From NCBI RefSeq assembly GCF_001194135.2, contig NC_068990.1, positions 43,774,697 to 43,838,696 on the forward strand: a stretch of 64,000 nt of DNA, in the 5' to 3' direction. Both the position numbers and the translations under genes were made by a program. Origin of the DNA: Octopus bimaculoides (taxonomy: Eukaryota). The notes under the pieces were generated by a model. It was not told the DNA's origin. It saw nothing but the letters and a program-made list of their open reading frames with translations, and did not search any database. Of this stretch, positions 1 through 64,000 are shown one piece after another; the first letter of the stretch is position 1; the number at the start of each line of letters is the position of its first letter.

Positions 1-5
1 CTTCG

Positions 6-275
6 TTTAATGTCTGCTTTCCATGCTAGCATGGGTTGGACAAGTGAAATTGTAGTGGCTGATGCCAGTGTCACGTAAGTGACTCTGCTGCAGGTGGCAC
101 ATAAAAAGCACCCATTACACTCTTGGAGCGGTTGACGTTAGGAAGGGCATCCAGCCATAGAAACCATGCCAAATCAGATTGGGACCTGGTGCAGCTCTCC
201 AGCTTACCAGTTTCAGTCAAACCGTCTAACCCATGCCAACATGGAAAGCAGACGCTAAATGATGATGATGATGAT
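6..275 (+). mobile_element. RTE LINE 3' UTR end (+, ~85-275, (ATG)n tail), preceded by an inverted 36-bp copy of the same terminus (6-41)
   Basis: ttaggaagggcatccagc...aacccatgccaacatggaaagcagacgctaaatgatgatgatg is the terminus attached to RT-coding copies at 6385-7665 and 27290-29700. Confidence 0.8.
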
Positions 276-1040
276 TATAATTGAATGGGGAGACAAAAAA
301 AAAAAAGAAAAGAAGAAAAAATGCGCAGGTGACTCAGTTGATACCTTAGTTTCGTTTGTCTCCAGTGCCCATATAGAATTTTCCAGTGCCTCCATCCAGT
401 GAGCAATACTATCCCCTTTGAGAGATATTCCTTTAGCGGACTATAAATTCATCTTTTACTATCTGATTTTACTTTATCGAACTATCCCGGAAGGATGAAC
501 ATAAGGAACTGCTGTAACTAAATACCGCGATTAATTTTTATCGGACGTTCTACGATTCTGCCAAATCTATTTATAGGCCTTATAAAAGTGCGACTGCATC
601 AAGCACTAACAGGACAATGACACTCCATTGAAGTATCATTATGTTCATGTTTTCCCTTTCCGTTAACCATCAACTAAGCGAGGACTTCACTCAGTTAATG
701 TTATACTTCATACAATCTCCTGCACAAGCACGCAAAACTCTCTATATACCTATATGATACCATACTAAATGTGTGTGCGTGTGTTAATATATATGTATAT
801 ATCTAATATAAATGTATATTTACAAAAAATAGGCTGCAGGCATTGCTTTTCGTAGTTAACATGAGACTAAATAGCATAAAAATACTCAAATAAGCAGACA
901 AAATATAAAAAATGTCAACAATCAATGTCTGATTGATCTAAAAGTACTTTTGCAAATAGTGCGTTAATCTAGCACATTGCAGGAGCGTTAAGGTTGTCTT
1001 ATTTACTATTTTTGATATCCTTCCGCACGCTTTTATGTTG

Positions 1041-1046
1041 TCAGTC
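1041..1046 (+). promoter_or_regulatory. Possible initiator element (TCAGTC) of the host gene
   Basis: Matches the invertebrate Inr consensus TCAKTY about 50 nt upstream of the ATG, followed by a (CT)n tract, in a locally CpG-retaining stretch. Confidence 0.3.
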
Positions 1047-1090
1047 TCTCTCTCTCTCTGTTTTGGGAGAAAGAAAACAAATAATCCAAG

Positions 1091-1154
1091 ATGGCTACAC
1101 CGCGTCGGAAGTTACTTGCACTGTTGATTATTTCAACTATTTTACTACAATTTG
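1091..1154 (+). CDS. Coding exon 1 of a Shisa-like/CX (STMC6) single-pass membrane protein gene; most of the signal peptide (MATPRRKLLALLIISTILLQF + 1 nt)
   Basis: ATG in context ccaagATGG. Basic N-region followed by a hydrophobic core. Canonical donor G|GTAAGT at 1155. Phase 1 joins in frame to the exon at 52655 (G+TT = Val), completing ...QFVVEFCDA|GR. Confidence 0.85.
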
Positions 1155-1785
1155 GTAAGTCGATTATATAGTAAAAAAATGTTCAAATGAAACTTGGGAG
1201 GGCTCTAAACACTATCCCGCTTCTTTTTTCATGCCATGTGAAAGAGAACGAAGAAAACATTTGCTTCCAATTTTTGTGGTGACATGGTTACATATCTTAA
1301 GAGAAATGTCGTCTGTTTCGTTGTCTTAATTGTTGCTTCTCTATAATTTCAGCTGTCTATGATTCCTTGTTGTCTTCGTTTGTGTATACATATGCTAATT
1401 ATATATAATGTATGTTCTGTACTTTCTTTTGGCTATTACAACAAAGGCCATGCTGGCCACTGCAATCATGTTTAATTGATTTTTCATTTTTTTTTCTTTC
1501 TAAAGACAATTATACGTGCATGTACAAAAACATTTTCCGTTGTCTTCTGTTTGAGAGAGAGAGAGAAAGAGACAAAGATTGTAGTGGCTGCTTGTATACA
1601 GTTAAAAGGTATTTGTTTTACAATTACACCTGTCTCTGAAATGGGTGTAATAGTGAAAATTCGTCGGAGAAAGAGGCACGAAATTGCAGGTCTGGGCAAA
1701 AAATGAGGGGAAAAAAAAACAAAAGATTAATTTTTGAGGCAAAAAATTTTTTTTTTACAAAAGGCAACAACTACTTACTTCCTAT

Positions 1786-2302
1786 GTAAAGAATACGTAC
1801 ACCACCCGTTTTCGGCGTAACAAAAACCCAAACCCTAATACTAAACCCCAACTCTAACCTTAAACCTTAACCCGAACCCATAGGTGCAGGAGTGGCTGTT
1901 TGGTAAGTAGCTTGCTGACCAACCACATGGTTCCGGGTTCAGTCCCACTGCGTGGCACTTTGGGCAAGTGTCTTCTACTATAGCCTCGGGCCGACCAAAG
2001 CCTTGTGAGTGGATTTGGTAGACGGAAACTGAAAGACGTCCATCGTATATATGTATATACATCGTATATATGTGTAAGTGTATGTGTGCTTGTGTGTCTG
2101 TGTTTGTCCCCCAACCATCGCTTGGCAACCGATGCTGGTGTGTTTACGTCGGCAAAGAGAGACCGATAGAATAAGTACTAGGCTTACAAAAGAATAAGTT
2201 CTGGATTTGCTCGGCTAAAGGCGGTGCTCCAGCATGGCCGCAGTCAAATGACTGAAACACGTAAAAGAGTAACCCTAAACACCGGGTGTACGTATTCTTT
2301 AC
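1786..2302. mobile_element. Small TIR element with degenerate telomere-like (CCCTAA) repeats, interrupted by a SINE
   Basis: Perfect 18-bp TIR GTAAAGAATACGTACACC (1786-1803) / GGTGTACGTATTCTTTAC (2285-2302). Internal aaaccctaa/taaccc repeats lie on both sides of the SINE. Confidence 0.6.
1882..2272 (+). mobile_element. tRNA-derived SINE, family B, near full length
   Basis: A-box-like TGGCTGTTTGGT, B-box-like GGTTCAGTCC, internal (TA)/(TG) tract, tail ...gcatggccgcagtcaaatgactgaaac. More than ten related copies in the window. Confidence 0.85.
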
Positions 2303-3434
2303 TTTCGCCCATACATCTGTCGCACCTACATGTAAACACACACACACACACATTTACGTATTTATAATACTGTTTGCTAACTAGAAACAAACTTACACAA
2401 ACGACAAACACTGATCAAATAACACGAACCAAACGTAAGTGTTTTCTGCGTGATCAGTCGTTCTGATAGACAAAACAGTCAAATTCCCCTCAAATCACAC
2501 CCCATTGTCTGAGAAATAGATGGATACATTAGATACTATAGTTCTAAATATATAAAATAACATGCAGAATGGACACTCTTAGGAAGCCCTTGAAAATCTG
2601 TTTTTAAATCACATGGTATTAAAGACATCATGGACAATGTATTTCTAGATACATTGTCTGAGAATAATAATAGTAATAATAATAATAATAATGATTTCTT
2701 TATTAACCACAAAGGGTTTATATTAAGAAAAACATGGATAGTATAGGACAAAACAAAAAATGTGTCGTGAGGGTTTTGCGTGTATCCAAGATTAACAATG
2801 AAACAAAAACAAAAAATAATAAAAAGACGTGATGGTTACGATTGGAATGCTTTAATCTCATAAATACAATTGTCGAGTCATAATATATTCCCTACACACA
2901 CGGACACACTCATATATTCCATGTTATTTTTGACAATTGTTTTCCTGCATGAATGCTTTTGTTTTACTACTTTATTATTATCTAACCCCAGGATTGAACT
3001 GATCAAGTAAACCTCCGATCATATGCATTACGCCTGTAACTATCTCTCTGTAGTGTGTTTTGAAGGAGAAATGTAGCTGTTATTCTAGCTGACTGCAAAC
3101 TTTCCCGTGCTTTCAATGTGCAGTGGTTGTGGAGCGGTGTGTGTGTTTGTGTTTCTTGACATTTCTATTATGTTTATATTTACGTTTACCTTTGTTGTTG
3201 GCCATGTGGAGCTGTAATCAAAGGCATTCCAACAGTGGCCGTCTTGTGATTTTTTCAAACATCTCTTGGACTACATTAGACAATATGTATGTTTATTTGT
3301 AAGACTGTAGAATGTAATTTGAAGGAGATTCGATTGCTATTTCTAGCCGCTTGAGTGATTACATAAGAGCTCCCTCGTTCGTCTCCTTAACTGCGCGCGC
3401 NNNNNNNNNNNNNNNNNNNNNNNNNNNNNNNNNN

Positions 3435-3470
<36 letters not shown>

Positions 3471-5296
3471 GGTGAACATTTAAATATATGTGAATGTGTG
3501 GTGTATTGTTTTATTCGAAACAGAAGCGCCATTCCATCGTCGCTCGATAAAAAAAAAAAAACTAAAAAACTCTGCTACATGTTTCCTGTGCTCGTTTGTA
3601 CATTCAAACTTGCTTTTCTTTATTGCTTTTGTTCTGTCTCTCAGGTCGGCTTTTTCTTCTATCTTTTCATTCTGTCGGCAACACCTGTAACGATACTGGG
3701 ACATAGCTGTATCAGCCCTTGGCCAACATCGGTAGCATGGAGACAGGAAGACTTGTATGTATGTATGTATGTATGTATGTATGTTCATTCGGATACCAAT
3801 ATTGAAGGATCGCTAATAATAATAGTAATAAATAAAATCTTTTTAATGCTGAAATAGTTTTATAACCGGATGCCCTTTTATGTCACAAACCCTTACTTGT
3901 TTATCGAGTACAGAGTATCTTAGTCCACACATTTTACGAAGGTGCAAAACCAACAGACAACTCATTGATTGGGAATATTGGCAGCTGAGTTGTCTTTAAA
4001 CAAATGTAAACAATCTCACACGTGCTTTTTTTTTCAGTTTCCAGCTTGGGGATATAGTAAGAAAAACTTGCCTCAGATGCCATGCAATGGGACTGAATTG
4101 GAAACCATGTGATTGGGAAGCAGACTTCTAAAAATTACACAGTCATGCCCTGCACCCATTATATAATATGGTAGCAGAACTAAAATATAGAAAGGGTGAA
4201 GTTCTCTCTCTTTCTCTCCCCTTCATCCCCTTTTCCAAGTGAGGTAGCTATGTATCTATTGTAAGATAGCTGTCTCAATACTACCCCCTCCCCAGTCGAA
4301 GGGTCTTCTCTTTAAAGTTACTTAGTGACCTCACTGCTTTAAAGTATTTGGCGTTAGGAAGGGCATCCAGCTATCATAACCATGCCAAAGTAGACAGTAA
4401 AACTTGGTGCTGTCCTTTGGTTCACCAGTTCCTATCGAACTATCCAGCCCTTGCCAGCATAGAGAATGGATCTTAAATGATGATGTGGTGGTAATTGTCT
4501 ACGTCATGGGTATTTTATTATTTCAGTTTCATGGGGTATAAGACACAAATCAAAATTATAATGAAAAAGAAAAGGCCAACTGTTTGTTTTGGGTTAATTC
4601 CTATTATAATAGTTATGAAATGAAAAATGAAATCTTGTGACGAATGAAATTAAACTGAATGAAAGTAGATACAGAAATTGATACTTATGCAAGGGAAACT
4701 ACATGTACTGAATATCCTCAAATGAAGAAATACATTTCATTTATAATGGAAAGGTTTGTGATGTATCTTTCTCAATGAGTTAATGCAAATACAAAAAGAA
4801 TAAGCTATTTTATCTCTAGCCCTTAAAAGCTCCTCACCTTCCCAAACATTTTTACATTTCTACAACCCAGTAAGTTCCTGATGACCTTAAGAGAAAGGCA
4901 ATCAACACTACAGCTATTTTCTCTGTTTATATCACAGAGATTTTTTTTACTAATGTCCATTCAGTAGTGGGACTCCAGTAGTTTGATATTGTGATTTTCT
5001 TTTGAGTAGCCCTAGGTGAATGACACAATAAGATTCAAAAATAGCTTGGATGGAAACAAAGCAACAACATTATTTACATAATATATGGCTGAGGAGAAAA
5101 CTCCCCAGGAGAGTTTTTGGCATTCTAAATACTAATACAATAGAATGTCGCACAGTTAATACACCAAACTACCCATTGTCTTCTGTGGTCTAGTGGTATC
5201 TGCACTTGTTATATGAGAAATTTATACTCAGTTCTCAATTCTAGTCTTTGGATATTTGAGTTTTGTGTTTGTTGTTTTGGAGAAATTATTCTTTTA

Positions 5297-5890
5297 TTTG
5301 TTTCAGTCATTTGACTGCGGCCATGCTGGAACATCACCTTTAACGATTTTAGTCGAACAAATTGACTCCAGGACTTATTCTTTGTAAGCCTAGTACTTAT
5401 TCTATTGGTCTCTTTTGCAGAAGTACTAAGTTACCAGCACATAAACGCTCCAGCAAGTGATGGCAGGGACACACACATACACACAAATATATACATATAC
5501 ATATATATACAATGAGTTTCTTTCAGTTTCTTATCTCTTTACTGCCCACAAGGGGCTACACACAGAGGGGACAAACAAGGACAGACAAATGAATTAAGTC
5601 GATTATATCAACCTCCCCAGTGCATAACTGATACTTATTTAATTGACCCCGAAAGGATGAAAGGCAAAGTTGACCTCAGCGGAATTTGAACTCAGAATTT
5701 AAAAACAGAAGAAATACCGCTAAGCATTTCGCCTGGCATGCTATCGTTTCTGCCAGCTCGGCTTCTTTCAGTTTCTGTCTACCAAATCCACTCACAAGGC
5801 TATAGTAGAAGATACTTGGCCAGGATGCTATGCAGTGGGACTGAACCTGGAACCTTGTGGTTGGGAAGCAAGCTTCTTACTACACAGCCA
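5297..5890 (-). mobile_element. SINE family B interrupted by a family-C-headed SINE
   Basis: Reverse complement of the 1882-2272 element, split at its tttcagtttc motif. Confidence 0.8.
5532..5762 (-). mobile_element. tRNA-derived SINE with family C head and variant tail, nested in SINE B
   Basis: 14-bp TSD TTCTTTCAGTTTCT at 5518-5531 and 5763-5776. B-box GAGTTCAAAT on the - strand. Confidence 0.85.
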
Positions 5891-6384
5891 TGTTTAATAT
5901 GACTTCTGAGTTCAAATCCCTTTATGGTTAATTTTCCATTCATCCTTCTGACATTAAAGAGAATAAGGACCAGTCATGTACAAGCTTCTATGTAATACAC
6001 AGCACTTTTGCTCAGAATTATGACTTTATTTCTAGTTTAGAAGTCAATATTATTAAATTCTTCTAAGAATGCCTTGGCCTCTCATCTTCCAGTGCTAGTT
6101 AATTAAGTACCAGTAGAATAGGGGAAATTACATATCCACTTTCCCCTGTACTCTTGTATTTGTAGTTGATTACTACTTGGACTGCAGGTGGTAACATGGA
6201 CTCTCCAGTCTTTAGGGAAGATAATCTGTGTAGGAGATCAGTAACTCCAAATAAAAACTGGTACAGGGTAGGTAGAAAGCAACCTCTCTAATGCCAATGG
6301 TATGATAAAAGACGTCCAGTCTATGATGTAAATTGGTTGGTAAAAGGAAGGGCATCCAAGGGTAAAAAACCTCATCATGCCACC

Positions 6385-7665
6385 TCCTCATCATTGTTTA
6401 ATGTCCATTTTCCATGCTGGCATGGGTTGGACGGTTTGACTGGGGACTGTCAAGCCAGGAGGCCGCACCAGGCTCCAATCTGATCTGGCAGTGTTTCTAC
6501 AGCTGGATGCCCTTCCTAATGCCAACCACTGCGAGAGTGTAGTGGGTGCTTTTTACATGCCACCAGCATGGGAGCCAGTCGGCGGCATTGGCATTGACCA
6601 CATTTGGATGGTGCTTTTTATGTGTCACCGGCACGGGGAGCCAGTCAGTCGGCACTGGCAATGACCCAGTCAGTTGGCACAACTACAATTCCATTTGATT
6701 TTGATTTTACTTGACTCAATAGGTCTCCTCAAGCATGGAATGTCGCCTAATAATTCAAACGTACTTTTTAAAATCAAAGGTACTGGTGTAGGCAACGGCT
6801 GTGATCTCACTTTATTTGCCAGGTCTTCTCAATCACAGCATATCTCCAGAGGCCTTGGTCTTTCGTCATTGCCTCTGTGAGGCCCAACATTTGAAGGTCG
6901 TGCTTCACCACCTCATCCCATGTCTTCCTGGGTCTCCCTCTACCACGGGTTCCTTCCACTGTTAGGGATTGACACTTCTTCACACAGCTCTCCTCATCCA
7001 TACGCAGCACATGACCATACCAGCATAGTTGTCTCTCTTGCACACCACATTTAATGCTTCTTATGTCCAACTTTTCTCTCAGGATCATACTAGCTTCATT
7101 TTTTTTTCAAGCCGACGTATGTCTTCAGCAGTCATGACCCATGTTTCACTGCCATGTAGCATGGCAGTTTGCACACATGCATCATACAATCTACCTTTCA
7201 CTCTGAGCAAGAAGCCCTTTGTCACCAGTAGAGGTGGGAATTTTCTGAACTTTGCCCAGGCTATTCTTATTCTAGTGGCAACACTCTCCGAGCATCCAAC
7301 CCCACTACAGACTTGGTCACCTAGGTAACGGAAGCTATCAACTATTTCTAGTTTCTTCCCCTGGCATGTGATGGAATCAGTTTTCTGAGCATCTGTGGTG
7401 TTTATTGCCCCTGTGCATCTGCCGCACACAAAAGCTATCTTCCCAGTTAACCTTACTTTGATGTTGCTGCACCTCTTATGCATCTATAGCTTAAACTGGG
7501 TACATCGTATGGAGTTTCTACCTACACCTTTTCTACAGATCAAGCAAGGCTACCTACCTGAAGGGGTTTGTGATGTGTTCGCCTTTCTACTTACTAGGAC
7601 TTCGGTTTTTGCAACATTGACTCTAAGGCCCTTTGGTTCTAAACCTTGCTTCCACACCTGAAATT
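6385..7665 (-). mobile_element. 5'-truncated RTE-clade LINE (RT C-terminal region, 3' UTR, (ATG)n tail); pseudogenised
   Basis: ORF fragments ...LEIVDSFRYLGDQV...RIAWAKFR...GRLYDACVQTAMLHGSETW and ...RQLCWYGHVLRMDEESCVKK...GRGRPRKTWDEVV; frameshifts present. Confidence 0.92.
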
Positions 7666-8217
7666 TCCTTACTTCCCAAAATAAAAATAACAAAAACCAT
7701 TTTATACACAATAACAGAAATTGGCAGTTTTCTCTTTATCTTAGGTATCTGATAGCAAGGGACTGTAAAACAGCTTTCTCTTGCATATCAACATAGAAAA
7801 TCCCAATATATAATAATTATGATGATGTGTAATATACATTATCTTATCATTCCTTGGCTGTCCCTCAAGTCAAGTATGATACCCTTCCTAGAGTGTGAAG
7901 GGGTTGTATTCAGTGATGTCACTATGTCAAGTCTCCTCAACTGTGAAGGGATTCAATTCAGTGATGTTATTATGTCAAGTCATTTGGAGCAATCTCCAGT
8001 ATGTCACTGGTATTTACGTTAATAGATTCTGGAAGGAGAAAAGCTGCTACTACGAGACTTCATTGCTGAATTGGGAAAAGGAAAATTTGAATCATTTGTG
8101 TAGATTATAAGAGGTACCAGACCAAGTGCCTAGAAAATGGTGTTGTACCTGTATCTTTTTGTGTGCTATGGAAAATGGTGAATTCAGATGTGTTAAGTAG
8201 GGCCCTTGAAAGGAACA

Positions 8218-8530
8218 AGAAGTGTGTTGGTTTTCAATCATTAAATTGTGGCCATGCTGGGGCACCACCTTGAAGAATTGTTTAGTCAAATGAATCGACC
8301 CCAGTACTTAGTTTTTTTTTATGTTTGGTACTTATTCTATTGGCCTCTTTTTGCCAAACTGCTAAGTTACAGGGACATAAGCAAACACCAGTTGTCAAGT
8401 GGTGGTAGATACACACACACACAACAGGCGTCTTTCAGTTTCTGTTTACCAAATCCACTCACAAGGCTTTGGTCAGCCCAAGGTGTCACGCTGTGGAACT
8501 GAACCAGGAACCCTGTAATTGGGAAGCAAA
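8218..8530 (-). mobile_element. SINE family B, degenerate
   Basis: Same tail and body motifs in reverse complement. Confidence 0.7.
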
Positions 8531-9180
8531 CTTAAGTTTGGCATACAGTATGGATGATATCTATAGATGGTGGTTGTGCAGAAGTGATAGTATTGATGCA
8601 TGTATGTATAGCCTAGATGTGTGGATCCTGTTGTTACTATAATTGTTGTTGGTGGTGATGACGTGTGCATGCTGTTTAATTGGAGGTGTTGTAGTTATAT
8701 GTTTATCGGTGAGTGTTGTGTGTATGTGTGTGTTTGTGATATGCTCTATTACCTTATAGGTGAGCTGTACTTTAAATGTGATCTATATTTACTACATAAA
8801 GGAGTGATTAACATTATTAATGTAATCCTTCTCTCATCTATTCATCTCTTACATCTATATATATAATGAAGAAGCTTTTAAGTGTTTCATGGTGTTTGAT
8901 CTATTAGAAATAGATGTCAAATCGCCCTCAAATAACAATTCAGACTAAATGAAAAATAAAGAGTAAAATAAAAGAAATGGTCATTGCTGGAATGCTGATT
9001 TGGAACTACATTGTAACAACAACATAGTCTCACTGTGTCTCTTTAATCTCTTTAATTCACATTTTCTCTTTGAATTTTGTACCTTCTGTCTCCCTTTCTT
9101 ACACATAAACTGTTATTCAGAACACACATGCATGCACGTGTGCGTGCGTGCATGCGTGTCTGTATGTGTGTGTGTATATG

Positions 9181-9211
<31 letters not shown>

Positions 9212-9967
9212 TTGGAAATTGCTTATTTATATGTATTTCAATTAATTGTGTACCAAGCAATTTGGTTAATAAATAGGCTACTGAAATAAGTTGTTTGTAG
9301 ATAATGATTCCACTGTATGTGTGTTTGTGTGTATATATCAGTAGTTTCCCAAGCTTTTTCAAGCTGCTGCCATCTTGGCACTCAGGCCACATTACTAGCC
9401 TCCCCACATTCCTCACCCTCCCCACCACAAATATAGACCACTTTCTGCAGCAAATTCAAAACAATTGTATTTCACTAATAAAACTTAAAACTAATTAATA
9501 TATTTTTTTACATCTATCACCCCATTTTGGCCACCCCATTATCATCCCACTTTTCTTCAATGCCTTCCTGGATCTTTGCACTTCCCCCAAGGGGGCAGTA
9601 GTGCCCACTTTAGAAACCACTGATATACATTAATACATAGTGTATTCTATGATGGTAAGATCTACAAAAACTATACTCCATCTGGTGAGAGATAAATATT
9701 ATTTAATAAAGATAGTACAGTAATCTCGTGTCATATCGCAGTTCACCTATCATGCACTCAATACATTGCAGTTCACCTATTGCACACTCAGTACATCGCA
9801 GACTTTTCTGGCAAATACATGTAAATTTATATAACGGACTTCTTAGTATATCTGAGTTTCTGGGGCCAATAGGTATTTATATTTTTTAAAATTTTAATTA
9901 TTTCTGTGGGATGTTTTGGAACATAACACCTGCGATAATTGAGGGATTATTGTATATATTTTTTATG

Positions 9968-10700
9968 AGCTATCTTCCCAGTTAACCTTCCTTTGATGTT
10001 GCTGTACCTCTTATGTGTCCATAGCTTACACTGGGTGCATCTTTTTGGAATTTCTACCTACACCTTTTCTACAGATTGATCAGGGTCATCTACCTGAAAG
10101 GGTTTGTGATATGTTCGCCTTCCTACTTACTAGGACTTTGGCTTTTGCAACATTAATTCTAAGGCCCTTTGATTCTAAACCTTGCTTCCATACCTGAAAT
10201 TTCTTCTCTAGTTCTGGTAGTGATTCCGCTTTGAGAGCAAGGTCATCAGCATAGAGGCGCTTCCAGGGGCAACCTGTCTTGAATTCCTGTTATTGCCTGG
10301 AAGACCATGATGAATATGAGGGAGCTGAGGGCTGATCCTTAGTGAATCCCTACTTCTACCAGGAATTCTTCACTATACTCATTGCCAACCTTTACCTTAC
10401 TAACAGCATCCCTATACAGGGCCTCTACAGCTCTTATTAACCACTTGTCAATCCCCACGTCAGTTTTTGCATTGCCCACCAGATAAGGGATCAGGGGACC
10501 CTGTCAAAGCTTTCTCCATGTCAACAAAAGCCAAGTATAGGGGTTTCTCTTTGGCCAGGTATTTCTCCTGTAATTTCCGTACCAGGAATATAGCATCAGT
10601 GGTGCTTCTACCTGGCACAAAACCAAACTGCATCTCATCTAAGTAGACTCTCTTCCTAATTAGTTGGGCTATAACCCTCTCCATGACGTTCATCACTATA
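9968..10700 (-). mobile_element. RTE LINE internal RT-core fragment
   Basis: LDEMQFGFVPGRSTTDAIFLVRKLQEKYLAKEKPLYLAFVDMEKA and an LYADDL motif at ~10240-10258; frameshifted. Confidence 0.9.
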
Positions 10701-11909
10701 TATAGTACACTGATTAATGCTATTATATACACTTATTATTAAGTTTGCAGTGCTGTTGATTTTTGCTGTTGGATGTTTGGATCAACTTCTGTCACATTGC
10801 TAGCTGTGAGGAAGGATTCTCTTCATGAAGCTTCCCTTAGTAAAAGTATTTTGGTGGAATAAAATATGAATAAGAAGTGCCAACCAATTATGTATTATAT
10901 TCAATACTTGCCTACACATTTTTTGCAAGTGGAAGTTACATAATACATAAGATTTGAAATCTGTTTCTATGCAAGTTCTTTCTGAAGTACTTACTTAAAA
11001 ACTAAGAAAATTCAAGTTCTCCTATAAGTAAATATATGTGTATACATATGCATATAAGTCTTTATAGGTATCTAATTATATAACTATACATAGGCGCAAA
11101 AGTGGCTGTGTAGTAAGTAGCTTGCTTACCAACCACATGGTTCCAGTTGTGCACATTAATGATCTTGTTTTAACAATTTATTACATCATTAAGGAAGAAA
11201 ATCCTTTCAGATTTATCCACTGACTCTTTGTGTTGCTGTTAGTGTTGTTTAGTCTCAGATCAGTTCGGGTTGAGCAGCCACAGCATTCAAAGTTATTTTC
11301 ACCATGACGATCTGTCTTTTAAGGTATAGTTTATCACAAACACATCAGCCAAAATTTTCCTTCCTTATTCTTAAAAATGCTATGATTTGAAGATTTGGCT
11401 GTTAGTTTTTATCTACTTGAGTCACTATGGAGAAAGTTCCTTCATATGCTTGTGATTCTTTATACTCTTTCTTTCATAGTAAATGTTTCATTTTATTCTT
11501 GAGACTTTCTTTTATCAGCTTTAACAGATTCTGCCAGAAAGTCATTCATTTTTATATTGTCTTGAGACATCCACTGCTATAGTTTTATTAATCACTTCCT
11601 TTATTATGTTGACTGTACTGTTTAATACCTGCTACTTCCTGTGATCATTATATCCTACTACTTATTTTATAATTTTGAAAAATCTCAAGGTTCTTCTTAA
11701 TTTTCTTATCTTTGGTGTCTTGAAGTCAATTCTTATAACCTACTCCTCATAAATCAATTTGCTTAAGGATGATATTATCTTGATGGCTTAACAGTCATTG
11801 CACTTTTTCAGTCATGTTGATATCTCTTCATTTGAAATTCTTTTGATTAAGTTGCCAATATATTTACACTAGTTTATATTGCACATTTGACCAACATTCA
11901 ATCTTTTAA

Positions 11910-12120
11910 CCCTTTAGTATTTGAACTGGCCATATCAGACCAAAATATTCTACCTGCTTTATGTTCAAACTGGCCAGATCCAACCTCTCGCACCTACCTT
12001 ACAATGTCATTCTAAGAATAAGCAACAACACCATTAAAATGTAAAGGCTACAAGACAGATAATGCAGAATTAATTGAAAATACGAATTACATTTAACAGA
12101 ATAATTTGAATGCTAAAGGG
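11910..12120. mobile_element. piggyBac-type MITE (~211 bp)
   Basis: TTAA|CCCTTTAG...CTAAAGGG|TTCA, i.e. CCC/GGG ends with a TTAA site (one side mutated). Related copies at ~55612-55820 and ~56015-56184. Confidence 0.7.
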
Positions 12121-12205
12121 TTCAATGAGTTATACAAAATTTTGTCATGTCACACTAACATTGAATTATTGTCTTCATTACACTCAAGTATCTCTTGAAT
12201 ATAAT

Positions 12206-12563
12206 TTTATTTCTCAAACGCGTGATAATGCTATAAATAGTGTGATCAGGATAAATTATCCATATATTGCAGAAAAATATGTTACTAGCCAGCCATGAGA
12301 CTTGAACTCACATCTCTGTGATTACGTGTCAAGTGTTTTACCATTAAACTAAACTGCCCAGCAATGAATTCTTCTGCAATTTTAGAACTTACAAATTTAG
12401 CTTCATAAGATGCTAACGTTAAATTCAACTTTACGATGAAAGTAAACAAACAGAGATGTGAGTTCGAGTCTCATGACTGGCCAGTAACGTATTTTTCTGC
12501 AATATATGGATAATTTATCCTGATCACGCTATTTATAGCATCATCACGCGTTTGAGAAATAAA
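12206..12563. repeat. Inverted repeat, 114-bp arms (12206-12319 / 12450-12563), 6 mismatches
   Basis: Direct base-by-base comparison; all six differences are transitions. Confidence 0.95.
12287..12358 (-). pseudogene. tRNA-like pseudogene or SINE head (Thr-CGT-like anticodon loop), not a functional tRNA
   Basis: - strand GGCAGTT TA GTTT AATGGT AAAAC A CTTGA CACGTAA TCACA GAGAT GTGAG TTCAAGT CTCAT GGCTGGC T. T-arm is intact. Acceptor and anticodon stems are mismatched and U33 is lost. Confidence 0.55.
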
Positions 12564-12707
12564 TTTATTTCTGTATCTTACAATACATCTCAACGCTTCT
12601 AAAAACAAACTTTGTTTACTTTCATCGTAATCTTGAATATAAATTTTAATGTTTCTAAATTAGCATAGAATGCATATATTGATATTATTAAAAGGTCTTG
12701 GAGAAAA

Positions 12708-12905
12708 GATGTTGTTTAGTCCCATCTTAGCCTGACCAAGCAGACTTATGGTCAAAGGTATTCTGACCACAACCATCCTATCTTTTTGTATATCAGAGAC
12801 TACGTTGTTTAGAATACTCTTTTGAGTTTTTTTATAACATTAGGGTGGGATCTGAGAGAAATTTAGTTGGTAATTCTAATAGGTCAAGTAACTATGTAAA
12901 AGTTT
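12708..12905 (+). repeat. Unclassified interspersed repeat family F (gtttaaccccaggtcag...tatgatcaaaggtattc...gatttgagggagattt...atttctag)
   Basis: Diverged related copies at ~3190-3380, 11240-11440, 18345-18860 (split), 19968-20160 and 60580-60760. No TIR, tRNA head or ORF recognised. Confidence 0.55.
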
Positions 12906-13689
12906 CCTCCATTAAATATTTGATAAATATTGCTATTCTTATTTTTGATTCAAAATAAATGGGGAAGAGTCAGAATATACTTAGTAAACAACTCATTTAC
13001 TATCTATATTTTCACCCTGTATATAAATAATTTGTTTTCATAATTGAGATATATTCAACTCATAAATGTCATATCTGATTTGTGTTTCTTATAAAGTCAA
13101 AGTTACGTGCTAATGTCAGAAATTATAATAATTTGGTAACTTAGGCCTTGTGATATAGTAAGGTATAACATAAGAATAACATTAAAATATAGAAAATTTA
13201 AAATTCATAATTATTTAATAAGAATGAGTCAGTTCCATTGTATAATGTGAATTTTCAAGATGGTGTATAGCTGAGCTAAATAAATGATTTGATATGTAAT
13301 GCATGAAAGACAGTCAGAAAGGTGAGTTGTGTGTTAGATAGAAAAGAGAAGAGAGCTGGTGGTTGAAGGTAATTAAAGATGATGTAGGTGAAAATACTTA
13401 AAGGAATTGTTAAACTTTGTCTAAGGGAACTTCAGTTCAGTTTAATCTTCTATGTGAATCCCTAAAACTTAAGAACTACATAACCGATTTCATTCAAATT
13501 TTACTTAGGGTCCATGTAGTGTCATGGGCCCAAAAAATTTTCAACTTCTTGCCTAATGCAAGCCCAGAGCAATCTCTTATCTCTGAAACTATTATCTCAC
13601 ATATACACATGCATACATACATATATGTATATACACCGGCGGTGTAACCAATCCATTTAGGCATACCTTTCTTTCATTGAACCTTTCTT

Positions 13690-14115
13690 TTCATTGAATC
13701 GAATTTGATGACAGCACCGCATGACTGGCATTCATGCTAGTGGAGTGCTAAGAGCACCATCTGAGCGTGATCGTGGCTAAGGCCGCTGCATGGCTCCCAT
13801 GCCGGTGGCACGTAAAAAATACCATTCGAGCATGATCGTTACCAGTGTCGCCTTACTGGCACTTGTGCCAGTGGTACGTGGAAAACACCATTTGAGTGTG
13901 GCCATTGCTAGTACCTCCTGACTAGCCCTCATGCCGGTGGCACGTAAAAGTATCCACTACATTCTCGGAGTGGTTGACATTAGGAAGGCCATCCAGCTGT
14001 AGAAACTCTGCCAGATCAGACTGGAGCCTGGTGTAGCTATTTGGTTCACTAATCCCCAGTCAAACCGTCCAGCCCATGTCAGCATGGAAAGCGGACGTTA
14101 AATGATGATGATGAT
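13690..14115 (+). mobile_element. RTE LINE 3' UTR with internal tandem units and (ATG)n tail
   Basis: Repeated ggtggcacgtaaaa units followed by the standard terminus ...catggaaagcggacgttaaatgatgatg. Confidence 0.85.
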
Positions 14116-14221
14116 GATATATATATACATATATATATATAATGCAAGAGAGTTAGGGGTTGAAGATTCAACCCACTAAGGGATAGTATGTATCCAATAT
14201 ACTGCTGGGAGGGTACCCAAT

Positions 14222-14296
14222 TATTGTTACACTAGTGTTATACCAAGTGTACCCGCTCCCACTTAGTACACTTGATATAACACTAGTGTAACAATA
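14222..14296. repeat. Compact hairpin: 31-bp stem (1 mismatch), 13-nt loop
   Basis: TATTGTTACACTAGTGTTATACCAAGTGTAC-ccgctcccactta-GTACACTTGATATAACACTAGTGTAACAATA. Confidence 0.95.
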
Positions 14297-14835
14297 TATA
14301 TATATATATATATATACATATTATCTATGTATGTGTATATATATATATATATATATTATGTATGTATATGTATATATATTATGTATGTATATGTATATAT
14401 ATTATGTATGTATATATATATATACACTATGTATATATGTATATATATATTATGTATATATATATATATTATGTATGTATGTATGTATATATATATTATG
14501 TATGTATGTATGTATATATATTGTATAGATTTATATGTATATATATGTATGCATGAATATATATATATATATATACACACATATANNNNNNNNNNNNNNN
14601 NNNNNNNNNNNNNNNNNNNNNNNNNNNNNNNNNNNNNNNNNNNNNNNNNNNNNNNNNNNNNNNNNNNNNNNNNNNNNNNNNNNNNNNNNNNNNNNNNNNN
14701 NNNNNNNNNNNNNNNNNNNNNNNNNNNNNNNNNNNNNNNNNNNNNNNNNNNNNNNNNNNNNNNNNNNNNNNNNNNNNNNNNNNNNNNNNNNNNNNNNNNN
14801 NNNNNNNNNNNNNNNNNNNNNNNNNNNNNNNNNNN

Positions 14836-14878
<43 letters not shown>

Positions 14879-14880
14879 GT
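14297..14880. repeat. Compound (TA)n/(TATG)n microsatellite with assembly gap (N 14586-14835)
   Basis: Seen directly; source of the spurious YIYI/MYVC ORFs. Confidence 0.95.
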
Positions 14881-15118
14881 AAGTGTATGTGTGTTTCTCT
14901 TTCTTCACTGCTTGACAGTTGGTGTTGGTTTATTTACATCTCCATAACTTACTGGTTTGACAAAACAAGACTGATAGAATAAGTACCAGGCTTATCAAAA
15001 TAATAAAAAAGCACTGGGGTCGATTCATTTGACAAAAAATACTTCAAAGCAGTGTCTTATATTTTTGTTTGCCCACTCAGTTGCATCTGTCAATATTTCT
15101 GTGTGTATATATATATAT

Positions 15119-15300
15119 CATCCACTACACTCTTGGAGTGGTTGGCGTTAGGTAGGGCATCCAGCTGTAGAAACTCTGCCAGATGAAATTGGAGCCTGGT
15201 GCAACCATCTGGTTCGCCAGTCCTCAGTCAAATCGTCCAACCCATGCCAGCATGGAAAGCGGGTGTTAAACGACGACGACGATGATGATGATGATGATGA
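15119..15300 (+). mobile_element. RTE 3' terminus with (GAC/GAT)n tail
   Basis: Same terminus as the other RTE copies. Confidence 0.8.
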
Positions 15301-15367
15301 AATATATATATATATAAAATACACACACACACACACATATAGACGTATTTATATGTGCATATATATA

Positions 15368-16120
15368 TCTATTATATAAAAGACATTGTCTTTATGTGTG
15401 TTACTTATAGACTCGAAAACTATTGCACCAATCCTAATGAAATTTGGAACACAAAATCCAAGCCTAGGGAGAAGTGTAATGCCGTATGTTTCATACAATT
15501 TTATGGACCAAAATTACTCAATGGATCCTTATGATATTTGGAACTTAGATTCAATGCATAAGGGCGGGTGTAATGCAGTATGTTTGGTTTGAATTTGAGG
15601 TGGTTTAAAGGGGGCAGAACCCCCCATAAAAATTCATAAATTCCCCATGTTGATGAAATTTCAACCATAGGTAATTGACACGCATCAACAAGTATTCCCA
15701 AAGTTTCTGATTCTCATGAGGATTCTAAGACCCCCTAATGGGGGCCTTAACTCCCAAATTTTAGTCATTTTTTATGATCCAAAATTAGGTCAAAAGTACT
15801 GAATGGATCTTTATGAAATTTAGAAATTATATTCTATGCATAAGGACAGATATAATGCAGTATATGTTTTGAAGTGAGGGGGCATAAATGAGGCCATAAC
15901 CCCCATGAAAATTCATATAGTTTTGCAAATGATGAAATTTTAACCATAGATATTAGGCACAAATGAAGTAATATTCCTAAAATTTCAACTTCTTAGGAGT
16001 TAGACCCTTAATGGGAGCTTAACCTCAACAATTTAGACATTTTTCCTAAGCCAAGATGAATACAATTGTAATCTTCGAAACTGTAGAGTCACCCGAGCAT
16101 ACAAGATGAGTGTTATTTGT
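15368..16120 (+). mobile_element. Putative non-autonomous Helitron-like element with two ~282-bp internal tandem units
   Basis: 5' TCTATTATATAAAA...ctattgcaccaatcctaatgaaatttgg. Units restart at 15524 and 15806. Degenerate 3' hairpin cacccgag...gatgagtg then ttatttgt. A related unit sits at ~16660-16929. Confidence 0.5.
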
Positions 16121-17560
16121 AATTCAGTGTAAGAGTTTGCTTTGAGATATACTTAGATTGTAATTTCTGCAATGTGGTGCATAAATTGTCAAGTAAAAGA
16201 GAGGCATCTTTGCCTCCACTGATTCAGTTGCAAAGTGTTATTTTGGGTAAAGTTATTTGGTTGCAGACTTCCTTTGAGTCTTTTTATTATCACAGGGTCA
16301 GAGATAGTCCCCACATGGTAACATTGATTTCAAGGCCTTTCCAGATAAGTGATTGGTCATTCAAAGAGATTTATAGATTGCAAATTTATTCTGTTCAGTT
16401 ACCTATTGGCATAGTGATCATTGGCAAACTCCACAGGTGACACTTTCATTTCCCTTTAGCTCTCACATCACACAGTTGTTAATGTTTATTTGAGTTGGGT
16501 CACGCTCTTCCAATTGCTATAGATCTGTAATGCATCTTATGGCTGTGCCTGTCACCTGTATAATGAGGAATCCTACACTGGGGAGTAGTAATGACTAAGG
16601 TAGGGTAGCTGACTGCTTATTGTGATCATTCATCTTTTGGTTTCCTGTAGCTTTGCTCTCTTTTACAAACCCAGTGAACATTCATATATTTCCGATTTCA
16701 AAGAAATTTGAACAATAGATATAAGACCCAAGTTAAAAAAGATTCCCAACTGTTCAACTTTTCTGGTTGACTCTAAGACCTCCCCCCACAATAGGAGCCT
16801 TAACTCCAACATTTTAAAGCTCCATGTGCTCCATTTTTCAGGAGCAAAAACCTTTGAATAGGTCTTATAAGATTTGGATTTTGGAATCTGGGCATAAAGA
16901 TGAGTAGTATGGGATAAATATGTCATGATNNNNNNNNNNNNNNNNNNNNNNNNNNNNNNNNNNNNNNNNNNNNNNNNNNNNNNNNNNNNNNNNNNNNNNN
17001 NNNNNNNNNNNNNNNNNNNNNNNNNNNNNNNNNNNNNNNNNNNNNNNNNNNNNNNNNNNNNNNNNNNNNNNNNNNNNNNNNNNNNNNNNNNNNNNNNNNN
17101 NNNNNNNNNNNNNNNNNNNNNNNNNNNNNNNNNNNNNNNNNNNNNNNNNNNNNNNNNNNNNNNNNNNNNNNNNNNNNNNNNNNNNNNNNNNNNNNNNNNN
17201 NNNNNNNNNNNNNNNNNNNNNNNNNNNNNNNNNNNNNNNNNNNNNNNNNNNNNNNNNNNNNNNNNCAGCAAGAGAAACTCTACAAGGTATGAAAAATAGC
17301 AACCAAATCTCTTCCTAAAAAGGGAACAACACATTGGATAATGCAGTGCTAAGTACATTTTTTCTGGGAAAAAGAAAAAAAAAGGAGAGAGAAAAGACAG
17401 GATGATTAGGGCCTTAATACTTTTGGTAATAAATTTGCTCAATCATCAAAGCAGTTCTACAGTTAAACATCAAAAACACCCCTCACAATGAAATATCCAC
17501 AAATAGAATTTCAAAAGCAACCAAAGAAATTTAAAGGAAATTTTAATGTTTTTTTTTTTC

Positions 17561-17645
17561 GATGAGGGTCTCTAATTATTGATTTTTTTGATGAGGGTCT
17601 CTAATTATTGATTTTCTTGATGAGGGTCTCTAATTATTGATTTTA
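17561..17645. repeat. 29-bp tandem repeat x3 (GATGAGGGTCTCTAATTATTGATTTTYTT)
   Basis: Units start at 17561, 17590 and 17619. Confidence 0.95.
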
Positions 17646-17751
17646 CTTTCTGTTATCTTGGTGTTGTAATTAATATAACATATGTTTTAACTAATAATAA
17701 ATCAACTTTACTTTCTTCTTTGATTTTGTGTATAGAAAGAAAATGAACAAG

Positions 17752-18095
17752 CAGGTGTGGCTGTGTGGTAAGAAGCTTGCTTCCCAGCCACATGGTTCCG
17801 GATCCAGTCCCAATGTGTGGCACCTTGGGCAAGTGTCTTCTACTATAGCCTTGTGAGTGGATTTGGTAGACGGAAACTGAAAGAAGCCTGTCGTATATAC
17901 ATGTGTGTGCATATGTATATATGCACACTTGACAACCGATGATGGTGTGTTTACGTCCCTATAACTTAGCAGTTCAGCAAAAGAGACCGGCAGAATAAGT
18001 ACTAGGCATATAAAAAAATAAGTCCTGAGGTTGATTTCTTTGACTAAAACCCTTTAAGGCAGTGTTCCATCAGCTGATGACTGAAACATGTAAAA
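17752..18095 (+). mobile_element. SINE family B
   Basis: Head gcaggtgtggctgtgtggtaagaagc...ggttccggatccagtccc; tail gactgaaacatgtaaaag. Confidence 0.8.
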
Positions 18096-18376
18096 GAAGA
18101 ATAGAAGAACAATGCAAAGTTGAAGACTTGCAAAAACTAATGGGAAATCCAAAGACATTCTTGCTGGAAAATCTGAATTTGTTGCAAAATATGATGTCTT
18201 AATTTAATGATTAAAAATAAAGAAAGATGATAGGATTTACAATAAAAATGAATGTAGATTGGGTAAAGTGTTGAAGCAAGAAAGTTTGTTGGTAGTCCAA
18301 TGTCTATCTGTTTGTTGAAAGTGGATAATTTCACTCTGTTAAAAGTTATTTAATCCCAGGTCAGTTACGATGGAGT

Positions 18377-18750
18377 CGTTGGCACTCCGTCGCTTATGAC
18401 GTCGAAGGTTCCAGTTGATCCGATCAACAGAATAACCTGCTCGTGAAATTAACGTGCAAGTGGCTGAGCACTCCACAGACACGTGTACCTTTAACGTAGT
18501 TCTTGGGGATATTCAGAGTGACACAGTGTGACAAGGCTGGCCCTGTGAAATACAGGCACAACAAAAAGTAAGAGTAAGAGAAAGTTGTGAAAGAATACAG
18601 CAGGGTTCGCCACCATCCCCTGCTGGAGCCTCGTGGAGCTTTTAGGTGTTTTTGCTCACTAAACACTCACAACGCCTGGTCTGGGAATCGAAACCATGAT
18701 CCTATGACCGCGAGTCTGCTGCACTAACCACTGGGCCATTGCGCCTCCAC
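18377..18750 (-). mobile_element. tRNA-derived SINE family E, full length, inserted in a family F repeat
   Basis: - strand head GTGGAGGCGCAATGGCCCAGTGGTTAG...GGTTTCGATTCCC (A and B boxes). 11-bp TSD TACGATGGAGT / TATGATGGAGT at 18366-18376 and 18751-18761. Confidence 0.85.
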
Positions 18751-20526
18751 TATGATGGAGTAGACTTATAATCAAAGGTATTTGATTCATGTTTTTGTGT
18801 ACCAAGGACAACGTTGGTCAATGTGTCTTGTCTTTTTTAAGACATTAAGGGATGATTTCTGATAGTCAGAATGCATAGAAGTGAATTAGTTTGAAGCAGG
18901 GCTATTTGGATTTGTATAAAAACTGTATAGAATTATTGATAATCAAAAAGCAATGATGAGAAATATAAAAAAAAGCAAGCAAAAACACGCTATTGCTTGT
19001 GTTCCTCATTAGTCAACAATGTTTAAAACTGTGAGTAATACTAACAATGATATGTATAAATATTATCAGAATTGTTTGGCTTGTTCTTGAACACAATTAC
19101 AGTTTGTTGATTTATCTAATGCCTTTTAATGTATTCATCTTATCTTAAATGTGATATTAAGGATTTAACAGACTTCATATTTGCATATGTATGTTTTTGT
19201 TTATATTTTGTGTCCTTGTATGAAGAGTGTTAAGAAAAATGGTGATGTTTGTTAACATTCCCTGCTAATAAACTGTACTGTTGTTCTGCACCTTTGAAGC
19301 CATGTAGAATCAATAACTCAGTACTTGTAAAACAGGTATGGATTAGTAAGAGGAAGAACATCTGACTGTATAACAGTACCCCAGTACTTGTTCCTCCAAC
19401 ACTTGGTAGCATGGGAAAAATGGACATAAAACAAATCACAAATTGATTGAATAGGCACCTGACTTAAAATAAGTACTGGGGTCAATTTGTTTAATTTAAC
19501 TCTCAAAGGTGATGTCTCAGCATGGCTCCAGTCCAATGACTGAAACAAGTAGAATATATGAATATATGTGTGTGTGTACATACATACATATACACACACA
19601 TTCTGTCAGTCTTTTGAAATCTATGAATATTTAAAACTTTTTATAGATATTTACCCTAATCTATAATTCTTGCAAAATCTTATTAAAAAATAGTCATATA
19701 GTATGTTTATCTAGTGTATATGTTTTTTTTTTTTTTGTAATATTTTGTCTTGTTCTGATTGAGAAACAAATATTCTTGGATTAGTATAAGTAATTATTCA
19801 CTAAAATGTTATTTAAAGTATCTTCTGAAGATTAATTTATGGGCAAACTTAGTTGTATTAGTAAATAATCTTTTGTTGTGAGAAGGTTTTTCCTTTTATC
19901 AGTATCTTTTCCTCTTTTAATTCTACCTCCTGTTGATCAGATGTCTCTAATTGTAACTATTGTTACTGTTGTTTAACTTCAGGTTAAACTTGATTGAGCA
20001 GAAGTTTTGTTAGGTACATTCTATGCATGAACTTGCTGTTTTTAAAGAGTGCTTAAAACTACAATACATTTTCTAATGTTTCTTCTTTGTGCAAGGGTTT
20101 AATTTTACACAGATTAAGCTGCTATTTCTGGCAAGTCACACAATCATTAGGAGTTCCTTTTTGGGGGCATACTAGTACCTACCTATATCAAGTGTAACAA
20201 ATCTTTAGTATCATATGTATACTAATGTACATATTACACTGGTAAGTAAGTCACACTCCCATTTTACATACAATATTCTTGGATTTGTACTTGACTCACA
20301 TATAAGCCACAGGCTGTTTATCAATACTGCTTATATATATGCTAGAATGAAATTTCCATAAAAATTTCAAAACTAAATGCATTTTTACTTTATTATTATT
20401 TCATAAAAGTACATTTAAACATTCTTTGATAGCTCTTCACAAACTATGTAATAATTCCATTATATTTAATCACATAATAATTATATTATCTGCTACAAAA
20501 ACAAAAGCAAAAAAAACAACAAAAAA

Positions 20527-21390
20527 CAGGGTGTTTCGGGTTAAATTTGACAGTGTAAAAAAAAATACAAAAACAATATATGATCCAAAAATAAAAGTAT
20601 TTAGAAAAGATCAAAATATATCAACTGGATTATGGCTGGGAGATAACACTTTACTCAAAATAGCTTCCTTCAGCTTCCACCACACCCTTGAGGCAGTTCT
20701 GGAATCTGGTGCATGCATTTCTCACTGTGTCCCTGAGATCTTCAGACACCTCCTTGATCTTAACCACCATCTCAGCCTTTGTGTTACAGAGCAGAGCAGT
20801 TGGTGTCTTTCTTAGCCATACTTCACACATATAATAATGTATGGAATGATAATCGGGGATTAGGAGGCCAGAAATTGGGCCTGGTGAAGTCATAGAAATT
20901 CTCCGATAATCACTTTTGACTCTTTCTGGTGATATGGCAAGAAGCTAAATCCTACTGCCACACATATAGTCTTCCAACAGCAACCCTCTCCAGCAGCTTC
21001 ACACAGTCACCTGAATTGAGTCAAAGGCTTGTTCAAAGGTGTGGGGATGAATTCCAGTGCGTGGATGCAACATAGAACATCTGTTGTACCTCTTCCGGCT
21101 AACCACAGCTTTGTAGTCACCAGTGCAGCTGTCCATGTCACATCTCACAGCTTTTACAATGTTCACAGAGCATGGAGCAGTAAGCATGATTTTGGCAATT
21201 TGATACCTGGCATGGATCATCATGATACAAGTAACTCTTTTCCAATATGTAGATGGCTTCCAGTCCTTGATATCAGTTACTCAACTACAGATTTCATCTT
21301 TATGCTCCCCAAATGCTATTTACACTAACATATCAAACTCTTCCCGAAAAAAGGCAACATAAAAATCTTCAACTTTAGCCTGAACATCTC
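20527..21390 (-). mobile_element. Internally deleted maT-type (DD37D) Tc1/mariner element, pseudogenised
   Basis: Degenerate TIRs cagggtgtttcgggttaaatttga / tcaactttagcctgaacatct. - strand YVWQ*DLASCHITRKSQK*LSENFYDFTRPNFWPPN..PDYHSIH (37 residues between catalytic positions after correcting one frameshift; last D mutated to H) and C-terminus RNACTRFQNCLKGVVEAEGSYFE*. Confidence 0.8.
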
Positions 21391-24300
21391 CACAACAATT
21401 TAATTATATCAGATAACATTTTCTAGTGTAAAACATGTGCATGTAGCTTTTCAAAGGGAGCAAATGACAATATACAAACAAATGCGTTGCTGTGATCTAT
21501 TTTATTTCCACTTATTAGAAGCAATACTTAATTGTCAAATAGTGATTCAAAGTTTTTGTTTACTCTAAATTATAAGGTCAAAAAATTACCATAATATCTT
21601 GATTATGACTAGTAAATAAATGATTAAAGTGACCTATTTATTTCAATATAAAGTTAAGCAGCAACTATTATTTTATGGAGTACTGGCAATTGAGAGCTAT
21701 GGTAAATGTTATATCAAATGCTGTAATACTATTTAAAGAGAATAATATGAAGCTAATGTCACACATACCCTTAAACGAATGACTGCTTTTGGCATTTACA
21801 ATATACCATATATTTTGTATTGAGATTCTGTAGGTTATGTACATTAGTGATGCTCTAGTTTATACATTGTATATTTTGTGGAAAAAGTTGTGGCTTATAC
21901 ACGAGTATCTTTGGTACACTCAGTATCAATAGAGCAACAAATATTGATGTTATCCAAGAAATAAAGACTAAAGCTCTCTGCTTCTAAATCAGTTTCAATC
22001 CAATTCTGAATATTTTTCGCTTTGTAATTTCCATGTCTGAAAACATCCGCTCTGAAATAGGGAAGCTTGCTATTGTATTCCCAAACCTGTTCTTGAATAA
22101 CTGTCATAACCCTTTAGTCAGTTTAACACCGCTTTAGTGGAGTTTACTCCTTGCAAACATTCTTTAGTTTAAGGATACCCTTCTTCTTTTCATTAGTCTC
22201 AGGAGCTCTGAAAAAGAAAGGGTCTTGGTTGCTGCTCTTCCTTCTCTGAGTAAATGGTAAAAGCTAACAAGCTAAAAACTGTCTTCATGGGACTTCATCT
22301 TTAACTTAGTTGGATTATCAATTTTCTTACTAGATGTTGCACTGATTCCTCATTTGGGGCAAGAAATACTTCAGCCCTGATCAGTTCATGAATCTCTACA
22401 AAACTCAAGAACACAATGTAGTATGGCTCACACATCTGGGATAATAAACACTCTCTCTTACACACACCATATCATAGACCCCATCATAAAGAAAACTAAT
22501 TGCTTGATCAACTCTGATGCACTCACTAGTGTATGTAAAACAATTAGTTCACAAATGTATGCTTTCTCTGTTTTTGCCTCTTCTATTGATACTTTAATGG
22601 TTTCTACACTTTTAGCAAGTGACTTACCCTTTTTTTCTCTCCCTTCACTCTTACTGAGTCTTTTCTCCCAGATCCTGGATGAAACACTCAAGTCTTCTCT
22701 CAGCAGAACTGCAATCCTTCTGAATTTCTCTCCACTTATGTTTTCCTACAGACATTGATCTTGTTGTAGCGAGAGTATGACACCCGCTGACGAGAATAGA
22801 CGGGACCACTACATATAAATGGTAGTGGTCTGACGTAGTCGGCAGTTTGTCATTTAGTCTTCAAAGTCCAGGTGCAGTTTACAGTTCAAGTTAGTGTGTT
22901 GGAAATATTGATTGTTGGTTTGTTATGTGTTTGTTACTGCCACTGTTTTTATTTTGAATGTTTATAACACTGTTACAATCGTCAGCAATATCAACTGTTC
23001 TACAATATTGGAGGCGTAAGGGTACAACAGATTTATAGATGTTCATTGAAATAGAACATCAGTCTTACCAAAAATGTCAGAAAGAGAATGTACCAATATT
23101 TGTTGCTGAGAAACTAGAAACTTAGAAAAATATCTTATCAAGTGCACAGAATTACACAAAAAAGCAATTATCTTAATGTTTAAGAGGGTGAGATGGTTGG
23201 TTAGTTAAGTTGTAATGGTTGTAATTTTTTTGTTTGGTCATATGAAAAAATATTCTAGCTTGTCATTGCTTTTCTATTTGTTATTGGATCGATCCATTTT
23301 GGTTTGCTTAACTCTTGGAAATGTTTCCTTGATTGTTGATTCTGCTTTAACAGAATGTTTTGTTTCTCCTTTTTCTTTTGGTTCTGGTTCTAATTGGATC
23401 CTGAAATAGAATCAAGAGCCATTGGAATTAATTTCAGCTCTTTTAGTGTTTCTCAAGGCAAGACACATTTATTTTAGGTGATATAAAAATTTATTTTAGG
23501 TGATATAAAAATTAAACTACATTGAAAATCCATATAATCTTAGTTGTTATTGTTTCATTAGCAATTGAATATATTAGTGTTTATTTGAAAAGTTTTTCAT
23601 TTGTGGCTCTTTTTGCATTAGCGACTGCAGGAAAATTGTTTTCTGTAGTGCTAGATTTATGAGGGAATCTGCTCTCTATGTCACCCATCAGCCAACTTTC
23701 TCCACTACAAACACTAGTTAGCACTACAATGACTAACTAATTAACACCACTACAAACATGAGCATCACTACAACGGTTTCACCAATATCACTATAGCCAT
23801 TTTGTTCACTGATAATAGTAGCCAGGCTTCCTTAAATTACATCCCACTTTATTGAAAAGAGAGATTCACATAAAATGTAGTTCTATGTATGGATGACTTT
23901 CATAATCATAGGTTGGCTCAGTCAGTGCTAACCTGAGGCTGAACAACAACTACTAACCCATCTATTCTATGGTTACTACAATGACTTGTTCTCTTTTCTA
24001 ACAAGATACATATTCTTGACTAAATATTTCTGATTTAATAACTTTTCTCATTGGGTCAAAGTTGGTCATTCTCTTCTCTAAACCTCTGTATTTTAAAGTT
24101 ACTTATAAACTGCAAATATCATGTATACTTTTGGTATTTTGTCAACTTTCAATATTGCAGAATCAATCAAGCATTTTAGAGTAAAGATAGATTCATAGTC
24201 GTCCAAATATTTTTATAATATTGTACATATACTTAGTGATTTTTCCATCTCTGCTTTGGCTAATATAGTGAATGCTGTGCTTTGCTGAAAATGTCTAATA

Positions 24301-25829
24301 AAACAAAAACATATTTCGATATTTTGTTTTATATCTTTGTCCAAGAAGGAAGGGCTGTACCCATCATCTTTTTCCGGTGTATTTGAGACTGGTTGAAGAA
24401 AATTCTCTTCATACTGGAGACTTGGCTTGGATACATGCAACAAATATGACTCTGCTAAGGGTACCCAAGGACTAGGTAGTGTTAAACCATGCTACAGATG
24501 TAGCTACAGAAATCCACTACTCATGAACAGAAACAGTCTTTTTGATTAGCTTTCACAGTTTCCAATTACCAAATTTAACTTACAGGTCTAGGCCTGTTGA
24601 AGGACACTTGCCTAAGAAACCACATACCTAAAACCATGTAGCTGCATAGCTAATTTCTTAACCACACAATCATATACACTTTCATACTTGCTGAAATAAA
24701 ATGTTATCAATCATTGAGCCATGTCTTCATAGTGTAATCATTTCTAATTAGATTTTTAGCACTGATGTTATTAAGTCTATTTTATTTTATTGTTCTGCAG
24801 AAAATATAGATTTTAGAGACAATGATTAAAAGTATAAGGGTTCATTATGATTTCCTACATACCACCACAAGGTAAACTTCTTCCAACCTAAGTGGTAAAA
24901 TAATTCAATCTGGCTAAACAGCACAGTTTACTTTCATTAGATTGTGTGGTACATGTTTGAATAAGACCTTCATTCATCCAAAGGAAAGCAGCAATTTTCA
25001 ATTTTAATTGGTTTGAGTTAAACAAATTAGAGAAGGAATGTTTTGCATATATATTGGAAGTAAAGTACTTTTTGGTCACAGGTGCAGTGTGAATGAAAAT
25101 TGTTGCTGAGGTTAGAGAAAAAGAAATGAAAGACAATGTCCATGCTCAGTAACCTAATAGTATAGAGACACAGTAAATTGATGTGCTGTTTGACTAGAAC
25201 CTGTATTAAGATCAGATGATAAGAGTGTAAACAATGATCAGTTATGGCATTTGTTACTGTGGCTGAGATCTGTTAAAGATAGATAGATAGGTAGGCAGGC
25301 AGGTGGGTGATTGTGTGTGTGTGTGTGTGTGTATGTGTGAGAGAGTGAGTGATTCCTGCAATTATACCCAGTGCATAAATGAAAGGTACTGTTTGCTTAT
25401 ATGATAAACTGGTGAAAAATGGTGAATTTCACCTGGCTGCATAAGAGTCATTACACCTCCATTATGAATATTGCATCATCATTTTTTTCACTAGTCAAAC
25501 ATACATGGAAACTTTGTAGAGAAACTCTATCTTTGTCAAGCTTAGATAAATAAATAAATAGCATTTATGAGTGAAATATCTCTTATCTATTGTGTTTGTT
25601 TGAAAACATGTAGGAAGATAAACATTTCAATGCATGAAAAAATATAATTTCTGCAGTGGACTGTAAGACATATTGCACGAACATGCGTGCTGATTCAAAA
25701 CATTTACGAAGAGTGGAAACATCAAATAAAAGAGACGTAAAACATAAACATATGTTGGTTACAGTCAATATTATTAGACTGGTACAGCTGGCGCAGAGGG
25801 TAGAGATCCATTTTGATGCTTTTGTAATA

Positions 25830-26430
25830 CAGGGTGTTCAGGCTAAATTTGAGGATTCTTTATGTCTCCTTTTTTTCAACTTGATGTATGGGTGAACAAT
25901 CAATGGCATTGGAAAGCGTAAAGATTTTGAAGTTGTAGCTGAGAAAAAGTTAGCTGACATAAAGGATTGGAAGCCATTTGCATATTGGAAAAGAGTTACC
26001 TGTAACATGATCTTTTGCATTGGGTATCAAAATGCTGACGTCATGACTGCTGCTCAATGCTCTGTGACCACTGTAAAGACTGTAAGATGTGACATGAACA
26101 GCTGCAATGGAGACTATAAAGCCGCAGTTAGTAGGAAGGATCACAACATGTGTTCTGACTGTGTCTGCATGCTGGGGTTCATCCTGTAACGGAAGGACAA
26201 GGTGATGAAAGAGCCAAGCAAGGGAATTCAGGTTTTGTTGAGAGAGATGTGTATTGGAGTTGCCACCATGAAGCTGACCATGGATACAGACCATTGCTAC
26301 TGCTCATACAAGTGCTGACAGCTTAAGCCAAGGACAACTGCTTGACAAAGGCAGAAAACCTCCTGAATGGCTCATCCTCAGTTCTACAGGAGCTGCGAAT
26401 GATCTGGTTCTCAGATGAAATCACAATCTG
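25830..26430 (+). mobile_element. 5' part of a second maT-type element (TIR plus transposase N-terminus to WFSDE)
   Basis: TA|CAGGGTGTTCAGGCTAAATTTGA. Translation homologous to 21000-21330 (VKTVRCDMNSCNGDYKAAVSRK), then KEPSKGIQVLLREM and atctggttctcagatgaa (IWFSDE). Confidence 0.75.
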
Positions 26431-38950: not shown

Positions 38951-41900
38951 AAGATACAGATTTGCACAGGGTTTTCATCTGTCAAATTCCATTCGCAAGT
39001 TACTGGTCAATTTCAGGTTGTGACAGAAAATATTTGTCCAGGGTGTCATGCATTGAAATCAATATCAGAATTACACAGTTGTGAAGTTAACTTCTTAACC
39101 ACACAACTATGGATGTATCCATTAGTTTAATGTAGCTGCTATAAAACTGTTGAAATATCAAATCAAAATATTTCATGTTAACAACATTACTTCATGCTAA
39201 CAATTCAGTTGAATCTTTATAGTATTTAATGGTTGTAATTATTGGATTTTATACAGCAAAGTATTCATGATAGAAAGGAAATTACACCTGAGGCTTTGTA
39301 CATAATTTTGTCATATTTGTAATACTAATTTTTGAATATTTATGTGCAAACATGGTAGGTAGCCATTTCGGAGACGTAAGTTATTGTCATCATTTATCTC
39401 ATAGGTCTTTTATTTTGGCCCATTTCATATTTGAAATGTCTAATTGCAATGCAACTAAACACTGAAGCCATTTCTAAAACCTCTTTGCATAGCTTTTCTG
39501 AGTCTGATTTTAAAGTTTGTTTGTTTACTTTGATCTCTGTTACAGAATTACTCATTTGTTCACAACTATGTGGTTTTGGATTAAATTCCACTGTATAGCA
39601 CATTGGGCAAATGTCTACTACTATATAGCCCTAAACAAACCAAAGTCTTGTGAGAGAAATTTAACTGAGGGAAATTGTGGGGAAGTCCATGAAAGTGACC
39701 ATGGTTTTTGGTGGAAAACTTAATCCATTTCTAATTTAGCATTACCACCAGGCCTAGCCTTTGTGTGCCTTTTTGTTGCAAGCATTTGACCATCTTTGGT
39801 CTGAAGATAACTACTTCATTTGCTCCTCCTTGTCAGTGGGGTCTAGAAAAAGGTCAAAAGTATTGCCTTTCCTCTTCTGATTAAGCCACTAAAAAAATAA
39901 CTGAAGTCTTTAAAAATCAAGATCACATTATATGACATAATAATTTAAGATAAAGAAAGAAATTTTTAGAACCATCTAACCTATATCAGTATCAAAAACT
40001 TGGATATTAAATACAAGAACAAGGGAGTCTCTGGTAGGTTTCCTTTAGTATGATTTACGCAATTTCATTTCTTTTAGTACAAAAATATAATCCGCGTAAG
40101 ACACAAATGCAACATCATTCTTGGAATAATTGTTGTTTTGGTTAAGACCTGTATTTGGTACAAATCAGTGAGAGCTGAATTTATCTGCCTTAAACCTTTT
40201 AATATTAACTTGACTGGTGCAACCCTTAATTCTTGGATTCAAAGTTGTCCGTTTTAAAGTGTTCATAAATAAATTAAGAGCTTATGTTATAATTTAATAC
40301 AATAACATTTTATCTTCCAATCACCAGCTTTATTATAGTTATGTTTATTATAGACACCTTCCAATACATGTCTGCTTTGTTTGTTTCTTCTAGGATAAGT
40401 GGTTATTTGTGTCTTTTTACACAAGTATAAGGGCCTGTGCCTGAGTAGACAATTGCTGTCTATTATATATAAAAAAGAATACATAAAGTAGAAAAGCTGC
40501 TTTACAATAAAGGGTATTACCAGTGATATTAGATTTATTTTCTTCTTATGGCATACCAATATAGCTAATAAGTATCATCATATTATGTCTACTTTTCCAT
40601 GCTGGCATGGTTTGGACAGGGTTTTTGAGGTAGTGTTTTATGGTTGGCTGCCCTTCCTGCTACCAACTCTTTTAGTTGTCTCTTACAACATGATGATTAA
40701 AGCTGATACAGATTAACCTTTTAGCTCTGTTGGGCTTTTAAGACTATCCTTCATTAGAGGATTCTTTGATAAGATTCTTGGCATTTTTGTTTAGTAAGAC
40801 ATTATAACTAGTTGCAGATAAACAACTTGTGAAAGCAGTATTTGAAGGCTTCATGTGGACCTTGAGCACAACTTCTCCAGACCAAGCCTTAAAATATAAA
40901 AGTGCAATTAGTAATGTTCAGGTCAGCAGTAAGTGCTGAGGATTTTAATGTATTGGTAGGTGTGTACTAGTGCTCTATTTTCAATACCTTTCTATTTGTT
41001 ATAGTTCTTGAAGTAATAGCACAAAAAAATCTAGGACTGGTTGTCTTCAATAACATTTATATGTTAATGGCTTGGTTTTATAATAGTAATTGTTGAAAAT
41101 CTGCAGAAAAAGTTCCATACCTAGATGAAAGAGTTAGAATCTAATGTGACAGTAACAAAAACCAAAGCGCTAGCTTGTGAAAGCTCAAAATTCCAATGTT
41201 ATCTGGGAGGTGGTTCTGCTTGATATGAAGACAAGAAGGTGATAGGACCTTAATATTTTGTACTTGGTGCAAGAAATGTGTGTACTGAAGTTTTCACAGA
41301 GTGACTGTCATTTAGGTCTTCAAGTATAATTGATGCACAGGACTGAATAGCAGTAGGAGCACCCATGCCTATGAATTACACATGTTTGACTTGGTTGAAA
41401 TAATTAATAGTTCTGTGACTAAAGTGTTGTAATTAGCTCTGGAGGTGGTTGGAGTTAATGTACATTAGCTAGTGTAACAAGTTTAGAGAGCTGTTACCAC
41501 TGTTGGTAACAATGGGTTTCTTTGTTCTGACTCTGTCAGACGTTTGACATTTAGTAGAAGTTTCATGCAGTACAGTCATGATGGTTAGGCTTTAAGTGTG
41601 GCAGATTTACTGAAACTTGAGAAAAACAAGTTGAATAATGATGGACTAGATATGCAACAACAGCTTTCAAAAAAGACATAAAAAGTGACCCGAGGGAGCA
41701 GTTAGTAATCAAGGAGCCCACTGATGTATACAGAAACTGCATTCTATTGAGATGGGAACATGATGTGAAAAGAGATTGAAAATTAACTGAAACAATGTTA
41801 GTTGTGACAGAAGACCAAAAAAGACACGGGTAGAGTGATGTAGATCTTAAGATACTATGCTATATAGAGGACATAAGATCAGATCAAGAAAAGATGACAT

Positions 41901-42254
41901 GTTATATTGCAGACCTATTGAACCATGCAAGCATAGAAAAAGTGGCTGTTCAGTGTGTATTGATGATAATGGCATGATTGTCAGAACTTATATTCTTCTA
42001 AATTTTTAAAGCTTTTATATAGTTATTGTACAATTAATAAGGTTGGATTAGCAAAATCAGTAAATTGTTGGGAAATATGCTTTCCAGTATTTCATTGCAT
42101 TTCTCTACATTTCGAATTCAGATCCCACCGGGACCAACTCAACTTTTAACCTTCTGAGGTTGGTTTCATTTTTCAGCCTTCCAAGTATTCATCAGTGAAT
42201 TGTCATTGCTACTGTTGCCACCCCCTCCTCCTCCTGCTGTTGTTGTTGTTGTTG

Positions 42255-43390
42255 CAATGAACTGATGGAATCATTAGCATGCTAGATAAAATGCTTTGTG
42301 ACAATTTACATGTCTTTACATTTGAGTTAAAATTCTGCTGAGGTTGACTTTGCATTTCATCTTCTTGAGATCAATAAAATAAGTATTGGGTTGTCCGGAA
42401 AGTTCATGCCGATTTTCCAAAAGGTTCTTCTCACTCAACTCATGTGGTACCCAAACTTCGTAGCGATTTGTGTACCCAAGCTTTACCAGGTGTTCATGAA
42501 CGACGGATTTTGATAGGTTGAGGCTTTCTGCCAAATCTCAGGTTGTGCAATGTGGGTTATTCTCAATTAATGACTTGATTTGGTCATCATCTGTAGTCGA
42601 TGGGTCTGCCTGATCGCTCTTTATCAATAAGGCTACAATCTCCAGCTCGGAACNNNNNNNNNNAGAAAAGCATCAAGTGCCGAAAATGAACTTCCTTATC
42701 TTCCATTTTAAAGGGTTACAGATTTAACACAGGTTATAGGAACATAAGCCTTCTTCCACGAAAAGATAGCTTAAAATGTGCTCTAAATGGAGGTGTAGTC
42801 AAATCCTATTTCATGGACTCAACCATGTTCTAAAATAAGTCAAAAGGTAAGCTACTATAAATCAGCATGAACTTTCCGGACAACCCAATACCATTTGAAT
42901 ATTGAGAACATTGTAATCCACTTCCCCACCCCTCAAAATTGATGAACTTGTGCCAAATTAAGAAAGGAAAGTTATGAAGGTGGAAAGCTGGCTGAGTCAT
43001 TAGCATGCTGAGCAAAATGCTCAATGGCATTTCATCTGTCTTTACATTCTCAGTTCAAATTCTGCAATGGTTGACATTTAGAGTTGATAAAATTAGTACC
43101 AATTGAGCACTGGGTTCAATGTAATTGACTTACACCTTCCCTAAAATTTCTGACCATGTGCCAAAATTTGAAACTATTATTATTGTTGTTGTGGTTGTAG
43201 TGTCAGAATCATTATCACGTTGGACAAAATGCTTTATGTTTGAGTTCAAATTCTGCTGAGGTTGATTTCATATTTCATCTTTTTGGGGTCGATGAAATAA
43301 GTACCATTTGAACACCAGGGGAGGGAGGGCGATATAATCCACTTCTACACTCCTCAAATTTGCTAGCCTTGTGCTAAAAGAAAGGTTTGT
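42255..43390 (+). mobile_element. Three head-to-tail family C SINEs (~42255-42970 including the mariner, ~42975-43190, ~43195-43390)
   Basis: Repeated heads ...agaatcattagcatgctg(g/a)..aaaatgc, GAGTT(C)AAAT boxes and ttgtgccaaaatt tails. Confidence 0.75.
42386..42888 (-). mobile_element. mariner deletion derivative (503 bp) nested in a family C SINE
   Basis: 30-bp TIRs (1 mismatch) TTGGGTTGTCCGGAAAGTTCATGCCGATTT; TA TSD at 42384-85 and 42889-90. - strand MEDKEVHFRHLMLF...RSGRP...LAESLNLSKSVVHEHLVKLGYTNRYEVWVPHELSEKNL then the TIR; no catalytic domain. Confidence 0.93.
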
Positions 43391-43404
43391 TGTTGTTACT
43401 GACA

Positions 43405-44397
43405 ATGTTCTAGGGGAGTCTCTGGGCACTGTTGAGAACGAACTGGCTAGTCTGTTCCAGAGGACTTTCCGATCAGGAACTATCATGGATAATTTCCAGA
43501 TATCCTTGGCCTGGCAGTGCTACTGGGGGTGCACTGCTGGTTTGAAATAAACTCTACAGGCATGGATGTACTGTCAGATGGGCTTGTCCGAGGTGCATGA
43601 AGAGTGATGAAACCGTTCTGCACGCCCTTGTTCAGTGTCCAGGATTTGCTGACTTGTGGGGTTATGTCGAACAGCTGTTGTCATGTGTGGGACTGACCTC
43701 TCAGTTGGCCGAGTCTGTAGTAATGATCACCCTGCCACCCTCCTTCAATCAGGCAAGCAAAGCAGTTTTTCTTTGCCTGGTGGCTGTGGTGAAAGAGGTT
43801 GTTTGGTGGACAAGGCTGAAGGCATGAGGACAGATACATTCCTCTTTGGTAGAACTCTTATTGACTTCTTCAAGTTTCACTTGAAAAGGAAACAGACTGG
43901 GGAGGGAAGTGCTGTCCTCTGTTGAGTTTATTGAAAGGTGGATGAAAGTTGCGAAAATGGCAAGTGTAGACCTGTAAGTCGGAGATAAGGAATTAGAGAG
44001 GGCGCTTGCTCTTGGGGTTTCAGGGAAATCTTGGACAGTGAGGTTCCTCGATTATCCCTGGAGGCCTTCCTGTATCAGGAGGGCCACATCTTTATCATCC
44101 TCCTTGCCACTTTTTTTTTTTAACCTTTGTATGCTATGCACACGTCACTTCTTTTTCAGTGTATACTGTGTATATTTACTTTTTTTCTATCATTTCATTA
44201 TATGTAACCCCCCACACACACTTTATGTCTATCTTTGTATTGTCCCCCTCACCCTTCACCCTTGTGGAAAATAAATGAAATTATTATTATTATTATTATT
44301 GTTTTCTTTTTATTATTTCATTATATATAAACTCCCACACTTTGTCTATCTTTGTATTTTCCCCCCTATTCCTTCGCCCTTGTGGCAAATAAATGAA

Positions 44398-44444
<47 letters not shown>

Positions 44445-44450
44445 CATAAT
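43405..44450 (+). mobile_element. 5'-truncated Tx1/L1-clade LINE 3' end with duplicated polyA-signal tail
   Basis: DNFQISLAWQCY...SDETVLHALVQCPGFADLWGYVEQLL...VVWWTRLK (C-terminal zinc-knuckle region). Two copies of cccttgtgg(a/c)aaataaatgaa(att)n. Confidence 0.75.
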
Positions 44451-44759
44451 AAAGGTGGTGAGCTGGCAGAATCGTTAGCATGCTGGATGAAATGCTTAGC
44501 AGTATTTTGCCCATCGCTATGCTCTGAGTTCAAATACCACCAAGGTCGACTTTGCCTTTCATCCTTTCGGGTAACATTTTGAGGTTGTTCCTACTTGCCT
44601 TTTTGATGGAAATTAGCCTTATTGATAATGATCGTTTTCATCATAAAAGGGATATTGTGAATGAATCAAAATTATTTGGTTTACAATGTCAACTGCATTA
44701 GTACCCACTTCCATGCAGCAACTATACTCAGTTATTCTTCCCCTAGCTATTCTCTTATT

Positions 44760-45370
44760 TCATCATCATCCTTTAATGTCCATTTTCCATGCTGGCATGG
44801 GTTGGACAGGTTGAGCTGGCAAGCTGGAGAGCTGCATCAGGTACCAGTCTGATTTTGCCTGGTTTCTACTGCTGGATGCCCTCTGAAATGCTAACCACTT
44901 TACAGAGTGTACTGGGTGCTTTTTACATGGCACCAGCACAGGTGCCTCTCTTGTGACCTGGCATGGGTGCTTTTTATGTGGTGCTGGCACAGGTAGTTTT
45001 TACATGGCACAGGTAATTTTTATGTGACATCAGCATGGGTGTGTTTTATGTGGCACTGATACAGGGCTCTTGCATGGCAAACATCTACATCTCTTCAGCT
45101 GGGAGGGGAGCATTAACAATTCTACTGTGGTGGACAGGTCTTCTCGAGTACAGCAAAGCACCAGGTGTCAATGTCCTTTGTCATATCCTTCATAAGGTTC
45201 AGTGTCCTGAGCTCAAACTTCAGTACTTCATCTCATGTCTTTCTGTGTCTCCCTCTTCCCCAAGTTCCATCCACAAGTGATCAGCACTTCTTATGCAGCC
45301 ATCTACATCTATCTGCATCGCATGACCAGACCAGTGCAGTCTTCTCTCTTGCACACTGCATCTAATTCCT
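44760..45370 (-). mobile_element. RTE-related 3' end (older subfamily) with short ttttacatggcac repeats
   Basis: RTE terminus at 44760-44930; decayed ORF end (tctcttgcacactgcatctaattcctct) near 45340-45370. Confidence 0.7.
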
Positions 45371-46530
45371 CTTCCATCAGCAGTTTTTGTTTATAAAATT
45401 AATCTGTTTTAGTGGAAGAGGAATAAAATAGCTATTGAACAATGAGTCTGAAGATGAATAGTAACACTACAATTTGTGATAAATTCAAAGTTCTATAATG
45501 AAGAAAATATTCATATTTGAATAAATTGTTTAGATATTATGTCACTAATTTATTTGTGCAAGCAGCTTCTCTGAATGATCATATGACTTCTGTCTAAAAT
45601 ATCATGTGTTTAAACTAGGCTGCAGACGCTGCATTATTAATTTTAGGAAAATATTTGGCTCTGTGTACTTCAATAATTACTTGAATCCCAATACATTCTT
45701 TATGAATAAATCAAGAAACCAAATCATATCCATAGGTATTTAGTCTCACAGTGAAGGCCTTTGTGGGTTTCTTGTAGTAGTACCTTGTAATTCTTATTAA
45801 AATACTTATATATTATAGATAAACAAGGTTATCCCAGGCATAATTCATTTTGCTAAATGATATAACTGACAGCCTGCAATAGTTACAAAAGTAGCCTTCT
45901 GCTACTTTATTGTGGTATCTTGAGAGGGGGAAGTGTAAAACCCCGAGGAACTGTGAAGACTGAAACTTGCTGGTTTGATCTTCATCCCTTGTTCAAAAAG
46001 TCCTTGTGGGCTTAGTTTTACTGTGAGACTAAATACACATGAATATGAAAGCTGTGTCTAGAACAGTTTTGTTCATATTTTAATTGGTAACCTCATGCTA
46101 CTTTGTCCCAATATCTTGAGAGGGTGAGCTGAGCAAACTGATAAACTGTAAAAATAACAAATCCAGTTGGTTTGATCCTCAATCCCATACTAGCTAAAAG
46201 GTCCTCCTAGTGACCTCAATTTCATAGAAAAATTAAATCCATTTGAATATGAACTTCATTTCTTTATTTTTCTTGGTACTTCAGTTAAAATGAATTGAAA
46301 ATTGTTATGATGCGGTGTTTTCCACAGTTATAATGCGTGGCCACTGTTGTGACTAGCTGTTGTATCTACTCTAGTAGCCACCACATTTTCTTGGTATCGG
46401 ATACAGTGTATCTCTTTTATACCAGAATGGTAATACATCGCTTCATCTATCGTGCTATCACTGATAGCTGTGCAAGACACTGAATTTGAACCATCTACAA
46501 TTGACTGTGACTTGAAATCAACTATAACAC

Positions 46531-47145
46531 ATAACAGACACTTAACTCCAACTGAGAACTCGTACGATGACTACAGTGACTGACACATCACTCCCTGTAT
46601 TGGTTGACATCGTCTCATTTTATAGTGGCTGCTCATACCACTTATCCCGTGGGAGAGGTGTACCATTTCCACTACAACATCTCTCCTTTCAGTTTTTTTG
46701 TTTTGGAAAGCAAGCCATTTTATTTTACTTTATTCACTCACACCTCCCATTTTAGAGTTTTTTTATTTAACTTTGCGAAATTTTTTCCTCCATTTAGTTT
46801 TGAAAATACTTCTGGGTTTGGTAATGGATAGTTGTGTCCAACTAAACAGTCATTTAATCCTGCTGAGAAATCTTCACACACTCTTAGTTTATTATTCTTT
46901 TTTTCCATATAAACTGTCAATGCTACCCAGTCTGAGAAGTTGATTTTAGTAAAATAAAATGGCTTGCTTTCCAAAACGAAAAAACTAAAAGGAGAGATAT
47001 AGTGGAAATGGTACACCTCTCCCACGAGATAAGTGATGTGAGCAGCCACTATAAAATGAGATGGTGTCAACCAACACAGGGAGTGATGTGTCAGTCAATG
47101 TAGAGTCATCGTATGAGTTCTCAATTGGAGTTAAGTGTCAGTTAT
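46531..47145. repeat. Inverted repeat inside Gypsy 1: ~198-bp arms (46531-46729 / 46948-47145) comprising PPT plus half the LTR
   Basis: The supplied ORFs 46604+ and 47070- translate almost identically (HFIVAAH.TY.VGEVYHFHY.ISPFSFFVLESKPFYFT). Confidence 0.95.
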
Positions 47146-48659
47146 AGCTAGACTTTCCAGTCTTTCCAGCTCTTTGTTGACCTGGTCTATTGCTGCAAAT
47201 GGCATGTTTTGTTTAGGCCTAAAAACAAGTGTTGCATTTTCTTTTACAGCAATTCTCACTTTTGTTTTAGGGCAACAGCCCAATCCTTCCCAAAAAAACA
47301 TTTGGAAATAATTTTTTTAATTTTTTGTCTCAGTTCTTTGACTTCATTCAAGCCTTTGACCGTCCCAACTACATTTCCACAGAGGAAACTTTTGTGGGTA
47401 TCCCACATTTTAAATAATCCCATGCATTCTGTACCAAATAAGTTTAGTGATTTTTTTCAACACAAATATTTGCCCTTTTCATTTTATCTTGAAAAGTTAC
47501 ATTGCAAACGCATTCACCGATAAAATATAATTTCCTTCCAGTAACACCATATGCTACTTTATTTGATCTAAATAATTTCGGTTTATCGATTTTTTTCCAT
47601 GTTTGTTCATTTATGATAGTGATGTCACTCCCCATGTCTAATTGCATTTTGACACTTGTGGTTTCGACTTTTACCTTGATGAATTTTCTGTTCGCTGTAC
47701 TAACTTTTTTTCTGATGGTAAACAATTTCTTTTTTTCTTGTTTGTTCCAAATTTTCGTCGTCTTAGTTCTGCAGTGCGATTTAATATGTCCTGTATTCCC
47801 CCAACGAAAACACTTTGTTTTTTGAATGGACAGTCTTTCTTCAGGTGCATACCACCACATGCTATACATAGGTTTATATCTTGATGTTTATTGTGTTTTT
47901 TGTGAAACACTTTATCCATCTGCAGACTCTTCTGCACTGGTTTTACCTGGAAACAATCTCTGCATTGGATTTCCTCTGTGTCATGTCTTACTTTTCATAT
48001 CATATTGCATTCTTCTGACAGTTTCTGTAGGGTTATATCCTGGTTCATTTTCAGCTTTGCAAGGATTTTCATTCTGACTTCTGCATCCTTTTTAGGATGT
48101 TAGTTTATCCCGTTTAAACCTCTCGCATTCCCTGTTCTCACTATCCACATGTGTAGTAAAGTCTTCATCATTGCTTTTCTCAGTGTTCAAGCATTTCTAA
48201 CATGTGTTGAACAATGAGCTTTTTTCACTGAATATCTTACATAAAATGTCAATTGTGTGTCTGTAAAATTTGTCAGAAGATTTTTTTAGGCAGTATAAAG
48301 TTACTGTATTTTTCATGCTCTGTTGTTACTGGTTTCCTCAAAATTAGACATGTTTACATTTCATCTATCCGGTCTCAACATTCTTTTTTGAAAATTTGTT
48401 CAAATCTTCTGTAATATGCCTCAAAGGTGACTCCTTCTTCTGGGTCATATTTAAATTCATTTACTGAATTTGCTATACGGTCTGACAAAAGCATATTTTC
48501 AGGTTTTGTTACCAACTTCATTAGTTCTAGCATTTGTTGCTGTTCTTGTTGTTATTGTTGCTGTTTTTGCAACTCAACTCACCAACAAATTTTCCATGAT
48601 TTTACAGATTTTTCATAAAATGTGTGCAATAAAACATTTGTTACTCCACTGTTGAGTTA

Positions 48660-48865
48660 CTCTTTACTCTTTTACTTGTTTCAGTCATTTGACTGTGGCC
48701 ATGCTGGAACACCACCTTTAGTCGAGCAAATCAACCCCAGGACTTATTCTTTGGAAGCCTAGTACTTATTCTATCGGTCCCTTTTGCTGAACCGCTAGGT
48801 TACGGGGACGTAAACACACCAGCATCGGTTGTCAAGCGATGTTGGAGGGGACAAACACAGACACA

Positions 48866-48918
<53 letters not shown>

Positions 48919-49078
48919 GACAGGCTTCTTTCAGTTTCTGCCTACCAAATCGATTCACAAGGCTTTGGTTGGCCCGAGGCTATAGTAGAAGACACTTGCC
49001 CAAGGTGCCATGCAGTGGGACTGAACCTGGAACTTGGGTTGGTAAGCAAGCTACTTACCACACAACCACTCCTACGCC
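48660..49078 (-). mobile_element. SINE family B, full length, inserted in the Gypsy 1 leader
   Basis: Reverse complement of the family B consensus, with an (AC)n core. Confidence 0.85.
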
Positions 49079-49632
49079 TTTGTTATTTCTCCACGTGAAT
49101 TTTTTTTTTAATTCTTCTGCATGAAAATTTTTTTTTTAATGTTGTTCCCTCATGAATTGTTTATATCCTTGTCATCACTGTTATGGTGAAGTAATTTCCA
49201 CAGTTATGATGTGTGGCCACTGTTGTGAGTCTATCATGCTAATACTTATAGCTCTCCAAGACACCAAATTTAAACAGTCTACCTTGACTATGGCTCGAAT
49301 TCGACACTAACACGTAACTGACACTTAACTCCAGTTGAGAACTTGTACAACAAGTCTACAATGACTGACACACAGCTCCCTGTACTGGTTGACATTGTCT
49401 CACTTTAAAATGGCTGCTCATATCACTTGTCTCGCAGGAGGAGTGTACCATTTTCACTACAACAAAAATACATATACAACAGCTATTTTATAGTTGAATA
49501 ATTGGCTTTATCACTTACATACAAATATAAGAATTGGTATAAATATTTGAATTTGTAGAAGTACTCATCTTTTCTGTTTTGTAAACATTGGTTGAAAATG
49601 AACGAATGATTCAATAAAACTTAAGTTCGATT

Positions 49633-52599
49633 TGTTATATATCCTGGAGTTGGATAAATAGTTTAACGAAGCAGTGGAAAAGAAAGTATTCACATGACAC
49701 ACTATAATTATTGTTACACGAAGTTAAATGCTCTCTGCCAACTACTCAGAGCGAACTGCTTACAATGAACTGCTGATAATTCTTTATTTTATTGTAATAT
49801 GTCAGTCCACTTTTAGTCACGTGAGGGTAGCTACAATCTTTCCACAACATCTCCCCTTTTTAGAATAAGTTTCCTCAGCTTCTCCTCTTTTGAGAATTAA
49901 ACTCCATCCAGAGTTTTAATATCTTTTACGCTTAGAGTTCAATTCCAGTGTTTCTGTTCTTTTCTGTTTTCTGCTGTTATTGTTTGGGTGTTAGTACCTC
50001 AAATGTGTCGTACAATACTTCCATGGGGATTTCATTTCTTGTGACTGTTTTTTCCATGAATCTTTTTTTAATTTGATTAATATGTCTTTTATGTTTGACA
50101 TTTTTTTTTCTTTTACCAGGAATAACATTTTTCTAATTTGTTTAATAATTACACTGTCTTCCCAGCTTGCTTTACCGTATCTATAGGTTTAAAAAAAAAA
50201 ACTCTGTTACCTAACTTGAAGAATTCTGAAGATTTTTGTTGTTCCCCTTTTTTCTATTTTCACTCGGTATCAGCTTATCAAAGACAGATCTGACCTTTCT
50301 AGCAAACATCAGTTTTGCAGGTGACATTCCAGATGAGGTATTCAGATTGTTACTTGGTACACTCTGAGAAATTGTTGAAGTGCAAGGTTGTCCATTACTT
50401 CATTGTTCGCCTTTTTAAACACCCTCTTGAAAGCGTCAGCAAAACGCTTCACTTGTCCATTTGACTTAGGGTGATACAGTGGAATGGTGACATTCGATAA
50501 TGAACATCTTACAAAATTTTCTGAACTCATCTGAAGTAAATTGAGTTCCATTATCAGACACAATGGTGTCATATCTGGTGAACAATTCATGTAAAAAACA
50601 TACTGTAACCACAGATGTCAGCTTTTTACACTTGTGCACTTCAGGCCACTTTGAAAAACTGTCCATCACAACAAGGTAATATGAACCTTTAAGTGGACCA
50701 GCATAATGAACATGCAGTCTGGAACATGGAATATATATTTTTGGCCATGGTTGCTATTTAGTGGTAGGTGCTTTTGCAGCTAGGCCACACCCTCTGCATG
50801 CTTTCATTAGTTCTTCAGTGTCATGGTCCATTGTTGGCCAATATACATAACTTTTCTAATCTCTCTAACTCTAAGTTTATCAGTTCTAATGCTGTGAAAG
50901 GTACAGTCCGTTTTAGTTTAAATACCCATATGGTGTTTTCTTTTACTTCAATCTTTGCCTTTGTTTTGGTGCACAGACCTAATTAAATTGACAGAACTTC
51001 AGGAAAAAGCTTTTTTAAATTTTAAAAATTTGTCTGATAACTTACTTGTACTGGTAGAAAAACCATTCAAATATTTACAAAAAAGATTTATGGGGAGGTC
51101 CCATAAGTTAAATAATTCCATCCAGTTTGTTCCGAATAAATTTGTCATATTATTCAACACAAAATCTTAGACTTTTAAGGTTTTTCCATGAAATGTAATG
51201 TCTCTTATCATTTTGCCCTTAAAATGTAATTTTTTCCTAAAACACCACCTGCAATTTTTGAAGTTTCTTTTAACCTAGGTCTCCTGATTTTTTCCCCATA
51301 TTATCTGTATTAATTATTGAGATATCACTGCCTGTATCCAATTGTAACTTTTGATACACAAATTCTCTTTGAGGTTCGTTCATATTTCTTGTCACTGATA
51401 ACCTGTTTACATGATTTTTTTCTATTGAACTGTTTTTTAAGTCTTGTTTTACAGTATGATTTTTTATGACCTATCTTACCGCACTTGAAGCATTTTATAT
51501 TTTTAAACAGACAGTTACTTTTAAAATGTAGACCACTGCACCATAACATGGATTTGGTCTTGACATTTTTTCTCTTTTTTCTTATCCCTTACTGGTCAAC
51601 ACACCTGATTATGAGAGAAATTTTTTTCTTCAATTTTATGTGCATCATGTCTTAGATTTATAATTCTCTGGCATTCTGCTAATACCTGTAGAGTTAATGT
51701 TTGATCCTGTTATAATTTTGTTAATATCTAGGAATGTATATCTGCATCTTTGTTTGCAGTTAGCCCTTGAACAAAAATTAGATGCTTGAACATGTCTGGG
51801 GTTAATTCATTTAATTTTTCACACTCTCTGTTAACAACCTCAGCATGGGTGACGAAATCTTCATCTTTTTTGACTAAATTTAAACATTGCCAGCAAGTAT
51901 TGAATAGGGAGCTTCTTTCAGTGAAAATTTTCGATAAAAAATTGTTTCATCAAAACAGATTTCACCTGGTTTCTTCAGCAGAATATAGTTACTATGTTTT
52001 TCATGTTCAGCAGAGGATAACTTTCTTAAAAGTAGTCATACTTTTTTCTTGTCAGACCAATTTTTACATTCTTCTTTGAAAATTTCTTTGCATCTTCAAA
52101 AATATGCAGAGAAGGTAATACCTTCTGGAATATAACCGAATTCTTCAATTGAGTTTGCTATGCTATCTGGCAAGTATGAACCTGAAGTATTTTCAGACTT
52201 CTTCAACATTAATTCCAGTAACTGTTGGTTTTGTTGTTGCCGTTGCAACTTTACCTTGAAGGCCAATAAGTCCTCCACGTTAAACAATTTTTTGGGGGTT
52301 TTGAACCCCCCCCCCCCCCCCCAAANNNNNNNNNNNAAAAAATTTTCAAACATTCAACACAAGCTTCAAACAACTCATCACCACTTTTATATCCTGGAGT
52401 TGGATAAATAATTTAACAAAGCAGGGGGAAAGAAAATATTCACATGATGCTCTACGATTACTGTTACACGAGGTTAAATGCTCTCTGCCAACGGCTCACA
52501 GCGAACTGCTTACACTGAACTGCTGATAATTCTTTATTTTATAGCAATGTGTCAGTCCACTTTTAGTCAGATGGAGGTGGCTAGAATCCTTCCACAACA
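49633..52599 (-). mobile_element. Ty3/Gypsy LTR retrotransposon 2 (decayed gag, knuckles, integrase; large pol deletions)
   Basis: LTRs at 49633-49849 and 52385-52599. PPT AAAAAGGGGAGA; PBS-like GTGGTGATGAG. Integrase DSFSKWPEV...IVSDNGTQFTSDEFRKFC...YHPKSNGQVKRF; knuckles HFKSNC / CFKCGKIGHKKSYC. TSD unclear (gatt/aatt). Confidence 0.9.
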
Positions 52600-52654
52600 A
52601 ATTGAAACAGCTAAAGAATAACTATATGACATGAAGTTTTTTCCCTTTTTTCAG

Positions 52655-52903
52655 TTGTGGAATTTTGTGATGCAGGAAGAAGTAGTAGAATATCAACTTC
52701 CAGAAGAATGTCTACTAGGAGATATTCTAGAACTAGTTTAACAAGAAGTACACTCCGAACAAAATATGGTCAGTCAATTTCTTCTACCCGAAGCAAGATA
52801 TCAAGAATTGGTTGGAAGCATGCACTATTAGCTGGTGGTTTGTTGTACATAGGTTCTCAAATGTACATGAGTCGTCGTATGTACTATTCACATCCTTCCC
52901 GAA
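52655..52903 (+). CDS. Coding exon 2: end of signal peptide, basic R/S/T-rich region, hydrophobic patch WKHALLAGGLLYIG
   Basis: Polypyrimidine tract ttttttcccttttttcag|. 249-nt open exon (ORF 52657+). Donor A|GTAAGT at 52904. Phase 1-1. Confidence 0.9.
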
Positions 52904-53615
52904 GTAAGTATAAATAACTATTAATTCTTATCTATTACATGATTTGCATTTCATTTTTGGTATTTAATTCTTTTTTTAGAATAACCAACAACATTATGAA
53001 TTTCATTTCAGAACTAACCCCAAATAGTTCTAAATGACAAACAATATTTTCAGATATAGAAGAAATCAAACTCTGTATCATTTACAAAAGAATCAACTCT
53101 TCAACAAACATATCTTCCTACATCTGCTTTTTAGCCTGCATGCAATTCCTCATGGTGACTAAGAGATGAGTGCTTCTCTTTAAGGAATAAATTGTGTCCT
53201 TGCAGCTTTTTTTTTTTTCGTATAAATGTCATGTTTTCACTGTGATTCATCAATATTTAGTTTGAATTCTCTTTGTAGATTCATAGAACTACTAATACTT
53301 TGTAGAAACTGAATGTAGAAGAACATTATCATATTTATCAGTAATATATTATATGTATCTTATTTCTTCAAAAATTTCTTGAACAAGTTCTCTAGTTGTT
53401 TTCACCAGTAACTTTCATTAATCTTGAAAAAATATTCACTAGATAATGGCAATGGTAGATAGACAAGTAATTATTTCTGTGTCATATATCTAAACATATT
53501 CTGAGCAAATGACATATATTTAGACACTGTACAGAGATATTAGAAATACTTACAAACTTTCAATATTCAGAAAATTATCATATTTTGGTATGTCAAGTAA
53601 CAAAACTACCAACTT

Positions 53616-53649
53616 ACCTATCTTTCCCCTACTTAGGGGGAAGATAGGT
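53616..53649. repeat. 15-bp hairpin, 4-nt loop
   Basis: ACCTATCTTTCCCCT-actt-AGGGGGAAGATAGGT (one T-G pair). Confidence 0.85.
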
Positions 53650-54791
53650 CACTCTTAACATAGGCCAGGCTTTCCTACCCACTCCACTGCATGTGGATAT
53701 TTCGGACTGAGCCAGTGTTAATTCCCTCTGTAGCAAAATGAGCCCTTCTACTTAGTGTTATGGAAACACAGTTTTCCCCAGCCATCTTGGGCGATAACTT
53801 AAGTAATATCTCTATATTTGATCAAACAAACTGAAAGCATGTAATTTTTCTCACATAAACAAATCTGACATTGAATCAAAGACCTAAAGTGAACTGTGGA
53901 GCAAAATATACAGAGCAAAGAGATATTATGGGTATATTAACTATGTCTACTATTTATTATTAATGGCTGTTTATTTGTTATAAACTATTTTGTAAAATTG
54001 CCAGTTATCAATATCATGTAAAATAGATTTCAAGAAGCGCTTTTTCATCTCTTCTATTTTTCCTGGCAGTGCATACCAAGCTATCGTTAGTTCTAGCATG
54101 ATAAATTCCTCTTGTAGCTAAACTTTTGCTTACTTACGTAATTAGTCAGCTTCTTTCCAAGCAGCTTCAGATTACTACTGTAAGCTCTTTCCTCCTATGT
54201 GTATAATGGAGACAACTTCCATGTCCAGTAGCCTTCGAATGCCATTATGAATTCCAATGGTAGCTATAACTTAACCTCTTTCCTTCCTACATCATAAAGG
54301 GACATGGCCTCTCAGCTATAATAAAGTGACCCATCTAAGAAGTTGGGCACTCTGAACAAACCTAGCAGAAAAGGATTCTACTCTAATTGTATAAAGGATA
54401 AGTAGATCTCTCCCTGTGTAAACTGTAGCAAAGGCAACCTTTTTAGGAGAGCATTAACTCTGAATAAAAACTGATACTCAGTAATGAGAATTCTTTAGTC
54501 ATATAGATAATCTTTCAAGCATCATACTGTAAAGTGCTTGGTGATAGGAAGGGCATTCATCTATAAAAACCATTAAGTCATCAATTATGTTTGGCTCTGG
54601 TTTCAGTAATTTTAATTTTGAAATTATTGTTTAAAGTAATGTTTATTGCAACATCAGTATGACTGTTCAATGTTACTACTGTTTTTAACCCCAGGAAGAG
54701 CCTCCTCCAGCTGGTTATTGATGAAATCTGCAGCCTGTATATATTGCAAGCAGAGGAGTGAACCCCTACCAACTTCTAGCAGATGACAGGA

Positions 54792-54840
54792 TCACCAGAC
54801 TGAACGGTTTCGGGCTATTTGTGCCTGTCATCAGTGGTAA
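54792..54840 (-). ncRNA. Type I hammerhead-ribozyme-like motif, copy 1
   Basis: - strand: TTACCA CTGATGA C AGGC ACAAATA GCCC GAAAC CGTTCA GTC TGGTGA. It has a 6-bp stem I (one G-U), the core CUGAUGA, stem II (one A-C mismatch), GAAA, a 2-bp stem III and a GUC cleavage triplet. Confidence 0.7.
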
Positions 54841-55124
54841 ACACCCAGCTGCTAGAGATGACAAGAATTTGTTCCAGCTTGCAATATATAGAAAACTAGT
54901 GACAACCAAGCAAAGTAGCTAGTCAGAAAATCTCTATAAAAGAGGAAAGTAGTAACTACACTGAGAAGTAATGTTTATCGCCACATCAATATGACTGTTT
55001 GATGTTATTACAGTTATTAACCTTAGGAAGAGCCTCCTCCAAGCTGGTTATCAATGCAGTTTACACTCGGTACCTATTGCCAGCAGAGGAGCGAACCCCT
55101 ACCATCTTCTAGCAGACAAAGGGA

Positions 55125-55173
55125 TCATCAGAGCAGGCAGTTTTGGGCTATTTGTGCCCATCATCAGTGGTGA
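55125..55173 (-). ncRNA. Type I hammerhead-ribozyme-like motif, copy 2 (decayed)
   Basis: - strand: TCACCA CTGATGA T GGGC ACAAATA GCCC AAAAC TGCCTG CTC TGATGA. Stem II is perfect, but G12>A, G16.2>C and one stem I mismatch are present. Confidence 0.6.
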
Positions 55174-56542
55174 ACACTGAACTACATTGTTATTGGCAGA
55201 AAAATGCATGACAGTGAGGACTTACCCAAGCTAATGGGGGACAGAGATTCTTGATGTGGTGCTGTGAAATGCATTTCAGTTGTGACTGCTTAAAGAACAT
55301 ATAAAACAAACAAAAGAGAAAGGAATGAAGAATGAAAAAAGTATACAGAACATTGGAAATAAATTAAATGCCAACATAAAGTTGATAAGATTATTATCAG
55401 GAGCTTAAGTTGTGTACAATTAGTATCAGATCAAAGAAGATTCTTTAGTTATATGTTTCTCTGATAATAGTTTATTAGTAACTTTGCATCCTTCTCCCTA
55501 AATACTTCTCTCATGCTATTTATAAGTCAGATAATTATGCCAATTGTAATGTTTTCTTAAATTTTGGCTTATAAAGTGAACAAATTCATTACTTTTTCAA
55601 GTCTAGTTTCTTAAGCTTTTAGCATTTATACTTGTCACATCCAGCTCAAATATTCTAGCTGTTTTATGTTCCAACTGGCCACACCTACTCTACAATGTTA
55701 TTCTGAATATAAACAATTACTTCTTTGAAATCTTGAAGATATGAAAAAATGCATGGTTAATTCAAAACAATATGAATAGATAATGATTAAATTTGACAGA
55801 ATACTCCGAATGCTAAATGGCTACCTCGCTGCTAATCTATCTTTAAACCTGTTGGTTAGACTGTGCATAAGTGAGCTAAAGAGGTAACTGTCTAAGAAAG
55901 GTATTAGCTACTTCCTTTCTCTGTGTAAGAGATGGCTGTTGATAGGGACATGTAATATGTAACACTTTTGCATTCAGATTACTCTGTCTAATGTATGCTT
56001 ATTTATTCATATCAATTTGAATTACTTATGCATTATCCTGTAGCTCTGAGATGTCAACAATGTGATTGTTTATTTTAGAGTGATATTGTTGAGTTGGTGT
56101 GCGGAGCTGGGGCTGGTTGGTTTGATCATAAAGCAGGTAGAATATTTGGGCCAGCTATGGCTGGTTTGAATGCTAAAGGGATAAATTATGCATGTCATGT
56201 GGTTAAGAAGTTTGTTTTATAACCAGCTGGTTCCATGTTTGATCTTACAGTGTGACATGTTGGGCAAGTCTCTTTGCTGTATTTTAGCTTGACTAATTCC
56301 TTGTGATTGAAATTTGATAGACAAATGTGCTGAAGCCCATTGTAATATTATACATAATGTAATTGATGACTGGTAAAAAAGTTGCAGAATGTTTTAGTCT
56401 CATGATCTTGTCAAACTAATGTGCATTAGGAATAAATTAATGTGTATATAGTAATGAAGCCCACCTCTGGAAATTATGAAAAAAAGCACATATGGAGGGT
56501 GTAGGGTGAAACCTTGAATGAGGGTTTTTGATAAAATTTGAA

Positions 56543-56581
<39 letters not shown>

Positions 56582-56589
56582 TATATTAG

Positions 56590-56682
56590 AGTCTGGTGTA
56601 GCTATCTGGTTCGCCAGTTCCCAGTCAAATCGTCCAACCCATGCTAGCATGGAAAGTGGACATTAAATGATGATGATGATGA
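56590..56682 (+). mobile_element. Short RTE 3' terminus inserted after a (TA)n tract
   Basis: gtcaaatcgtccaacccatgctagcatggaaagtggacattaaatgatgatgatg. Confidence 0.8.
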
Positions 56683-56819
56683 GTATAGGAAAAATTAGGA
56701 ATATAAAAAAGGAAAAAACATAAAATTAATTTGGTGCGACTAATAAGAAATAAGAGTAACTCAGAAGTGTAACTAATAAGAGTAACTCAGAAATGATAAA
56801 ATAATAATTGTACTAATGG

Positions 56820-56858
56820 TGTAGAGAGGAGGAAAGGTAGGATTTCCTCCTCTCTACA
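56820..56858. repeat. Perfect 16-bp hairpin, 7-nt loop
   Basis: TGTAGAGAGGAGGAAA-ggtagga-TTTCCTCCTCTCTACA. Confidence 0.9.
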
Positions 56859-57747
56859 TAAAATAGTTTTTGTAATGGGTTTTTGTAATAGTTTTTGTAT
56901 ATGTGAATATAGGAGGTACAGGTAAAAAAGTTGTGTTTTTATATATCTTATAGTCAGAAGCCTGAAACATGAATCAGATTGATTTACTAGATCAGAGATA
57001 GGTACATGGGATTGTTAGAAAGGACTACAACAGAAACAAAAATAGGAGTATCATCTAAATGAAATGACTTAAAAATGAAAACAAGCTACATCAAAAACTT
57101 TAACCAATTTTTCCAATTGGATAATAAAACGAAAAGAAAACGTGAAATGAATAAAAACATATTCTTCAAGTTGCTACTGTTTTTTCCAGCATACAAGCCT
57201 AATTTTTTTTTACATCAAAATTTACAGCCAAATGAGGCAGGTTCACTTAAGCACCAAAATGACTTTGGAGGACCAAAAATTCTATGTGAAATGCAGCAGG
57301 ATTCGAAAAGATATTGACAATATTTGAATGTTTACGCTACTTACTATGTTAATTTGTATGCCAGAAAATATAGATATAATTCTATCACTAAACGCTATAA
57401 GAAGACTATGAGGACTATACTTGAATATATAGATTCTCAAACCTATCAAACAAGTGGCTATGTTTCCAGTTTATGGAGAATTTCAGACTGAATTCCCAAT
57501 ATAGTGGGAATTAGCAAACCTCATGTTAGAATCCAATAGCAGCTAGGAGAGAAAAAGGGAAAATAAGAAAAGAAAAAGAAAACACACTAGTCTATTCTAT
57601 GTTAATCTAATTATATTGATGACATTAAATTTATTTTCATGTCTTTTGAAGTACTTTTACTTATAATGTTGTATAACTTTCCTGTTAAAAAAAATGTTCA
57701 TCTTTTTTTTTTTTCTAATTTATGTTTTTATATTTTTTTATTTTTAG

Positions 57748-57895
57748 CACCCACCATTTGTTCCAACTATGTTGATGCTGATGAAAATGGTACAGTCTAT
57801 AAGATGTTTATATGCCCTAGACATTACGAAAGTGATAATCAAGTTCACTGTTGTGGACCAGAAGGACAACAGAGATGTTGTGCTGCAACTAAAAC
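57748..57895 (+). CDS. Coding exon 3: six-cysteine Shisa-like/CX module (C-x17-C-x11-CC-x7-CC)
   Basis: Acceptor tttttatttttag|. A+CA = Thr continues exon 2 in frame. Translation TPTICSNYVDADENGTVYKMFICPRHYESDNQVHCCGPEGQQRCCAATK. Donor AC|GTAATT at 57896, phase 2. Confidence 0.9.
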
Positions 57896-58429
57896 GTAAT
57901 TGCTATTTTCATTTCTCAGATGGTTTCAAGATAACTGTTCACTTTCCTCAATGTAGTACTTTAGAGGCAAAAGAGACTGTATGGTCAAGATTAGAATGCT
58001 TTTGATCATGTCTGCATAATCAAGGTTTTTACCTTGGGCTAATCTATAAAAACCAACCAGTTTTTACTTGTTATTATTATTATTATTATTATCATTATAT
58101 AACTGTTCAACATTTGGTAGGTTGAGACAAATTTCTACTGCATCACCTGCTACACCTCCATGTTGCTGGAGTGTGTGCATCATTGTGTGCTCTTTTCTGC
58201 TGTTGGGTGTGTACAAACTTTTCCCAGCACTATATTGTATTAGTTTTTTTTTCTCTTGAGATGTGGTACAGTCTTTTGTTGTGTTACTGCTTGTATTGTG
58301 TGTTGCATGTATAATGCATTGGTTATTTAGCTTGCTGGTGGAAGTTTATTTCACTGAGTAATTGCTGTATGTATTGTGTCTTGTGTTAGTGGATTGTTTT
58401 GTAACCCTCACTTCTCTTATACACTCATC

Positions 58430-59027
58430 GTCTGGAAGTTGTACTCCATTGCTGTCTACTTTTTACCCTGTCCTCAGTTCAATAACAGTGCATTTATCTA
58501 GACCAAATGCCAACTAGATGTTATGTGAGAAAATTCGAACAACCTGAATCAGGAACTAACCTTTGTTAGTTCCATAAAGCTCCAAATTATCCATAAACAG
58601 TGGGTGGTTAATTGGTCTCATGTTCTTCTGTAGTTTGTAACCAGTTCCCATCTTCTTCAAAACCATGGCGAGTCGTAACATACTAACAATAAACAGCAGG
58701 GGTGGCACAGTCTCCTTGAAAGATACCCCACTCTTGATGTTGACATAACCAGTTTCGTCTCCACTTGCTGATAGAATAGTCTTCCATTTCCTCTTACTAT
58801 TTTCGAATAAATATATATTTTTAGATTCATCAACCATCTCCAGGCATTTTAGATTCCACACGCAAGGAACCATTTCATATGCCTTCCTATAGTCCATCCA
58901 AGCCATTGATAACCTTGTCAACCTTCTTTGACGGTTCCTCAAAATTACCTTATCAATCAGCAACTGATCCTATGTTCCTCATGATCCCTTCTTGCAGCCT
59001 TTTTGTTCATTTAGCTAGCAGTTCATT
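58430..59027 (-). mobile_element. R4/Dong-type non-LTR retrotransposon RT fragment, pseudogenised
   Basis: EQKGCKKGS*GT*DQLLIDKVILRN...LSMAWMDYRKAYEMVP...INHPLFMDNLELYG...QVVRIFSHNI*LAFGLDKC; the motif style fits R4-clade RTs. Confidence 0.8.
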
Positions 59028-59094
59028 TTTGTCAAGATGGACATACAATTTCTTTCCCATTATTCCAGTTAGAAGCTTCCACATCACATGTAAA

Positions 59095-59673
59095 CAAGCA
59101 AGTCATCCTTCACCTTATTTCTGACCACCAGCCAAGTATACGTGTGGAGACAGCCAAAAGAAGCATTTGACCCAGATTGCCCTCTTCCAACTGTTAAACA
59201 TGGAGGAGGATCTGTGATGATCTGGGGGAGGCTATATCTTGGAAATCTGCCGGCCCAATGGTTTCCCTTCATGGCAGAATTAATAGTCAAGACTATTTAA
59301 GCATTTTTTCTGATCAAATTCAACCTATGGTTGCGGAACTGTTTCCGGAGGGAAACGCAATCTTTCAGGATGATAACAGACCAATTCACACTGCTAAAGT
59401 TGTTACTGAATGGCACAAGGAATATTCTAGTGAAGTTGAACATCTTATCTGGCCACCACAGTCCCCAGATCTCAGTATTATTGAACATTTATGGTACATT
59501 TTAGAAAAACAAGGAGTCGTTATCCTCCACCATCATCACTACAAGAACTGGAGACTGTTTTAGCTGAAAAATGGACAAAAATTCCTTTGGAAACAATTCA
59601 AACTTTGTATGAGTCCATACCGTGTAGAATTCAAGCTGTAATTACCGCCAAAGGCAGCCCTTCCCCATATTAA
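59095..59673 (+). mobile_element. Tc1-like transposase catalytic-domain fragment with 36 residues between second D and E
   Basis: VYVWRQPKEAF...TVKHGGGSVMIWG; FQDDNRPIHTAKVV...WPPQSPDLSIIEHLW; ESIPCRIQAVITAKGSPSPY*. Two frameshifts; no TIR seen. Confidence 0.88.

Positions 59674-64000: not shown

What the first reader, a model, noticed from the sequence alone, without database searches (positions are those of the whole stretch)
54634..55177. 333-nt hammerhead-delimited repeat: candidate retrozyme / self-cleaving circular-RNA unit
Seen: two ~210-bp direct repeats, each carrying on the - strand a motif that folds as a type I hammerhead. The inferred ancestral motif is TCACCA-CTGATGA-Y-GGGC-ACAAATA-GCCC-GAAAC-N6-GTC^TGGTGA. 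That gives a 6-bp stem I, an intact CUGAUGA/GAAA core, a 4-bp stem II, a 2-bp stem III and a GUC site. The predicted cuts (54798/54797 and 55131/55130) are exactly 333 nt apart, and no ORF or RT flanks them. The two copies carry different lesions, so their consensus is a perfect fold. Established: metazoan non-LTR retrozymes and Penelope-like elements carry minimal type I hammerheads in tandem, and some release small circular RNAs. Inference: this is a decayed copy of a non-autonomous ribozyme retroelement family whose younger copies could yield a ~333-nt circRNA. I do not know whether such a family has been described in this lineage. The one extra nucleotide after A9 departs from the canonical core.
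Basis: partly seen in the sequence, partly recalled or inferred. Interest (0 to 1): 0.85.

Follow-up and report, generated by a model that had tools for sequence, protein, structure and literature searches.

The report
Decayed hammerhead-ribozyme retroelement in octopus DNA
This is a dead, mutated 1.66-unit copy of a small non-coding mobile element that once carried a self-cutting hammerhead RNA motif of the Penelope-like-element/retrozyme kind; the kind is well known in animals, and this looks like an ordinary relic of it in an octopus-like genome.

Summary
Two 211-220-nt direct repeats (A1 54632-54852, A2 54966-55185) flank a single 113-nt spacer B. Each repeat starts, on the minus strand, with a type I hammerhead-like motif, and the predicted cut sites are exactly 333 nt apart. 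Copy 1 is the only hit in the window to a relaxed hammerhead descriptor, where about 0.003 hits are expected by chance. Copy 2 is dead (G12A, G16.2C, a helix I mismatch).

The window is strongly CpG-depleted, and CpG decay lets six of the eleven differences between the two motifs be polarised without using the ribozyme model. All six resolve to hammerhead-compatible states (G10.1, G12) and lengthen helix III to 3-4 bp. The "extra nucleotide after A9" is a published hallmark of Penelope-like-element hammerheads, not an anomaly.

Against it:
- Rfam hammerhead models detect neither copy.
- No second copy of the family was found anywhere I could search.
- No Penelope RT/endonuclease lies in the 64 kb.
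- The TSD candidate and the rod-like fold are not significant.

Verdict: a real, roughly 19%-diverged relic of a hammerhead-bearing non-autonomous Penelope-related element (non-LTR retrozyme or miniature pLTR-internal-pLTR) in an octopod genome. It is a known kind in a lineage where I found no published record. Interest is low.

The parts
54966..55185 (-). Repeat A2, the upstream copy on the minus strand (220 nt), starting with the dead hammerhead copy
   Evidence: nhmmer profile hit 55185-54966, E 1.8e-78.
55125..55173 (-). Hammerhead relic, copy 2: UCACCA-CUGAUGA-U-GGGC-ACAAAUA-GCCC-AAAA-C-UGCCUG-C-U-C^UGAUGA. Lesions are G12A, G16.2C and a C.A mismatch in helix I. Former cut site 55131/55130.
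   Evidence: for coordinates and sequence; it fails the descriptor.
54853..54965 (-). Spacer B (113 nt), present once and completing the 333-nt period. In the predicted fold its 3' part pairs with the segment just after the upstream cut site.
   Evidence: no significant similarity to A; fold.
54632..54852 (-). Repeat A1, the downstream copy on the minus strand (221 nt), starting with the better-preserved hammerhead copy
   Evidence: nhmmer hit 54852-54634, E 9.5e-78.
54792..54840 (-). Hammerhead relic, copy 1: intact CUGAUGA, GAAA and GUC, 6-pair helix I, helix II with an A.C mismatch at 10.1-11.1 (CpG->CpA decay), extra C after A9. Predicted cut 54798/54797.
   Evidence: only descriptor hit in the window; coordinates. 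CpG polarisation.
54798..55130 (-). The 333-nt unit between the two predicted cleavage sites, 41% GC, the putative monomer/circRNA equivalent
   Evidence: circular fold -87.7 kcal/mol, z = -1.8, not significant.
55186..55191 (-). Candidate 6-bp target-site duplication AACAAT, 5' copy; the 3' copy is at 54626-54631. Chance-level match.
   Evidence: only 6-mers are shared between the flanks, and about one such match is expected by chance in 70-nt AT-rich flanks.

Best explanation
The locus is a dead, roughly 1.66-unit insertion (A-B-A, minus strand, 55185->54632) of a small non-coding retroelement. Its 333-nt repeat unit carried one type I hammerhead ribozyme of the Penelope-like-element (PLE)/metazoan retrozyme kind.

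How the living family would work is inferred from the published families, not shown here. A multimeric transcript is cut by the hammerhead after GUC in each unit, possibly with two hammerheads acting as a dimer through the palindromic helix III. This releases 333-nt monomers with 5'-OH and 2',3'-cyclic phosphate ends. A host tRNA ligase (RtcB) circularises them. A PLE reverse transcriptase/GIY-YIG endonuclease supplied in trans copies the circular or multimeric RNA for more than one turn and inserts it, giving A-B-A.

After insertion the two A copies decayed neutrally, largely through CpG deamination, to 19% divergence. That destroyed copy 2 (G12A and others) and weakened copy 1 (G10.1A). The host is an octopod cephalopod.
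For: Shown here:
- Repeats and 333-nt spacing.
- Copy 1 is the sole hit to a relaxed hammerhead descriptor, with 0.0033 expected per window.
- The window has CpG o/e 0.29. The two copies show five CA/TG paired differences against 0.46 expected (P = 5e-5), plus single CG-vs-CA/TG sites.
- Polarising by CpG decay alone restores C+G10.1 (intact 4-bp helix II with G10.1-C11.1) and G12 (intact GAAA). It also turns loop 3 into ACCGYYCGGU, a 3-4-bp near-palindromic helix III.
- Three further differences are structure-neutral. In the last two, copy 1 keeps the pairing state.
- B occurs once, so a simple tandem DNA duplication cannot give this layout.
- No conserved ORF and no Pfam or PLE protein signal at the locus.
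- RT-fragment relatives are Octopus bimaculoides proteins.

From the literature:
- Metazoan type I hammerheads have helix I of 6 bp, helix II of 4 bp and a short palindromic helix III.
- Non-LTR retrozymes are 170-400-nt, <50% GC units without LTR, PBS or PPT. They occur in mussels and many other invertebrates (PMC7229834) and derive from PLE pLTRs (bioRxiv 10.64898/2026.07.22.740005).
- Octopus genomes carry many Penelope-like elements (PMC13282606 and PMC8967140).
Against: - No Rfam hammerhead family matches either copy, even at E<=10 on 86-nt slices.
- Neither extant copy is canonical. The perfect motif exists only as a reconstruction from two sequences.
- No other family member was found: window blastn and nhmmer, viral and metagenome pattern scans, a six-frame protein search, and a full-text search for the sequence. 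None of these collections holds an octopus genome, so this is absence of test rather than a negative result.
- No PLE RT/EN in the 64 kb.
- The TSD is at chance level.
- MFE and circular-fold z-scores are weak, -1.5 to -1.8.
- The hammerhead region is no better conserved than the rest of A: 11 of 49 positions differ.
Confidence: 0.6

Rival explanations
1. The locus is the remnant of an autonomous Penelope-like element insertion, not a dedicated non-autonomous retrozyme. Two head-to-tail, severely 5'-truncated PLE copies share the same terminus: a 220-nt copy followed by a 333-nt copy. This is the classic PLE partial tandem that creates pseudo-LTRs. On this reading 333 nt is only the length of the second truncated copy, not a unit that circularises.
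For: PLEs insert as tandem or partial-tandem, often 5'-truncated copies with the hammerhead inside the pLTR, and most genomic PLE hammerheads are isolated truncated remnants (PMC4209133; PMC8557442; PMC11167929). The extra nucleotide after A9 is a PLE hallmark. Penelope-like elements expanded in octopus at a Jukes-Cantor distance of about 0.2 (PMC13282606), which is compatible with the age of this relic. The A-B-A layout fits this reading equally well.
Against: B and A carry no detectable PLE coding remnant, and tblastn with a Poseidon-clade PLE protein finds nothing anywhere in the window. A stop codon 21 codons after the AUG within the CUGAUGA core is shared by both copies. Helix I of 6 bp, helix II of 4 bp and a real helix III resemble the canonical retrozyme hammerheads more than the PLE min-HHRs, which have a long helix II and no helix III. 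Retrozymes are themselves reported to be pLTR derivatives, so the two readings overlap.
Confidence: 0.25
2. Chance resemblance: a local, non-retroelement duplication of ordinary AT-rich DNA that happens to contain CUGAUGA...GAAA...GUC with flanking complementarity.
For: Rfam hammerhead models are silent. There is only one locus and no family evidence. The descriptor's chance rate of 0.0033 per 62 kb extrapolates to about 150 hits in a 2.7-Gb genome. The first-stage scan presumably looked at many windows. MFE z-scores are unremarkable.
Against: The hit lies inside one of very few local direct repeats in the window, and at the homologous position of both copies. CpG-based polarisation, which does not use the ribozyme model, repairs the core and two helices. 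Features not demanded by the descriptor match published PLE/retrozyme hammerheads: the nucleotide after A9, G10.1-C11.1, a near-palindromic helix III, 6-bp and 4-bp helices, a 333-nt period and 41% GC. A-B-A with B present once is not a simple tandem duplication.
Confidence: 0.08
3. An LTR-type retrozyme or TRIM-like element, with A as 211-220-bp LTRs each carrying a hammerhead and B as the internal region, as in plant retrozymes.
For: The A-B-A architecture with one hammerhead per terminal repeat mimics plant LTR retrozymes (PMC4918200 title and abstract; PMC7229834).
Against: Read directly:
- A does not begin with TG and end with CA.
- B starts CTCAGTGTAG, with no TGG-type primer-binding site.
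- The last 17 nt of B are only 41% purine, so there is no polypurine tract.
- The hammerhead is type I, whereas plant LTR retrozymes carry type III.
- There is no 4-bp TSD.
Confidence: 0.03

Closest known systems
Metazoan non-LTR retrozymes (Cervera & de la Pena 2020, PMC7229834), e.g. Mytilus galloprovincialis 350-390-nt and axolotl 331/353-nt units
   Same: One type I hammerhead per 170-400-nt non-coding unit. GC below 50%. No LTR, PBS or PPT. More-than-unit genomic copies. The host lineage also carries PLEs. A mollusc precedent exists in the mussel.
   Different: Only 1.66 units are present and both ribozymes are mutated. No array, family, expression or circRNA has been shown. It has the extra nucleotide after A9 that is more typical of PLE hammerheads. 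It is not recognised by Rfam hammerhead models. I found no published cephalopod example.
Hammerheads in the pseudo-LTRs of Penelope-like elements (Cervera & de la Pena 2014, PMC4209133; Poseidon_Ac, PMC11167929)
   Same: [quoted passage not shown]
   Different: PLE min-HHRs usually have a longer helix II (6-8 bp), a shorter helix I (4-5 bp) and no helix III loop. Here helices I and II are the canonical 6 and 4 bp with a helix III hairpin. No RT/GIY-YIG ORF lies between or near the repeats.
Newt/salamander satellite 2 and Schistosoma SM-alpha hammerhead repeats
   Same: About 330-nt repeat units carrying one type I hammerhead with a weak helix III that cleaves best as a dimer.
   Different: Those are high-copy tandem arrays with proven transcription and cleavage. 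This is a single decayed 1.66-mer in a different phylum with no sequence similarity shown.

Membership tests
Hammerhead ribozyme, type I | Conserved core C3-U4-G5-A6-N7-G8-A9 ... G12-A13-A14 ... U16.1-H17 in the type I order (helix I open, helices II and III closed) | tested here: met
   Copy 1 has CUGAUGA, GAAA and GUC in the right order. Copy 2 has G12A. CpG polarisation gives ancestral G12.
Hammerhead ribozyme, type I | Three helices around the core: helix I about 6 bp, helix II about 4 bp with G10.1-C11.1, helix III with A15.1-U16.1 | tested here: met
   Copy 1 has helix I of 6 pairs (one G.U), helix II of 3 pairs plus an A.C mismatch, and helix III of 2 bp. The CpG-polarised ancestor has helix II of 4 bp with G10.1-C11.1 and helix III of 3-4 bp. 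This rests on only two sequences, so there is no covariation test.
Hammerhead ribozyme, type I | Recognition by the curated Rfam covariance models (Hammerhead_1, HH9, HH10 and others) | tested here: not met
   No hammerhead family appears at gathering score or at E<=10, even on 86-nt slices. The reconstructed ancestor could not be submitted to that tool.
Hammerhead ribozyme, type I | Site-specific self-cleavage 3' of H17 | not testable with these tools
   Needs in vitro transcription of the monomer and dimer.
PLE-type hammerhead (Cervera & de la Pena 2014) | [quoted passage not shown] | tested here: met
   Extra C/U at 54827/55160. G10.1 is present in copy 2 and inferred ancestral. The ancestral helix III ACCG-YY-CGGU is near-palindromic. 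Criteria are quoted from PMC4209133.
PLE-type hammerhead (Cervera & de la Pena 2014) | Location in the pLTR of an element encoding RT plus GIY-YIG endonuclease | tested here: not met
   tblastn with Poseidon_Ac_1p against the window gives only a noise hit at E 0.64. Pfam finds no GIY-YIG in the flanking ORFs that were scanned. Truncated or non-autonomous copies are expected to lack the ORF.
Metazoan non-LTR retrozyme | Short (about 170-400 bp) repeat unit with one type I hammerhead, occurring as tandem multimers in multiple genomic copies | tested here: inconclusive
   The 333-nt period and 1.66 units are present. TRF does not call an array. No other copy was found in the window or in the accessible collections, none of which holds an octopus genome.
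Metazoan non-LTR retrozyme | No LTR termini, PBS, PPT or coding capacity; GC below 50% | tested here: met
   No TG...CA ends, no TGG primer-binding site, and the end of B is 41% purine. ORFs are at most 65 aa and not conserved between copies. GC is 41%.
Metazoan non-LTR retrozyme | Target-site duplication longer than 4 bp, when present | tested here: inconclusive
   Only a 6-bp AACAAT match between the flanks, at chance level.
Metazoan non-LTR retrozyme | Expression as linear and circular RNAs with a highly self-paired fold | tested here: inconclusive
   Expression is not testable here. The circular MFE is -87.7 kcal/mol with 64% of bases paired and z = -1.8, and 7% of shuffles fold as well.
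Metazoan non-LTR retrozyme | Co-occurrence with autonomous PLEs in the same genome | not testable with these tools
   Literature only: Penelope-like elements are abundant in Octopus vulgaris and O. bimaculoides. None lies in this window.
Plant-type LTR retrozyme | Type III hammerheads in LTRs, PBS, PPT and a 4-bp TSD | tested here: not met
   The hammerhead is type I, and there is no PBS, PPT or TSD.

The most novel reading that the evidence does not exclude
Octopod genomes harbour a still-undescribed, possibly active family of about 333-nt hammerhead retrozymes mobilised by their abundant Penelope-like elements. Its younger copies would yield abundant, highly base-paired circRNAs in a lineage known for massive A-to-I RNA editing, where such dsRNA-like circles could be prominent ADAR substrates.
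Probability: 0.15. Interest if true: 0.45.

Novelty: new member of a known kind. Interest (0 to 1): 0.22.

Why it matters
If the family is confirmed genome-wide, it would extend hammerhead retrozymes and PLE-derived ribozyme elements to cephalopods. It would also give a handle (the 333-nt unit and its cut site) for looking for ribozyme-made circRNAs in octopus transcriptomes. As it stands, the locus is one neutral, decayed relic with no plausible present function. Methodologically, it shows that CpG-decay polarisation of two old paralogous copies can recover an ancestral ribozyme without assuming the ribozyme model.

Tried and rejected
Searches for further copies of the family, all negative:
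- blastn and an nhmmer profile against the window.
- A 504-aa concatenate of all six-frame ORFs of the element against the 5.8-billion protein index, hoping for spurious gene calls on octopus-derived contigs: 8000 candidates, none at E<=1.
- Full-text search for the motif sequence.
- Supplement searches of two papers.
- Exact look-ups of two window ORFs and of an O. bimaculoides UniRef protein, to reach the source genome: none on record. The one look-up that succeeded reached only a 1.6-kb ENA contig.

Other negative tests:
- Rfam at gathering score and at E<=10 on 1.2 kb and on 86-nt slices gave no hammerhead.
- MFE folding of the single motifs was uninformative, as expected for hammerheads.
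- TRF made no call.

Ideas considered and dropped:
- B as a degenerate copy of A: local alignment was not significant, P = 0.03 and 0.89.
- AATAAA 11 nt before the element's 3' end as a poly(A) signal: copy 2 has GCGATAAA, so the AATAAA in copy 1 is itself a CpG->CpA product.
- The RT-like fragment 3.4 kb upstream on the same strand as the element's own RT: Pfam does not recognise it, its motifs look LINE-like to me (my reading, not a tool result), and tblastn with a PLE protein does not hit it.
- An A-to-I editing footprint in the differences between copies: the substitution spectrum is symmetric and dominated by CpG decay.
Full report
WHAT IS THERE

On the minus strand the region reads A2 (55185->54966), B (54965->54853), A1 (54852->54632). 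The repeat finder gives two blocks with start-to-start spacing of 333 and 332 nt. MAFFT joins them into one homologous block with a single 1-nt indel. Over 212 columns I count 28 transitions, 11 transversions and 1 indel, or 18.9% divergence. B is present once and is not significantly similar to A. TRF does not call an array. Blastn and an nhmmer profile built from the two copies find no further copy in the 64 kb.

THE HAMMERHEAD MOTIF

- Copy 1 (54840->54792) is UUACCA-CUGAUGA-C-AGGC-ACAAAUA-GCCC-GAAA-C-CGUUCA-G-U-C^UGGUGA. All core boxes are intact. Helix I has six pairs, one of them G.U. Helix II has three pairs plus an A.C mismatch at 10.1-11.1.
- Copy 2 (55173->55125) has G12->A, G16.2->C and a C.A mismatch in helix I. 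It could not cleave.
- The predicted cuts at 54798/54797 and 55131/55130 are 333 nt apart.

I wrote an RNAmotif-like descriptor. It asks for a 6-bp helix I with at most one mismatch, CUGANGA, an optional extra nucleotide, a 4-bp helix II with at most one mismatch, GAAA, at least two pairs in helix III, and UH. Copy 1 is its only hit on either strand of the window. In 300 first-order Markov simulations of the window it hits 0.0033 times per window.

That rate would still give roughly 150 chance hits in a 2.7-Gb genome, so the descriptor alone is not decisive. The hit, however, lies at the homologous position of both copies of one of only about four non-simple local direct repeats in the window.

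Against this, no Rfam hammerhead model reports either copy. That holds at gathering score, at E<=10 over 1.2 kb, and at E<=10 on 86-nt slices. MFE folding is uninformative, as is usual for hammerheads.

AN INDEPENDENT CHECK OF THE ANCESTRAL MOTIF

I looked for a polarisation that does not use the ribozyme model.

The window is strongly CpG-depleted: CpG o/e is 0.29, GpC o/e 1.00 and TpG+CpA o/e 1.31. The two copies differ by five adjacent CA-versus-TG pairs, the signature of one ancestral CpG deaminated on opposite strands in the two copies. Permutation of the observed substitutions expects 0.46 such pairs (P = 5e-5). Several further sites have CG in one copy and CA or TG in the other.

Applying this rule to the 11 differences inside the 49-nt motif resolves six of them:
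- The nucleotide after A9 was C and position 10.1 was G. This restores a 4-bp helix II with the G10.1-C11.1 pair.
- Position 12 was G, which restores GAAA.
- Loop 3 read CCG-YY-CGG, so helix III was A-C-C-(G)/(C)-G-G-U. That is 3 bp closed by a GYYC tetraloop, or a 4-bp near-palindrome.

Three of the remaining differences do not affect pairing. In the last two (16.2 and one helix I position), copy 1 has the pairing state. Every site that can be polarised independently therefore moves towards a better hammerhead. For one version of the reconstruction the three-way junction is the MFE structure.

COMPARISON WITH THE LITERATURE

Cervera & de la Pena (PMC4209133) describe canonical metazoan type I hammerheads as having helix I of 6 bp, helix II of 4 bp and a short helix III with a palindromic loop. 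[quoted passage not shown] The reconstructed motif has all of these.

Other published points that bear on the locus:
- Non-LTR retrozymes are 170-400-nt, <50% GC, ORF-less units with one type I hammerhead. They lack LTR, PBS and PPT, and are found in corals, mussels, axolotl and "many other invertebrate genomes". [quoted passage not shown]
- A 2026 preprint concludes that they are non-autonomous derivatives of PLE pLTRs.
- In the anole Poseidon element the hammerhead straddles the pLTR-ORF junction, and reverse transcription starts internally. That explains the tandem and partial-tandem copies.

HOST AND CONTEXT

An RT fragment from the window finds Octopus bimaculoides proteins at 60-79% identity. 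The window is a 35% GC draft assembly with N gaps and microsatellites. It also holds:
- an RVT_1 reverse-transcriptase fragment (LINE-like by my reading), a Tc1/mariner DDE_3 fragment and an integrase core domain;
- weak, below-cutoff protease (RVP) and zinc-knuckle matches;
- a SINE-like family of about 160 bp with at least nine copies.

Octopus genomes are reported to contain many Penelope-like elements, with an expansion at a Jukes-Cantor distance of about 0.2. The only paper in the library containing both "octopus" and "hammerhead ribozyme" that bears on the question is Craig et al. 2021. It mentions Octopus only for Naiad PLEs, which lack canonical hammerheads. I therefore found no published cephalopod retrozyme.

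tblastn with the Poseidon_Ac protein, taken from the supplement of PMC11167929, finds no PLE coding remnant anywhere in the window. The unit has 41% GC. Its circular fold is -87.7 kcal/mol with 64% of bases paired, at z = -1.8, which is suggestive but not significant. The only flank match is a 6-bp AACAAT, at chance level.

INTERPRETATION

B is single, so a simple tandem DNA duplication cannot produce A-B-A. The layout is what a more-than-unit-length copy of a 333-nt periodic template gives, whether that template is a circular or multimeric RNA. Equivalently, it is a miniature pLTR-internal-pLTR element.

I therefore read the locus as a dead relic of a hammerhead-bearing, non-coding, PLE-dependent retroelement (confidence about 0.6).

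- Main rival (about 0.25): two severely 5'-truncated copies of an autonomous PLE in partial tandem. In that case 333 nt is not a circularising unit. The two readings overlap, since retrozymes are thought to be pLTR derivatives.
- Chance resemblance: about 0.08.
- Plant-type LTR retrozyme: about 0.03. This fails on the PBS, the PPT, the TSD and the ribozyme type.

All mechanistic steps (cleavage, circularisation, PLE-mediated reverse transcription) are inferred from the published families. None is shown for this sequence.

LIMITS

The decisive test is copy number, consensus and covariation in the source genome. It could not be run because no accessible collection holds an octopus genome. Every indirect route I tried was empty. 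With only two decayed copies there is no covariation evidence.

VERDICT

The specific "333-nt circRNA retrozyme family" is plausible but untested. The kind of element is already well known in animals, molluscs included. This is an ordinary, old, inactive copy in a lineage without a published record, so interest is low.

Noticed in passing
window 1896-2058, 4081-4129, 5760-5887, 8417-8531, 17761-17909, 27015-27081, 29773-29929, 35879-36035, 38583-38760, 48889-49064: An interspersed repeat family of about 160 bp, SINE-like, with at least nine copies at 80-93% identity on both strands. It produces recurring pseudo-ORFs such as 'LSVSVYQIHSQGFG...PEAIVEDTCP.CHAVGLNPEPCGW'. Pfam finds nothing in them.
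   Followed up: partly
window 12287-12358 (-), 12200-12320 / 12450-12568: An Rfam tRNA hit (35.9 bits, above gathering score) that ARAGORN does not call. It lies beside a 119-nt inverted duplicate at 94% identity. It is probably a tRNA-derived SINE head or pseudogene rather than a tRNA gene.
   Followed up: partly
window 55611-56184; relative at 11905-12025: Nested imperfect inverted repeats (arms 65 and 78 nt, 72-74% complementary) form a foldback of about 570 bp, 430 bp from the hammerhead element. Part of it recurs at 11905-12025 at 77-79% identity. It shows no similarity to the hammerhead unit and is probably a MITE/foldback or two inverted SINE copies.
   Followed up: partly
window 7085-7483 (-), 10463-10732 (-), 27960-29296 (-), 30225-31375 (+): Several fragments with reverse-transcriptase similarity that look like one family by their shared RT motifs. 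Two of them match Pfam RVT_1, and one fragment's closest named relatives are Octopus bimaculoides uncharacterised proteins at 60-79% identity. This is what identifies the host lineage.
   Followed up: partly
window 58556-58969 (-) and 59198-59560 (+): A degenerate RT-like reading frame that Pfam does not recognise, 3.4 kb upstream of the hammerhead element on the same strand. It is not PLE-like by tblastn. It abuts a Tc1/mariner DDE_3 transposase fragment.
   Followed up: yes
window 47444-47994 (-), 50345-50753 (-), 51328-51588 (-): LTR-retrotransposon-type remnants: an integrase core domain (rve, E 1e-10), plus weak, below-cutoff matches to a retroviral protease (RVP) and a zinc knuckle (zf-CCHC).
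   Followed up: partly
whole window: Strong CpG depletion: CpG o/e 0.29, GpC o/e 1.00 and TpG+CpA o/e 1.31. This implies germline CpG methylation and deamination across this repeat-rich region, and it proved useful for polarising old paralogous repeats.
   Followed up: yes
window 13952-14118 / 15120-15286 and 27481-27553 / 27596-27668: Two other local direct repeats (167 nt at 84% identity and 73 nt at 74% identity). The first pair flanks a TA/TG microsatellite and an assembly gap. I did not analyse them further.
   Followed up: no
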